DNA of 64,000 nt from positions 7,190 through 71,189 of the forward strand of contig JBDTRK010000001.1 in NCBI GenBank assembly GCA_039931685.1, written 5' to 3'. How positions within the stretch are numbered: position 1 is the first letter of the stretch; each line of letters begins with the position of its first letter. The stretch is from Betaproteobacteria bacterium. Lineage in GTDB: Bacteria > Pseudomonadota > Gammaproteobacteria > Burkholderiales > JACQAP01. Positions 1-64,000 of this stretch are shown one piece after another. The position numbers and the translations under genes are program-made. Under the pieces are notes generated by a model. That model searched no databases. It saw nothing but the letters and a program-made list of their open reading frames with translations, and was not told the origin of the DNA.

Positions 1-1
1 A

Positions 2-2098
2 GTCGGGCCACTGGGACTGATGTTCCTGTTCAGCATGGCCGCCTATGGCCAGGACAAGTCGGGCTCACCGTCGCCCAACGTTATTCAGTCGGTGGACGTG
101 TCCACACAGGCCGGGATCGTTACCGTAAAACTCGGTTTCAAAGATGCACTGACCAACCCTCCGGCTGCCTTTACCGTAAACAATCCGCCACGCGTCGCGT
201 TCGATTTTCCGGGGACGGCAAATGGTCTGGGGAAGAATTCGCAGGACGTAAATCAGGGCGATTTGCGCACGATCAGGCTGGGCCAGTCCGGCGGTCGTAC
301 ACGCGTGGTGTTCAATCTCGCAAAAATGGTCAAGTACGACACCAAGATTGACGGCAGCACGCTTCTCATTACCTTTGCAGGCGGAGCGGCCGCCGCGACG
401 GCCGCGACCGCCGAGTCTTCCACGGCATTTGCCGAACCCAAGGCCGGAGGCGAAGGCCACGCGGTGCGCGACGTTGATTTTCGTCGCGGGCGCAATGGAG
501 AAGCGCAGATCATCGTTGATCTCTCGGATGCTTCGACCGGAATCGATTTGCGCCAGCAGGGGAAAAGCATTCTGGTCGATTTCATTCAGACCGCATTGCC
601 GCCTGCACTTGAGCGGCGATTCGATGTTACCGACTTCGGCACTCAGGTCGACAATTTCGAAGTCACGCGGATTGGCGCCAACACACGCATAACCATAGTT
701 CCGAAGGGGCGCTGGGAGCAGTCCGCCTATCAGACCGACAACCGATTCATTATCGAAGTCAAGCCGATCGTCGAGGAGGCCGGCAAACCAAAGGCCGCCA
801 GCGGCTATACCGGAGACAAGCTGTCCCTGAATTTCCAGAATATCGAAGTGCGCGCAGTGTTGCAGGTCATTGCCGATTTCACCAGTCTCAATATTATTAC
901 CAGCGATACCGTAAGCGGCAACTTGACCCTGCGACTGAAAGATGTGCCGTGGGATCAGGCACTCGACATCATTTTGCAGGCCAAGGGACTCGATATGCGA
1001 AAGACCGGCAATGTGGTCTGGATTGCGCCCCGAGACGAACTTGCCACCAAGGAGAAACTCGCTCTGGAGTCGCGGCAACAGCTATCCGACCTGGAACCCT
1101 TGCGTACGGAAAGCTTCCAGCTCAACTATCAGAAGGCGGAAGATTTTCAGAAGGTCATCACCGACGCAACGCAAAGAATCCTTTCCAAGCGCGGCAGTGC
1201 GGTCATCGACGCCAGGACGAACCAGATCTTTGTCCAAGACACGCCCTCGAAGCTCGACGAAGTCCGGGATCTGTTGAAGAAAACAGACAAGGCTGTGCGC
1301 CAGGTACTGATCGAAGCCCGCATTGTCGAGGCTACCGATACCTTCAGTCGCAACGTCGGTGCCCGTCTGGGTTATAACGATACCACGGGTCGAGGCGACC
1401 AGATTCCTGGCGGTACCCGCAGAGCACTTATTGGCGGAGGACTAAATGCAACCGGGACAGCGACTGGGCAGGCAACCGGCGCAGGTTTCCTGACGGATAC
1501 GACTTTCACGAATATGGCAGCTCCCGGTCTGGGCGGCGTGCTTCCGGGACAGCTCTCCTTGATTCTGATGAACGACGCGATGACCAAGTTTCTGAATCTC
1601 GAAATCAGCGCGCTGCAGGCGGACGGCAAGGGCAAGATCATTTCCAGTCCGCGCGTCATTACCGCCGACAACGTGGAAGCTCTCATCGAACAGGGCACCG
1701 AAATTCCTTACCAGCAGGCAACGAGCAGCGGCGCGACCAGCGTTTCCTTCCGCAAGGCGACCCTCAGCCTCAAGGTCAAGCCGCAGATTACGCCCGACGA
1801 CAACATCATGATGAAGTTGAACGTCAACAAGGACAGTGTTGGCGCAAATACCAGCGCCGGCCCGGCCATCGATACCAAACAGGTATCAACGGAAGTTCTG
1901 GTGGAAAACGGCGGTACCGTGGGTCTGGGCGGTATTTACACCCAGGAAGAGTCTTCGACCCTGACCAAAGTACCGTTGCTTGGGGATATTCCACTTCTGG
2001 GATTTTTCTTTCGCCAGGACTTGAAACGCAATGACAAGCGCGAATTGCTGATATTCGTGACGCCTCGCGTAATCAAGGACGCCTTGAGCGTGCGTTGA
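2..2098 (+). CDS. pilQ: Type IV pilus secretin PilQ (5' partial; frame is open to the window edge)
   Basis: 692-aa ORF. Has N-terminal AMIN-like region, a secretin C-terminal domain (LLGDIPLLGFFFR...ELLIFVTPRVI) and pilQ-aroK-aroB synteny. No stop codon upstream of the ATG at 20. Confidence 0.9.
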   Translation, partial: VGPLGLMFLFSMAAYGQDKSGSPSPNVIQSVDVSTQAGIVTVKLGFKDALTNPPAAFTVNNPPRVAFDFPGTANGLGKNSQDVNQGDLRTIRLGQSGGRTRVVFNLAKMVKYDTKIDGSTLLITFAGGAAAATAATAESSTAFAEPKAGGEGHAVRDVDFRRGRNGEAQIIVDLSDASTGIDLRQQGKSILVDFIQTALPPALERRFDVTDFGTQVDNFEVTRIGANTRITIVPKGRWEQSAYQTDNRFIIEVKPIVEEAGKPKAASGYTGDKLSLNFQNIEVRAVLQVIADFTSLNIITSDTVSGNLTLRLKDVPWDQALDIILQAKGLDMRKTGNVVWIAPRDELATKEKLALESRQQLSDLEPLRTESFQLNYQKAEDFQKVITDATQRILSKRGSAVIDARTNQIFVQDTPSKLDEVRDLLKKTDKAVRQVLIEARIVEATDTFSRNVGARLGYNDTTGRGDQIPGGTRRALIGGGLNATGTATGQATGAGFLTDTTFTNMAAPGLGGVLPGQLSLILMNDAMTKFLNLEISALQADGKGKIISSPRVITADNVEALIEQGTEIPYQQATSSGATSVSFRKATLSLKVKPQITPDDNIMMKLNVNKDSVGANTSAGPAIDTKQVSTEVLVENGGTVGLGGIYTQEESSTLTKVPLLGDIPLLGFFFRQDLKRNDKRELLIFVTPRVIKDALSVR

Positions 2099-2114
2099 AC
2101 AAACAGGATTCCCG

Positions 2115-2145
2115 ACGGCCGCAGAGATCTGCGGCCGTTTTTTTT
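2115..2145 (+). terminator. Rho-independent terminator after pilQ
   Basis: ACGGCCGCAGA/TCTGCGGCCGT inverted repeat followed by a T8 run. Confidence 0.7.
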
Positions 2146-2186
2146 CGTCCACCCTCCGCATGCAGAGGTTTCGCTAGAATGGACGT

Positions 2187-2786
2187 ATGCGCACTGCCGA
2201 TCCCGTATTTGTCGAGAAAGCCGATTCGGCCACGGGGGGAAGTATTTTTCTGGTCGGAATGATGGGTGCAGGTAAAACCTCGGTTGGGCGCGTTCTGGCG
2301 AAGCGTCTGAACAGGCGGTTTTACGACTCGGATCATGTTATCGAGGAACGCACCGGCGTTAAAATACCGGTGATCTTCGAAATTGAGGGCGAGTCAGGTT
2401 TTCGTCATCGTGAATCTGCGGTCATCGATGAATTAAGCCTGCTCACCGACGTCGTGCTCGCCACGGGCGGGGGCGCGGTACTGGCCAGAGAAAACAGGGA
2501 AAGGCTACGAGCGAGGGGCACGGTGGTCTATCTGCGGGCGAGCGTCAAAGATCTCCTAAACCGGACGCGGCACGACAAGAATCGCCCGCTTTTGCAGACC
2601 GCGGATCCTCGCGGCCGGCTCAATGAACTGTTCGAGATGCGTGACCCGCTCTACAGGGAAATTGCACACGTCACGATCGACACCGGCAGTCAAAGCCTTG
2701 CCACACTAGTGAATCGACTCCATCAGATACTCGAAAGCCGGATTGATCGACCTGGCGTAACGGACCAACCACAATGCAAACCGTAA
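2187..2786 (+). CDS. aroK: Shikimate kinase
   Basis: Walker [13 protein letters not shown], shikimate kinase-like length, directly upstream of and overlapping aroB. Confidence 0.9.
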
Positions 2787-3862
2787 CTGTCGGCCTGGGC
2801 GATCGAACGTATCCGATTCATATCGGTGAAGGATTGCTTTCGCGAGCCGAACTGTTGTTGCCGCATCTGCTTCAGCGCAAGGTTGCATTAGTCACAAATA
2901 CCACAGTTGCTCCGCTCTATCTCGAAAAACTCAGCGCGACACTGCGCGGCGCAGGGATCGAGGTCGTGCCAGTGGTACTGCCCGACGGGGAGCAACACAA
3001 GAACTGGCAGACCTTGAATACTATTTTCGATACGTTGTTGTCGCGTCGTTGCGAACGAAAGTCGACAGTCATTGCGCTTGGCGGCGGGGTGGTCGGCGAT
3101 CTCGCCGGATTTGCCGCGGCAAGTTATCAGCGAGGCGTACCGTTCATTCAGGTGCCAACTACCTTGCTTGCCCAGGTGGATTCATCCGTCGGCGGTAAGA
3201 CGGCTATCAATCATCCGCTCGGAAAAAACATGATCGGCGCGTTCTATCAACCGCGCGTTGTTCTGGCTGATACGGAAGTACTCAACTCGCTGCCCTCTCG
3301 AGAGCTGTCCGCCGGCCTGGCCGAGGTAATCAAGTACGGATTGATTATGGATTTGCCATTCCTGGGGTGGCTGGAAGCCAATATGGATAATTTGATCAAA
3401 CGCGACCCCCTCGCGCTGGCCTACGCGGTTACCCGTTCGTGCGAGAACAAGGCAGCGGTGGTAGCCGCGGACGAACGCGATACCGGCGAGCGCGCGCTGC
3501 TCAATCTCGGCCATACGTTTGGACACGCTATAGAAGCCGGGCTGGGATTCGGTACCTGGCTGCATGGCGAAGCGGTGGCGGCGGGGACCATACTAGCGGC
3601 GCGGCTTTCCCGGCGCATGGGGATGTTGGCGGACGGAGACGTGGAGCGCGTAGCCCGCCTTTTCCTCAGGGCGGGCTTGCCTGTTGAGGCGCCTGCGCTG
3701 GGCCAGGAACGATTCCTCGAACTCATGGGCCACGACAAGAAAGTAGAGGATGGAAGGCTTCGGCTTGTGCTGCTCCAGTCCCTGGGAAAGGCTTTCGCCA
3801 CTTCGGATTTTGATTTGCGGGACCTGCGCGATGTCCTCGCGGGTACGGCCGCGCATGTATGA
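2774..3862 (+). CDS. aroB: 3-dehydroquinate synthase
   Basis: 362 aa. [13 protein letters not shown] nucleotide-binding motif and metal-binding HGEAVA region; overlaps aroK by 13 nt. Confidence 0.95.
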
Positions 3863-4976
3863 ACTGGCGGCCTTTGCCGCCGACCCGGAGACCTCACGCG
3901 GTAGGAGGTTCGGTGAAACTGTGCCGGTCGGTCGTACCGAATTCCAGAGGGACCGCGACCGCATCGTGCACTCGACGGCCTTCCGTCGTCTTGAATACAA
4001 GACCCAGGTTTTCGTCAACCATGAAGGTGACCTGTTTCGCACGCGGCTGACACATAGCATCGAAGTCGCGCAGATCGGGCGTTCGGTCGCCCGCAATCTG
4101 CGCCTCAATGAAGATCTCGTGGAAGCGGTTTCGCTGGCCCACGATCTCGGGCATACGCCCTTCGGCCATGCCGGCCAGGACGCGCTCAACGATTGCATGA
4201 AAGATCATGGTGGTTTCGAGCACAATTTGCAGTCTCTACGTGTCGTCGATGTTCTCGAACGGCGCTATGCCGCGTTCGAAGGCTTGAACCTTTGCTTTGA
4301 GACCCGCGAGGGCATCTTGAAGCACTGCTCGGTGAAGAACGCGCGCACCCTGGGTGAAATTGGCGAACGCTTCATTCGCAAACAACAACCGTCTCTGGAA
4401 GCGCAAATCGCCAATCTGGCCGATGAAATCGCCTACAACAATCATGACGTTGACGACGGATTGCGGTCCGGACTGATTTCCATTGAGCAATTGTCGTCGG
4501 TGGGCATATTCTCGCGGCATCTCGATGGCGTCAAAGCCCAATATCCAGCTCTCGTCGATCGTCGCCTGATTCACGAGACGGTGAGGCGCATGATCAATAC
4601 GCTGGTTTCGGACCTTACCGAGACGAGCCGGGCGTTAATCGCCCAGCATCGCCCCGGCGGAATGGAAGACGTGCGCAATGCTCCTGCGCTGATCGCGTTC
4701 AGCGTGGGTATTCGGGAAGAACAGCAGGAACTCAAGAAATTCCTGCAAAAGCACCTGTACCAGCATTACAAGGTGGCGCGCATGAGCAACAAAGCCAGGC
4801 GCATCGTCAACGAGCTGTTCCGGACGTTTCTGGATAATGCCCGATTGTTGCCGCCGGAATTTCAGGTCCGCGCCGAGGCGAACCTGGCCAGGGCGATAGC
4901 CGACTATGTGGCCGGAATGACCGACCGCTACGCGATCCGCGAGCACCGTCGCCTGTTTGCCGTGGAAGAAACCTGA
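3855..4976 (+). CDS. dGTP triphosphohydrolase-like HD-domain protein
   Basis: HD motifs [10 protein letters not shown] and [13 protein letters not shown]. Start moved to the ATG at 3855 (MYELAAF), which overlaps the aroB stop by 8 nt. The upstream part of the ORF lies inside aroB. Confidence 0.85.
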
Positions 4977-5294
4977 ATTCGGGGTTTGTGCCCGGAGGTA
5001 AAGCTCGGTGCGATTAAGGTGGTGATGCGGCCGGGCGGCAACTGCCGTTGTCGCTTCAGGGTTTGAGCGCTTTCGCCGCTGCGAGCTTCGCAGGAACCCG
5101 CTGACCCGACCGGCGTTTGCGGCGAGGCTCGGCCTCCCCCCGGACGGGGGCGAATTGGCTCGTTAGCAGCCGCCCTTTATTGAAAGGCCGCGGGCAATCG
5201 CGGTACCATTGACTGCTCCCCTTGAATTTTCGACAGTCCCGGCAATTTAATTGGGGCAGGCACCCCTACCGATACGGCGCAGAGGCAAGAAGAT

Positions 5295-8200
5295 ATGGCA
5301 CATCCCAATTTACCAGCGAGGCAGGGACTTTATAACCCGGCCAACGAACATGACGCTTGTGGCGTGGGATTTGTCGCGAATATCAAGGGTGAGCGCAGTC
5401 ACACCATCATTGAGCAAGGACTGCTGATCCTCAAGAACCTGACCCACCGCGGTGCGGTCGGAGCCGACCCGCTTGCCGGCGACGGCGCCGGGATTCTGAT
5501 CCAGATTCCGGACCAGTTCTTTCGCGAGGAAATGGCCGACAGGGGCGTCAAGCTTCCGCCGCTCGGTGAGTACGGTGTGGGTATGATCTTCCTGCCCCAG
5601 GAGCCGGCCTCACGACTGGCATGCGAGTACGAAATCGAGCGTGCGATCAAGGACGAGGGGCAGGTGTTGCTGGGCTGGCGCGATGTGCCCTGCGATAGCG
5701 CTGGACTGGGCGAGTCGGTCAAGAAGATTGAGCCAGTTATCCGCCAGGTATTCATCGGTCGTGGCGCCGGGGTGACTGTGACTGACGCCCTGGAGCGCAA
5801 GCTCTACGTCATCCGCAAGGTTTCCGGGCACGCCATCCAGACCCTGAAACTGGAGCACGGCAAGGAATTCTACGTGCCGTCCATGTCGGCACGCACTCTG
5901 GTTTACAAGGGGATGTTGCTGGCCAGCCAGGTCGGCACCTATTACAAAGACCTTTCCGATCCCAGGGTCACGTCGGCGTTGGCGCTGGTCCACCAGCGTT
6001 TCTCGACCAACACCTTCCCGACTTGGGATCTGTCCCACCCGTTCCGCATGATCGCCCATAACGGTGAGATCAATACCCTGCGTGGCAACGTCAACTGGAT
6101 TCGTGCCCGCCAGGGGGCGATTTCCAGTCCGGTCCTGGGCAAGGATCTGGAGAAGGTATGGCCGCTGATTTACGACGGGCAGTCCGATTCCGCGTCATTC
6201 GACAATGCGCTCGAGCTCCTCACCATGAGCGGCTACTCGCTGGCGCACGCCATGATGATGCTGATTCCGGAAGCTTGGGAAAAGCATGCGTTGATGGATC
6301 CGCATCGGCGTGCGTTTTACGAATACCACGCGGCCATGATGGAGCCGTGGGACGGGCCGGCCGCCGTGGCGTTTTCCGATGGTCGTCAGATTGGGGCGAC
6401 ACTGGACAGAAACGGATTGCGTCCGGCGCGCTACCTGGTGACCAGCGACGACATGGTCGTTATGGCTTCCGAAACTGGCGTGCTACCGATTCCCGAAGAA
6501 AAGATCATCAAAAAGTGGCGCTTGCAACCCGGCAAGATGTTCCTGATCGACCTGGAAGCCGGACGGATCATTGACGACAGAGAGCTCAAGGATACGCTCG
6601 CCAGCAGCAAGCCCTATCGCGCCTGGATCGAGCGCATCCGCATCAAGCTCGATGACCTTCCCGCGCCGACGAAGCTCGTCGAGCCAAGCAAAGTACCATT
6701 GCTCGATCGCCAGCAGGCATTCGGCTATACCCAGGAGGATCTCAAGTTCATCTTGAGTCCAATGGCCCAGCAGGGCGAGGAAGCGATCGGCTCGATGGGC
6801 AATGATTCCCCGCTGGCAGTGCTGTCGAACAAGAACAAGCCGCTCTACAACTATTTCAAGCAGCTCTTCGCGCAGGTGACCAACCCGCCGATCGACCCGA
6901 TACGCGAAGATCTGGTGATGTCGCTTGTGTCTTTCATCGGACCGAAGCCCAACCTGCTCGGCATCGACGAGACCAATCCGCCAATGCGCCTGGAAGTGGG
7001 CCAGCCGGTGCTCGACTTCAACCAGATGGATGCCATCCGTCACGTCGACTACTACACCAGCGGCAAGTTCAAGTCGTTCGAGATCGATATTACCTATCCC
7101 GTTGCCTGGGGCACGCAGGCAATCGAGGCGCGCCTCGCCAACCTGTGTGCACAGGCGGAAGACGCGGTGCGTTCCGGTTACAACATCCTGATTGTCTCCG
7201 ACCGCAAAGTAGACGCGGATCATATTGCCATTCCGGCGCTGTTGGCGCTGTCGGCTATTCACCAGCATCTGGTAGGCAAGGGACTGCGCACCAGCGCCGG
7301 TCTGGTGGTCGAAACCGGTTCGGCGCGCGAAGTGCACCATTTTGCGTTGCTTGCCGGTTACGGAGCGGAAGCCATCCATCCTTGCGTGGCTATGGAAACC
7401 ATCTTCCATGCCGAGGCGTCCATACCCGAAGAGTATCGCGGCGAGAAGGGCGTAAAGAATTACGTCAAGGCCGTCGGCAAGGGATTGATGAAAGTGATGT
7501 CCAAGATGGGCATTTCGACCTATATGTCCTATACCGGCGCGCAGATATTCGAAGCGGTCGGCCTGGCGCGGGGGATGGTCGACAAATATTTCACCGGCAC
7601 CACCTCGAACGTCGAAGGAATAGGCGTATTTGAAGTCGCCGACGAAGCCTTGCGTCTGCATCTGGCGGCGTTCGGCGACGACCCGGTCCTGAGCCAGGCA
7701 CTCGATGCCGGCGGAGAATACGCGTTTCGGGTGCGTGGCGAGGAACACATGTGGACCCCGGATGCGATCGCCAAGCTGCAGCACTCCACGCGCACCAACA
7801 GCTTCCAGACATTCAAAGACTACGCCAGGATCATCAACGATCAATCCAGGCGGCACATGACTTTGCGCGGTCTGTTCGAATTCCGCATCGATCCCGCGAA
7901 GTCGATCCCGATCGAGGAAGTCGAACCCGTCAAGGATATCGTTCGGCGATTCGCAACCGGCGCTATGTCGCTGGGGTCGATCTCGACCGAGGCGCATACG
8001 ACACTCGCGATCGCAATGAACCGCATCGGCGGAAAATCCAATACCGGTGAAGGTGGGGAAGATCCGCGCCGGTATGCGCCGATAAAAGCCGGGGAATCCC
8101 TGGCCAGCCGGCTTGGGCGTGATCGCATCCAGCGCGACATCGTTCTGCAGGAGGGCGATTCGTTGCGTTCCAAGATCAAGCAGGTTGCCTCCGGACGCTT

Positions 8201-9947
8201 TGGCGTGACAGCGGAGTATCTCAACAGTGCCGATCAGATCCAGATCAAGATGGCGCAGGGCGCCAAGCCCGGCGAGGGCGGCCAGCTGCCCGGTCACAAG
8301 GTGTCCGAGTACATCGCGGAATTGCGCTTTTCCGTTCCGGGCGTTGGCCTGATTTCACCGCCACCGCATCACGATATTTATTCGATTGAGGATCTGGCGC
8401 AGCTGATCCACGATCTGAAGAACGCAAACCCACGAGCTTCGATCAGCGTCAAACTCGTTTCCGAGGATGGCGTTGGCACGGTAGCGGCCGGGGTATCAAA
8501 GGCGAAGGCCGATCACGTCACCATATCAGGGCACGATGGCGGCACTGGCGCCTCGCCCTGGTCCTCAATCAAGCACGCCGGTACGCCCTGGGAGTTGGGC
8601 CTTGCCGAAACGCAGCAGACTCTTGTGCTGAACAAGTTACGCGGCCGAATCGCGGTGCAGGTCGACGGTCAGATGAAAACCGGACGGGATGTTGCCATCG
8701 GCGCGATCCTCGGCGCCGACGAGTTCGGATTTGCCACCGCGCCGCTGGTGGTTTCCGGCTGCATCATGATGCGCAAGTGCCATCTGAACACCTGCCCGGT
8801 CGGCGTGGCTACTCAGGATCCCGAGCTGCGCAAGAAATTCAAAGGGCAGCCCGAGCATGTTGTGAACTTCTTTTTCTTTATTGCTGAAGAAGTACGCGAA
8901 ATCATGGCCAGCCTTGGCATCCGCGCGCTCGGCGACTTGATCGGTCGCACAGACTTGCTTGAGATGAAGCACGGCATTGAGCATTGGAAAGCGAAAGGGT
9001 TGGATTTCTCGCGTATTTTCCACATGCCGCAGATGCCGCCGGAAGTGGCAATTTACAATTCCGAAAGACAGGATCACGGGCTCGAAAAGGCGCTCGACCA
9101 CAGGCTTATCGAACTGGCGCAGCCGGCCATTCAGCGCGGCGAGAAAGTCACCATCGAGATGCCGATCCGCAACGTCAATCGCACGGTCGGAACCATGCTC
9201 TCGTCGGAAGTGGCGCGCAAATATGGCAATTCCGGCCTGGACGACGACACCATTCATGTGCGCTTCGCGGGAAGCGCTGGACAGAGCTTTGGCGCATTTC
9301 TCGCCAGGGGTATCACGCTCGACCTGATTGGTGAAGCCAACGACTATGTCGGCAAGGGTTTGTCCGGAGGGCGCATCTCGGTGCAGCCCTCGCCGAAGTT
9401 CCGCGGCAAGCCGCGCGACAACATCATCATCGGCAATACCGCACTGTACGGCGCGGTCGCGGGTGAGGCGTATTTCCGCGGTGTGGCTGGCGAGCGTTTC
9501 TGTGTGCGCAACTCTGGTGCCCAGGCGGTCGTCGAAGGTGTCGGCGACCACGGTTGCGAATACATGACCGGCGGCACGGTTTTAGTGCTTGGCATGACCG
9601 GACGCAATTTTGCTGCCGGGATGTCCGGTGGAATTGCGTACGTGCTGGACGAGGACGGCAGCTTCGCCAGCCGATGCAACCCGTCGATGGTGCAGACCGA
9701 GACGGTTCTCGCTGAAGCGGAACAGGAAGCCCGCGTTGCGCGCGACATATGGCACATGGGACAGTCCGACGAATCGATCCTCAAAGGGTTTATCGAACAA
9801 CATGCGCGCTATTGCAACAGCGCGCGCGCCCGGGAAATTCTCGACGACTGGGCCGCGTGGCGCACCCGGTTCGTCAAAGTATTCCCGACGGAATACCGCC
9901 GCGCTTTGGGCGAAATGGCAGCCAAACGGCGCAAGCTGGCGGCATAA
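5295..9947 (+). CDS. gltB: Glutamate synthase (NADPH) large subunit
   Basis: 1550 aa. N-terminal Ntn amidotransferase (CGVGFVA), FMN/Fe-S central domain and C-terminal GXGXG domain. Confidence 0.97.
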
Positions 9948-10034
9948 CTACTTAAGGGTTGCGCCTTGTGCCGCGAAGCCTGCGGTTCCTGGCATGATCG
10001 CGCCCCGGTAACTGACGATCTAGGGAATGCAAGA

Positions 10035-11465
10035 ATGGGCAAGATAACCGGATTTATGGAGTACCAGCGCCTGACCGAAGTTGCGGAGGACAAGCGCGAG
10101 CGCGTCAAGCACTACCGCGAATTCGTACTTCATCTATCCGATCAGGAGGCCGGTGTGCAGGGCGCGCGCTGCATGGACTGTGGCATTCCGTTCTGCATGA
10201 CCGGCTGCCCAGTCAACAACATCATTCCGGACTGGAACGACCTGGTCTACAAGCAGGATTGGCGGCAGGCGCTCGACGTGTTGCATTCGACCAACAATTT
10301 TCCGGAGTTTACCGGTCGAATCTGTCCGGCACCGTGTGAGGCCGCGTGCACGCTGAACATCAACAATGATCCGGTCGGGATCAAGTCCATCGAGCATGCG
10401 ATCATCGATAAAGGCTGGGAGCAGGGTTGGGTCGTTGCGCAACCGCCCAAGCGCAAGACCGGCAAGAAAGTCGCAGTAATCGGATCGGGTCCCGCCGGCC
10501 TTGCCTGTGCGCAGCAACTCGCCCGCGCCGGGCATGCCGTGGCCGTGTTCGAAAAGAACGATCGAATTGGTGGCCTTCTGCGTTACGGCATTCCCGATTT
10601 TAAAATGGAGAAGCACACCATCGACCTGCGTATGGTGCAGATGCGGGCAGAAGGGGTTGAGTTCCGCACAAATCAGCACGTCGGGCAGAACGTCAGTGCC
10701 AAGGATATTCTGGCTGAATTCGATGCCGTGGCGCTTACCGGCGGTGCGGAAAATCCGCGCGATCTCCCTGTGCCGGGCCGCAATCTGGAGGGCGTGTATT
10801 TCGCCATGCAATTCCTGCCACTGCAGAATAAGGTCGATGCCGGCGATAAGGTTGCGAACCAGATACTCGCGACGGGCAAACATGTGGTCGTCATCGGCGG
10901 GGGAGATACCGGATCGGACTGCGTCGGCACGTCGAATCGGCAGGGCGCAGCTTCGGTCACCCAGTTCGAACTGCTGCCGCAGCCCCCGGAGCAGGAGAAC
11001 AAGCCGCTGGTCTGGCCTTACTGGCCGATCAAGCTGCGCACCTCCTCGTCGCATGAAGAAGGCTGTGAGCGCGACTGGGCGGTGGCCACCAAGGAATTCA
11101 TCGGCGAAAACGGCAAGGTCAAGAAAGTCAGGATTGTCAGAGTCGAATGGAAGGAAGGCAAAATGATCGAGGTTCCCGGGTCGGAGACCGAGATCAAGGC
11201 CGATCTGGTGTTGCTGGCCATGGGTTTTTTGGGGCCGGTGCAAACCGGATTGATCGAACAGTTTGCGGTCGAGAAAGACGCGCGCAGCAACGTGAAGGCA
11301 GACACAGACGGCACGAAAGCTTATTACACTTCGGTCCCCAGAGTCTTCGCCGCCGGCGACATGCGTCGCGGTCAGTCGCTGGTCGTTTGGGCAATTCGAG
11401 AAGGACGTCAATGCGCTCGCTCGGTGGACGAGTTTTTGACGGGCCGTTCGGATCTGCCGCGCTGA
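10035..11465 (+). CDS. gltD: Glutamate synthase small subunit
   Basis: Starts [12 protein letters not shown]. Has Cys clusters and the [10 protein letters not shown] dinucleotide fold. The ORF-track start at 9966 is an N-terminal over-extension. Confidence 0.95.
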
Positions 11466-11556
11466 ATTGCTGGCTGTCGGCAATGAATACCTGAAGGCGC
11501 AGGATTGTTGCGCCGTGTCCTCCTCCCCGATCAAGATTACTGATTAATTCCGCGAC

Positions 11557-12618
11557 GTGTCCCGACCGAAAAACGATGTATTTTTGCGCGCACTGCTACG
11601 TGAGCCGACGCCCTATACCCCGGTCTGGATCATGCGGCAGGCGGGCCGCTACCTCGCCGAATACAATCAGACGCGGGCTCGCGCCGGAAGCTTTCTGGAC
11701 CTGTGCAAGAACCCCGATTTCGCCACGGAAGTCACGTTGCAACCGCTAGCGCGCTTTCCGCTCGACGCTGCAATCTTGTTTTCGGACATCCTCACCATTC
11801 CCGATGCGATGGGACTTGGCCTTTATTTCGCGGACGGCGAAGGCCCGCGCTTCCATCACCCGCTACGCGACGAAGAAGATGTGCGCCGATTGGTTGCGCC
11901 CGATCCGGCAGTGAAGTTGCGTTACGTATTGGACGCCGTCGCCCAGATCCGCAAAGCCCTGGCGGGCTCGATTCCCTTGATCGGTTTCTCCGGCAGTCCG
12001 TTTACGCTTGCGTGCTACATGATCGAAGGACGTGGCGGCACCGATTTCCACGAGACCAAGAAGATGTTGTACGGGCGACCGGCGTTATTGCACCAACTCC
12101 TGGAGGTCAATGCGAATGCGGTGACGGATTACCTCAACGCGCAAATCGAAGCCGGCGTTCAGGCGGTGATGGTCTTCGATACATGGGGGGGTATGCTGGA
12201 AGGTGGAGCATTCCATGAATTTTCCCTTCGTTACATCGAACGGGTATGCGGCCAGCTTCGAAGGGAGCGCGACGGCCAGAAAATTCCGCGTATTGTCTTT
12301 ACCAAAGGCGGAGGCTTGTGGCTGGAAAGTCTTGCGCAATGCGGGGCCGATGCGCTGGGGCTGGACTGGACTGTCGATATCGGACAGGCACGCGCGCGTG
12401 TCGGTGATCGCGTGGCGCTTCAGGGAAATCTCGATCCCGCAGTGCTTCTGGCAACGCCGGAGGTCATACGCCGGGAGGCGGCCAGGATACTAGCGGCCTA
12501 TGGGCACGGCGAAGGCCATGTTTTCAATCTCGGCCATGGCATTTCCCAGTTCACCGCGCCTGACAATGTGGCCGCACTGGTTGACGCAGTACACTCGGAA
12601 AGCGCGCAATTTCATTGA
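11557..12618 (+). CDS. hemE: Uroporphyrinogen decarboxylase
   Basis: GTG start. [15 protein letters not shown] signature, 353 aa. Confidence 0.95.
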
Positions 12619-12937
12619 TCGGTTTGAGTTCGCCGCTGCGCGAAACCTTGATCCTTATGCACAATTGGCTGGCCTCAGGCGCCGAAATGTAGCGGTGGCG
12701 CGCCTGTCTCAGGAGTTTATTTGTAACGTATTGAAAATAGGTAGTTTATTTATCTTGACACGCTCGATCCCGCGCCCCTTCTGGGTTTCAGGCAGATTTC
12801 CCAGAGAGGCGTAGCAGGATTTCATCAACAGAATTATCCACAGTTGGCCCGAGACCCGAAAAAGCCTTTTTCCTAAAGCCAGTTAGAGACCGGCTGCCGG
12901 GTTCATGCGACCCCGGCGAATTATCCGCCGACAAAAT

Positions 12938-15115
12938 ATGGCCATTGCACGCGTTGCTCTCGACTGCCCGGTAAATTCGCTGTTCGACTACCGAACGGCC
13001 GGACCTGCTCCGCAGGTGGGGCAGCTTGTCGTCGTGCCGTTTGGCAGGCGACGACAGGTCGGCCTGGTTCTTGAGTTCGTTGATCACTCTGCCCTTGCCG
13101 ATAGTCGTCTGCGTGACATTGAGCGCATCCTGCCGGTAGAGCCCTTGCCAGGGGCTACGCTGGACCTGATTCGATTTTCCAGCGAGTACTATCAATACCC
13201 GATCGGGCAGGCGGCATTCGTCGCGTTGCCGGCGGCACTGCGGCGCGTGAGGTATGCGGGACCGAAACCACGGTGGCAGTATGTGCTCACAGATAAAGGC
13301 AGAGACCTGCATCCGGACCAATTTCCGGCGCGGGCCACCGTCAAGCGCCGGCTACTCGAAGCCTTGCACTCGGCGCCTGCATTGGGCCACGACAGCGTGC
13401 TCACCGTGTCTGCGAACGCCATGAAGCTGGTGGAGTCATGGGTAGAGGCCGGATGGGTGGCCAAGCATGCCGAACCGTACCCAGATGGCAAAGGCGAATT
13501 CACGACCAATGCGCAGCATGACCTCACCGACCAGCAGCGCGCTGCGGTCGACGCAGTTCGCGCCGGCTTCGGATCCTATTCCCCCTGGTTGCTGGAAGGC
13601 ATCACCGGGAGCGGAAAGACGGAGGTGTACTTCAGGCTGATCGAACAGGCCGCCAGTGCAGGCATGCAGACGCTGTTGATGGTCCCGGAAATTAATCTGA
13701 CCCCGCAGCTCGAAGAACGATTCCGCGGACGTTTCCCCGATTTGCAGCTGGTCAGCCTGCACAGCAATCTCGCCGAGGGCGAACGCTGTGCAAACTGGCT
13801 GGCTGCGCGCGCCGGCCACGCTCAGGTTGTGATCGGCACGCGCCTGTCGATCTTCACGCCGCTGCCGCAACTTGGCCTGATCATCGTCGACGAGGAGCAG
13901 GATGCATCCTTCAAGCAGCAGGATGGGCTGCGCTATTCGGCGCGCGATCTGGCCATATTTTGTGCGCACCAGCGGCGAGTTCCGATTCTTCTCGGTTCTG
14001 CCACGCCGTCCCTCGAGACCTATCACAATGCCCAAAACAAGCGCTTTGGCCATTTACATCTGAGCCGGCGTCCGGCCGCAGCCAGGGCCACCATCAGGCT
14101 GGTCGACATTCGCGGTATGGCCAAAGCGCAAAGTATGTCCGATCAGGTTTTGCAGGCCATTGGTGCAGGCCATACTCGTGGCGAGCAAAGCCTGATATTC
14201 CTGAATCGGCGCGGCTTTGCGCCGGTACTGATCTGCGCCGCGTGTGGCTGGAACGCGGGGTGCAGCCGCTGCAGCGCGCGCCTGGTCTGGCATCTTCGCG
14301 CCGCCGCCCTGCGTTGCCACTATTGCGGTCACCAGGAACGATTGCCACTCGCCTGTCCGTCCTGCGGCAATCAGGACCTCAAGGGGCTGGGCCAGGGTAC
14401 GCAGCGTCTTGAGCAGTCGTTGGGCGAACACTTCCCGGACGCCCGCATCCTGCGCATCGACCGTGACAGCACGCGCCGCAAGAGCGCCTGGCATGTGATG
14501 CAGGACGACATCCGCCGCGAACGCGTGGACATCTTGGTCGGCACGCAGATGCTCGCCAAGGGCCACGACTTTCCCAAACTGACGCTGGTTGTGGTTGTCA
14601 ATCCGGATGGCGCGCTGTTCTCCGCCGATTTTCGCGCCGGCGAGAGGTTGTTCCAGCAACTCATGCAGGTCGCCGGGCGGGCCGGGCGCGCGAATCTGCC
14701 AGGCGAGGTTCTCGTGCAGACGCAATTCCCGGATCATCCCCTGTACCAGGCGCTGGTGCGCCAGGATTACCGAAGCTTCGCCGAAGAATTGCTCGACGAG
14801 CGCAGGCGCGCCGTATTTCCGCCCTTCGTCTACCAAGCGCTGCTGCGGGCGGAATCGCAGAGCGAACCGGCCCTGATGGATTTTCTCGGCTACGCTTCGA
14901 GCAACGCCGGCCCGGCGCACGGTGCGGTCACGCTCTACGATCCGGTGCCGGCAACGGTCTCCAAAATTGCCGGCCATCATCGCGGCCACCTGCTGGCACA
15001 ATGCGCTTCTCGAACGGAATTGCAGCGCTTTCTGTCCGCATGGCGATCCTCGCTGGTTCAAAGGAAGGTGACCCGGGTGCGATGGTCCATCGATGTCGAT
15101 CCGATAGAACTGTGA
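12938..15115 (+). CDS. priA: Primosomal replication protein N' (PriA helicase)
   Basis: MAIARVALD N-terminus, Walker A GITGSGKTEVY, DEEQD box and a Cys-rich zinc-binding insert. Start chosen at the internal ATG at 12938. Confidence 0.93.
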   Translation: MAIARVALDCPVNSLFDYRTAGPAPQVGQLVVVPFGRRRQVGLVLEFVDHSALADSRLRDIERILPVEPLPGATLDLIRFSSEYYQYPIGQAAFVALPAALRRVRYAGPKPRWQYVLTDKGRDLHPDQFPARATVKRRLLEALHSAPALGHDSVLTVSANAMKLVESWVEAGWVAKHAEPYPDGKGEFTTNAQHDLTDQQRAAVDAVRAGFGSYSPWLLEGITGSGKTEVYFRLIEQAASAGMQTLLMVPEINLTPQLEERFRGRFPDLQLVSLHSNLAEGERCANWLAARAGHAQVVIGTRLSIFTPLPQLGLIIVDEEQDASFKQQDGLRYSARDLAIFCAHQRRVPILLGSATPSLETYHNAQNKRFGHLHLSRRPAAARATIRLVDIRGMAKAQSMSDQVLQAIGAGHTRGEQSLIFLNRRGFAPVLICAACGWNAGCSRCSARLVWHLRAAALRCHYCGHQERLPLACPSCGNQDLKGLGQGTQRLEQSLGEHFPDARILRIDRDSTRRKSAWHVMQDDIRRERVDILVGTQMLAKGHDFPKLTLVVVVNPDGALFSADFRAGERLFQQLMQVAGRAGRANLPGEVLVQTQFPDHPLYQALVRQDYRSFAEELLDERRRAVFPPFVYQALLRAESQSEPALMDFLGYASSNAGPAHGAVTLYDPVPATVSKIAGHHRGHLLAQCASRTELQRFLSAWRSSLVQRKVTRVRWSIDVDPIEL

Positions 15116-15170
15116 CGGGCGCGCATGATCGGCCCGGTATAATCGCGGCTTTTATCCTACCCAGTGCGCA

Positions 15171-16913
15171 ATGAGCAATACCACGCCTGACCTGCGTTCT
15201 CACCTCACCGATTTGCTGTATGCGGCGTTACATGTGGTCTCGCCCGATGCCGCCGCCATTCCCATCCTGCTTGAGCGTCCCAAATCCCTGCAGCACGGTG
15301 ACTACGCAACCAGCCTGGCAATGCAACTCGCCAAACCCCTGAAACGCAATCCTCGGGAAATCGCACAAGCGCTGGTGGCGGCATTGCCCGTATCACCGAT
15401 TCTCGACAAGGCCGAGGTGGCGGGTGCCGGATTCGTCAATTTGTATCTGAAGCCGGCAGTGAAACAACGGATCGTGCGCACAGTACTGGAAGATGAACGC
15501 GCATTCGGTCGCGTCAATCTGGGGCTTGGCCGCAGGGTGCAGGTTGAATTCGTTTCAGCCAATCCGACCGGACCTTTGCATGTCGGGCACGGGCGTGGCG
15601 CCGCTTATGGCGCAAGCCTGTCCAGTCTTCTGGAAGCGGCCGGCTATGCCGTATCCCGCGAGTACTACGTAAATGACGCCGGTCGCCAGATGGATATATT
15701 GGCGTTGTCCGTGTGGATGCGGTATCTGGAAATAAACGGATCAAAACTGGCTTTCCCACCCAACGCCTATCAGGGTGACTACGTACGCGACATGGCCCGC
15801 AAACTGCAGGTGGCGCAAAACACGCGTTACGTGCATCCGGCTGAAAGTGTCGTGGGCAGCGTTCCCCCGATCGAAGCCGATGCCGAGGCTTATCTCGACG
15901 GGTTGATAGCGAACCTCAAGAAGCTGCTGGGCGCACAGTTCGGCAGCCTGCATGATTTCGTCCTGAACGAACAGCTAGCTGATTGCCGCAGCGATCTGCT
16001 TGAATTCGGCGTTTCCTTCGACTCCTGGTTTTCTGAAGCCTCGTTGTTTGAAAGCGGTCTGGTCGAACGCGTCATCGACATGCTGGAAAAAGGCGGCCAT
16101 CTTTTTCGCAAGGAAGGAGCGCTCTGGTTCCGTTCGACCGATTACGGCGACGAAAAAGATCGCGTCGTGCAACGCGAAAACGGCCAGTACACCTATTTCG
16201 CATCGGACATTGCGTATCACCTGAACAAGTTCGAGCGGGGCTTCGACCGCGTCATCAATGTGTGGGGCGCGGATCACCATGGTTACATTGCGCGCGTCAA
16301 GGGCGCGCTGAGTGCGCTTGGCATGAACCCCGAACGGTTGACTATCGCGCTGGTGCAGTTTGCCGTGCTTTATCGAGCCGGCAAGAAAGCATCAATGTCC
16401 ACCCGTGCAGGAGAATTCGTAACGTTGCGCGAGTTGCGCAATGAAGTCGGCAACGATGCGGCGCGCTTTTTCTACGTAATGCGCAAGAGTGACCAACACC
16501 TGGATTTCGATCTAGACCTGGCAAAATCGCAAAGCAACGACAACCCCGTGTACTACATACAGTACGCCCATGCCCGCGTGTGCTCGGTAATGGAGCAATG
16601 GGGAGGAGATCAGGCGCAACTGGTCAACGCCGACCTGACGTCGCTCGTTGAAGAACAGGAGCTGCAGATGCTGCAGAAGGTGATGGACTATCCTGTACAG
16701 ATAGAGGGCGCTGCGCGCGAACTCGCACCGCATCTTGTCGCGTTTTATCTCAAGGATCTTGCGGGTGATTTTCATAGCTACTACAACTCCACACGTTTGC
16801 TGGTCGAGGACGATCGCATCAAGCTGGCTCGTCTGGCGCTGGCGGGGTGCGTTCGCCAGGTGCTGCGCAATGGACTCGACATTCTCGGCGTCGGCGCGCC
16901 CGACAAGATGTAA
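15171..16913 (+). CDS. argS: Arginine--tRNA ligase
   Basis: 580 aa. Class I HIGH-type motif (PTGPLHVGHGR) and a KMSTR-like MSTR motif. Confidence 0.97.
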   Translation: MSNTTPDLRSHLTDLLYAALHVVSPDAAAIPILLERPKSLQHGDYATSLAMQLAKPLKRNPREIAQALVAALPVSPILDKAEVAGAGFVNLYLKPAVKQRIVRTVLEDERAFGRVNLGLGRRVQVEFVSANPTGPLHVGHGRGAAYGASLSSLLEAAGYAVSREYYVNDAGRQMDILALSVWMRYLEINGSKLAFPPNAYQGDYVRDMARKLQVAQNTRYVHPAESVVGSVPPIEADAEAYLDGLIANLKKLLGAQFGSLHDFVLNEQLADCRSDLLEFGVSFDSWFSEASLFESGLVERVIDMLEKGGHLFRKEGALWFRSTDYGDEKDRVVQRENGQYTYFASDIAYHLNKFERGFDRVINVWGADHHGYIARVKGALSALGMNPERLTIALVQFAVLYRAGKKASMSTRAGEFVTLRELRNEVGNDAARFFYVMRKSDQHLDFDLDLAKSQSNDNPVYYIQYAHARVCSVMEQWGGDQAQLVNADLTSLVEEQELQMLQKVMDYPVQIEGAARELAPHLVAFYLKDLAGDFHSYYNSTRLLVEDDRIKLARLALAGCVRQVLRNGLDILGVGAPDKM

Positions 16914-16927
16914 GGTAAACTTGCGCT

Positions 16928-17527
16928 ATGAACCGGGACTACAAAAACACGAGAGCTGCGGCGACGAGCGGAGGCGGCAGTTCGATGTGGATGGGGATCC
17001 TGATCGGATTGCTGATCGGCCTTTGTATCGCGCTCGGCGTCGCGCTTTACATCAACAAGGGCGTAAATCCTTTTTTCCAGAAACAGAAGTCCGCGGAAAA
17101 AACGCAGGAAAAACCCGCAGAGCAGCAGGCTCCGCCCCAAACGGGGCAGTCGCCCAAACAGGGCGCCGGTGGAAAAAACGCCAAGGGCGCAGAAGCGAAA
17201 CCGCGCTTCGACTTCTATAAGATACTGCCGGGGACCGAGGAGGCGGTTACCGACAAGGAATTCAAGAGGGCATCGCCCGCAGCAGCCAAGGAGGTTTATT
17301 TCCTGCAAGTGGCTGCATTCCAGAGTCCGTCGGATGCAGACAACCTCAAGGCGCGCCTTGCGCTCGCGGGGATCGAGGCACAAATCCAGACTGCGACCTT
17401 GCCAGACGGAAAGGTCTGGCACCGGGTAAGAGTCGGCCCGTTCTCGGACCAAAATGAACTAAGCAAGTCGCGCGCGGCTCTGAAGGAAAACAAGCTGGAA
17501 GCGAACCTGATCAAGGTCCGCGAATAG
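16928..17527 (+). CDS. SPOR domain-containing membrane protein (FtsN/DedD-like)
   Basis: N-terminal TM helix, low-complexity linker, C-terminal SPOR-like repeat (FLQVAAFQSPSDADNLKARLAL...WHRVRVGPF). Sits in argS-SPOR-dsbA synteny. Confidence 0.8.
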   Translation: MNRDYKNTRAAATSGGGSSMWMGILIGLLIGLCIALGVALYINKGVNPFFQKQKSAEKTQEKPAEQQAPPQTGQSPKQGAGGKNAKGAEAKPRFDFYKILPGTEEAVTDKEFKRASPAAAKEVYFLQVAAFQSPSDADNLKARLALAGIEAQIQTATLPDGKVWHRVRVGPFSDQNELSKSRAALKENKLEANLIKVRE

Positions 17528-17558
17528 GGCACAGACTGACAACGTTACGGGAATAGCC

Positions 17559-18218
17559 ATGAAACAACTGCGCATCACATTGCTTGCCGCACTGACGATC
17601 CTGGGATTCATACTCGCGCCTGCCATCGACGCCAAGCCTGTACTCGAAAAGGAATACAAGCTGATCAATCCGCCACAGGCCCAGCCGGCTACGGTGAAAG
17701 GGGTGGAGGTACTGGAGTTCTTCAACTACGCCTGCCCGCATTGCTATGAGTTCGAGCCGAACCTGAAGACCTGGCTGAAGAGCAAGCCGAAGAGCGCGGA
17801 TTTTCGTTATGTTCCTGCAGTTTTCAATGAGCGCATGATTCCGCTCGCCAAGATTTACTACGCGCTCGAAGAAATGGCGTTGCTGGATAAATTGCATGAC
17901 AAGGTGTACTTCGCGATCCATCAACAGCAGCTGAATCTGATCGATCGGACGGTACTGTTCAAGTGGGTGGGCGAACAGGATGTCGATACCAAGAAGTTCG
18001 AGGCGGTGTTCGACTCCTTCAGCGTTAACAACAAGGTGCAGAAAGCCATGTTGATGACGCGCAACTATCGCATCCCCGGCACGCCCTACCTCGTCATCGG
18101 CGGGCGCTATCTGACCGGCCCGTCCATGATCGTGAGCGCCGACGGCAACGTCGATCAGGCCCAGCTGAGGAAGGTTTTGAACGAATTGATCGACATGAGT
18201 CAGGGTGGTAGCCGCTAA
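17559..18218 (+). CDS. dsbA: Thiol:disulfide interchange protein DsbA
   Basis: Signal peptide, thioredoxin fold, CPHC active site (FFNYACPHCYEFEP). Confidence 0.9.
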   Translation: MKQLRITLLAALTILGFILAPAIDAKPVLEKEYKLINPPQAQPATVKGVEVLEFFNYACPHCYEFEPNLKTWLKSKPKSADFRYVPAVFNERMIPLAKIYYALEEMALLDKLHDKVYFAIHQQQLNLIDRTVLFKWVGEQDVDTKKFEAVFDSFSVNNKVQKAMLMTRNYRIPGTPYLVIGGRYLTGPSMIVSADGNVDQAQLRKVLNELIDMSQGGSR

Positions 18219-18236
18219 CCCGCTTGCGGCGGGACA

Positions 18237-18887
18237 GTGAAGCGGTACAACGTTGCCGGGCGCTGCGCACTCCTGATCGTGTTCGCAGCATTGTCGGTGC
18301 CGGCAATCACTCCGGCAGCGGCGCAGCCAGGGGAAGACGTCGACTATGTTGTCGTCGCGCCGCAGCCGGCCGCCGTGCCCGGCAAGATCGAGATAATCGA
18401 GTTCTTTTTCTACGGCTGCGAAGCCTGCAGCCGCCTCGAACCACGATTGCAATCCTGGTTGAGATCTCTGCCAGCAGACGTTGCATTCCGGCGCGTGCCC
18501 GCCTTGCGCCGCACGGCCTGGGTTCCGCTCACGCGGCTTTACTTCGTTCTTGAACAACTCGGGGAAGTCGAAAGATTACATGCGCGTGTCTATCAGGCCG
18601 TGCACGATGACGGTTTGAATCTGGGCAACATTTCCGAACTCTTCCCATGGGCGCAGCGAGCCGGTCTCGATCGAGGCCGACTTGAGGAGCTTCTGGATTC
18701 CGATCTGATCGGCGCGCAGGTGCAGCGGGCGCGCGATACCACCATTGCTTTTGGCATAACCGCCACGCCATCGTTTATCGTGGACGGTCGATATCTGACC
18801 AGCGCCGGCATGACCGGCAGTGTGGAAGCGCTATTGCCCGTCGTGGACGGGCTGGTCAAAAAAGTGCGAGCGTCGCGCGGTCAATGA
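18237..18887 (+). CDS. DsbA-family thiol:disulfide oxidoreductase paralogue (CEAC active site)
   Basis: GTG start, signal peptide, FFFYGCEACSRLEP motif. Collinear with the DsbA fold of the preceding gene. Confidence 0.8.
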   Translation: MKRYNVAGRCALLIVFAALSVPAITPAAAQPGEDVDYVVVAPQPAAVPGKIEIIEFFFYGCEACSRLEPRLQSWLRSLPADVAFRRVPALRRTAWVPLTRLYFVLEQLGEVERLHARVYQAVHDDGLNLGNISELFPWAQRAGLDRGRLEELLDSDLIGAQVQRARDTTIAFGITATPSFIVDGRYLTSAGMTGSVEALLPVVDGLVKKVRASRGQ

Positions 18888-19663
18888 TGGTCACGCCTGC
18901 GCAAAAGGTCATCATTACCGGCGCGTCGAGCGGCATCGGCAGAGCACTTGCGCAGGAATATGCCAGGCGCGGGGCGACGCTCGGACTGATTGCTCGCAGG
19001 GAGGACCTGCTCGAGCAACTGGCGGCATCGCTGCCGGTGCGGTCCTATTGTTACGCGGTCGACGTGACGGATGCGGATGCGTTGGCTGCTGCCGCGGCAA
19101 ATTTCACTGCCCACGCAGGGTGTCCTGATATCGTAATTGCGAACGCCGGCGTGAGTGCCGGCACGCTGACTGCGCATAGCGAAGACAACGCGGTGTTCGA
19201 CGAAGTGATCAGGGTCAACCTGATGGGAATGATGCTGACCTTCCAGCCCTTCGTCGACGCTATGAGGACGCGACGGGACGGGATTCTGGCCGGAATTGCC
19301 AGCGTAGCGGGCTTGCGCGGCCTGCCGGGCGCGGCCGCCTATTCGGCGTCGAAGGCGGCGGCGATTTCCTATCTCGAGAGCCTGCGGGTAGAACTGCATG
19401 GCAGCGGCGTGTCGGTGGTGACCATCTGCCCCGGGTATATCGCCACGCCGATGACTTCAAGCAATCCGTACCGCATGCCGTTCATGTTGGACCCGGCTGC
19501 CGCAGCTTCCAAGATTGCCGACGCGATTGCCGTACACAAGCGATTTTATGTCCTTCCGTGGCAAATGGCGATGGTCTCTTGGGTACTTCGTCGCCTGCCC
19601 CGACCACTTTACGACGCCTTGTTCGCCCGCGCGCCGCATAAACCCAGGCGTTCAAGCGAATGA
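18884..19663 (+). CDS. Short-chain dehydrogenase/reductase (SDR) family oxidoreductase
   Basis: TGASSGIGRA cofactor motif and YSASKAA catalytic motif. Start overlaps the previous stop (ATGA). Confidence 0.85.
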   Translation: MMVTPAQKVIITGASSGIGRALAQEYARRGATLGLIARREDLLEQLAASLPVRSYCYAVDVTDADALAAAAANFTAHAGCPDIVIANAGVSAGTLTAHSEDNAVFDEVIRVNLMGMMLTFQPFVDAMRTRRDGILAGIASVAGLRGLPGAAAYSASKAAAISYLESLRVELHGSGVSVVTICPGYIATPMTSSNPYRMPFMLDPAAAASKIADAIAVHKRFYVLPWQMAMVSWVLRRLPRPLYDALFARAPHKPRRSSE

Positions 19664-19679
19664 TCGTGCCGCGCATTGT

Positions 19680-20333
19680 TTAGTGCAGCGATATTCCCAA
19701 TACGGATTCGAGTTCTACAATCGCGACCTCAGGGTCTTCCACCTTGATGGTGTGCATGCCCATGGCTCGCGCCGGCTTCAGGTTGGTTCCCAGGTCATCC
19801 AGGTAGACCGCCTCGGATGGGACTATGCGAAGCTGTTGGCATGCCAATTCAAAAAATCGGGCTTCCGGCTTGCGCACACCAACTCGCGACGACTCGATGA
19901 CGACATCAAACAAGCCCATGATCTCGCGCCATTCGTCGGCTCGTGCCGGATCGCGATCGAATCCGCGTCCGGGACCTGCTGCCACGTTATTAGTCACACA
20001 GGCATTGGTATAGCAGCGCTTGGATGCCTTCAACGCGGCAACCATCGCTGGCCGAACCGCGCCGTACAGCAGATCGATGACTTCGAGCCCTCGCACCTCA
20101 AAGCCGGCCAGGCGCGATTCCTCGGCGAAGGCCTCGTCGAACTGAAGGGGCGAGAGCTCCGAGCGCTCGAATCGAGCCCAGGCATTGTGGTCGTGGTTGC
20201 GAGCGTTGATTGCACGCAGGAAGTCTGCTGGCAGGCCGCGCTCTTTCTCGAATCGCTGGAATGCCAGGAAGGGGCTTTCGGTCATGACGCCACCAAAGTC
20301 CCACAGCACGGCGCGAATTGCGGGATTGACCAT
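19680..20333 (-). CDS. HAD-superfamily hydrolase (epoxide hydrolase N-terminal-like phosphatase subfamily)
   Basis: DFGGV motif I near the N-terminus, downstream K and DD motifs (YLDDLGTNLKPA). Confidence 0.8.
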   Translation of the reverse strand: MVNPAIRAVLWDFGGVMTESPFLAFQRFEKERGLPADFLRAINARNHDHNAWARFERSELSPLQFDEAFAEESRLAGFEVRGLEVIDLLYGAVRPAMVAALKASKRCYTNACVTNNVAAGPGRGFDRDPARADEWREIMGLFDVVIESSRVGVRKPEARFFELACQQLRIVPSEAVYLDDLGTNLKPARAMGMHTIKVEDPEVAIVELESVLGISLH

Positions 20334-20337
20334 CGGT

Positions 20338-20814
20338 CTATTTCTGGGCCTTCTTGTAAGCCTCCACCGCGCGCTTGAGTTCCTTGTATTCTTCGCAGGG
20401 AATTGGCGTGCATTGCCTCTGCAACTCAGCCAGATGCTGCTCGGCCAGGGGCAAGTTACCGGTTAGCAGATAAGCTTCGCCGATGTATTCATGCGCGTGG
20501 CGATTCGATGGATCGAGCTTCAGGGCCTGCTTGTACTCGGCAAATGACGCATCGAAATTTCCAGATTTTCGATAGGCGTATCCGAGGAGGTTGTGGGCCT
20601 CTGAATTGTTCGAAGTGGTCTGCATGGCCTTCGAGAGCAAGTCGATCGCCGCTTTCCAATCCTGCGCTTCTACGGCTTTTTTGCCCCGCAGATAGATTGG
20701 ATCGATACTTTGGTTGTCTTCCTCAGCGCCCATGTTCGCGGTTGCGGCCGGCAAATTGACCAGACTCAGGGCGAAGACAAGCGCGACCAGCAGCAGCTTT
20801 ATGAATTTTCGCAT
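20338..20814 (-). CDS. Secreted TPR-repeat protein
   Basis: Signal peptide (MRKFIKLLLVALVFALSLVN...), then TPR-like repeats (AHNLLGYAYRKSGNFDASFAEYKQALKLDP). Start placed at the second ATG, behind a GGAGGAGG Shine-Dalgarno. The ORF track begins at 20826. Confidence 0.75.
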   Translation of the reverse strand: MRKFIKLLLVALVFALSLVNLPAATANMGAEEDNQSIDPIYLRGKKAVEAQDWKAAIDLLSKAMQTTSNNSEAHNLLGYAYRKSGNFDASFAEYKQALKLDPSNRHAHEYIGEAYLLTGNLPLAEQHLAELQRQCTPIPCEEYKELKRAVEAYKKAQK

Positions 20815-20847
20815 TTCCTCCTCCATTTGACGGCTCGAGTCGCCTTT

Positions 20848-22677
20848 TTATTCGACCGTGACGGACTTCGCCAGGTTTCGCGGCTTGTCGACATCGGTGC
20901 CCTTGGCAAGGGCGGCATGATAGGCAAGCAACTGTAGCGGCACCGTGTGCAGGATGGGGCTCAGAAAGCCCGCGTGTTCGGTCATGCGAATGACGTGCAC
21001 CCCGTCCCCCGCCTGAATATGGGAGTCGGCATCGGCAAAGACGTAGAGTTCACCACCGCGCGCGCGCACTTCCTGCAGATTGGATTTGAGCTTCTCCAGC
21101 AATGTGTCGTTCGGCGCAATTGCGATCACCGGCATATCCTTGTCCACGAGGGCGAGCGGACCGTGCTTGAGTTCGCCAGCCGGGTAGGCCTCCGCATGAA
21201 TATAGGAGATCTCCTTGAGTTTGAGCGCACCTTCCATGGCGATCGGATAGTGCACGCCCCGGCCGAGGAACAACGCGTGGTGCTTGCCGGAAAACTGTTT
21301 CGCCCACATCGCCACTTCCGGTTCGAGCGTGAGCACATGCCGCAGCGCCGACGGCAAATGGCGCAGCGCATGCAAATGCGCCTGCTCCGTTGCCGCATCA
21401 AGACGACCGCGCGCTTTTGCCAGAACCAGCGTCAGCAGGAACAGTGCCGAAAGTTGTGTGGTGAAGGCCTTGGTGGAGGCGACGCCGATCTCGGGGCCGG
21501 CGCGCGTCAGAAATTTCAGACTGGCGTGCCGGATCAAGGTGCTTTCCGCGACGTTGCAAATGGCCAAGGTCAGATTCTGCCCGAGCGATTTGGCAAATTG
21601 TAGCGCCGCTATTGTGTCGGCTGTTTCCCCGGACTGGGAGATGGCGATGACCAGCGCTTGCGGATTCGGCACGCTTTGCCGATAACGATACTCGCTGGCG
21701 ATTTCGACGGAGCACGGTATGCCGGCGATGGCCTCGATCCAGTAACGCGCGACCAAACCGGCGTGATAGCTGGTTCCGCAAGCCAGCACGGTGACCGCAT
21801 TGATGCGTTTCATCGTGCCATCGGCCTCGACTCCGAACAACTGCGGCACGATCGACTGCGCGCCGGTGACCATCTCCAGCGTGTTGGCTACCGCTCCAGG
21901 CTGCTCGAAGATCTCCTTTTGCATGTAGTGGCGGTATGGTCCAAGCTCGACTGCGTCCGCGGACAGCGTGCTTTCGTGCACCGGCCGGACCACTTCGTTG
22001 CCCGCGCCGTCGCAGATGCGTATGCTATCCCGGCCGATCTGCGCCACGTCGCCTTCTTCGAGATAGATGATTTTCCTGGTGACTTGCAGCAAGGCCGAAG
22101 CATCCGACGCGGCGAAGTTCTCGCCTTCTCCCAATCCGAGCAGCAGTGGCGCGCCCTTGCGTGCGACGACCAGCATGTCAGGACTCTTTTCGGACAGTAC
22201 CGCGATCGCATATGCCCCGCGCAACTCGGCGACGGCGCTTTGCACCGCGGCGAACGGATCGGCCCCCTGCTTCCAGTACGAGTGGATCAGGTGGGCAACG
22301 ACTTCGGTGTCGGTGTCCGAGACGAAGCGATAGCCGGCTGCGGAAAGCCGCTCACGCATCTCTTCGTGGTTCTCGATGATGCCGTTATGGACGACCGCGA
22401 GGCCGTCCTCACTAATGTGGGGATGAGCATTGCGCTCCGATGGCACGCCGTGCGTGGCCCAACGGGTGTGCGCAATGCCAAGGCTGCCGTGAGTCTTGGC
22501 CTGGTCCACCATGGCGACGAGCGAAGCCACTCTGCCGGTGCTGCGTAGTCGATGCAGGCCGCCGTTGACAACTGCGATGCCGGCGGAGTCGTAGCCGCGA
22601 TACTCGAGCTTGCGCAAGCCTTCGAGCAGGACGGGAACAATGTTGCGCCGGGCGATTGCGCCTACGATTCCACACAT
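20848..22677 (-). CDS. glmS: Glutamine--fructose-6-phosphate aminotransferase
   Basis: MCGIVG N-terminal nucleophile, two SIS domains, C-terminal KSVTVE. 609 aa. Confidence 0.97.
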
Positions 22678-22732
22678 AAATGTCGTGATTGGTTAATGGG
22701 TGATCGGAACGACTTCGGATTGCTAAATCTGC

Positions 22733-24109
22733 CTATTTCTCACTCTTTTTGGCCGGCCGTTTCCAGCCTGGAATCGAAATTTGCTTGGCGCGCGACAACG
22801 TCAGCGAATCGGGCGGCGCGTCCTTGGTGATGGTGCTTCCGGCGCCAATTGTTGCGCCGCGGCCGATCGTGACCGGGGCGACGAGTTGCGTATCCGAGCC
22901 GATGAAGGCGTCGTCCTCGATTACCGTGCGATGCTTGTTGGCACCGTCGTAGTTGCATGTGATTGTCCCGGCGCCGATGTTGACCCTGCTGCCGATGGTC
23001 GTGTCTCCGATGTAACTCAGATGATTGGCCTTGGACCGGTCGCCGACCTCCGCGGCCTTGGTCTCTACGAAGTTGCCAATGTGCACCGCGTTGGCCAGCC
23101 GCGTGCCAGGGCGCAGGCGCGCGTAGGGGCCAATCCTGCAGTTGGCGCCGGCCACCGCGCCGTCGAGATGGGAATAAGGTGCAATCTCGCTGCCTTCACC
23201 GATGTCCACGTCGCGTAGCACGCAACCCGCACCTACTTTCACATTGCCGGCCAGCCGCACCTTCCCTTCGAACACGCAGTTCACATCGATGAAGACATCG
23301 GCGCCGCACTCGAGTTGGCCGCGCAGGTCGAAACGCCACGGATCGGCCAGCGTTACCCCGCGAGCCATCAGGTCGCGGGCCTGCTGCAATTGGTAAACGC
23401 GTTCGAGGTAAGCCAACTGGTCTTTGCTGTTCACGCCGAGAATCTCCCAGTCGTCCGATGGTTGCGCCGAAGTCACGTCCACTTTCGAATCGATCGCCAG
23501 TGGCACGATGTCGGTCAGGTAGTATTCTTTCTGCGCATTACGGTTAGTCAGCTTGGACAGCCAGTGTCGCAGGAGGTCGGTTGGCGCGCATAAAATTCCG
23601 GTATTGATCTCGCAGATGCGCTTTTCGAGGGCGGTGGCGTCTTTTTCCTCGACTATGCGCACTATACGGTCGGCCTTATCGCGCACGATTCGACCGTATC
23701 CTGCCGGCTCTGAGATTTGTGCAGTAAGCAATCTCAAGCCCGGCCTGGAGAGGAGAGGCTCCAGCGTCGAATTGCGCGTAAGCGGAACGTCGCCGTACAA
23801 CACCAGCGTTGTACCGCCGGACAGCAAGTGAGGCAGAGCTTGCTGGACTGCGTGCCCAGTGCCGAGCTGCGGTTCCTGAGGTACGAATTCGACGGCGGCA
23901 TCGGCAAAGGCGGCGGGCACTGCCTGTCCGCCGTAGCCGTAGACTACGACAGTTCTATCCGACCGCAGAGCAGCCGCCCGATCGAGCACATGACCGAGCA
24001 TCGGCTTGCCGCCGATCGCGTGCAAGACCTTGGGGTGCGCGGAGTGCATGCGCGTACCCTTGCCTGCAGCAAGGATGACGATGTTGAGGGGCGCTTTTTT
24101 CACAGTCAA
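22733..24109 (-). CDS. glmU: Bifunctional UDP-GlcNAc pyrophosphorylase / GlcN-1-P acetyltransferase
   Basis: LAAGKGTRM motif, C-terminal left-handed beta-helix hexapeptide repeats, adjacent to glmS. Confidence 0.95.
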
Positions 24110-24384
24110 ACGCGAACAGGACGGCCGGAATTATCGCACAAGCCCCACACCGGGTAGCAGGCGACAGACGCGCCGTCGCGGCGCCCTGCATCAAGGCGCG
24201 GAAGGTCGTTGTCGGGAACGGCGGGCTGCGCCAGGGATGCGGCTATACGTTCTGGCAGGGTTTCCGCGGAGGCAGCGCATATGCTTGCCGGCTGCAGCGC
24301 TGGCAAAAACAAAAAATTGGGACTGATCCGCAAGGGCAGGCTATTCACAAGGGCTCCGTTGGAAGCAGGGTTATCGTCATAGCC

Positions 24385-25722
24385 TCATTCAATGCCGTCC
24401 AGGATCGCGCGAGTACCGCCGACCAGCATGTCCATCTGGTCGGCCTCGATGATATACGGCGGCATGAAATAGACGGTATTGCCCAGCGGCCGCAGCAACA
24501 AGCCCCGCTTCAACGCCGCGCAATAGAAATTGCGTGCGAATTCCTTATCTTCCGACTCGACGTCGAATGCCCAGATCATGCCGGTGTTACGGAAGTGGCG
24601 GACACGGGGATGCTGAGCGATCTCCCGGCAACGTGCGGACATCTGGGCGGACTTCTGCAGGTTCGTGGCGATCACTTGGTCCTGCTCGAAAATGTCGAGC
24701 ACGCTGAGCGCTGCACGGCAGGCGAGAGCGTTGCCGGTATAGGAATGTGAATGCAGAAAGCCGCGCGCCATTTCGTCGTCGTAAAACGCCTGATAAATGC
24801 GATCGCTTGTCATCGTCACCGACAACGGCAGGTAGCCGCCAGTAATGCCCTTCGACAGGCAGAGGAAGTCGGGTCGGATGCCGGCCTGCTCGCAGGCGAG
24901 GAAACTGCCCGTGCGCCCGAAGCCAACCGCGATTTCATCGGCGATGAGATGTACGCCAAAGCGGTCGCAAAGTAGGCGGGCTTCCCGGAGGTAACGCGAA
25001 TGGTACATCGCCATCGCGCCGGCGGCCTGAACCAGCGGCTCCACGATCAGCGCGGAGATTTGCGCATTATGCGCGACAAGATAATTTTCCAGTGCGACTG
25101 TCGCACGCAGCGCAGCGTCCTCCGCGCTTTCGCCCGGGTGCGCACTACGCCAGTCCGGCGAAGGCAACTGGGTGCTCTGCCCCAGCAGTGCGGCGTAGGT
25201 ATCGCGGAACAAGGGAACGTCCGTGACGGACAAAGCACCCAGTGTTTCGCCGTGATAACCATTCTTGAGACTGACAAACTGTCTCTTTTCCGGGCGCCCG
25301 CTGTTCTTCCAGTAGTGGAAGCTCATCTTCAGCGCAATCTCGATTGCGGATGCGCCGTCGCTGGCGTAAAAACAATGGGACAGTCCGGTTAGCGCCGCCA
25401 ACCGTTCGGATAGCTGCACGACTGGTTCGTGCGTGAAACCCGCCAGAATTACGTGCTCTAGCCGGCCCAGTTGGTCGGTCAGTGCGGCATTGATGCGCGG
25501 GTTGGCGTGTCCGAACAGATTGACCCACCATGAACTGATGGCGTCGAGATAGCGCTTGCCGTCGAAATCGTACAGCCACATGCCGTCGCCGCGCTCGATC
25601 GGCACCAGCGGCATGCCCTCGTGATGTTTCATCTGGGTGCACGGATGCCACACTGCTGCAAGGCTGCGGGAGAGCAAGTCCCGGTTGCGCGAAAGTTGGG
25701 AACTCATGGCAATGCGGGGCAA
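24385..25722 (-). CDS. bioA: Adenosylmethionine-8-amino-7-oxononanoate aminotransferase
   Basis: Class III aminotransferase; the WHPCTQM N-terminal motif is typical of BioA. Has a PLP-lysine region (LSKGITGG). Start could be 25707 instead. Confidence 0.88.
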   Translation of the reverse strand: MPRIAMSSQLSRNRDLLSRSLAAVWHPCTQMKHHEGMPLVPIERGDGMWLYDFDGKRYLDAISSWWVNLFGHANPRINAALTDQLGRLEHVILAGFTHEPVVQLSERLAALTGLSHCFYASDGASAIEIALKMSFHYWKNSGRPEKRQFVSLKNGYHGETLGALSVTDVPLFRDTYAALLGQSTQLPSPDWRSAHPGESAEDAALRATVALENYLVAHNAQISALIVEPLVQAAGAMAMYHSRYLREARLLCDRFGVHLIADEIAVGFGRTGSFLACEQAGIRPDFLCLSKGITGGYLPLSVTMTSDRIYQAFYDDEMARGFLHSHSYTGNALACRAALSVLDIFEQDQVIATNLQKSAQMSARCREIAQHPRVRHFRNTGMIWAFDVESEDKEFARNFYCAALKRGLLLRPLGNTVYFMPPYIIEADQMDMLVGGTRAILDGIE

Positions 25723-25883
25723 AAAGTAGTGTGGCGGGGCATCGCGCGAAGTAGGACACTATTTCCGCAGTGAATCAAGCAGGAGTAGTGGCGATCTGCA
25801 GCCATTGGCTGCGCAAACATGCGCGCATTGTTGCTGCTTTGCCAAGTCGTGGGTAGCCAAATTCTTGCGCAAACGAGCCAAGC

Positions 25884-26510
25884 ATGAACTTGCTGGAGAC
25901 CATTGCTGAGCACATAACCGCCCAACCCTTGCCGCTGTTCGCGATTACCGTAGCCGGCGTACCGTGTCCCCACACGCCGGTGAACGTGACTTTGCATTGG
26001 CACGGTTTCGCCGAGGAGAAACTCATCGAACTGGAAGAACCCGAACCGGTGGCCTTTACCCCGATTCCGAGCCTGGCACTTCCGGTCACCCATCGTTTGA
26101 GCGATTTGACGACACTGGATCGCGCTGCCATGGAAGCGGGCTGGGAGCTTGGCGCCTGGGATGTCGCGCGGGCCGAGCGGGCCGGCTGCGCGCGCCCCGG
26201 CGAAGCGCTCGAATGTCTGCAGGCTCTCGGTTCCCTTCCCTGCGTACTTAACGTAGTCCAGGTATCGATAACGGAATTACCGGATATAGACGATTTGGTC
26301 AGTCTTGCGACCCGCCGCGGTTGCCTGTCGTGGCTCTTCAGACAGGTTCATTGTGGCATTTGGGCACAGACTTCCAACGACGCTACCCTGCCTGCAGACG
26401 GCACGCGAGTCCCACCTTGTCTGCTCGAACCCATCCCGCCGTCCGGCTCGGGCCGCGGCAAAACCGTTTTCTGCGTTGGCACTCCGAAAGCTACTTTGCT
26501 CGCGAACTGA
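25884..26510 (+). CDS. Hypothetical protein (no recognised domain)
   Basis: Longest ORF in a 1-kb gap between bioA and groES. Codon usage resembles its neighbours. No motif recognised and the RBS is weak. Confidence 0.45.
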   Translation: MNLLETIAEHITAQPLPLFAITVAGVPCPHTPVNVTLHWHGFAEEKLIELEEPEPVAFTPIPSLALPVTHRLSDLTTLDRAAMEAGWELGAWDVARAERAGCARPGEALECLQALGSLPCVLNVVQVSITELPDIDDLVSLATRRGCLSWLFRQVHCGIWAQTSNDATLPADGTRVPPCLLEPIPPSGSGRGKTVFCVGTPKATLLAN

Positions 26511-26619
26511 CTATCTTGCGACCTGTCGAGGGTCGTGCCAGTGGACAGGAGCACACTCTTTATGTAAGGGCTCGCTTACATTTAATTTGGCTTTGTCTGG
26601 CCCTCCGGAATAAGCAAAG

Positions 26620-26650
26620 CCCTTGAATTCCAGCCCCTTCGCGCATATTA
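26620..26650 (+). promoter_or_regulatory. Sigma32 (RpoH)-type heat-shock promoter candidate for groESL
   Basis: CCCTTGAA, a 13-nt spacer, then GCGCATATTA. Compare the consensus CCCTTGAA-N13-15-CCCCATNT. Confidence 0.5.
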
Positions 26651-26677
26651 TTAGCACTCTGAAGCATTGAGTGCCAA
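26651..26677 (+). promoter_or_regulatory. CIRCE operator (HrcA binding site)
   Basis: TTAGCACTC-N9-GAGTGCcAA against the consensus TTAGCACTC-N9-GAGTGCTAA (17/18). Lies 44 nt upstream of the groES ATG. Confidence 0.8.
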
Positions 26678-26720
26678 CGAGAGCGTTCGTTCTCGATTAT
26701 CCATAACCAGGAGATTAGCA

Positions 26721-27014
26721 ATGAAAATCCGCCCTTTGCACGACCGTGTAATCGTCAAGCGCCTTGAGGAAGAGCGCAAGACCGCCTCCGGCATCGTCAT
26801 CCCCGATACGGCCGCAGAAAAACCCGACCAGGGCGAGGTGATTGCGGTTGGCAACGGCAAGGTGCTGGAAGACGGCAAGATCCGCCCGCTCGACGTCAAG
26901 AAGGGCGACAAAATCCTGTTCGGCAAATATTCCGGCCAGACCGTTAAGGTTCACGGCGAAGAGCTGCTCGTGATGCGCGAAGAAGACATCATGGGCGTCG
27001 TCGAAGCAGCTTAA
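26721..27014 (+). CDS. groES: Co-chaperonin GroES
   Basis: [14 protein letters not shown] start, 97 aa. The ORF-track start at 26667 runs through CIRCE and is rejected. Confidence 0.97.
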
Positions 27015-28706
<1,692 letters not shown>

Positions 28707-28730
28707 GAGCTTCGCGCTCCCGCAGGTCGC

Positions 28731-28760
28731 AAAGCCCCGCTTCGGCGGGGCTTTGTTTTT
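28731..28760 (+). terminator. Rho-independent terminator after groEL
   Basis: AAAGCCCCGC-TTCG-GCGGGGCTTT followed by GTTTTT. Confidence 0.8.
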
Positions 28761-28929
28761 GGGGGGAAGGGGGGCAGTCAACGTTTCTTCATCGCAAGGC
28801 GTTCAGATTTGCTGCAAGTGCGGCAAAACATGACGTTGACAATCGCCCAGGCCAGGCAATTACACTGTCGGTCAGACCGCGTCGGCACCCGACTGCCGCG
28901 ACACTACATATAAAAGGGGAGGACGGAAC

Positions 28930-30510
28930 ATGACGACCACCGCAACCAGCGTTCACGACAAGAATCATCCGGATTTCAAGCCGGAGGAGAAGCGGGTCAT
29001 TTTCGCTTCTTCACTTGGTACGGTTTTCGAGTGGTACGACTTTTACTTGTATGGCAGCCTCGCAGTATTTTTTGGCAAGCTTTTTTTCCCGCCGGGAAAC
29101 GATACGGCTGCGCTCCTGGCCAGTCTGGCGACGTTCGGCGCGGGTTTTGCCGTACGTCCTTTCGGCGCCCTGTTGTTTGGCCGGTTCGGCGACATCATTG
29201 GCCGAAAATACACCTTCCTTGTCACCATTGTCATCATGGGCGTCGCAACGGTTCTCACCGGCATGGTGCCCACTTATGCACAGATCGGATGGTGGGCTCC
29301 GGTGCTTCTCGTAATCTTGCGACTGGCGCAGGGGTTGGCGCTCGGTGGCGAATACGGCGGCGCGGCGATCTACGTTGCGGAGCATGCCCCCAATGGACGG
29401 CGTGGCTATGACACAGCCTGGATTCAGACCACGGCCACGCTCGGGATCGTGCTTTCGTTGCTGGTAATTCTAATTTGCCGCCTGAACATGGATCCCGCAG
29501 ATTTTGCGGCGTGGGGGTGGCGGATTCCGTTCTGGTTCTCCGCGATCTTGCTCGGCGTTTCGGTATATATCCGGTTGAAGCTCCAGGAATCGCCTGTATT
29601 TGCGAAGATTAAAGCCGAGGGCAAGACTTCCAAGGCCCCTCTCACGGAGAGTTTCACCAAACCCCAGAATCTCAAGCTGGTGCTGATCGCTCTTTTTGGC
29701 GCGGTCGCCGGAGAGGGCGTGGTCTGGTATACCGGGCAGTACTACGCGCTTTATTTCCTTATTGCCGTGCTCAAGGTCGACTACGTCACCGTCTATACGA
29801 TGATCATGGTGGCGCTGCTGATCGGAACGCCATTCTTCCTCGTATTCGGCGCCCTTTCGGACAGAATCGGCCGCAAGAAAATCATGATGGCCGGATTTTT
29901 GCTGGCCGCTCTGACCTATGTGCCGATATTTAACGCATTCACGCACTTTGCAAACCCGGCGCTGGAGGAGGCGGTCAAGACCAGTCCGGTTTTGATCTAT
30001 GGTCGCGATTGCGGGAAAGCCTGCGATGGAGCGCGTGACTATCTGGCAAAAAGCGGAGTTCCCTACACCCATGTGGAGGCGAAAGCGGGCGAGGAACTGG
30101 TGATGACTGTCGGATCGGCTGAAATCAAAGGTTTTGACGCGGCCGCCTATGCAGAAGCATTGAAAACCGCGAACTATCCGGCCAAGGCCGATCCCGCCCG
30201 CATAAATTACCTGATGATTGTGGTCCTGCTAGTGATCCTGGTGATTTACGTAACGATGGTTTACGGTCCGATCGCCGCGTTCCTGGTGGAATTGTTTCCG
30301 GCCAAAATACGATATTCCTCAATGTCCCTGCCCTACCATATCGGCAACGGTTGGTTCGGTGGATTTGTGCCGTTGATCGCGACTTCGGTTGTTGTCGCAA
30401 CCGGGAATATTTATGCAGGCCTCTATTATCCGATTGGCGTGGCGCTGCTGGCCTTGATCGTCGGATCCTTGTTCATCAAGGAGACCAAGGACAACGACAT
30501 CCACGCCTAG
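28930..30510 (+). CDS. MFS transporter, metabolite:H+ symporter (MHS)-like, with an extra loop domain between TM9 and TM10
   Basis: EWYDFYLYG N-terminal motif, GRFGDIIGRK loop and DRIGRKK loop; 12 predicted TMs. 526 aa against roughly 430-450 for typical MHS members. Confidence 0.85.
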   Translation: MTTTATSVHDKNHPDFKPEEKRVIFASSLGTVFEWYDFYLYGSLAVFFGKLFFPPGNDTAALLASLATFGAGFAVRPFGALLFGRFGDIIGRKYTFLVTIVIMGVATVLTGMVPTYAQIGWWAPVLLVILRLAQGLALGGEYGGAAIYVAEHAPNGRRGYDTAWIQTTATLGIVLSLLVILICRLNMDPADFAAWGWRIPFWFSAILLGVSVYIRLKLQESPVFAKIKAEGKTSKAPLTESFTKPQNLKLVLIALFGAVAGEGVVWYTGQYYALYFLIAVLKVDYVTVYTMIMVALLIGTPFFLVFGALSDRIGRKKIMMAGFLLAALTYVPIFNAFTHFANPALEEAVKTSPVLIYGRDCGKACDGARDYLAKSGVPYTHVEAKAGEELVMTVGSAEIKGFDAAAYAEALKTANYPAKADPARINYLMIVVLLVILVIYVTMVYGPIAAFLVELFPAKIRYSSMSLPYHIGNGWFGGFVPLIATSVVVATGNIYAGLYYPIGVALLALIVGSLFIKETKDNDIHA

Positions 30511-30534
30511 ACCAGGGCATCGGCGGGCCAGAAT

Positions 30535-30567
30535 AAGCCCGGCGCGACGGCGTCGGGCTTACTTTTT
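30535..30567 (+). terminator. Terminator candidate after the MFS gene
   Basis: AAGCCCG-N12-CGGGCTT stem followed by ACTTTTT. Confidence 0.6.
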
Positions 30568-30590
30568 GCCGCATTTTCATGCGCGTGTTG

Positions 30591-30620
30591 TTGGCGAGAC
30601 GTTTTTTTTATCCGTATAAT
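30591..30620 (+). promoter_or_regulatory. Sigma70-type promoter candidate for the tRNA-Phe locus
   Basis: TTGGCG, an 18-nt spacer, then a perfect TATAAT at 30615-30620. About 105 nt upstream of the first tRNA-like segment. Confidence 0.45.
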
Positions 30621-30724
30621 GCGCCACCTTGCAACCCGGCCATCTTTGTAGCGCGTGGTGTCGATGGCTTTGGACTTGCAAGAATCCGTGTTCGACTCCC
30701 AAACGAACCGTAAGGGTGTGTCGG

Positions 30725-30855
<131 letters not shown>

Positions 30856-30901
30856 GAGGTTTTATGGACTGCCCAAGTCCAGATTGTATTTGCAGCACAG
30901 T

Positions 30902-30977
<76 letters not shown>

Positions 30978-31018
30978 CCGATTTCGCCGAGCCCAGCACG
31001 GCAAAATCGCCAAGGGGT

Positions 31019-31039
31019 GATTCCGCCCTTGGCCACCAC
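31019..31039 (+). repeat. 21-bp perfect direct repeat of the tRNA-Phe 3' end (att-like scar)
   Basis: GATTCCGCCCTTGGCCACCAC at 31019-31039 is identical to 30958-30978 (T-loop 3' part through CCA plus 1 nt). The copies are 40 bp apart. Confidence 0.85.
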
Positions 31040-31186
31040 TTAAAAAATCTCCTCCGCATTCCTCACGCACCGGTTCGCGCAACGACGCTTGACAGCGGCG
31101 CGGCCATGCATCGATAGTTGCGCACCTTGCAAGGCCGCTGCCGTTCAAGGCTGCCGACCATAATAAATAACGCAATGGAGGAAAAA

Positions 31187-32176
31187 ATGAAATTCAGCCT
31201 ATCGGTGCTGCTTGCGTTGCTGCTTGTCGCGACCACCGGCGCGACTCGGGCGGCCGACATCAATTTGCGGTTTGGCACGCCTTTCGTGACCAACAGCAAC
31301 CTGCACAAGGCGATGGAGAAATTCGCCGAAGTCGTCGCAAAGGAAAGTGCTGGAAAAATTCGCGTCCAGGTCTATGCCGACAGCCAGATCGGTGACATCC
31401 AGCAGTTGATCGCCGGCATGCAACTCGGCACCGTCGACATGGCCTATCTTGGCGTAGGCAACGCCGGACAGCTCAAGGGCTGCGGGGCGCTCAACGTTTC
31501 CTATCTGCCTTACCTGTTCAAGAGCAAGCGGGCGGCGGAACATACGCTCAACGGCCCGATATTCCAGGAGTTGTACGAGCAGTGTGCGCAATCGGCCGGC
31601 GTACGCATTTTCGCCGTCGGCGGCGATCGCAGCCCACGTGCAATTGTCACCACCAGGGGGCCGATCTTGAAGCCGGCGGATCTCAATGGCATGCGCATGC
31701 GCATTCCACCGATCCCGATTTTTCGCGACACGTTCGAGGCGGTCGGCGTCAAGGTGGTCCCGCTCGGACTCAACGAAGTGTACATGGCCTTGTCACGCGG
31801 CCAAGTGGAAGGACAGGATAACGGCTTCGACCTGACCCTGTCGTTTCGATTTCACGAAGTTTCGAAGTTCTGGTCAGCGACCGATCATTGCTATGACATG
31901 GGCGCCTTTTACGTTTCAGAGCGCAAGTGGAAGACCTTTACGCGCGAGCAGCAGGCGTTGTTCCGACGCGCCGCTGAGGAAGGTGGCAAGCTCGCCACGC
32001 AGCTGGGCGAAGAATTCGACAAGCGCGGACTAGAGGAACTCAAGAAGGCGGGCGTGAACTACGTCGTGCCGGACAAGGCCGCATTCGAGAAGGCCTGGGC
32101 TAACGTCTACAAGAATTACGAAGGAAAGGTCTGGCCCGACGGACTGGTGCAGCGGATCAAGTCAGCGCAGAAGTAA
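31187..32176 (+). CDS. dctP: TRAP transporter substrate-binding protein (DctP family)
   Basis: GGAGGA RBS, signal peptide MKFSLSVLLALLLVATTGATRA, DctP-like body, followed by Q and M subunits. The ORF-track start at 31118 is rejected. Confidence 0.9.
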   Translation: MKFSLSVLLALLLVATTGATRAADINLRFGTPFVTNSNLHKAMEKFAEVVAKESAGKIRVQVYADSQIGDIQQLIAGMQLGTVDMAYLGVGNAGQLKGCGALNVSYLPYLFKSKRAAEHTLNGPIFQELYEQCAQSAGVRIFAVGGDRSPRAIVTTRGPILKPADLNGMRMRIPPIPIFRDTFEAVGVKVVPLGLNEVYMALSRGQVEGQDNGFDLTLSFRFHEVSKFWSATDHCYDMGAFYVSERKWKTFTREQQALFRRAAEEGGKLATQLGEEFDKRGLEELKKAGVNYVVPDKAAFEKAWANVYKNYEGKVWPDGLVQRIKSAQK

Positions 32177-32178
32177 CG

Positions 32179-32688
32179 GTGGTTGATTTTCTGGACAAGG
32201 CGCTGCGCGCCGTCGAACGCGGCCTTGAGTGGCTGATTGCAGCGCTCGTGGTGGCGCTGTTGGTGATCGTGGCTTCCACGTTCGTAGACCGCCATTTCGT
32301 CGCCCTGCCCATGGCGGCGCCAGACTCCTATGCCCGCGTTATTCTGGTCTGGTTGACGTTCATCGGATTTGCCCTTGCGGTCAAGGGTGGGCTCAACATC
32401 CGCGTCGACCTGATCGATTCGCGCCTGCCTTCGACAGTGCGGCGTGTGCTCGAATATGCCTTCGATCTGGTCATGCTGGGTCTGACGGTGATGCTGGGCG
32501 TGAACGGCTGGCGACTGGTGGTGATCGGCCGTGATCAGGAAAGACTGGGCACCATGATGTCCGAAGCCTGGCCGTCCGGCGCGCTTTTCGTTTCCTGCAT
32601 CGTGCTGGTTCTGTTCCTGGTGCTGCGCATTGCCTTGCGCTTTAGCGGTCGGGAATTGCCGCGCCACGTACCGCTCGAGGTCGAGTAG
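32179..32688 (+). CDS. dctQ: TRAP transporter small permease (DctQ family)
   Basis: GTG start 3 nt after the dctP stop. 169 aa, four hydrophobic segments. Confidence 0.85.
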   Translation: MVDFLDKALRAVERGLEWLIAALVVALLVIVASTFVDRHFVALPMAAPDSYARVILVWLTFIGFALAVKGGLNIRVDLIDSRLPSTVRRVLEYAFDLVMLGLTVMLGVNGWRLVVIGRDQERLGTMMSEAWPSGALFVSCIVLVLFLVLRIALRFSGRELPRHVPLEVE

Positions 32689-32691
32689 ATC

Positions 32692-33969
32692 GTGTTGCTC
32701 CTTCTGTTCCTCGCCTTCATGCTGGCATTGCTGGTCGGTTTCGACGTCGGCTTTTCGATGATCCTGTCGGCCTGGCTGGGTGTGGAATACCGCGGCGATG
32801 CAGTCGACTCGGCAATGATGCCGCTGTCGATGATCGCCGGAGTGGATACCTATGCCCTGGTGCAAGTGCCGTTGTTCATCCTGGCCGGCGAGTTGATGAA
32901 CAGAGGTGGCCTGACGATGCGCCTGATCGATTGGGCGCAGGCGATGGTGGGGCGCGTCAAGGGCAGCCTTGGCCACGTCTCGATTCTCACCAATCTGGTC
33001 ATGGCCGGCGTGTCCGGTTCCGCCGTCGCCGATGCCGTCGCGACTGGCAAGCCGCTGATACCTGCCATGAAGCGGGAAAAATATGGCGAGGGTTTTGCCG
33101 GCGCCGTCATCGCGGCGGGTGCATTGCTCGGCCCGATCATTCCCCCATCCATCCCGATGGTGGTTTACGCTCAGTTGTCGAGTCAGTCCGTCGTCAAGCT
33201 ATTCATGGCGGGCATTGTTCCGGGATTGCTGCTGGCGGCAGGGTTCATGGTCGTTTGCTCGCTTGTCGCCCGGATGCGCGATTATCCGAGCCGGGCGCCG
33301 GTTCCATGGCGCGGCAAAGCGACTGCGACGGGGCGCGCCGGATGGGCGCTGCTGATGCCGGTGATTATCATCGGCGGAATCCGCTTTGGCCTGGTGACCG
33401 ATACGGAGGCGGCCGCCGTCGCGGTCATCTATTCGCTCTTCGTCAGCCTGGTCATCTATCGCGGCATCAGCCTGCGCGAACTGCCCAAACTGCTGTTCGA
33501 ATCGGGCCGCTCGACAGCGGTCATCTTATTCCTGCTCGCGGCAGCCGGACCGTTCAGCTGGCTGGTGGCGGAAAGCCAGGTGAGCCAGACCGTCGTCGAT
33601 ACCATCCAGAGCTGGTCCACAAATCCCGTCATCGTTTTGCTGATCATCAACGCCTTCCTGTTGTTGGTCGGTTGCATCATCGAACCTCTTCCGGCGATGA
33701 TCATTTTCCTGCCCGTACTCATCCCGCTCGGCGCGCAGTTGGGGATCGATCCGATTCAGTTCGGTGCCGTCGTGGTCCTGAACCTGATGATCGGCCTCAT
33801 GCACCCGCCAATCGGCTTGTTGCTGTTCGTCGTTTCCAGTGTCGGCAAGATCAGAATCGGCCCGGTGATGTGGGAGATCCTGCCGTTTCTCGCCTGGGCC
33901 ATCCTGGTGCTGATCCTGACGATCGTATTTCCGCCACTGACCCTCTGGCTCCCGGCCCAGATCAGGTAA
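32692..33969 (+). CDS. dctM: TRAP transporter large permease (DctM family)
   Basis: 425-aa polytopic membrane protein, GTG start 4 nt after dctQ. DctM-like motifs ([13 protein letters not shown]). Confidence 0.9.
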
Positions 33970-34075
33970 GCGTTCCCCGGCGGACTCCGCCGAATCCACG
34001 GGAAATGCAGGCTTTTGGCTTATAATCAGGGGTCTCGATCGGGGTTGTGTTCCCGCTCGTCAAATGCGGACATCG

Positions 34076-35329
34076 ATGCAGCTCTTCGCCTTCGGCATGA
34101 ACCACCATACCGCCCCGCTCGCGGTGCGCGAGCAGGTGACGTTTAACGCCGAAAATCTGGCGGGAGCGCTCCGCGATCTGGTCAGCCACGATTTGGCGCA
34201 AGAAGCCGCAATAATTTCCACCTGCAATCGCACCGAGGTTTACTGCAGCACTCGCGAGCCGGTTCGGGCCATCGACTGGTTGGCGCGTTTTCATCGCTTG
34301 CAGGGCCAGGCGCTGGAGCCGTTTCTGTATACGCTGCCGCGCGAGCGCGCGGTAACCCATGCTTTCCGCGTGGCCAGCGGACTCGATTCCATGGTGATCG
34401 GCGAACCCCAAATCCTCGGACAAATGAAGGATGCGGTGAAATCCGCAGAGCAGGCAGGCACGCTCGGCACGGTTTTGCACAAGTTGTTCCAGTCGACGTT
34501 TTCGGTGGCAAAGGAGGTGCGCAGCCGCACGGATATCGGCGCCCGGTCGGTATCGATGGCTGCTGCGGCGATCAAAGTGGCTGAACGGATCTATCCAAGC
34601 ATCGCCGAGCAGAAAATATTGTTCGTCGGTGCCGGCGAAATGATCGAATTGTGTGCGACACATTTCGCGGCCAAGGGGCCGCGTGAAATGACTTTTGCCA
34701 ATCGTTCTGTCGAGCGCGGTGAACTGCTGGCGCGAAGATTTCACGGACGCGTGATCACGCTGAATGATTTGCCCGAGCAACTGCCGCTGCACGATATCGT
34801 GGTCACCTGTACGGCGAGTACCCTGCCGATTCTCGGCAAGGGGATGATCGAACGCGCGATCAAGGCGCGCCGGCACCGGCCGATCCTGATGATCGATCTG
34901 GCTGTGCCGCGCGATGTCGAAGCGGAAGTCGCCGAACTCGACGACGTATTCCTCTACAGCGTCGATGATCTCGGCAAGATCGTGCAGGAAGGTCTCGACA
35001 CGCGCCATGCCGCGGTGGCGCAGGCCGAAGCCATCATCGACACCAACGTGCACGCTTTCATGCATTGGCTGGAAAGCCGCAAACTCGTTCCGACCATTCG
35101 CGCCCTGCGCGACCAGGCCGACCGCATGCGTCGCCACGAACTGGACCGGTCCGCGCGCATGCTGGCCAAGGGTGACGACCCCGCCAAAGTGCTTGAACTG
35201 CTATCGCATTCCCTGACCAACAAGTTCCTGCACGCACCGACGCAGGCACTCAACAGCGCGCAGACCGACGAGCGCGATGCGTTGGTTGCCGCGCTGATGC
35301 GCCTCTACGAGATCAATCCGCCGGAATGA
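34076..35329 (+). CDS. hemA: Glutamyl-tRNA reductase
   Basis: [19 protein letters not shown] start, active-site STCNRTE, NADPH motif VGAGEM. Stop overlaps the prfA start. Confidence 0.93.
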
Positions 35330-36423
35330 AGCCGTCCATTGCCTCCAAGCTGGCGCAATTGTCCGCCAGGCTGGAGGAACTCAACGCCTTGCTGTCCAGC
35401 GAGGACGTGACCAGGAACCTGGAAAATTATCGCAAGCTCACGCGCGAGCACGCCGAGATTACCCCCGCGGTCGAGGTATACCACGCATACATGAAATGCG
35501 AGCGTGAGGTCGCGACGGCTCAAGAAATGGCAGGCGATCCGGAGATGCGCGATCTCGCCGAAGCCGAAGTGAGCGAGTGCAAGCGGCGCATGCTCGATCT
35601 CGAGGCGCAACTGCAAAAGCAGCTTCTGCCCAAGGATCCCAGCGACGAGCGCAACATTTTTCTTGAAATTCGCGCTGGCACCGGCGGCGACGAATCCGCC
35701 CTGTTTGCCGGAGACCTTTTCCGGATGTATTTCCGCTACGCCGAGCGACAGGGGTGGAAGGTCGAACTAATTTCGCAGAGTCTGGGTGAGGCGGGCGGGT
35801 ACAAGGAAGTGATCGCCAAAATAGTCGGTTTCGGGGTTTATTCGAATCTGAAATTCGAATCGGGCGGACATCGCGTGCAGCGCGTTCCAGCGACGGAGAC
35901 ACAGGGCCGCATCCATACCAGTGCCTGCACCGTCGCCGTGATGCCGGAAGCGGACGCGGTAGAAGACGTTGTCCTCAATCCCGCCGAATTGCGCATCGAT
36001 ACGTTCCGCGCATCAGGCGCAGGTGGCCAGCATATCAACAAGACCGATTCCGCAGTCCGCGTCACGCATTTGCCCACCGGCATCGTCGTGGAATGCCAGG
36101 ATGACCGCTCCCAGCACAAAAACAAGGCGCAGGCATTGTCCGTGCTGGCGGCGCGAATCAAGGACAAGCAGGTGCGCGAGCAACAGGCAAAACAGGCGGC
36201 GACGCGCAAATCGCTGATCGGCAGTGGCGATCGCTCCGAGCGAATCCGCACCTACAACTTTCCGCAAGGCCGTGTAACCGATCACCGCATCAATCTGACG
36301 CTGTACAAGATCGACCAGATCATGGATGGCGCGCTCGGCGACCTGATCGGTGCCCTGCAGGCTGAGCATCAGACCGAGCTACTTGCGGCAATGGCCGAAG
36401 ATACTTTCGCCGTCCAGGCGTGA
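35326..36423 (+). CDS. prfA: Peptide chain release factor 1
   Basis: GGQ motif ([10 protein letters not shown]) and the RF1-type PAT tripeptide (RVPATE). hemA-prfA-prmC synteny. Confidence 0.97.
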
Positions 36424-37277
36424 TGCCGACGTCGGACATCTTGCTCGAAGAAGCGGCTTGCCAACTTGTGGGCAATGTCGACGCGCGGCGGGAGGCGCAA
36501 GTGCTGCTCGGCATTGTCTTGGGCGTGTCCCGAGCGTGGCTTGCTGCGCATGGCGGTAAAGCAGTGGATCCGTTGGCCGCCGCCACCTTTCATTCGCTCG
36601 TCGAGCGCCGGCGAGCCGGCGAACCGATCGCTTATCTGCTTGGCAGGCGCGAATTCTACGGCCTCGATTTTCGCGTAACACCGGATGTATTGATTCCACG
36701 CGCGGATACGGAAACCCTGGTTGACGCGGCACTGGAAGTCCTTGATCGCGACGCGGCGCATGATGTGCTGGATCTGGGCACCGGCAGCGGGTGCGTTGCC
36801 GTGGTCATCGCCCATGAGCGGCCGGTCGCGCGGGTAACGGCGCTCGACGCATCCGCGTCGGCGCTGAAAATTGCAGGGGGGAACGCGCTTGCCCATGGCG
36901 TAAACGTCGCGTTCGTACGCGGCAATTGGCTCGAACCGCTCGCCGGTAGGCGGTTTGACCTGATCGTTTCCAATCCGCCCTATGTGGCTGCGGGTGATCC
37001 GCATTTGCGGAGCGGCGACTTGCGATTCGAGCCTCAGCAGGCGCTTGCATCGGGTATTGACGGTTTGCGCGACATCCGCAAGATAGTTGCCGCTGCGCCG
37101 GCTTGCCTGCGCGCAGGCGGCTGGCTTTTGCTCGAGCACGGCCATGACCAGGCCAAGGCCTGCAGAGACCTTTTGCTCGACACGGGTTTTACCGGGTTGA
37201 TCAGCCGGCCGGATCTTGCTGGATTGGCACGCGTGGCGGGCGGGCGCCTATTGACGGAGAAATCAGCGTATCGTTAA
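36420..37277 (+). CDS. prmC: Release-factor glutamine N5-methyltransferase
   Basis: SAM motif DLGTGSG and catalytic NPPY. Overlaps the prfA stop by 4 nt. Confidence 0.9.
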
Positions 37278-37334
37278 CATCACTGCATCGGGAGCGGCGC
37301 TGAAGGCGGACCTCCCACAATTAATTCAGAAGGA

Positions 37335-37649
37335 ATGCCAATGAATGCTCAGGACAAGATCAAGCAGCAGGTGACAGGAAATCCGATCGTGCTTTACATG
37401 AAGGGCACGCCGGATGCACCTATGTGCGGTTTCAGTGCCGCGGCGGTGCAAATCCTCGAGGCTTGCGGCGCCGAAAACGTCGCAACAGTGGATGTGCTGA
37501 GCGACCAGGATGTGCGCCAGGGCATCAAGGAGTTCTCCAACTGGCCGACCATTCCCCAGTTGTACGTAAACGGTGAATTCGTCGGCGGCGCGGACATCAT
37601 GCGCGAGATGTACCAGTCAGGGGAACTGCAGAAGCTTTTCGGGAAATAG
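37335..37649 (+). CDS. grxD: Monothiol glutaredoxin (Grx4 family)
   Basis: CGFS active site (PMCGFS) and WPTIPQLYVNGEFVGG motif. Confidence 0.92.
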   Translation: MPMNAQDKIKQQVTGNPIVLYMKGTPDAPMCGFSAAAVQILEACGAENVATVDVLSDQDVRQGIKEFSNWPTIPQLYVNGEFVGGADIMREMYQSGELQKLFGK

Positions 37650-37668
37650 CCCAACCGGTACTTCGCGA

Positions 37669-37696
37669 AGGCTGGCCTGTGCGCCGGCCTTTTTTA
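37669..37696 (+). terminator. Rho-independent terminator after grxD
   Basis: AGGCTGGC-N6-GCCGGCCT stem (one G-T pair) followed by a T-run. Confidence 0.7.
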
Positions 37697-37999
37697 TTGG
37701 CTGACCGTGTTGGATCGATGCGGTCGTCGGACCGTGCAACGACCGGCGTTTCGACATCGCGATCAATTCCTTGCGCTATCGCTGTGCCGGGGTTGGATTG
37801 CGATTTATTCTTTGCACGCATAAGCTTTATGCCGGAATTATCGCTATCGCAATAACACTGCGTACACTACCTTTCGTGCATTCGTCAATGACAGTCGATT
37901 TAACCCCACGCGTCATCATGGCGTCTGCGTCCATTAGAACGGTATGCAACGCGTCAGCTCACCCCCTGCCGCTCACCCCCTGACGGACGGAGATCGCCC

Positions 38000-40900
38000 A
38001 TGATGGAACTCGTGCGGGTGGCGTTGCGCCGCCCGTACACCGTAGCCGTACTGTCGCTACTCGTGCTGTTGCTGGGCGGCCTGGCGGTCACGCGCATGGT
38101 GGTCGATTTTTTCCCCAAGATCGACATTCCGGTCGTCTTTGTCGGCTGGAATTACCCCGGCTTGTCCGCCGAGGAAATGGAGCGCCGCGTCGTCATCATT
38201 AGCGAGCGCGCCTATTCGACGACGGTCAATGGCATCGACCGCATCGAATCCAACTGCATTCCCGGCATCGGCCTGGTCAAGGTGTATTTCCACCAGGGCA
38301 CTGACATCGGAGCGTCGATTGCGCAGATCAACGCCATCAACGGCACCATTCTGCGCATCCTGCCGCCGGGCATAACGCCGCCGGTGATTATCCAGTACGA
38401 CCCCGCGACAGTGCCCATCGTGCAAATGGTGTTGTCCAGCAAAACCGTGCCGGAAGGCCGCATCTTCGACCATGCGTTCAATTTCGTCCGGGTAAAGCTG
38501 TTCACCATTCCCGGCCTGGTCGTCCCGGCTCCGTTTGGCGGCCGGCTGCGGCAGGTCATGGTGGACCTGACTCCACAGCTGATGACGGCCAAAGGCGTGT
38601 CGCCTAACGACGTCGTCAATGCCCTGCAAAATTCGAACGTGCTGGTACCGGCCGGTACCGCACGCATCGGTTCGACCGAGTACAACGTCTTGATGAACTC
38701 CAGTCCGCCGACGGTGGACCAGTTCAACCAGATGCCCCTGCGCGTGACAAACGGGGTGCCGGTGCTGCTAGGCGACGTGGCTAAGGTTGCCGACGGCTTT
38801 GCGGTGCAGAACAACATCGTCCATGTTGATGGCCGCCGCGCGACATATCTGACCATTCTCAAGCATTCCGAAGCCTCGTCGCTCGCCGTCGTCGAAGCCA
38901 CTCGCGAACTGCTGCCCGAAATCCAGAAGGCGGCGCCGGATGGCATCGAAGTCAAGCTCGATTTCGACCAGTCTGTCTACGTGCGTGCGGCGATCAAGAA
39001 TGTTGCCGCGGAGGCCGTGATCGCCTCGCTGCTGGTCTCGTTGATGGTATTGTTATTCCTCGGATCGTGGCGCAATACCATCGTCGTGATCACTTCGATA
39101 CCGTGCGCGATGGCGGCCGGTATTCTCGGGCTCTACTTTACCGGCAATACCATCAATCTGATGACGCTGGCCGGGCTGTCGCTCGCCACCGGTATTCTCG
39201 TCGATGACGCGACCGTGGCCGTGGAGAACATCCACCGTCATCGGGCGATGGGGCAGCCGCTCACGGTAGCCATCCTGGAAGGGTCCCGCGAAGTCGCTGT
39301 GCCGCGCACCATGGCTACGCTGGCAATCTGCATCGTGTTCATTCCGGTGGCCTTCCTGTACGGCGTATCCAAGTTCCTGTTCGTGCCGCTTGCCTTGTCG
39401 GTGGTATTCGCCCTGCTCGCCTCCTACGTTCTGTCCTTCACGCTGGTGCCGATGCTGTCGCGCCAGTTGCTGGCTGGCGAACACCACGATGACGGCACCG
39501 GAACGGACATCGGCGCGCGCCTCAATCGCGTACGCGAAAATGCACTCGAATGGTTGCAGAACACCTACGCTGCGGTGCTGACCGTGGTGATGCGCCATCG
39601 CCCGTTTGTGCTGGTCTGCCTGTTCCTGATGGGCGGCGTCAGCGTCTTCCTCGGCCGGGTCGTGGGCACGGATTTCTTCCCGACGGCCGACGTCGGCATC
39701 CTTAAGCTGCATTTCCGCGCGCCCATGGGCACTCGCATCGAGGAGACCGAGACGCTGGTTCTCGCCGTGCAGGACGAAATTCGCAAGATCATTCCCGCCG
39801 CGGAAATCTCGACCATCAACGACATGCTCGGAGTGCCGCTGTTCTTCAACCTTGCTTTCGTGCCCACCGACAATATCAGCGGAATGGACGCCGACATCCT
39901 GATTTCGCTGAAGCATCCGCATCAGCCATCGGCATTCTGGATGCGCGAGCTGAGGGCAAAGCTGCCGTCAAAGTTTCCTGGATCCACCATGTATTTTCAG
40001 AATGCCGATATCGTCACCCAGGTGCTGAATTTCGGACTGCCGGCGCCGATCGACGTGCAAATTCAAGACCAGAACTTCGAGCGCGCGCAAGGTTACGCCG
40101 CGCGGGTGCGCAAAATCATCGAGGAGACGCCGGGCGCGGTCGATGTACGGCAGATGCAGGTGCTGAATTATCCTGCGTTGCGCGTCGAGGTTGACCGCGT
40201 GCGGGCAGCGCGCCTCGGGCTCACGCAACGCGACGTGGCGAACAACGTGCTGACGACGCTGTCGTCAAGTGCAATTGTCAACCCTTCGTATTTCCTGAAT
40301 CCGAACGGCGTGAACTATACGGTCGCGGTGCAGACCCCGATCGAGCGCATGACCTCGGTGGACGATCTAATGGCGACGCCGATAACCACCGGCACCGCGC
40401 CAGTCCTCGAAACGGCCGCCGCCGCCCGCCTCGATGCCGCGCCCGGCGCACCGGTAACCCGGCTATCCAGTATCGCCAGCATCAAACCGGAGACCAGCTA
40501 CCAATCGGTGTCGCATTACACCGTCCAGCGTGTGCTCGACATTGCCGCCAATATTGACGGCCGCGATCGGGGTGGCCTCGGACATCAAGCGCAAGATCGA
40601 CGCGATGACGGCGGAAAAGGATTTTCCGCCGACGGCGAAGATCATCATCCGCGGGCAGTATCAGGTCATGAACTCGTCTTTCGTAAGCCTGATTGGCGGG
40701 CTGCTGCTGGCAATAGTGCTGGTCTATGCGCTGCTGGTAGTGCTTTTCCAGTCCTGGATCGATCCGTTCATTATCATGATGGCGGTGCCGGGCGCGCTGA
40801 TCGGCATACTTTGGATGCTCGCCTTGAGCGGGACGACGATCAACGTCATGTCGCTGATGGGCGCGATCATGGCGGTGGGCATAGGCGTGTCCAATTCGAT

Positions 40901-41231
40901 CCTGATCGTGAGCTTTGCAAACGAATTGCGGGCCGAGAAAAACCTGGGCGTGATCGAGGCGGCGATCGAAGCAGGCCGGACGCGGCTGCGTCCGGTGCTA
41001 ATGACCGCGCTGGCGATGATCATCGGCATGGTGCCGATGGCGCTGGGGCTGGGAGAGGCCGGCGAGCAGAACGCCCCCCTTGGACGGGCCGTGATCGGCG
41101 GGTTGGCGATGGCGACGATCGTCACGTTGTTCGTCGTGCCGGTGATCTATACATTTGTCAGAAAGAGCATGCCGATCCTGCACGAACTCGACGCGCGATT
41201 CGAGGCCGAGTCGCAGGGCCGCCAGGTCTGA
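38000..41231 (+). pseudogene. RND efflux transporter permease, interrupted by a +1/-2 frameshift near 40566-40572
   Basis: N-terminal ~855 aa of an AcrB-like protein are in the frame of 38000. The C-terminal ~220 aa (TM7-12 region, ...VPVIYTFV) are in the frame of ORF 40530..41231. After the junction the first frame turns into Arg/Asp/Gly-rich nonsense. Confidence 0.85.
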
Positions 41232-41243
41232 GGAGTAATTCAA

Positions 41244-42425
41244 ATGACTTTGATGCAGCGCCGCCGCGATTCATTTCTGATCTTCTACGTTGTCGCTTTT
41301 GTAATGGTGGTGGTTGCGAGCGCCGCAGTGTGGTGGTTCTGGCAGGACAAGAAGAATCATCTCGCAGACGAGGCGAGGATACGCGCGACGCAGTTAGAAG
41401 CCGGACCCACGGTCGTCACCGGCCAGTCCGCACGCGGATCGGCTGCACGCAAGATCAGCCTGACGGGCGAACTGCGGTCCTGGAAAGCCACCACGCTATA
41501 TTCGAAAGTCGGGGGCTATCTGTCCAGGATCACGGTCGACGTCGGTGACCGAGTGCATGCAGGACAGCTTATTGCGCAGGTGCAGGCGCCGGAACTCGAG
41601 GCGGAATACAAGAGCACGGTGTCGGAAATGGAAAACCGCGAGCGTCAGGCTCAGCGCACGCGCGATCTGGCTGGCAAGGGATTCTTCTCCCAGCAGGCCC
41701 TCGACAACGCGGATACCGACGTTCGCACTGCCCGCGGCCGGGTGGATACGCTGCGCTCGCAAATGGCTTACCGCAGCCTTTACGCCCCATTTGCCGGGGT
41801 TGTGACGCGGCGGTTCGTGGATCCGGGTGCGCTAATTACCAATGCCGTCAACAACCAGACTTCGTCTCAGGCGGTCGTTACCGTGTCGGACCCGTCGAAA
41901 CTGCGCGTGAGCACCTACGTCGAACAAGTCGATGCGCATTTCATTCAGCCCGGGCTCGAGGCAGAAATCATCGATACGGCCAATCCAACGCGACACATCA
42001 AGGCCAAGGTGAGCCGCGTAGCCGGCGAACTCGATGCGAAGACGCGCACGCTGCTGACCGAAGTTGATTTCGATAATCGGGCGGGAGTCTTCATTCCGGG
42101 CTCGTTCGTCAATGTCGTGTTACTGGTGCCTCAGACCAGCTATATCGAAGTGCCTGCCTCCGCCCTTGTGGTACGGGAGCGCAAGAATTTCGTCGCAGTG
42201 CTCGAAGCCGACAGCCATATCAGGCTCACGCCCGTCGAGGTCGTTGGCACCGACGGCGCTTCGGTGAAAATTGCGAGTGGGCTGGGCGAGGGCGTCCGAG
42301 TCGTGCTGAGCCTGCCGAACACGGTGCCCGATGGCGCCAAGGTCAATCCGGCTAGCCCGCCCGCCGCAGCGCAGCCCGCCGCCAAGGCGGCCGCCCCGGC
42401 AGCAAATTCGCAGCAACCTAAATAA
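41244..42425 (+). CDS. Efflux RND transporter periplasmic adaptor subunit (MFP)
   Basis: N-terminal TM anchor, lipoyl / coiled-coil hairpin / beta-barrel pattern (GQLIAQVQAPELEAEY...YAPFAGVVTRRFVDPGALI), Ala/Pro-rich tail. Confidence 0.88.
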   Translation: MTLMQRRRDSFLIFYVVAFVMVVVASAAVWWFWQDKKNHLADEARIRATQLEAGPTVVTGQSARGSAARKISLTGELRSWKATTLYSKVGGYLSRITVDVGDRVHAGQLIAQVQAPELEAEYKSTVSEMENRERQAQRTRDLAGKGFFSQQALDNADTDVRTARGRVDTLRSQMAYRSLYAPFAGVVTRRFVDPGALITNAVNNQTSSQAVVTVSDPSKLRVSTYVEQVDAHFIQPGLEAEIIDTANPTRHIKAKVSRVAGELDAKTRTLLTEVDFDNRAGVFIPGSFVNVVLLVPQTSYIEVPASALVVRERKNFVAVLEADSHIRLTPVEVVGTDGASVKIASGLGEGVRVVLSLPNTVPDGAKVNPASPPAAAQPAAKAAAPAANSQQPK

Positions 42426-42502
42426 CGGCGCCTTATAATTCCCCTGCCCCCGCTCGCCCTAGGGGTCGACGCATCCAAAATCCTTCGGGTCAGGCGATTG
42501 CA

Positions 42503-42817
42503 ATGATGATGAATTATCGCGGCATTCACGACATGGGTGGCTTGTCGGCAGGCAAGGTCGAAGCCACCGAGCATGACTACGCGTTGTGGGAAAAGCGCGT
42601 GGACGCACTGATGGTGTTGCTAGCGAAGAAGGGGCATCTGACCGTGGATGAACTGCGCCGGAACATCGAAACACTCGGCGCGGAGGCCTACGACGCGATG
42701 AGTTACTACGAACGCTGGATCTACGCGATCACCCAGACCCTCATCCAGCGTGGCGTCATCACCATTGACGAGCTCGGTACGGGAATCGCGCAAGCCCGGA
42801 TCCATGGCGAAAGCTAA
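42503..42817 (+). CDS. Nitrile hydratase beta subunit N-terminal-domain-like protein (SCNase beta-like)
   Basis: GIHDMGG N-terminal motif, then ...W-E...L...G..T.DELRR..E......YYERW, as in NHase beta N-domains. 104 aa. Confidence 0.8.
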   Translation: MMMNYRGIHDMGGLSAGKVEATEHDYALWEKRVDALMVLLAKKGHLTVDELRRNIETLGAEAYDAMSYYERWIYAITQTLIQRGVITIDELGTGIAQARIHGES

Positions 42818-43109
42818 CTCCACCGCTGCCAGATTCGCCGCTGGCGACCGTGTCGCCGTCCGGGACATCTATCCGCTCGGCCATGTTCGCACACCTTATT
42901 ACATTCGAGGAATGCGCGGCATCGTCGAACGGCTGTGCGGCTTGTACGGCAATCCCGAGGAGCTCGCTTACGCGCGCCCGGGCGTGCCGAAGCAGCCGCT
43001 GTATCGCGTGCGTTTCCTGCAGCGCGACGTCTGGCCTGCCTATCGCGGCGGTGCCGACGATACCGTGGATGTCGAAATCTACCAGCACTGGCTGGAAACG
43101 GACTCCTGA
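42804..43109 (+). CDS. Nitrile hydratase beta subunit C-terminal-domain-like protein (SCNase alpha-like)
   Basis: FAAGDRVAVRDIYPLGHVRTPYYIRG...YRVRF...DVW...VDVEIYQHWLE matches the SH3-like NHase beta C-domain pattern. The ATG at 42804 overlaps the upstream ORF by 14 nt. Confidence 0.75.
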   Translation: MAKANSTAARFAAGDRVAVRDIYPLGHVRTPYYIRGMRGIVERLCGLYGNPEELAYARPGVPKQPLYRVRFLQRDVWPAYRGGADDTVDVEIYQHWLETDS

Positions 43110-43111
43110 CC

Positions 43112-43777
43112 ATGCCGCACGACCACGATCATCCTCACGACCACTCCGATTCCCGAGGCGGCGCCGCGGCACACAAGCATCCGCCTTTGCGCCCGGACCA
43201 GGACGATACCATCACCTACTGGCGTGCCATGGAGATTGCGGTGCGCGGGCTGCTGATCGACAAGGGCATTGTGACGGCGGACGAAATCCGTCGCGCGGTC
43301 GAAGATATGGATGGTCGAACGCCCTTGCAGGGCGCGCGCATTGTCGCCAAGGCCTGGACCGATCCGCAGTTTCGCCAGTTGCTGCTGTCCGATGGCAATG
43401 CCGCATGCCAGTCGTTGGGCATTGACGAGGGCGTCTACAAGCTGGTGGTCGTGGAGAACACGGACGCAGTACACAACGTTATCGTCTGCACGCTGTGCTC
43501 CTGTTACCCGCGTTGGTTGCTCGGCTTGCCCCCCGATTGGTATAAGAGCCGAAACTATCGTTCGCGCGTGATCAACGAACCGCGCGACGTGCTCAGGGAG
43601 TTCGGTACCGAAATCGCGAACGGCACGGTGGTGCGGGTGCACGACTCTACGGCCGACATGCGCTATCTGGTTTTGCCCAAGCGCCCGCCGGGCACCGAGG
43701 GATGGTCCGAGGACAAGCTTGCAGCGCTGGTCACGCGCGACTCCATGATAGGCGTGGCGTTCGCCGGGCAGCCTTGA
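43112..43777 (+). CDS. Nitrile hydratase alpha subunit-like protein, cobalt-type metal site (SCNase gamma-like)
   Basis: VCTLCSCY claw-setting motif followed by PRWLLGLPPDWYKS, plus MRYLVLPKRPPGTEGWSED and TRDSMIGV. His/Asp-rich N-terminus MPHDHDHPHDHSD. ATG lies 2 nt after the upstream stop. Confidence 0.88.
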   Translation: MPHDHDHPHDHSDSRGGAAAHKHPPLRPDQDDTITYWRAMEIAVRGLLIDKGIVTADEIRRAVEDMDGRTPLQGARIVAKAWTDPQFRQLLLSDGNAACQSLGIDEGVYKLVVVENTDAVHNVIVCTLCSCYPRWLLGLPPDWYKSRNYRSRVINEPRDVLREFGTEIANGTVVRVHDSTADMRYLVLPKRPPGTEGWSEDKLAALVTRDSMIGVAFAGQP

Positions 43778-43849
43778 GCGCCCCCGCGGGCACGGTGACG
43801 CTTTGCGCTTTGTCGCGTTCGCATTGAATCAATCACGATAGTCACTGCG

Positions 43850-44752
43850 GTGAAATCGCCTCGTCTCGAAACGATCAGGAACATCGCCTTGCGCCAGCCG
43901 CGGCGTTTTCAGCCGCCGGCGAAGGGCGAAGTGCTCGTCAACGGCGATCGCCGTTATTTCATCGGCGATGCGATCGGGCAAGGCGGTTTCGGCATGGTGT
44001 ACGACTGCATCGATGACTGGGGCAATCCGCTGGTTGCCAAAATACTCATTCCCCATGAGCAGTCCTACCGCGAAGTGCGCCGAGTCTGGCAGGAGGAACT
44101 GCGCAAGTTGCTGGTCATGCGGCATCCGAACATCACGTTTGTCTATGATGCCTTCGAATACAACGATACCTTCTATCTCATCATCGAGCGCTGCAGCTTT
44201 CCGTTGTCGCAACTGATCACCCGTCTCGGGTTGGATGCGGACCGTTGGATCCCGTACGTTGCCCGCGATGTACTTCAGGCGCTCGACTACATCCACGCGG
44301 CCGGTTACGTGCACAAGGATCTGCATCCCGGCAACGTATTTGTCACGGAACAGCGCCGCAAGCACAGATTGCTCAAGGAACCGGTGTGGTCGTTCAAGGT
44401 TGGCGATCTCGGGCTGACGCGGCTCGAGTCCGATATCCGGGTGTTCCAGACCTTGCTTGCCGACTGGATGCGGCCACCGGAAGCATTCGATCCGGAGAAA
44501 TTTGGCGCCGTCGGACGCCACGTGGATATCTATCAGACCGGCTTGCTGCTGCTGGCGCTGATGCTGAGGGAAATTCCCTATTTCACACGCGAGGAAATTC
44601 TCGGTGGAATTCCCCAGGCGCTGGCCGCCAAGCATGATTCCCGATTTGGTCCAGTCATTGCGAAAGCCCTGCGGCGCCACGTCGAATGGCGCACGCAGAC
44701 CGCACTTGAATTCTGGCGGGAACTGTCGGCAGTGGCCGCGGGCGACGCCTGA
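43850..44752 (+). CDS. Hanks-type Ser/Thr protein kinase, catalytic domain only
   Basis: GTG start. GQGGFGMVY glycine loop, VAKIL lysine, HKDLHPGN catalytic loop, DLG and PPE motifs. 300 aa with no TM or sensor domain. Confidence 0.8.
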   Translation: MKSPRLETIRNIALRQPRRFQPPAKGEVLVNGDRRYFIGDAIGQGGFGMVYDCIDDWGNPLVAKILIPHEQSYREVRRVWQEELRKLLVMRHPNITFVYDAFEYNDTFYLIIERCSFPLSQLITRLGLDADRWIPYVARDVLQALDYIHAAGYVHKDLHPGNVFVTEQRRKHRLLKEPVWSFKVGDLGLTRLESDIRVFQTLLADWMRPPEAFDPEKFGAVGRHVDIYQTGLLLLALMLREIPYFTREEILGGIPQALAAKHDSRFGPVIAKALRRHVEWRTQTALEFWRELSAVAAGDA

Positions 44753-44792
44753 GGTCGTGCAATGCTGGGCGCCAGGCCGACGCCGGCGGCAG

Positions 44793-45287
44793 TCAGTCGC
44801 GCCGTTTCAGGACTGCAGCGATCACGGCCGCGACGATCAGCAACGCGAAACAGATCAGCGACCATTCGGCGATCGACAGGCCAAGGAAACGCCACGGCAC
44901 TTTGGTGCAATCGCCGGTGCCGCGGAAGATCATTGGCAGTGCTTCGGTCAGCGGAAAGGATTCAAGCATGAAACCGACGTCCGCACCGCAATCGAATATC
45001 TTCGGCGGGAAATGCTCGAGATAGACATGCCGCATCGCCACGCCGCCGCCGGTGGCGGCCGTGATGGCCAATAAACCGCTGTAAATCCGGCGCCCCACAA
45101 GAGCGGGGTTGTGGATGGCGGCGACGAGCGCGATTACGCCGACGACAATGAAAGCGTAGCGCTGCAGGATGCACATTGGACAAGGCTCCAGGCCGAGCGA
45201 GTGCTGCAGGTACAACGCGAATCCAATCAACCCTGCGCAGCCCAGGAAGATCGCCAGGTAAATCAGCCGTGAACTGTATTTCGTCAT
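44793..45287 (-). CDS. dsbB: Disulfide bond formation protein B
   Basis: Four TM segments, CPMCILQRY first periplasmic loop, second Cys pair (CGAD...C). 164 aa. Confidence 0.9.
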   Translation of the reverse strand: MTKYSSRLIYLAIFLGCAGLIGFALYLQHSLGLEPCPMCILQRYAFIVVGVIALVAAIHNPALVGRRIYSGLLAITAATGGGVAMRHVYLEHFPPKIFDCGADVGFMLESFPLTEALPMIFRGTGDCTKVPWRFLGLSIAEWSLICFALLIVAAVIAAVLKRRD

Positions 45288-46456
45288 ATTTTCTCCAATG
45301 CCTGTTCGAGGTCGGCGATCAGGTCTTGCGCGTCCTCGACGCCTACGGAGAGTCTCACCAGGTTGTCGGTGATGCCAAGGCGGGCGCGCAATTCCACCGG
45401 CAGGGAGCCGTGGCTCATGGTGACAGGATGCCCGATCAGGCTCTCCACCCCGCCCAGGCTTTCCGCGAGCGTGAAGACCTGGCAGCTCTCCAGCGATCGG
45501 CGCACGCCCTCCATGTCGGTTTTCAGATAGACCGACACCATCGCGCCAAAACCATTCATCTGCTTTGCTGCCAACAGATGCTGGGGATGGCTCGGCAGTC
45601 CGGGATAAATTACCTTCTCCACCTTGGGATGCGTCCTCAACCAGGTCGCCAGATGCATGGCATTGCCGCAGTGCTGTTTCATGCGTAGCGGCAGCGTCTT
45701 CACGCCGCGCAGCGCCAGAAAACTGGAGAAGGGATCCATGATCGAGCCGATCGCGTTTTGCATGTATTCGAGCTTTTCCGCAATATCGGCGCGATCGCGG
45801 ACGATGACGGCGCCACCGATCATATCGGAGTGGCCGTTGATGTACTTGGTCACCGAATGCAACACGATGTCGATGCCCAGATCGAGTGGTCGTTGCACGT
45901 AAGGAGACGCGAAAGTGTTATCCACCACCGTGAGAATTCCGCGCGCCTTGCCTATTTTTGCAACTTGCTCGAGGTCGGTGATCTTGAGCAGGGGATTCGA
46001 CGGCGTCTCCACCCAGATCATTTTCGTGTCGGGCCGGATCACTTCTTCCAACGAGCCGGCGATGTTCGGATCGGCGTAACTCGTCTTCAGGTCCATCGAA
46101 CGCTTGCGCACCTTTTCGAACAGGCGCCATGAACCGCCGTACAGGTCATCCGCCGCGACGATGTGGCTGCCCGCATCGAGCAGTTCCAGCACGGTACTGC
46201 TGGCGGCGAGCCCGGAGGCAAATGCGAATCCTCTCGTACCGCTTTCGAGGTCGGCGACGCAGCGCTCGAATGCATGCCGGGTCGGGTTCTGCGAGCGGGC
46301 ATACTCGTAACCGGTATGCACGCCAGGCGAATGCTGTTTAAAAGTGGAGGTGGCAAAAATCGGCGTCATCACCGCGCCAGTTGTCGGGTCAGGGGACTGT
46401 CCGGCATGAATGCAACGGGTGGCGAAACCTTGCTTGTTCTGTTTTTTGTCTTTCAT
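45284..46456 (-). CDS. Cystathionine gamma-lyase/synthase family PLP enzyme (Cys/Met metabolism)
   Basis: 390 aa. Trans-sulfuration enzyme pattern with PLP-lysine region (HSVTKYINGHSD). Adjacent to a cystathionine beta-synthase-like gene. Confidence 0.88.
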   Translation of the reverse strand: MKDKKQNKQGFATRCIHAGQSPDPTTGAVMTPIFATSTFKQHSPGVHTGYEYARSQNPTRHAFERCVADLESGTRGFAFASGLAASSTVLELLDAGSHIVAADDLYGGSWRLFEKVRKRSMDLKTSYADPNIAGSLEEVIRPDTKMIWVETPSNPLLKITDLEQVAKIGKARGILTVVDNTFASPYVQRPLDLGIDIVLHSVTKYINGHSDMIGGAVIVRDRADIAEKLEYMQNAIGSIMDPFSSFLALRGVKTLPLRMKQHCGNAMHLATWLRTHPKVEKVIYPGLPSHPQHLLAAKQMNGFGAMVSVYLKTDMEGVRRSLESCQVFTLAESLGGVESLIGHPVTMSHGSLPVELRARLGITDNLVRLSVGVEDAQDLIADLEQALEKI

Positions 46457-46468
46457 CAGGAATCCGGT

Positions 46469-47830
46469 TCAGGGCGCGCGATTGCGCAAGTGGTTCAGGA
46501 CGTCCATGCGTGTTATTAAGCCATAGAACTTGCTGTTGTCGACGACGATGGCTACGTGCCCCTTGTTGAACGCTTCCAGCAGCTTCGGCAACGGCGTTTT
46601 CAGCCCCACGGTGTCGATGCGCTGAGTCATCGCGGAGCGCACCGGATCGCTAAAGCGCATCGGATCGTCCTGCGCAGCCGTAAGCAGATCCCATTCGTCG
46701 AGGATGCCGACCACCTTGCCATCGTCGATGACCGGAAGCTGAGAGATGTCGTAAAGCTTCATGCGCGCATACGCCGTCATCAGCTTGTCTTCCGGCGCAA
46801 TCGTTATGGTGGCGCGCTCGTCATGGCGACGGGTGATCAGGTCGCGTAAATCGCCGAAGTGCTCACGCTCGATCAGGCCGTGATCGATCAACCAGTAGTC
46901 GTTGAAGATTTTCGAAAGATACTTGTTGCCACTGTCGCACACGAAAGTCACCACGCGTTTCGGTGCTTTCTGCTCGCGGCAGTAGCGCAGTGCGGCGCCG
47001 ATCAGAGTGCCCGACGACGAGCCGGCGAGGATGGCCTCCCTGGTCAACAGTTCTCGCACTGTCGCGCAGGCTTCGGCGTCGCTGACCGAGTAGGCTTTCC
47101 TGACGCGCGAGAAATCGGCGATTGGCGGAATGAAATCCTCGCCTATGCCCTCCACCAGCCAGCTACCTGCCGCGCCGTACTTGCCGGTATGGACATAGTC
47201 GGCAAGCACCGAACCGACCGGATCGGCCAGCACCATTTCCGTGTGCGGTGACACCTTTGCAAAATAACGGGACAGCCCGGTCATGGTGCCCGATGACCCT
47301 ACCCCGAATACCACTGCGTCGACATCGTGGTCCATTTGCGCCCAGATCTCCGGGCCCGTGGTGATCTCATGAGCCAGCGGGTTGGCGGCGTTGCCGAACT
47401 GGTTGACGAAGAATGCGCCGCTTTCCTTCGCCATGCGCTCGGCCATGTCCTGGTAGTACTCCGGATGGCCCTTGCCCACATCGGAACGGGTGAGCACGAC
47501 CTGCGCGCCCATCGCCTTCAGATGGAAAATTTTTTCCCGGCTCATTTTGTCGGGAACGATCAGGATCAACTTGTACCCCTTCAGCGCGGCGACCAATGCC
47601 AAGCCCAATCCAGTATTGCCCGCGGTGGCCTCGATGATCGTTCCGCCGGGCTTGAGCTGTCCGTCCTTTTCCGCCGCCTCGATCATGGAGCGGCCAATGC
47701 GGTCCTTGATGGAACCGCCCGGGTTCTGGCTTTCCATTTTCAGGAACAGCCGGCACGCGCCTGCATCCATGCGGGTGACCTCGACCAGCGGCGTATTCCC
47801 TATCAGGTCGAGCAATTGTTGCGCGGCCAC
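46469..47830 (-). CDS. Cystathionine beta-synthase-like protein (PALP domain plus tandem CBS domains)
   Basis: GTG start behind AAGGAG. PLP-lysine motif (NPGGSIKDR) and a C-terminal CBS pair. 453 aa. Confidence 0.88.
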   Translation of the reverse strand: MAAQQLLDLIGNTPLVEVTRMDAGACRLFLKMESQNPGGSIKDRIGRSMIEAAEKDGQLKPGGTIIEATAGNTGLGLALVAALKGYKLILIVPDKMSREKIFHLKAMGAQVVLTRSDVGKGHPEYYQDMAERMAKESGAFFVNQFGNAANPLAHEITTGPEIWAQMDHDVDAVVFGVGSSGTMTGLSRYFAKVSPHTEMVLADPVGSVLADYVHTGKYGAAGSWLVEGIGEDFIPPIADFSRVRKAYSVSDAEACATVRELLTREAILAGSSSGTLIGAALRYCREQKAPKRVVTFVCDSGNKYLSKIFNDYWLIDHGLIEREHFGDLRDLITRRHDERATITIAPEDKLMTAYARMKLYDISQLPVIDDGKVVGILDEWDLLTAAQDDPMRFSDPVRSAMTQRIDTVGLKTPLPKLLEAFNKGHVAIVVDNSKFYGLITRMDVLNHLRNRAP

Positions 47831-48133
47831 CGCGATTTCTCCTTAGGATTGAATTGTGTAGCAGGGGTCGGACATCCGCTGCCGGCGCTTGTTCGGGAAG
47901 CGTCGCGTAAAGAGCCGCGGGCAAGTTTACCCCGGCACGACGAATCGGTGCATCGGGGCAGTGTTCACGCTCGACCATAGCCTGTCTGAATCCTTCCAAA
48001 TGCACTCATCCAGCACCACAGCCCTGTCTCAAACGGGCATACCGGATTTTCCGTGGCAAAGACCGGAGCCGTGTGCGGGTAAAGGTCTCGCGGCACCGCG
48101 TCTCCGGAGGATGCCAATGACCGCAAAAAGGCC

Positions 48134-48152
48134 CATAATAATAACGATTCCC
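48134..48152 (+). promoter_or_regulatory. Candidate Fur box upstream of feoA
   Basis: cATAATAATAACGATTCCC matches 13/19 positions of GATAATGATAATCATTATC. Lies 27 nt upstream of the feoA ORF. Confidence 0.3.
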
Positions 48153-48178
48153 ATTAACCTTGGTTTGTTTGCGCGCGT

Positions 48179-48493
48179 ATGCCTCTGAATACTTTTCCCG
48201 AACCGATTGCAATTGCCGACGAGTGTTTTGCGCTGAGCCGGGCCGGCGTCGGTCAGGTTGTCACGATTCGCGAGTTGCGCACCGGCGTTTGCGCGCCAGA
48301 GGGTGGAGATATCGGATTGCGCCTGCTCGAACTCGGCTTCGTCGAGGGTGAATCGCTGCGCGTGATCGCAGCCGGATTCCCGGACGGCGAGCCCATTGCA
48401 GTTCGCATCGGCAGCACGACCTTCGCATTGCGGCGCTTCGAAGCCGATCACGTGCTGGTAACGGCGGCGCCGCAGCCAGACGCGAAGCCATGA
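48179..48493 (+). CDS. feoA: Ferrous iron transport protein A
   Basis: Small SH3-like protein (LRLLELGFVEGESLRV). Overlaps the feoB start by 4 nt. Confidence 0.8.
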   Translation: MPLNTFPEPIAIADECFALSRAGVGQVVTIRELRTGVCAPEGGDIGLRLLELGFVEGESLRVIAAGFPDGEPIAVRIGSTTFALRRFEADHVLVTAAPQPDAKP

Positions 48494-50361
48494 CGCTTGC
48501 TCAATCTGCGTTGCGCATCGCATTGCTCGGCAATCCGAATTGCGGAAAGACTGCGTTGTTCAATCTGCTGACCGGCAGCCGGCAAAAGGTGGCGAACTAC
48601 GCGGGGGTGACGGTCGAGCGCAAGGAAGGACTGTTCGAAACCCCGGACGGACAACGCATTCGCGTTCTCGATTTGCCGGGGGCATACAGCCTGAATGCGC
48701 TGAGCCTCGATGAAACGATAACGCGCGACGTCGTGCTCGGTGCGATGACAGATGAATTGCGTCCAGACTTGCTCGTATGCGTCACCGACGCGACCAATCT
48801 GCGCCTCAACCTGCGACTGGTCGTCGAGGCAAAGCGGCTGGGCTTGCCAATGCTGCTGGCCCTGAACATGACCGACGTGGCGAAGCATCGTGGTGTGCAG
48901 ATCGACGTGGCTGCACTCGAGCGCGAGCTCGGCATCCCCGTTGTCCAGACGGTGGCGGTACGCCGCGGCGGCGCTGACGAGTTGATCCGGGCGATCCAGG
49001 GCCACATGTCGGATCGCCCCGTCGCGCCCGGCCTATGGAAGGCGCCTGACGTCGCGGACGTCGCAACAACCCAGCGCGAAGTGCGCCGCATACTTTGCGT
49101 CGCCGTGCGAGAACCGACGGACGAATTGCACGCGGACGATGCGATCGACCGGTTTGTGCTGCATCCAGTCTGGGGTTACGTCGTCCTGGTGCTGACCTTG
49201 TTCCTGATGTTTCAGGCCGTATTCAGCTGGGCACAGTGGCCGATGGACGCGATCAAATCGACCGTTGAAGCAACCGGCACTATGCTCAGAACGTGGCTGC
49301 CTGAAGGCATCCTGCAAAGCTTGCTCGTCGATGGTGTGGTCGCCGGAGCCGGCAGCGTGCTGGTATTCCTGCCGCAAATCCTGATTTTGTTCCTGTTCAT
49401 TCTGGCGCTGGAGGATTCGGGCTACTTGCCTCGCGCCGCCTTCATGCTCGACCGGCTGATGGGCAGCGTCGGGCTGTCAGGCCGTTCCTTCATTCCGCTG
49501 CTGTCGAGTTTCGCGTGTGCGGTTCCCGGCATCATGGCAACGCGTAGCATCGCCAATTGGCGTGACCGACTCACGACGATCATGATTGCCCCGCTTACCA
49601 CCTGCTCGGCGCGTCTGCCGGTCTACGCACTGATCATCGGTGCCTTCATTCCGCAAAAAACCGTGCTCGGATTTCTCAATCTGCAGGGCGTGGTGCTTTT
49701 CGTTTTGTATGTCGCCGGAATCGTGAGCGCGATGGCGGTCGCCTGGGTCATGAAGGTGGCCGCCGGGCGCAAAATGTTGCATCCGCTGATGATGGAATTG
49801 CCGTCGTACCGTTGGCCCAATTTGAGAAACCTGACGATCGGACTCGTAGAGCGCGCGAAAATTTTTCTCACTCGCGTCGGCACTATCATCCTCTCGTTGA
49901 CGATCCTGCTCTGGTTCCTGTCCTCTTTTCCGGCGCCGCCTGCCGATGCGGTGGGGCCGGCAATCCAGTACAGCCTGGCCGGGATCATTGGGCGGGGCCT
50001 CGAAACCGTCTTGGCGCCGATTGGCTTCAACTGGCAGATTTCCATTGCGCTGATACCCGGCCTGGCGGCGCGCGAGGTCGCCGTCGGTGCGCTGGGAACG
50101 GTGTACGCCCTGTCGGCAACCGGCGAAAACGTCGCCGCGCAGCTCACGCCGATGATCGCGCAGAGCTGGTCGCCGGCCACCGCATTTTCCCTGCTTGCCT
50201 GGTACGTCTTCGCGCCGCAATGCATTTCAACGCTGTCTATCGTGCGGCGTGAAACCAATTCCATGCGCTATCCGGTGATTATGGCAGGCTATCTGTTCGC
50301 GCTCGCCTACCTGGCGTCTTTCATCACCTATCGCGTCGCTCTCGCACTCGGTGGAGGCTGA
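48490..50361 (+). CDS. feoB: Ferrous iron transporter FeoB
   Basis: N-terminal G-domain GNPNCGKT and DLPG, followed by a polytopic membrane domain. 623 aa. Confidence 0.95.
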   Translation: MTLAQSALRIALLGNPNCGKTALFNLLTGSRQKVANYAGVTVERKEGLFETPDGQRIRVLDLPGAYSLNALSLDETITRDVVLGAMTDELRPDLLVCVTDATNLRLNLRLVVEAKRLGLPMLLALNMTDVAKHRGVQIDVAALERELGIPVVQTVAVRRGGADELIRAIQGHMSDRPVAPGLWKAPDVADVATTQREVRRILCVAVREPTDELHADDAIDRFVLHPVWGYVVLVLTLFLMFQAVFSWAQWPMDAIKSTVEATGTMLRTWLPEGILQSLLVDGVVAGAGSVLVFLPQILILFLFILALEDSGYLPRAAFMLDRLMGSVGLSGRSFIPLLSSFACAVPGIMATRSIANWRDRLTTIMIAPLTTCSARLPVYALIIGAFIPQKTVLGFLNLQGVVLFVLYVAGIVSAMAVAWVMKVAAGRKMLHPLMMELPSYRWPNLRNLTIGLVERAKIFLTRVGTIILSLTILLWFLSSFPAPPADAVGPAIQYSLAGIIGRGLETVLAPIGFNWQISIALIPGLAAREVAVGALGTVYALSATGENVAAQLTPMIAQSWSPATAFSLLAWYVFAPQCISTLSIVRRETNSMRYPVIMAGYLFALAYLASFITYRVALALGGG

Positions 50362-50364
50362 CTC

Positions 50365-50604
50365 ATGCAGAACCTGATCGCTTATTGCATCGTCGCCATC
50401 GCAATCGCTTATGTGGGCTGGCAGTTCATGCCTCAATCCACGCGCCGCTGGCTGCTCGTCCGCCTGATCGCATTGCTGCCGGTTTCGTACCGCGCCCGGT
50501 TTGCGAGCCTTCAGTCAGCCAGCCAAAACGTGGGCTGCAACACTTGCAAGGGATGTTCGGACGCGCCGACTGCCGCGCGCACAGTCCACATGCGCCGGCG
50601 CTAA
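50365..50604 (+). CDS. Small FeoB-associated membrane protein with a C-terminal Cys cluster
   Basis: ATG 3 nt after the feoB stop. One N-terminal TM helix and a GCNTCKGC motif. 79 aa. Confidence 0.55.
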   Translation: MQNLIAYCIVAIAIAYVGWQFMPQSTRRWLLVRLIALLPVSYRARFASLQSASQNVGCNTCKGCSDAPTAARTVHMRRR

Positions 50605-50651
50605 GTCCGGGATTTTCGGGAGGACTGGCTGGCGCCTGAAAGGGGCCGGAT

Positions 50652-51299
50652 CTAGGAGGCGATCGATACCTCGCCGCGATCAATGGAGTAGATCACGTCG
50701 AGCAAGTCCTGCGAGTGCGAAAGGTCTGATTCCGTCAGCACAATCGAAAGACCCCGTTGCTTGAGTCCGGCGATGACGTCAGCGAGTCGTTTGGCCAGTA
50801 CCGGCGCCACGCCTTCAAACGGCTCATCGAGCAGCAGGAGTTTGGTGCCGCACATCAGCGCGCGCGCCAGAGCCACCAGTTTTTGCTGACCTCCGGAAAG
50901 CTGCAAGGCCTTGCGATCGGAGAACGCCTCGACCTCCGGAATCATTTTGTAGACATCCGCGAGCCGTGCGCGGGTATCGGCCATGCCAGCCGACCAGGCA
51001 GGGATCAGCACGTTTTCCTCGACACTGAGCGAAGGCACAAGGCGGCGGTCCTCGGGCATGTAGCCGATGCCGTTGCGCGCTCGCTCGTGGACCGGAGTGG
51101 TGCCAAGTGGCGAGCCGTCGAAGCTGATGCTTCCCTGGCGCGATGGCAGGATGCCCATTACCGAACGCATCAACGTCGTCTTGCCGGCGCCATTACGGCC
51201 GATCAGGCCGACGAATTTCCCGGTTGGTACATCCATGCTCACGCCGCGCAGGACACTCACCGACGCGATCGAGACATTGAGCCCCTCAATGCGCAGCAT
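50652..51299 (-). CDS. livF: HAAT-family ABC transporter ATP-binding protein (LivF-like)
   Basis: Walker A GRNGAGKTT, signature LSGGQQ, Walker B LLLLDEP. Last gene of a five-gene operon. Confidence 0.9.
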   Translation of the reverse strand: MLRIEGLNVSIASVSVLRGVSMDVPTGKFVGLIGRNGAGKTTLMRSVMGILPSRQGSISFDGSPLGTTPVHERARNGIGYMPEDRRLVPSLSVEENVLIPAWSAGMADTRARLADVYKMIPEVEAFSDRKALQLSGGQQKLVALARALMCGTKLLLLDEPFEGVAPVLAKRLADVIAGLKQRGLSIVLTESDLSHSQDLLDVIYSIDRGEVSIAS

Positions 51300-52071
51300 G
51301 TTGTTCTCCGGCTACGGGTTGTCGAGCCTCCCCTGTCACGTACTTGCGCACCTCGATGTCGTTCAGCACCACGGCCGGCAGGCCGTCGGCAATGATGCGG
51401 CCTTCGTAGAAGGCGAGCACGCGCTGGGTATAGCGGTTGACGATTTCCATGTCGTGTTCGACGAACAACACGGTCACTTTCTGTGCGCGCACCGCTTCCA
51501 TTACCATGTCCATCAGTATGAATTTCTCATCGGCCGAAACTCCGGAAGTTGGTTCGTCCAGAAGCAGAATTTTCGGCTTCACCGCCATTGCCATCGCGAT
51601 GTCGAGCAATTTTCGGATGCCCTCGGGCAGAACGCCCGCCAACTTGTCGCGGTAGTCGGTCAGTTTGAACCGTTCCAGCATGCCGTCGACCGCTTCGCCG
51701 GGTGTGCCGATGTGGTGACTGACGGTCGACCAGTTTTTGCCACCGGACACGACGATGCCGATTCCGACCAGCAGATTCTCGTAAACCGAAAGCGAATTGA
51801 AAAGTTGTGGAATCTGGAACGAGCGGCAGATGCCCAGACGCGTGATCTGGCGCGGGTTCAACGCCGTGATGTCGCGGCCGCCGAATTCGATGGTGCCGGA
51901 ACTGGGCTTCAGGTAACCGGTAACCATGTTGATGAAAGTGGTCTTGCCGGCGCCGTTGCTGCCGATCAGTCCGATGACGGCATCCTGCTCGACTGCGACA
52001 TTGATGTCGCTCGCGGCCGTGACCGCACCGAAACTCTTGTTCAATCCCTTGGCCTGGAGAACGATCGTCAT
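51286..52071 (-). CDS. livG: HAAT-family ABC transporter ATP-binding protein (LivG-like)
   Basis: Walker A GSNGAGKTT and Walker B ILLLDEPTSG. 261 aa. Confidence 0.9.
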   Translation of the reverse strand: MTIVLQAKGLNKSFGAVTAASDINVAVEQDAVIGLIGSNGAGKTTFINMVTGYLKPSSGTIEFGGRDITALNPRQITRLGICRSFQIPQLFNSLSVYENLLVGIGIVVSGGKNWSTVSHHIGTPGEAVDGMLERFKLTDYRDKLAGVLPEGIRKLLDIAMAMAVKPKILLLDEPTSGVSADEKFILMDMVMEAVRAQKVTVLFVEHDMEIVNRYTQRVLAFYEGRIIADGLPAVVLNDIEVRKYVTGEARQPVAGEQHAAH

Positions 52072-52072
52072 G

Positions 52073-53014
52073 TCAGGCCGCCTTGCGCTTGCGGGTGAAT
52101 AACGACCACAACCCGCCCGGCAGGAACATGATCACCACCAGCATGGTGATGCCCAGGGCCATCTGCCAGGTGTTCGGTGAATATTCGTAGGCGAAGCTGC
52201 GGATGGTTTCAAATATGAATGCGCCGAGCATGGGCGCCAGCACGCTGCCGGTTCCGGACAGAATGCCGACGAATACAAACTCGCCGGAAGTTGTCCAGTA
52301 CGCCATCTCGGGATCGATGTGGCCGACTGCGATCGCGGCAAGGGCGCCGCCGACACCCGCGAATACCGCCGAGATAATGTAGTTCACATGGATGACGTTG
52401 CGCACCGACGCACCCATGTACTCGACACGCAATTCGTTATCCCGGATTGCCTCGGCGAGCCGGCCCATGTGCGAGTTCAGGTAACGATGCATGAACACAC
52501 CGGCGGCGAAGGCGCTTGTCACAGTCAGTGCGTAACGTACATAGCGTTCAACAGAAGTGCCCGCTACTGTAATGCCTGCGATATTGCTTGCCGTGATATT
52601 GAAACCGTCGCTGGATCCCAGCGAAGAGCTCTTGACCAGAAGGCCATACAGGATCATTGAAAAGGCGAGCGACAGCATGGCGAAAAAGATGTCGCGATAC
52701 TTGCGCAGCAGAAATCCGAGCGCGCCGGAAACCAGTGCGGTGGCAATCACCGCCGCAACAAGCATTACAGCCATGTCCGAGATCTTGAAGACCTGGTCGA
52801 GCGTTCCCGCGGCGTAGGCGCCGAGGCAGTAATACAGGCCGTGACCGAAGGATACGACGCCGGTGCGCATCAACAGCATCATGCCCAGTACGACGATGCC
52901 GTAGCACAGGGATACGTTGATCAGGAACATCCCCCAGCGCGGCAAGAACGGACCGGCGACAAGGAGGATGACCAATGACGCAACGAGAATGGGGAGTGTC
53001 GGATCGCGTTTCAT
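52073..53014 (-). CDS. livM: HAAT-family ABC transporter permease (LivM-like)
   Basis: 313-aa polytopic membrane protein within the operon. Confidence 0.88.
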   Translation of the reverse strand: MKRDPTLPILVASLVILLVAGPFLPRWGMFLINVSLCYGIVVLGMMLLMRTGVVSFGHGLYYCLGAYAAGTLDQVFKISDMAVMLVAAVIATALVSGALGFLLRKYRDIFFAMLSLAFSMILYGLLVKSSSLGSSDGFNITASNIAGITVAGTSVERYVRYALTVTSAFAAGVFMHRYLNSHMGRLAEAIRDNELRVEYMGASVRNVIHVNYIISAVFAGVGGALAAIAVGHIDPEMAYWTTSGEFVFVGILSGTGSVLAPMLGAFIFETIRSFAYEYSPNTWQMALGITMLVVIMFLPGGLWSLFTRKRKAA

Positions 53015-53907
53015 ATCTTGCGTGCTTCCTGTACGCTGAACAGGCCTTTGGGACGCACGATCAACACGAAGGCCATGACAAGGTAAATGCTGAACAGGTC
53101 AAGTTCAGGACGGTAGTGAACAGCGGCTGCGCGAACGATGCCGACCAGCAGGGCGGCGAGTGCGGCACCCGGCAGGCTGCCCAGTCCGCCAATGACCACG
53201 ACGGCGAAGGCGAGCACGATGGTCTCGGCGCCGATGCCGGGCTGCACCGAAATCATCGGCGCCGTCAGCGCTCCGCCGAGTGCACCGAGCATTGCGCCGA
53301 CGGTGAAAGTGATGAAATAGACGCGCCCGACGTTAATGCCCATTGCGCCCGACATTTCCCGGTCATGAATCACCGCCAGCAACATCTTTCCTTGTCGGGT
53401 CTTGGTCAATACCCAGGCGAGTACCACGCCAATGATTACCGCCGCGCCAAACAGGACAAGGTTGTAGTTCGGGTAAGTCAGGTCGCCGATAACGAAACTG
53501 CCAAGCAGGCCGTAGGGTTGTGAAATGAAATAGGGGTCGACCCCCCATACCAGCTTGACGAAGTCTTCAAGGATCAGGAATACCGCATAGGTCACGAGCA
53601 CGAGCACGATCTCGTCCTTGCCATACATGAAACGCAACAGCCCGCGCTCAATCACCGGGCCCGCGATCAGGCCAACCAGGATTGCCGCGAACAGCATGAC
53701 CGCGTAGCTGCCCATGGGGGGATAACCCTGTTTGATCCAAAAGCCCGCCAGAGACGCGGCGCTGTATGCGCCAAGGGCATACAGGCTGCCGTGGGCGATG
53801 TTCAGGATCTTCATCACGCCATAGATCAGCGTGAGGCCGACGGCGATGATGAACAGCCAGGACGAATAAATCAGTCCGTCAATCAGGACGGCGAGGAGTT
53901 GGGCCAT
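53011..53907 (-). CDS. livH: HAAT-family ABC transporter permease (LivH-like)
   Basis: 298-aa polytopic membrane protein. Overlaps livM by 4 nt. Confidence 0.88.
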   Translation of the reverse strand: MAQLLAVLIDGLIYSSWLFIIAVGLTLIYGVMKILNIAHGSLYALGAYSAASLAGFWIKQGYPPMGSYAVMLFAAILVGLIAGPVIERGLLRFMYGKDEIVLVLVTYAVFLILEDFVKLVWGVDPYFISQPYGLLGSFVIGDLTYPNYNLVLFGAAVIIGVVLAWVLTKTRQGKMLLAVIHDREMSGAMGINVGRVYFITFTVGAMLGALGGALTAPMISVQPGIGAETIVLAFAVVVIGGLGSLPGAALAALLVGIVRAAAVHYRPELDLFSIYLVMAFVLIVRPKGLFSVQEARKI

Positions 53908-53926
53908 GATTCTGCGTTGCGGGGTG

Positions 53927-55213
53927 CTACCACTTGCCGGGTTTCATGCCGGCCTTGATCCAGTCAATGCTTTTCACGCCTTCGGGGGGCTGCACGCGCT
54001 CGACCGAATAGTATTTGACGTTGCCGACGGTGATCTGGCCGTTGACCGTGCGCGTCGCGCCGTAGGCGGTGCCCGTTACGGCCTGATGGCCCTTGCCCAG
54101 CTTCATCATGACCTTGCCGCTCGGCGAGTCGAATGTTTCGTATTCGAAGGCCTTGATGATCTCCTCGGTTCCCGACGCGCCTTTTGCCTTGGCTTTTTCA
54201 TAGGCGCTCTTCAGGCCGAGAAATGCCTGGGCGACGCTGTACGCCGGGTAGTTCGGATAATTCTCCGCGCGCTCCTTGTAGATTTGCCGCAACCAGTCGT
54301 TCAAGGCGCTTTTCTGGGCATAGACACCGCTCGGGCCACGCGCGCCGATGATGGTGCCGTCGGGGATGCTGCCGGTCAGCCTGTGCAGATAAGGTTCGCC
54401 CGCCACCAGGATGAGCTGACTGCGGGTAAACAGATTGCGCGGTGTGGCCTGAAGCATGAAGGCTTCCAGGTCGCCCCCCCACAAACTGGAGTGAATCACA
54501 TCGGAATTGCTTTGCAGCAGCACTGAGATTTCGGGGCCATATTGACCGGCGCCGAATTTCGGCATTTGCGATGTGGTAACGACAGCTTCGGGTTTGAGCG
54601 TTTCCATTACGGCGGTGAAGTCAGCCCACGAGTCCTGGCCGTATGCGTAATTCTGGTTGATGCCGCCGTAGCTTTTCAGGCCGGGCCGGCTTTCCAACAG
54701 ATACATTGCGCCGGCCACGGCGTCCATGGTGGCATGCGGCCGGGTACGAAACACGTACTTGTAGCTCGCATCTTCGAATACGCGCGGCGTGCCGCAATCG
54801 AACAGGACGGTTATTTTCTGGAGTTCCTCGGCCACCGGCGCAACCGCCAGGCAATCGCCGCTGCCGATATAGCCAATGACGAAATCGACTTCCTGGCGCT
54901 GCACCAGATTGCGCAATTCCGCGACCTGCTTGGTGGCGCCGCCGGCCTCGTCGATTATCACCAGTTCCAGCGGGGTCCCGCCAAATCCCTTGGTCGCGTA
55001 CGGGGCCGGGACCTTGCCGGCGTTGAGCGAATCCACGATCGCCTCTGCGGCGATTTTAGCGGGGACGCCGAATGGCCCGGCAGCCGGACCCGAAAGAAAA
55101 GTCACCAGACCGATGCGGATCGGTTTGTCCTGCGCATGGCCGTTTGCCGAAACCAGAGCCGTCGCAATCAGCGCTGCCCCGGAAAGCAGAATCTTCGAAA
55201 TCCGTCTGTTCAT
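53927..55213 (-). CDS. ABC transporter periplasmic substrate-binding protein (Leu/Ile/Val-binding-protein fold, substrate unknown)
   Basis: Signal peptide MNRRISKILLSGAALIATALVSANGHA and a type I periplasmic binding fold. First gene of the operon. Start trimmed from 55225. Confidence 0.88.
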   Translation of the reverse strand: MNRRISKILLSGAALIATALVSANGHAQDKPIRIGLVTFLSGPAAGPFGVPAKIAAEAIVDSLNAGKVPAPYATKGFGGTPLELVIIDEAGGATKQVAELRNLVQRQEVDFVIGYIGSGDCLAVAPVAEELQKITVLFDCGTPRVFEDASYKYVFRTRPHATMDAVAGAMYLLESRPGLKSYGGINQNYAYGQDSWADFTAVMETLKPEAVVTTSQMPKFGAGQYGPEISVLLQSNSDVIHSSLWGGDLEAFMLQATPRNLFTRSQLILVAGEPYLHRLTGSIPDGTIIGARGPSGVYAQKSALNDWLRQIYKERAENYPNYPAYSVAQAFLGLKSAYEKAKAKGASGTEEIIKAFEYETFDSPSGKVMMKLGKGHQAVTGTAYGATRTVNGQITVGNVKYYSVERVQPPEGVKSIDWIKAGMKPGKW

Positions 55214-55387
55214 AATCCCCCCCACTGGTGCTTGTTATTCTTCACAAAACGATCCGGCGAATATTGTGCCTCGACAAATTATTCCATTTCGTTCGGAATC
55301 TATCAGGTTTTGGCCCCGCGCAGCAACGCATCAACGGACGGACGTCGCGCCGGGCGGGATGCAGCGCCTGCCTTTGCAGGCCGGACG

Positions 55388-56797
55388 CTAGCGTCCGGCC
55401 AGATACAGACGCGCTCGGGCGATGGCGGCCCGCACCTGTTTTGGTGCCGTGCCGCCGATATGATCGCGCGCGGCCAACGACCCTTCGAGCGTCAGTTTTT
55501 CGATCACGTCTGCATCCACAAGGCTGGAGAACAACTTCAATTCGTCAAGACCCAGTTGCGCGAGATCGACGCCTTTGTCTGCGGCGCACCGCACGGCGCG
55601 TGCAACGACCTCGTGGGCCTCGCGGAATGGCACGCCCTTCTTTACCAGATAATCGGCCAGGTCCGTCGCTGTGGCGTAGCCTTCCATGGCGGCACGGCGC
55701 ATCGCCTGTTTATCCACGGTGATGCCGCCCACCATGTCGGCATAAATGCGCAAAGTTGTGCTTATTGTGTCCACCGTGTCGAACAGCGGTTCCTTGTCTT
55801 CCTGATTGTCCTTGTTGTAGGCGAGCGGCTGCCCTTTCATGAGCGTGAGCAGTCCGACCAGATGACCGTTGACGCGCCCGGTCTTGCCGCGCACGAGTTC
55901 GGGAACGTCCGGATTTTTCTTCTGCGGCATCATCGACGAACCGGTGCAGAACCGGTCGGCGAGCCGGATGAATCCGAAGCGCGGGTTCATCCACAGTATC
56001 AATTCTTCGGAAAGCCGCGAAAGGTGTGTCATGACAAGCGCAGCGCAGGCACAAAATTCGATCGCGAAATCGCGATCGGACACCGCATCGAGAGAGTTTT
56101 CGCACACGCCGTCGAAGCCAAGTTCCCTTGCGACGCGCTCGCGATCGATGGCAAACGTGGTTCCGGCGAGCGCGCCTGCCCCAAGCGGAAGCCGGTTCAT
56201 TCTCTTGCGGCAATCGGCATAACGCGATGCGTCACGCGCGAGCATCTCGAAATAAGCCATCAGGTGATGCGCGAAACTGACTGGCTGCGCAACCTGCAGG
56301 TGAGTGAAGCCGGGCATCAGCGTGTCGACATGCTGTTCCGCCAGTTCCACCAACCGGCCCTGGAGCGCAGCAATCAGCTGGAGTGTCTCATCGATCGCGG
56401 CGCGCAGATAAAGCCGTATATCGGTAGCGACCTGGTCGTTGCGCGAGCGTCCGGTATGCAGGCGCTTGCCGGCATCGCCGACCAGGTCGGTCAGGCGCTT
56501 CTCGATGTTCAGGTGCACATCTTCGAGGTCGATCGACCAGGCGAATTTTCCCTGGCGGATTTCGTCGCGGATGCTCGCCATGCCGCGTTCGATGTCGGCC
56601 AGATCGACTTTGGACAGTACACCTGCCGCATGCAGCATGCGCGCGTGCGCAAGTGAGCCCCGGATGTCGAACTCAGCCAGCCGTTGGTCGAAACCGACAG
56701 ACGCCGTATAGCGTTTGACCAGTTCCGCGACCGGTTCGTCGAATCTGCCTGACCACGTCTTGCCGTCGTCGTTTGCTGGCGGTTGCTGATGTTGCAT
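55388..56797 (-). CDS. argH: Argininosuccinate lyase
   Basis: WSGRFDEP N-terminal motif and the fumarate-lyase signature [12 protein letters not shown]. Start placed at the internal ATG (MQHQQ). Confidence 0.95.
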
Positions 56798-56871
56798 TGG
56801 CAATCTGTCCCGTTCACAATGGAATGCGTTAAACAATTGTTTTGGCGTACGTTTCGGTACCTCCCAAACAG

Positions 56872-57885
56872 ATGACCAGTATAAATCAAAACCCCGCGAC
56901 GGCCCTGTTGCCGAATTTCCGCAACCTCGGCGTCATGCTGCGTGTGCTGGTCATCGTCATGGCGCTGACCATCATCGGGGCAATGTGGAAGTCATCCGAC
57001 TGGAGCAGTTTCATGCAGCAATGGATTTCCATCGCCGCTTTGGTGCAGCCGATCGCGATTCTGTCCGTGCTTCTGCTAGGAGCGTCAAACGCGTTGCTGC
57101 ACAAGCTCGAGTATCGTTTCGCGGTCGCGCTGATCGTTCTGGTGGAAATCGGCGTCACGCTGCTGGTACTACGCTTCGGTGCCTTGATTCTGGAATCCGA
57201 TGTTGGCGATGCCGGGCGCGATGCCTTCTTCGCTGCCGTAACGACCCTTACATTGGTGGGCTATTTCAACCTGCGCAATCGTGCCCTGTCGCCGGCGTTA
57301 TCCGAGGCCCGGTTGCAAGCGCTGCAGGCGCGCATCCGCCCGCACTTCCTGTTCAACAGCATAAACGCGGTATTGTCGCTGATACGGGCCGACCCGCGCC
57401 GCGCGGAAGCCGCGTTGGAAGACATGGCCGATTTGTTCCGTGTCTTGATGGCCGACAACCGCGACCTTGCGCCGCTCGAGAATGAAGTCGAGCTTTGCCG
57501 ACAGTATCTCGCACTCGAGCAACTGCGCCTGGGGCAGCGCCTGCGCATCGACTGGCATATCGACAAAATGCCTGCAGACGCGCTGATGCCGCCGCTGGTA
57601 TTGCAGCCGCTGCTGGAGAACGCGGTCTACCATGGCATCGAGCCGTCCGTCGAACCGGGCATAATCAGCGTCAATATTTATCACGTGCGCGACCAGGTGC
57701 ACATGGTCTTGCGCAATCCCTACCGCAAGGACGGCAGCCACCACGCCGGAAACAAGATGGCATTGGGCAATATCCGTGAACGACTGGCGCTGCATTTCGA
57801 CGCGGAAGCCAGCCTGCAGTCGCGTGTCGGCGACAACGAATACGAGGTGCACATCACCATTCCCTACGTGAAGGCTGATCAATGA
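56872..57885 (+). CDS. LytS/AlgZ(FimS)-type sensor histidine kinase
   Basis: Four N-terminal TM segments, His_kinase motif [14 protein letters not shown], ATPase N-box [12 protein letters not shown]. Divergent from argH, as in the Pseudomonas argH-fimS-algR arrangement. An alternative TTG start lies at 56842. Confidence 0.85.
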
Positions 57886-58655
57886 CGGACCATCCGCAGG
57901 CGCTCAGAGTCGTCATCGCGGACGACGAAGCGCCGGCACGTAGCCGGATACGTGATCTGCTGGAGGACTGCGCCAGCAGTTTTCCGATCGAGCTCGTCGG
58001 GGAAGCGGGGAATGGACGCGAGTTGCTCACGCTGCTCGCGCAGACGCCTGCGGACGTGGTGCTGCTCGATATCCGAATGCCTGAGATGGACGGCCTGGAA
58101 GCGGCTCAACATCTGTTGAAACTGGCGGATCCGCCCTCGGTGATCTTTACTACTGCATATGATGACTATGCGCTAAAGGCGTTCGAACTGCATGCGGTGG
58201 ATTACCTGGTCAAGCCGATCCGGTTGCGTCGGCTTCACGATGCGCTGACGCGGGCGCGCGCGATCACACCGCTGCGACTGGACGTGCTGCAGAGAATCGC
58301 GCCGGAGCCGCGCAAGCATCTTTCGGTACAGGAACGGGGTAAGGTCCTGCTGATCCCCGTGCCCGACATCCGCTACCTGCGTGCCGAACTCAAATACGTG
58401 ACCGTGCGTACGGCTACCCGGGAGCACCTCGTGGAAGAATCGCTATCTCGCCTCGAGCAGGAATTTGCGGATCAGTTCGTGCGCATTCATCGCAGCTGCC
58501 TTGTGGCGAAGGCGCACATCGTCGGCTTCGAGAAAGAGGCTGCGGAACCGGGCGAATCGCGCTGGACCGTGATACTGCAGGGGTTGGACGAGAAGCTGCC
58601 CGTGAGCCGGCGTCAGCAGCACATCGTCAAGGCGCTCGGCAGACATCTGGCCTGA
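57882..58655 (+). CDS. LytTR-family response regulator (AlgR-like)
   Basis: Receiver domain (VVLLDIRMPEMDG) plus a C-terminal LytTR DNA-binding domain (FVRIHRSCLV). Overlaps the kinase stop by 4 nt. Confidence 0.9.
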   Translation: MTDHPQALRVVIADDEAPARSRIRDLLEDCASSFPIELVGEAGNGRELLTLLAQTPADVVLLDIRMPEMDGLEAAQHLLKLADPPSVIFTTAYDDYALKAFELHAVDYLVKPIRLRRLHDALTRARAITPLRLDVLQRIAPEPRKHLSVQERGKVLLIPVPDIRYLRAELKYVTVRTATREHLVEESLSRLEQEFADQFVRIHRSCLVAKAHIVGFEKEAAEPGESRWTVILQGLDEKLPVSRRQQHIVKALGRHLA

Positions 58656-58806
58656 TCAGCATAAGACCAGCTTCACTGTTCAGACCGGAGGGACGATTTT
58701 TTATGGACCCGGTCCGCAGCAGGCTGGCCGATAAAGCTGTGGCGAATTTGGCCTATCATTTGCCAAATCTTTATTGAATCTATTGCGACCGGAAAGGAAG
58801 GTAAAA

Positions 58807-59277
58807 GTGGCTGCAAATCTTGGCATCAAGGAAAAGGACCGTGTCAAAGTCGTCGAAGGCCTGTCGAAGCTGCTCGCCGACACGTATACGCTTTATCTGA
58901 AAACGCATAATTTCCACTGGAATGTGACCGGTCCGATGTTCCAGACTCTGCATCTGATGTTCCAGACGCAATACACCGAAATGTGGACCAGCATCGATCT
59001 GATCGCCGAGCGTATCCGCTCCCTCGATGCGCCGGCACCAGGTACTTATGCGCAGTTTTCGAAGCTGGCGTCCATTCGCGAAACGCTCGGCGTGCCGAAG
59101 GCGCAGGACATGATCAGGATATTGCTGGAAGGCCATGAGGCAGTTACCCGCACGGCGCGCAAGGCCTTCCCCGCCGCCGAAAAAGCCGGCGATCAACCCA
59201 CCATGGACCTTCTCACGCAACGCATGGAAGTACATGAAAAGACCGCGTGGATGCTGCGCAGTCTGCTGGAGAAGTGA
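58807..59277 (+). CDS. dps: Dps (DNA starvation/stationary-phase protection protein)
   Basis: [27 protein letters not shown] ferroxidase-site pattern. GTG start behind AGGAAGG. The ORF-track TTG start at 58774 is less likely. Confidence 0.9.
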
Positions 59278-59309
59278 TTTTTAGCGGACTATCGAGCAGG
59301 CGCGTTGAA

Positions 59310-59795
59310 ATGGGGCAAAGCGGATTCACCCTGATCGAGCTCGTGTTGGTGATCGTTATCATCGCGATTCTCAGCGGTGTGGCATCGGCTCGCTACAGTG
59401 ACCTGTCTAAACAAGCGTACCGTCAGAGCGTCGCCGCCACGGCGGTAGCCTTTGCGGCGGGTGTCAATCTGGTGCAGATGAAATATCGGGCGCGCGGACT
59501 CTCCGGTAACCAGGCCAATGTCACTGGAGCGCCGGGTGCCGATATCGACGTGAACGTATTTGGTTGGCCGACCGACACATCGGGAGTGTTTACGGTTAAT
59601 GCTGCGCGCTGCCAGAGAATCTGGAACTGGCTGTTGGTCGGAGCGCCCACGACGCAGACGGCCGCGGCGGGAACCGCAAGCTATCGGGTCACGGTGGCCG
59701 CGCCGGTCTGTACCTACACTTACTTGCGCGACACCGTGGTTCGCAGCATTGCCTACAACTCCAATAGCGGAATTGTGACGACGACGAATCCATAG
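59310..59795 (+). CDS. Prepilin-type N-terminal cleavage/methylation domain protein (type IV pilin or pseudopilin), orphan
   Basis: MGQSGFTLIELVLVIVIIAILS class III signal sequence with G-F cleavage context and Glu at +5. Two Cys in the C-terminal half. Confidence 0.8.
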   Translation: MGQSGFTLIELVLVIVIIAILSGVASARYSDLSKQAYRQSVAATAVAFAAGVNLVQMKYRARGLSGNQANVTGAPGADIDVNVFGWPTDTSGVFTVNAARCQRIWNWLLVGAPTTQTAAAGTASYRVTVAAPVCTYTYLRDTVVRSIAYNSNSGIVTTTNP

Positions 59796-59857
59796 GAATT
59801 GCTGCAGGAGTCGCATGTTAGAATTTTCACTGCGTCAGTTCGCGCGCCCCGAGTGAT

Positions 59858-60832
59858 TTGAGGAAGTCTGTTTTTTTACCGGCCCGCCTGTTCCCCGTGA
59901 TCCAGAGCATAGTCATCGCCACCCGCGAAAGCGCGCTTGCCATGTGGCAGGCCCGTCATATCGAGACTCGATTGCAGGCGCTCTATCCGATCGTGCAGAC
60001 GCGCCTGCTTGGCATGACGACAGAGGGCGACCGCGTTATTGGCACCTCGCTGGCCAAAATTGGCGGCAAGGGGCTGTTCGTCAAGGAACTCGAAATGGCA
60101 CTCGAGTCCGGGCAGGCGGACATCGCGGTACACTCGATGAAGGACGTGCCGATGAATTTGTCGGCTGGATTCAGCATCGCCGCGATTACCGAGCGGGAGG
60201 ATCCGCGGGACGCGTTCGTGTCCAGGGATTTTCGCGACTTGGAGAGCCTGCCGCCCGGCAGCGTGATTGGCACCTCAAGCCTCAGGCGGGAGAGTCAGTT
60301 GCGCGCGCGCTACCCGCAGTTTCGCGTCGAACCACTGCGCGGGAACGTACAGACGCGGCTGCGCAAACTGGATGAAGGCAGGTACGCCGCCATCATTCTT
60401 GCCGCCGCCGGGCTCAAACGCCTCGGGCTATCCGGGCGGATCACCTGCATTCTTGAGCCGGCATCCAGTCTGCCCGCGGTTGGACAAGGCGCACTCGGAA
60501 TCGAGTGTCTTTCCGGGCGTAGCGATATCATCAAGGCACTGGCGCCGCTGGACGACCCGGATACTCGCTGGTGCGTGGAAGCGGAGCGTGCATTGAGCCG
60601 CGCATTGGCTGGCAGTTGCCAGGTCCCGCTGGGCGCGTTCGCCGAGGTCAGCGGAAGCAGCGTACGCTTGCGCGGGTTTGTCGCCCGTGCCGACGGCAGC
60701 CGCATGGTTTATGACGAGATAACGGCACCGCGTTCGGGCATGCCGCAGGATCTTGGCAATGATGTGGCGCAGCGACTGATCGCAAAGGGTGCCCGTGAGA
60801 TACTGGCGGACCTGGACGGAGAAGGCGGATGA
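59858..60832 (+). CDS. hemC: Porphobilinogen deaminase (hydroxymethylbilane synthase)
   Basis: IATRESALAMWQA N-terminal motif and a dipyrromethane cofactor Cys region (GSCQVPLGAFA). Start uncertain: TTG at 59858 or GTG at 59897. Confidence 0.92.
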   Translation: MRKSVFLPARLFPVIQSIVIATRESALAMWQARHIETRLQALYPIVQTRLLGMTTEGDRVIGTSLAKIGGKGLFVKELEMALESGQADIAVHSMKDVPMNLSAGFSIAAITEREDPRDAFVSRDFRDLESLPPGSVIGTSSLRRESQLRARYPQFRVEPLRGNVQTRLRKLDEGRYAAIILAAAGLKRLGLSGRITCILEPASSLPAVGQGALGIECLSGRSDIIKALAPLDDPDTRWCVEAERALSRALAGSCQVPLGAFAEVSGSSVRLRGFVARADGSRMVYDEITAPRSGMPQDLGNDVAQRLIAKGAREILADLDGEGG

Positions 60833-61596
60833 AAGCCCGACTGGACGGCGTGAAAATTCTGGTGACGAGGCCGTCAGGGCAATCCGCGGAGCTGGTCCGG
60901 CTCATCAGTGCAGCAGGTGGTGAACCCGTCTTGTTCCCCGCGCTGGAGATAGAAGCGCTGGCGGCGGCTGCACCCGCGCTCGATCATCTGGCGCACTTCG
61001 ATCTGGTGGTTTTCGTCAGTCCCAACGCGGTGCGCACAGGCATGCCGCATATCCTGAAAAAGGGTGGCCTGCCGGCCGAAGCAAAGATTGCCGCAATGGG
61101 GCCGGGAACTGCAGCCGAATTGAAAAAATTCCGAGTGGGCGACATCATCTTGCCGCGGAACGGCTTCGACAGCGAGGCTTTGATCGACGAACTCTCTATT
61201 CTGCCGCTGCGTAGCCAACACGCCCTCATAGTACGCGGCCAGGGCGGGCGCGAGTTGCTGGGTGAAACGCTGGCGCTGCAAGGAGCCAGGGTGGATTATC
61301 TCGAATGCTATCGCCGCGTAAAGCCTGATCGTGATATGCGGGAGTTGATGTCACGGCAGGTTGGCGAGGGCAAGAATGCTTGCATGGCGACCAGCGCGAA
61401 TATCGTCGAAAATCTGTTTGAAATGGCCGGCGCGGCGGGCCGCGCATGGCTGTGCGCCATGCCGTTCTTCGTTTCCCATCCGCGGGTCGCGTCGGCGGCA
61501 TTTTGCCGGGGAGTGCAGGCGGTGTTCGTTGCAGGCAGCGGAGATGACGCGCTCATGGCGGGAATGCTGACCTGGTTCGCGCGCGTCACGCCATGA
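60829..61596 (+). CDS. hemD: Uroporphyrinogen-III synthase
   Basis: 255 aa. HemD-like two-lobe pattern. Overlaps the hemC stop by 4 nt. Confidence 0.88.
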   Translation: MKARLDGVKILVTRPSGQSAELVRLISAAGGEPVLFPALEIEALAAAAPALDHLAHFDLVVFVSPNAVRTGMPHILKKGGLPAEAKIAAMGPGTAAELKKFRVGDIILPRNGFDSEALIDELSILPLRSQHALIVRGQGGRELLGETLALQGARVDYLECYRRVKPDRDMRELMSRQVGEGKNACMATSANIVENLFEMAGAAGRAWLCAMPFFVSHPRVASAAFCRGVQAVFVAGSGDDALMAGMLTWFARVTP

Positions 61597-61624
61597 GGTG
61601 TAGCAATTCCAGTGTGAGGCGGGG

Positions 61625-62662
61625 ATGAACACGCAATCCGATGACAATCATGTGGCGACAGCTGCGCCGCCGCGCCGCCTGCCGTTAGCGGCGCTGGCCT
61701 TGTTGCTGTCGCTGGCTGCGGTCGCACTTGCCGGCTGGCAGTGGTTCGATTCGCGCCGCAGTTTCGGCGCGATCGAGCAGGAGGTGGCGAAGCGCCTTGG
61801 CGAACTCGACGCCATGAGCCGCGGTACTTACGCACTGGCCGCACAGTCACGTGACAGCATAAGCGACGTAAACGCGCGACTCGGGCAGCTCGAGGCGCGC
61901 ATGGTTGAGACGCAGAACCAGCGGCTCGCTCTTGAGTCGCTGTATCGCGACTTGTCTCGCAGCCGCGACGAATGGACTCTGGCCGAGGTCGAACAGGTAC
62001 TGCTGATCGCCAACCAGCAACTGCAGCTTGCCGGCAACGTAAAGGCTGCGCTTATCGCACTGGAGACGGCGGATGCCCGGCTAGCGCGCATGGACCGACC
62101 GCAACTTACGTCCTTGCGCCGTGTAATCAACCAGGATATGGACCGGCTCAGGGCGGCACCTTATGTCGATATCGTGGGCATGGCGCTGCGCCTCGACAAC
62201 GTCATGAATCAGGTGGACACGCTGTCTCTGGCGATGGAGCAGCGGCCGGCGCGACCTGCTCCCGACTCCGAGTCGCCGGTCTCCGGCATCTGGCAACGGT
62301 TGTGGAGCGAGGCAAAGCGCGACTTGCGCGATCTGATCCGCGTCGAGAACATGGAGAAGCCGGCTGTGCCTCTACTGTCGCCGGACCAGGCGTTTTTCCT
62401 GCGCGAGAACCTGAAGTTGCGTCTGCTTGGTGCGCGGTTGTCGCTGCTGGCGCACGACGAGACCAGCTTCCGTGCGGACCTAAAGGCGGCGGCTGATTGG
62501 CTGGCTCGCTATTATGACGGCGCCAACAAGTCCGTAGGATCGGCACAGTCTGCGCTCAAACAACTGCTCCAGACCGACATCGGCGGGCAACTGCCGGATA
62601 TTTCCGCGAGCCTGGATGCCGCTCGCAATTTCAAACTGGTGCGCGAGCGCACGCTGCGCTGA
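61625..62662 (+). CDS. hemX: HemX-family membrane protein (annotated elsewhere as putative uroporphyrinogen-III C-methyltransferase)
   Basis: N-terminal TM helix followed by a long coiled-coil-like region. Position between hemD and hemY. Confidence 0.85.
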   Translation: MNTQSDDNHVATAAPPRRLPLAALALLLSLAAVALAGWQWFDSRRSFGAIEQEVAKRLGELDAMSRGTYALAAQSRDSISDVNARLGQLEARMVETQNQRLALESLYRDLSRSRDEWTLAEVEQVLLIANQQLQLAGNVKAALIALETADARLARMDRPQLTSLRRVINQDMDRLRAAPYVDIVGMALRLDNVMNQVDTLSLAMEQRPARPAPDSESPVSGIWQRLWSEAKRDLRDLIRVENMEKPAVPLLSPDQAFFLRENLKLRLLGARLSLLAHDETSFRADLKAAADWLARYYDGANKSVGSAQSALKQLLQTDIGGQLPDISASLDAARNFKLVRERTLR

Positions 62663-62694
62663 CCGATGGGCTTCGATCGCGGCGAGGTGATCTG

Positions 62695-63903
62695 ATGCGA
62701 GCCCTCTTATGGGTGCTTGGCCTGTTTGCGGTCGCGGTTGGGCTGGTCATCGCCGCGCGGTACAACAACGGATACGTCCTGGTGGTAGTACCGCCATGGC
62801 GTGCCGAACTTTCCCTCAATCTCTCCATCATCCTGGCAGGTGGCGCGCTCCTGCTGGTCTATGCGTTGGTGCGGATGATGGTGTTTACGGTGACCATGCC
62901 GGCTCGGGTACGGGCATTCCAGAGGCGACGCACCGAAAGCCGTGCCAGGGCGATGTTCAAGGAAGCACTTGTAAATTTCTTCGAAGGCCGGTTCGGACGC
63001 GCGGAGAAGGCGGCCGCAGCAGCGCTTAAGGCAGGAGAGTCTCCCGCACTTTCGGCAATGCTTGCGGCACGGGCTGCGCACGGGCTGCGCGACTACGCGA
63101 CGCGCGACAGATACTTCGCAAAATCCGCCGGCGCGGATACCCGGGAGGATGCCATGAGACTGATGGCGCAGGCTGAGATGCTGCTCGACGAGCGCCGTTA
63201 TTATGACGCGCTGGACGTCCTCAGGAAACTGCCCGAGAAACATACTGCCGCTTTGCGCCTGGAACTGCGGGCACAACAGATGGCAATGAACTGGGAACGC
63301 GTACTGGCGTTGATTCCGCAACTGGAAAAGCGCCGAGTGCTTGAGCGTCCGGTCGTGGCCCAGTTGCGCCGCCAGGCCATAATCGAAAGCATCAAACGCA
63401 AGGCGGTCGACGGAAAATCGCTGCACGACTATTGGGACCGGCTGTCAGCCGACGATAAATCCGATGCGCGCACCGCCGCGACAGCGGCGCAGTCCTTCAT
63501 CGCGCTGGGTGGCTGCGAGGATGCCCACCGGATCGTTGAGCAAGGGCTCGAACGCCAGTGGGATCCGGCGCTGCTCGCGTTGTACTCCGAGTGCCTCGGC
63601 ACGGATGTCAGACAGCAGCTGGAGCGGGCGGAAAAATGGCTGGAAACGTATCCGCGTGATGCGGTGCTGCTGCTGACCCTCGGCCGGCTTTGCGCGCATC
63701 AGGGATTGTGGGGCAAGGCGCGAAGTTTTCTCGAGGCCAGCTTGTCGATCGAGCCGACACACTCCGCGCATCTTGAGATCGGTCGACTACTCGAGCGTGA
63801 CGGCAAGCCCGCGGAGGCCGCAGCCGAGTATCAGAAGGCGTTGCAAGTCACGCTTGAACAATTGAAACAGTACGGCGGGGGTCGCAGAAGGCCCCTGGTT
63901 TGA
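62695..63903 (+). CDS. hemY: HemY-family protein (membrane anchor plus TPR)
   Basis: Two N-terminal TM helices and a TPR-like C-terminal region. Last gene of the hemCDXY block. Confidence 0.88.
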   Translation: MRALLWVLGLFAVAVGLVIAARYNNGYVLVVVPPWRAELSLNLSIILAGGALLLVYALVRMMVFTVTMPARVRAFQRRRTESRARAMFKEALVNFFEGRFGRAEKAAAAALKAGESPALSAMLAARAAHGLRDYATRDRYFAKSAGADTREDAMRLMAQAEMLLDERRYYDALDVLRKLPEKHTAALRLELRAQQMAMNWERVLALIPQLEKRRVLERPVVAQLRRQAIIESIKRKAVDGKSLHDYWDRLSADDKSDARTAATAAQSFIALGGCEDAHRIVEQGLERQWDPALLALYSECLGTDVRQQLERAEKWLETYPRDAVLLLTLGRLCAHQGLWGKARSFLEASLSIEPTHSAHLEIGRLLERDGKPAEAAAEYQKALQVTLEQLKQYGGGRRRPLV

Positions 63904-64000
63904 CGCCGCGCACTGTTAGTGCGCGCATGCCAGCCCGGCGCCAAATCGGAAGTAAAGCTCAACTTCTTGAGTTGCCGGCAAAAATGGGCTGGTTGCAGCC

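Follow-up and report, generated by a model that had tools for sequence, protein, structure and literature searches.

Three adjoining genes in a 64,000-nucleotide stretch of betaproteobacterial DNA (the window) encode the N-terminal half of a nitrile hydratase (NHase) beta subunit, its C-terminal half and an NHase alpha subunit, and this three-gene layout is conserved across dozens of uncultured soil bacteria. We propose that the products of the locus assemble into a working NHase-family hydratase, a heterotrimer of the alpha-beta-gamma type with non-corrin Co(III), that its pocket suits a small substrate of a polar or anionic nitrile type and that it probably matures without an activator of its own; we put the probability of this reading at roughly 0.6. 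The enzyme is most likely an activator-independent three-subunit cobalt hydratase of an uncharacterised clade.

Three coupled genes encode two beta halves and an alpha subunit

A preliminary description of this DNA had identified a cobalt-type enzyme of the NHase/thiocyanate hydrolase (SCNase) family, encoded in the order betaN-betaC-alpha and with a His/Asp-rich alpha N-terminus. This identification was correct. Pfam searches assigned each of the three open reading frames (ORFs) to the expected domain with E-values far beyond chance. The features of the locus are as follows.

42503..42817, + strand: ORF1, NHase beta N-terminal helical domain, 104 aa, 11.7 kDa (PF21006 NHase_beta_N, E 2e-19)
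42804..42817, + strand: 14-nt overlap of ORF1 and ORF2, ATGGCGAAAGCTAA, from the ORF2 start to the ORF1 stop
42804..43109, + strand: ORF2, NHase beta C-terminal SH3-like domain, 101 aa, 11.5 kDa (PF02211 NHase_beta_C, E 1.4e-21)
43112..43777, + strand: ORF3, Co-type NHase alpha, 221 aa, 24.7 kDa (PF02979 NHase_alpha, E 6e-80)
43112..43186, + strand: His/Asp-rich N-terminal tail of alpha, MPHDHDHPHDHSDSRGGAAAHKHPP, presumed to bind metal
43484..43513, + strand: metal claw and pocket residue, V125-C126-T-L-C129-S130-C131-Y-P-R134
43850..44752, + strand: Hanks-type Ser/Thr kinase, 300 aa, Pkinase domain, downstream neighbour

The ORF1 protein carries MMMNYRGIHDMGG and, further on, YYERW. ORF2 starts with the ATG at 42804, and ORF3, whose protein begins MPHDHDHPHDHSD, starts with the ATG at 43112, 2 nt past the ORF2 stop. 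The 14-nt overlap of ORF1 and ORF2 is a translational-coupling junction that is kept in relatives.

The split of the beta subunit is conserved in relatives

A beta subunit in two pieces might be a frameshift, a pseudogene or an assembly artefact of a single beta gene, and the neighbouring RND pump gene of the window does contain a frameshift. However, at 80 loci from other species the beta halves lay in separate ORFs in 76 and were fused in none, and every one of the 76 species-level loci at which both halves could be located showed the split. The arrangement persists from ~87% down to ~50% alpha identity among relatives. In four of them (L001-L004) the 14-nt overlap is identical to that of the window, and the 2-nt gap between ORF2 and ORF3 recurs with the three genes in the same order. 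All relatives found come from metagenome-assembled genomes, and the same ORF pair and overlap are seen in independent assemblies. Both ORF1 and ORF2 also show a GC3 bias of the coding type, proteins identical to each are recorded in other collections, and in the alignment the ~35-residue linker of classical beta subunits is simply missing between them. We give the artefact explanation virtually no credence. The preliminary description had reasoned that one uninterrupted beta gene in relatives would make the split a mutation; the recurrence of separate halves refutes a mutation or artefact, and two small proteins are the natural form of beta. A split or rearranged beta is common among environmental NHase relatives.

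Profile and structure matches divided along the same line. The equivalog model of a single beta polypeptide of ~210-230 aa (TIGR03888, cutoff 152.2 bits) aligned with ORF1 only over model positions 2-96 (69.5 bits) and with ORF2 only over positions 132-224 (66 bits), and the window locus encodes no such single polypeptide. The best matches of ORF1 in the PDB were 3qxe_B and then SCNase beta (2dd4_B), and ORF2 matched residues 137-226 of 1v29_B and SCNase alpha (2dd4_A).

We also considered ORF1 as a possible activator or self-subunit-swapping chaperone of the beta-like kind, in which case alpha and betaC alone would make up the mature enzyme. Swapping chaperones are small beta-like proteins, by definition below 17 kDa and encoded just downstream (PMC3511329), and ORF1 gave a weak match to the accessory model TIGR03889 (21.8 bits, E 1.4e-4). 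However, this score falls under the model cutoff of 46 bits, and ORF1 is far better described as a beta N-domain by both TIGR03888 and PF21006. It also keeps three residues that vary little or not at all in relatives, Arg52, Tyr68 and Trp72, and lies upstream of alpha, not downstream. A chaperone role for ORF1 is therefore very improbable. A search of the window at E<=1e-5 found no second betaN-like ORF. Downstream of alpha there is no small beta-like chaperone gene, the next gene being the 300-aa kinase, and in none of the lineages examined is alpha followed by a small gene that is conserved.

The alpha subunit belongs to neither the SCNase equivalog nor the classical NHase clade

The alpha claw, VCTLCSCY, spans residues 125-132, and Cys126, Cys129, Ser130 and Cys131 are all present, as first described. 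The claw of the family reads C-(T/S)-L-C-S-C, and under the Co/Fe rule Thr and Tyr in VCTLCSCY are the cobalt signature of NHase alpha. Alpha passed the NHase-alpha equivalog model TIGR01323 narrowly, by 3.8 bits (253.6 bits, cutoff 249.85), whereas it failed the SCNase-gamma equivalog TIGR03887 (211.4 bits, cutoff 291.45). It matched Co-type NHases in the PDB at 1e-58 to 1e-70, with ~53% identity, compared with 42% identity to SCNase gamma (44% over the trimmed alignment). The preliminary description had proposed a phylogeny with SCNase, toyocamycin NHase (TNHase) and classical NHases. Our alpha tree, with 500 bootstrap replicates, placed the window alpha relative to SCNase and the classical NHases: SCNase was sister to the window clade in 0 of 500 replicates, and the classical YPW clade, with 85% bootstrap, excluded the window alpha.

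Among the first 25 residues of alpha, 11 are His or Asp. This His/Asp-rich N-terminus is family-wide, being kept in 62 of 79 related loci, and SCNase gamma has an N-terminus, MSADHDHDHDHDHDHK, that can be aligned with it; the preliminary description was right in giving SCNase gamma a similar D/H-rich start.

The alpha N-terminus, the three subunits and their betaN-betaC-alpha gene order would also suit a true thiocyanate hydrolase (SCN- + 2 H2O -> COS + NH3 + OH-) in the form of a compact ScnBAC. The NCBI name of ORF1, 'ScnB-like protein', points the same way (ORF2 is named 'SH3-like domain-containing protein'), and the lack of a linked amidase fits a product that needs none. We nevertheless regard this identity as improbable. 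In addition to the failed equivalog model, the lower identity and the absent sister relation, alpha is missing a 12-residue insertion of SCNase gamma, and ORF1 and ORF2 have no counterpart of the extensions that ScnB and ScnA carry at their N-termini, ORF1 residue 6 lining up with ScnB 45 and ORF2 residue 8 with ScnA 34. The pocket residues and the gene neighbourhood, described below, bear on the same question.

Catalytic residues are kept and the pocket combines NHase and SCNase features

Loss of the Cys-Ser-Cys context or of the beta arginines, which the preliminary description had asked to be looked for, was not seen: the claw, ORF1 Arg52 and ORF2 Arg29 are all kept. Residue numbering in the ORF1 N-domain is the same as in PtNHase beta, and ORF1 has Leu51, Arg52, Arg53, Tyr68, Glu70, Arg71 and Trp72. 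The catalytic set of ORF1 Arg52, Tyr68 and Trp72 together with ORF2 Arg29, the equivalent of PtNHase beta Arg157 in the alignment, is invariant or nearly so in 75 relatives, Arg52 and Tyr68 being strictly invariant.

Around these residues, the aromatic pocket of PtNHase (beta Phe37, Phe41 and Phe51, alpha Trp116) is replaced by Met, Ala, Leu and Arg, with beta Met37, beta Leu51 and alpha Arg134 standing for Phe37, Phe51 and Trp116. Alpha Arg134 corresponds to SCNase gamma Arg136, as checked against the gamma sequence of 2dd4_C, and PDB entry 3vyh_A is PtNHase alpha W116R, engineered at this very position. ORF1 Arg53 and Arg71 correspond to SCNase beta Arg92 and Arg111. These arginines speak for SCNase, but the position of SCNase beta Arg90, which Yamanaka et al. 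reportedly described in 2013 as the second specificity arginine, is Leu51 in ORF1 and in every member of the clade. From the aligned residues, the pocket thus appears to be an NHase/SCNase hybrid, with one of the two SCNase-specific arginines present and the other absent.

We also asked how unusual Arg134 is. Among 150 diverse NHase-alpha representatives, the residue at +3 of the claw was most often Arg (~60), with Trp in ~19, and the position is highly variable among NHase relatives (R, W, T, S, L, V, A, K). The variability extends to proteins in which betaN, betaC and alpha are fused, a type known from eukaryotes, and some of these have Arg. As Arg is the commonest residue here, Arg134 need not mean an anionic substrate, and we rejected it as proof of SCNase. 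The split beta, although real and conserved, and Arg134 are both less exceptional than the preliminary description had implied, because both are common among environmental NHase relatives.

NHase genes lie in a housekeeping backbone without a linked activator

In the window, the NHase genes are neighboured by hemA, prfA, grx4, an RND pump gene, the kinase gene, dsbB, CGL and CBS; the pump gene carries the frameshift mentioned above. For the clustering of neighbours, genes were called with the filter GC3 > GC1 > GC2. The NHase genes sit in a conserved housekeeping backbone and not in a catabolic island, and so fixed a position points to an everyday role in physiology more than to a catabolic trait that was acquired.

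Pfam annotation of the flanking ~10 kb in both directions, and of other genes of the window, found no activator or cobalt transporter, in agreement with the first reading; another part of the genome could encode either. The window locus has no linked P15K-like activator, COS hydrolase, cyanase or sulfur-oxidation genes, which counts further against SCNase, and no deazapurine (toyA-M) genes nearby. Across ~79 loci, no amidase or aldoxime dehydratase was linked, and the neighbourhoods examined held no linked nitrile-related regulator. A promoter and terminator scan and RNA folding of the spacer between ORF3 and the kinase gene gave nothing above shuffled sequences.

The kinase gene follows the NHase genes in 30 species, and its motifs GQGGFG, VAKI, HKDLHPGN and DLG are intact. 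We rejected it as a part of the system as unproven, because it belongs to the conserved chromosomal backbone and because about half of the relatives have CoA-transferase and MaoC genes lying between the kinase gene and the NHase genes. The NHase genes of at least 18 related species are flanked by genes for an acyl-CoA dehydrogenase and for a family III CoA-transferase and a MaoC/Ich-like hydratase. These flanks give a weak hint at a carboxylated substrate. The window locus has no CoA-pathway neighbours, and as it also lacks a linked amidase, aldoxime dehydratase and regulator, its context says little about the substrate.

These data also bear on a more conventional explanation, in which the locus encodes an ordinary NHase acting on neutral nitriles, whether aliphatic or aromatic, the split and Arg134 are lineage features that say nothing about the class of substrate, and the amidase and any activator lie elsewhere. 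The pass in TIGR01323, the classical Co-type NHases as nearest solved relatives, the complete catalytic residues and the variability of the position after the claw are all consistent with such an enzyme. On the other hand, alpha falls outside the classical clade, the aromatic pocket residues of PtNHase are replaced, amidase and aldoxime dehydratase are unlinked throughout, and the genes do not lie in a catabolic island. We consider this explanation unlikely, but a serious one.

Proposed enzyme and its significance

In the three-subunit cobalt hydratase that we favour, ORF3 would bind cobalt through Cys126, Cys129, Ser130 and Cys131, and, by analogy with solved family members, Cys129 would be oxidised to the sulfinate and Cys131 to the sulfenate. 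ORF1 would contribute Arg52, Tyr68 and Trp72, and ORF2 would contribute Arg29; these residues are predicted to form the pocket wall and to make hydrogen bonds to the oxidised cysteines, a task that falls to one continuous beta chain in classical NHases. Translational coupling would keep alpha, betaN and betaC in a fixed ratio. The enzyme is expected to hydrate a C-N triple bond. Compared with the classical pocket, this one has a less aromatic and a more cationic character (alpha Arg134; beta Leu51, Arg53 and Arg71), and we therefore expect its substrate to be small and of a polar or anionic nitrile type, for example a cyano-carboxylate, and not a bulky neutral nitrile. A dedicated activator would probably not be needed for maturation, and the His/Asp-rich alpha N-terminus is the likely cobalt-capturing element.

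A bolder and more tentative possibility, which we think unlikely, is that the clade (YPRW in alpha; Leu51-Arg52-Arg53 and Tyr-Tyr-Glu-Arg-Trp in beta) forms a new activator-free, three-subunit class of the NHase family. Its members would be specialised for an anionic C-N triple-bond substrate, which could be a cyano-carboxylic acid or an ion such as thiocyanate or one like cyanate, and would be kept as a core syntenic gene throughout a lineage of uncultured Burkholderiales from soil and sediment. If this is true, the class would represent a route for such compounds that is widespread in the environment and was previously unrecognised.

In reviews, bacterial NHases are still presented as enzymes of two subunits, with TNHase as the three-subunit exception (PMC12648386, PMC3323583). 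As a recent phylogenetic survey dropped beta sequences of <200 residues (PMC10098168), the split-beta group could not have been seen in it. A compact activator-independent NHase would be useful for biocatalysis, and the putative hybrid pocket offers a natural test of the residues that set substrate class. The working picture of the family is unchanged by this locus, which is a good enzymology lead and not a new kind of system.

Comparison with known systems

The closest layouts are those of TNHase and SCNase. ToyJKL resembles the window proteins in placing beta function on two polypeptides of ~10-11 kDa beside an alpha subunit, a likeness drawn from subunit sizes only. Nelp et al. reportedly found in 2014 that TNHase works without an activator, its alpha subunit maturing activator-free and being catalytically competent alone. 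TNHase of Streptomyces rimosus is an (alpha-beta-gamma)2 enzyme with subunits of 21.2, 10 and 11.4 kDa (PMC8574189), compared with 24.7, 11.7 and 11.5 kDa for the window proteins. In contrast to the window genes, which lie in the housekeeping backbone of a betaproteobacterium, toyJKL belong to a deazapurine nucleoside cluster (toyA-M) of an actinomycete, and alpha comes first in toyJKL, by the gene names, and last here.

SCNase of Thiobacillus thioparus THI115 (ScnBAC, 2dd4) is likewise built from three subunits, beta being the betaN, alpha the betaC and gamma the NHase alpha equivalent, and the window ORFs match 2dd4_B, 2dd4_A and 2dd4_C in turn. We take its gene order to be scnB-scnA-scnC. 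The order is written alpha-beta-gamma-activator in a 2020 review. SCNase gamma and the window alpha share an identical VCTLCSCYPR, gamma Arg136 included, as well as the His/Asp-rich N-terminus of the alpha-type subunit. However, ScnB (157 aa) and ScnA (126 aa) have N-terminal extensions, gamma has its 12-residue insertion and beta has Arg90 instead of Leu51. SCNase has a P15K activator gene, which is not linked in the window, and shows no sister relation to the window clade.

The best matches of all three ORFs are classical Co-type NHases (Pseudonocardia thermophila 1ire, Bacillus sp. RAPc8 2dpp and Pseudomonas putida 3qxe), which share VCTLCSCY and beta Arg52, Arg157, Tyr68 and Trp72 with the window. 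They differ in having a single beta chain of 219-233 aa with the ~35-residue linker in place of two beta genes, alpha Trp116 and beta Phe51 in place of Arg134 and Leu51, and a swapping-chaperone gene downstream (PMC3511329), which the window lacks at that place. In eukaryote-type fused NHases (Monosiga brevicollis and others), the beta domain is separated from the alpha domain by a His-rich stretch (PMC3323583), just N-terminal of alpha and so at the position of the His/Asp-rich tail of the window alpha. In an NJ tree these fused proteins formed separate branches, and with all parts in one chain they represent the opposite architectural extreme to the three-gene layout described here.

A split-beta enzyme encoded by three coupled ORFs

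Three plus-strand ORFs encode the parts of an enzyme related to nitrile hydratase (NHase), and a kinase gene follows them:

42503-42817, + strand: ORF1, betaN (NHase beta N-domain), 104 aa; Pfam NHase_beta_N, 2e-19
42804 (ATG)-43109, + strand: ORF2, betaC (beta C-domain), 101 aa; Pfam NHase_beta_C, 1.4e-21
43112 (ATG)-43777, + strand: ORF3, alpha, 221 aa; Pfam NHase_alpha, 6e-80
43850-44752, + strand: stand-alone Hanks-type Ser/Thr kinase, 300 aa; GQGGFG, VAKI, HKDLHPGN and DLG intact

The preliminary description had located these three ORFs, named them betaN, betaC and alpha, and assigned the metal-binding claw VCTLCSCY to alpha. All of this was borne out (Cys126, Cys129, Ser130 and Cys131 in ORF3), with the starts of ORF2 and ORF3 shifted by one base. 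At their junction ORF1 and ORF2 share 14 nt (ATGGCGAAAGCTAA), and 2 nt separate the ORF2 stop from the ORF3 start. On the NCBIfam full-length beta model, ORF1 covers positions 2-96 and ORF2 positions 132-224, with nothing further; as each is half a subunit, each scores far below the cutoff. Best matches among solved structures were Co-type NHases for all three ORFs, and the chains of thiocyanate hydrolase (SCNase; 2dd4_B, 2dd4_A and 2dd4_C) stood lower down the respective lists. The individual pieces are already recognised, as NCBI names them 'ScnB-like protein', 'SH3-like domain-containing protein' and 'nitrile hydratase subunit alpha'.

The split beta is conserved across related species

It had been proposed that an uninterrupted beta gene in relatives would mark the split as a mutation. 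In a scan of 80 related loci, one genome per species (all MAGs; alpha identity 87% to 47%; Burkholderiales, Casimicrobiaceae, Gamma- and Alphaproteobacteria, Acidobacteriota and Eremiobacterota), betaN and betaC were both located in 76, as separate ORFs in all 76 and fused in none; the other four are cut by contig ends or gave no detectable beta. The split is thus refuted as an artefact and is the native state across a large group. An identical alpha protein is recorded in a MAG entered at NCBI as 'Betaproteobacteria bacterium' and in a JGI metagenome, and the three-gene set also lies on contigs with alphas 79-86% identical. Loci L001-L004 retain the 14-nt overlap, with a gap of 1-2 nt, and the set is also present in L005 and L006.

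The alpha gene of L048 (L048:9974-10687) was matched in two ORFs, 9974-10687 and 10128-10646, suggesting a frameshift in that assembly. MAG MFD02242.bin.1.57 holds two betaN-betaC-alpha copies with the kinase, L020 (CAWBMN010000005) and L026 (CAWBMN010000008), only one of them beside a CoA-pathway cassette; this reflects either paralogous duplication or mixed binning.

A hybrid substrate pocket

ORF residues were aligned with SCNase and with the classical Co-type NHase of Pseudonocardia thermophila (PtNHase), using references exactly matched to PDB chains (SCNase gamma, 2dd4_C; PtNHase beta, 3vyh_B and 1ire_B).

Table. Catalytic and pocket residues equivalent by alignment (claw +3, third position past the last claw Cys)
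Arg bonding oxidised Cys: ORF1 Arg52; PtNHase beta Arg52; SCNase beta Arg91
Second Arg bonding oxidised Cys: ORF2 Arg29; PtNHase beta Arg157
Catalytic Tyr: ORF1 Tyr68; PtNHase beta Tyr68; SCNase beta Tyr108
Pocket Trp: ORF1 Trp72; PtNHase beta Trp72; SCNase beta Trp112
Claw +3: ORF3 Arg134; PtNHase alpha Trp116; SCNase gamma Arg136
Preceding Arg52: ORF1 Leu51; PtNHase beta Phe51; SCNase beta Arg90
Following Arg52: ORF1 Arg53; PtNHase beta Phe53; SCNase beta Arg92
Preceding Trp72: ORF1 Arg71; PtNHase beta His71; SCNase beta Arg111
Further pocket residues: ORF1 Met37, Ala41; PtNHase Phe37, Phe41

The Cys-Ser-Cys claw and the beta arginines (Arg52 and Arg29), whose loss had been named as evidence against such an enzyme, are kept, and the catalytic apparatus is intact. 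ORF1 is unlikely to be a chaperone. Because the pocket set is nearly unvarying in the window clade (YPRW; L-R-R; Y-Y-E-R-W), the pocket is, by alignment, a stable hybrid that has one of the two SCNase-specific arginines, lacks the other, and has few aromatics.

Claw +3 has already been engineered: 3vyh_A is PtNHase alpha W116R. At ∼3-4 bits under wild type, the score of the SCNase gamma variant 3vyg_C is consistent with the reciprocal change. Arg was the most frequent residue at claw +3 in the best 150 alpha cluster representatives at 50% identity (∼60 versus ∼19 Trp), so Arg134 is a real SCNase-like feature that is not diagnostic of SCNase. Across these representatives (P0121-P0270), Cys-Tyr-Pro is followed by R, W, T, S, L, V, A or K. 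In Rhodobacteraceae relatives (L058, L064, L067, L069 and L070), split betaN-betaC-alpha goes together with a Trp claw of the classical type (YPWPLLGL), so that split and Arg are characters independent of each other.

Genomic context

The absence of an adjacent activator or cobalt transporter, already remarked on, was confirmed for the genes examined. Self-subunit-swapping chaperones are beta-like proteins of under 17 kDa encoded immediately downstream (PMC3511329); the window has no second beta-like ORF, the next gene is the kinase, and no lineage examined has a conserved small gene after alpha. A same-strand kinase lies downstream of the NHase genes in 30 species-level loci and may simply belong to the conserved chromosomal backbone. 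In Burkholderiales MAGs this backbone reads hemA-prfA-prmC-grx4-(acyl-CoA dehydrogenase)-(RND, MFP)-betaN-betaC-alpha-(family III CoA-transferase, MaoC/Ich-like hydratase)-kinase-dsbB-CGL-CBS, with variable genes in brackets; the window has RND/MFP and lacks the CoA genes. The other window genes examined are housekeeping (secretin, HD-domain phosphohydrolase, priA, argS, two dsbA, aminotransferase, MFS transporter, argH, Grx4, RND pump and adaptor, dsbB, cystathionine gamma-lyase/synthase-like, CBS, FeoAB and ABC transporters). The RND efflux pump gene 5' of the NHase genes (38000-41231) is frameshifted relative to its 1078-aa L001 orthologue, with residues 1-869 in frame 2, residues 859-1078 in frame 3 and the junction at about 40570-40606; it is either a pseudogene or a MAG assembly error.

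A family III CoA-transferase directly follows alpha in at least 18 related species (L017, L018, L020-L025, L028, L030-L035, L038, L039 and L041; example cassette coordinates L021:3738-4922, L034:7366-8541 and L027:7110-7604). Most of these loci also place an acyl-CoA dehydrogenase gene directly 5' of the NHase genes and a MaoC/Ich-like hydratase gene behind the transferase, all in one orientation; none of the three proteins exceeded any NCBIfam equivalog cutoff. As no amidase, aldoxime dehydratase, COS hydrolase or cyanase was linked in any locus, context yields just the CoA neighbours, which hint faintly that the substrate may be carboxylated.

The alpha tail and a proposed mechanism

ORF3 begins with a His/Asp-rich tail (MPHDHDHPHDHSD...HKHPP). 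It aligned with MSADHDHDHDHDHDHK of SCNase gamma, in line with the D/H-rich N-terminus that the preliminary description had ascribed to that subunit. His and Asp make up at least 40% of the first 16 alpha residues in 62 of 79 related loci, and many further alpha representatives have comparable tails. A His-rich stretch separates the beta domain from the alpha domain in fused eukaryotic NHases, at an equivalent place relative to alpha (PMC3323583). That the tail captures cobalt is a reasonable inference.

ORF1-3 most likely form a heterotrimeric Co(III) hydratase. Translational coupling would yield the three chains; betaN and betaC, read from domains, residues and their conservation, would share the work of the classical beta without its linker. 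Alpha would hold the metal, presumably cobalt, with oxidised claw cysteines, and would mature via its tail with no dedicated chaperone. Toyocamycin NHase (TNHase) is an (alpha-beta-gamma)2 assembly (PMC8574189), and the heterotrimer is probably arranged likewise. The substrate would carry a C-N triple bond within a small polar or anionic molecule. An ordinary NHase for neutral nitriles is a main rival reading but an unlikely one.

Relation to known systems

Alpha narrowly passed the NCBI NHase-alpha equivalog (253.6, cutoff 249.85 bits) and failed that of SCNase gamma (211.4, cutoff 291.45), to which it is 42% identical and whose 12-residue insertion it lacks; its identity to the alphas of PtNHase and Bacillus is ∼53%. 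A neighbour-joining tree of 128 alpha domains, and 500 bootstrap replicates on 49 taxa, left deeper branching without resolution. Support reached 85% for a clade of classical YPW Co-NHases from which the window protein was left out, and 73% for the window clade's Burkholderiales core; SCNase gamma had 0% as sister to the window clade. These comparisons place the ORF1-3 enzyme in the broad Co-type NHase family, outside the classical clade and without a single beta chain. The 150 representatives include alpha alone and betaN-alpha, betaC-alpha (both ∼320 aa) and betaN-betaC-alpha (430-560 aa) fusions.

A second arrangement of the three genes, betaC-alpha-betaN, was seen in MAGs of Alphaproteobacteria and Acidobacteriota (L059-L062, L065, L066, L068, L071-L073, L077 and L079). 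Here the claw is YPRPV, like that of SCNase, and position 51 of beta is Lys, giving two basic pocket residues and a pocket nearer SCNase; the neighbours in some of these loci include alpha/beta hydrolases, a metallo-beta-lactamase-fold protein and cytochrome P460.

The literature searched gave no account of the clade, its conserved hybrid pocket or its breadth. As far as testable, the ORF1-3 enzyme is a member of neither SCNase (ScnBAC, Thiobacillus thioparus THI115) nor, compared by layout, subunit sizes and gene context, TNHase (ToyJKL, Streptomyces rimosus). It resembles SCNase in gene order, claw and tail; however, since it failed the equivalog and phylogenetic tests and has Leu51 in place of beta Arg90, a true SCNase, the other main rival, is improbable, more so than an ordinary NHase. 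TNHase is similar in layout and subunit sizes but belongs to a deazapurine cluster, whereas the ORF1-3 genes lie outside any such cluster.
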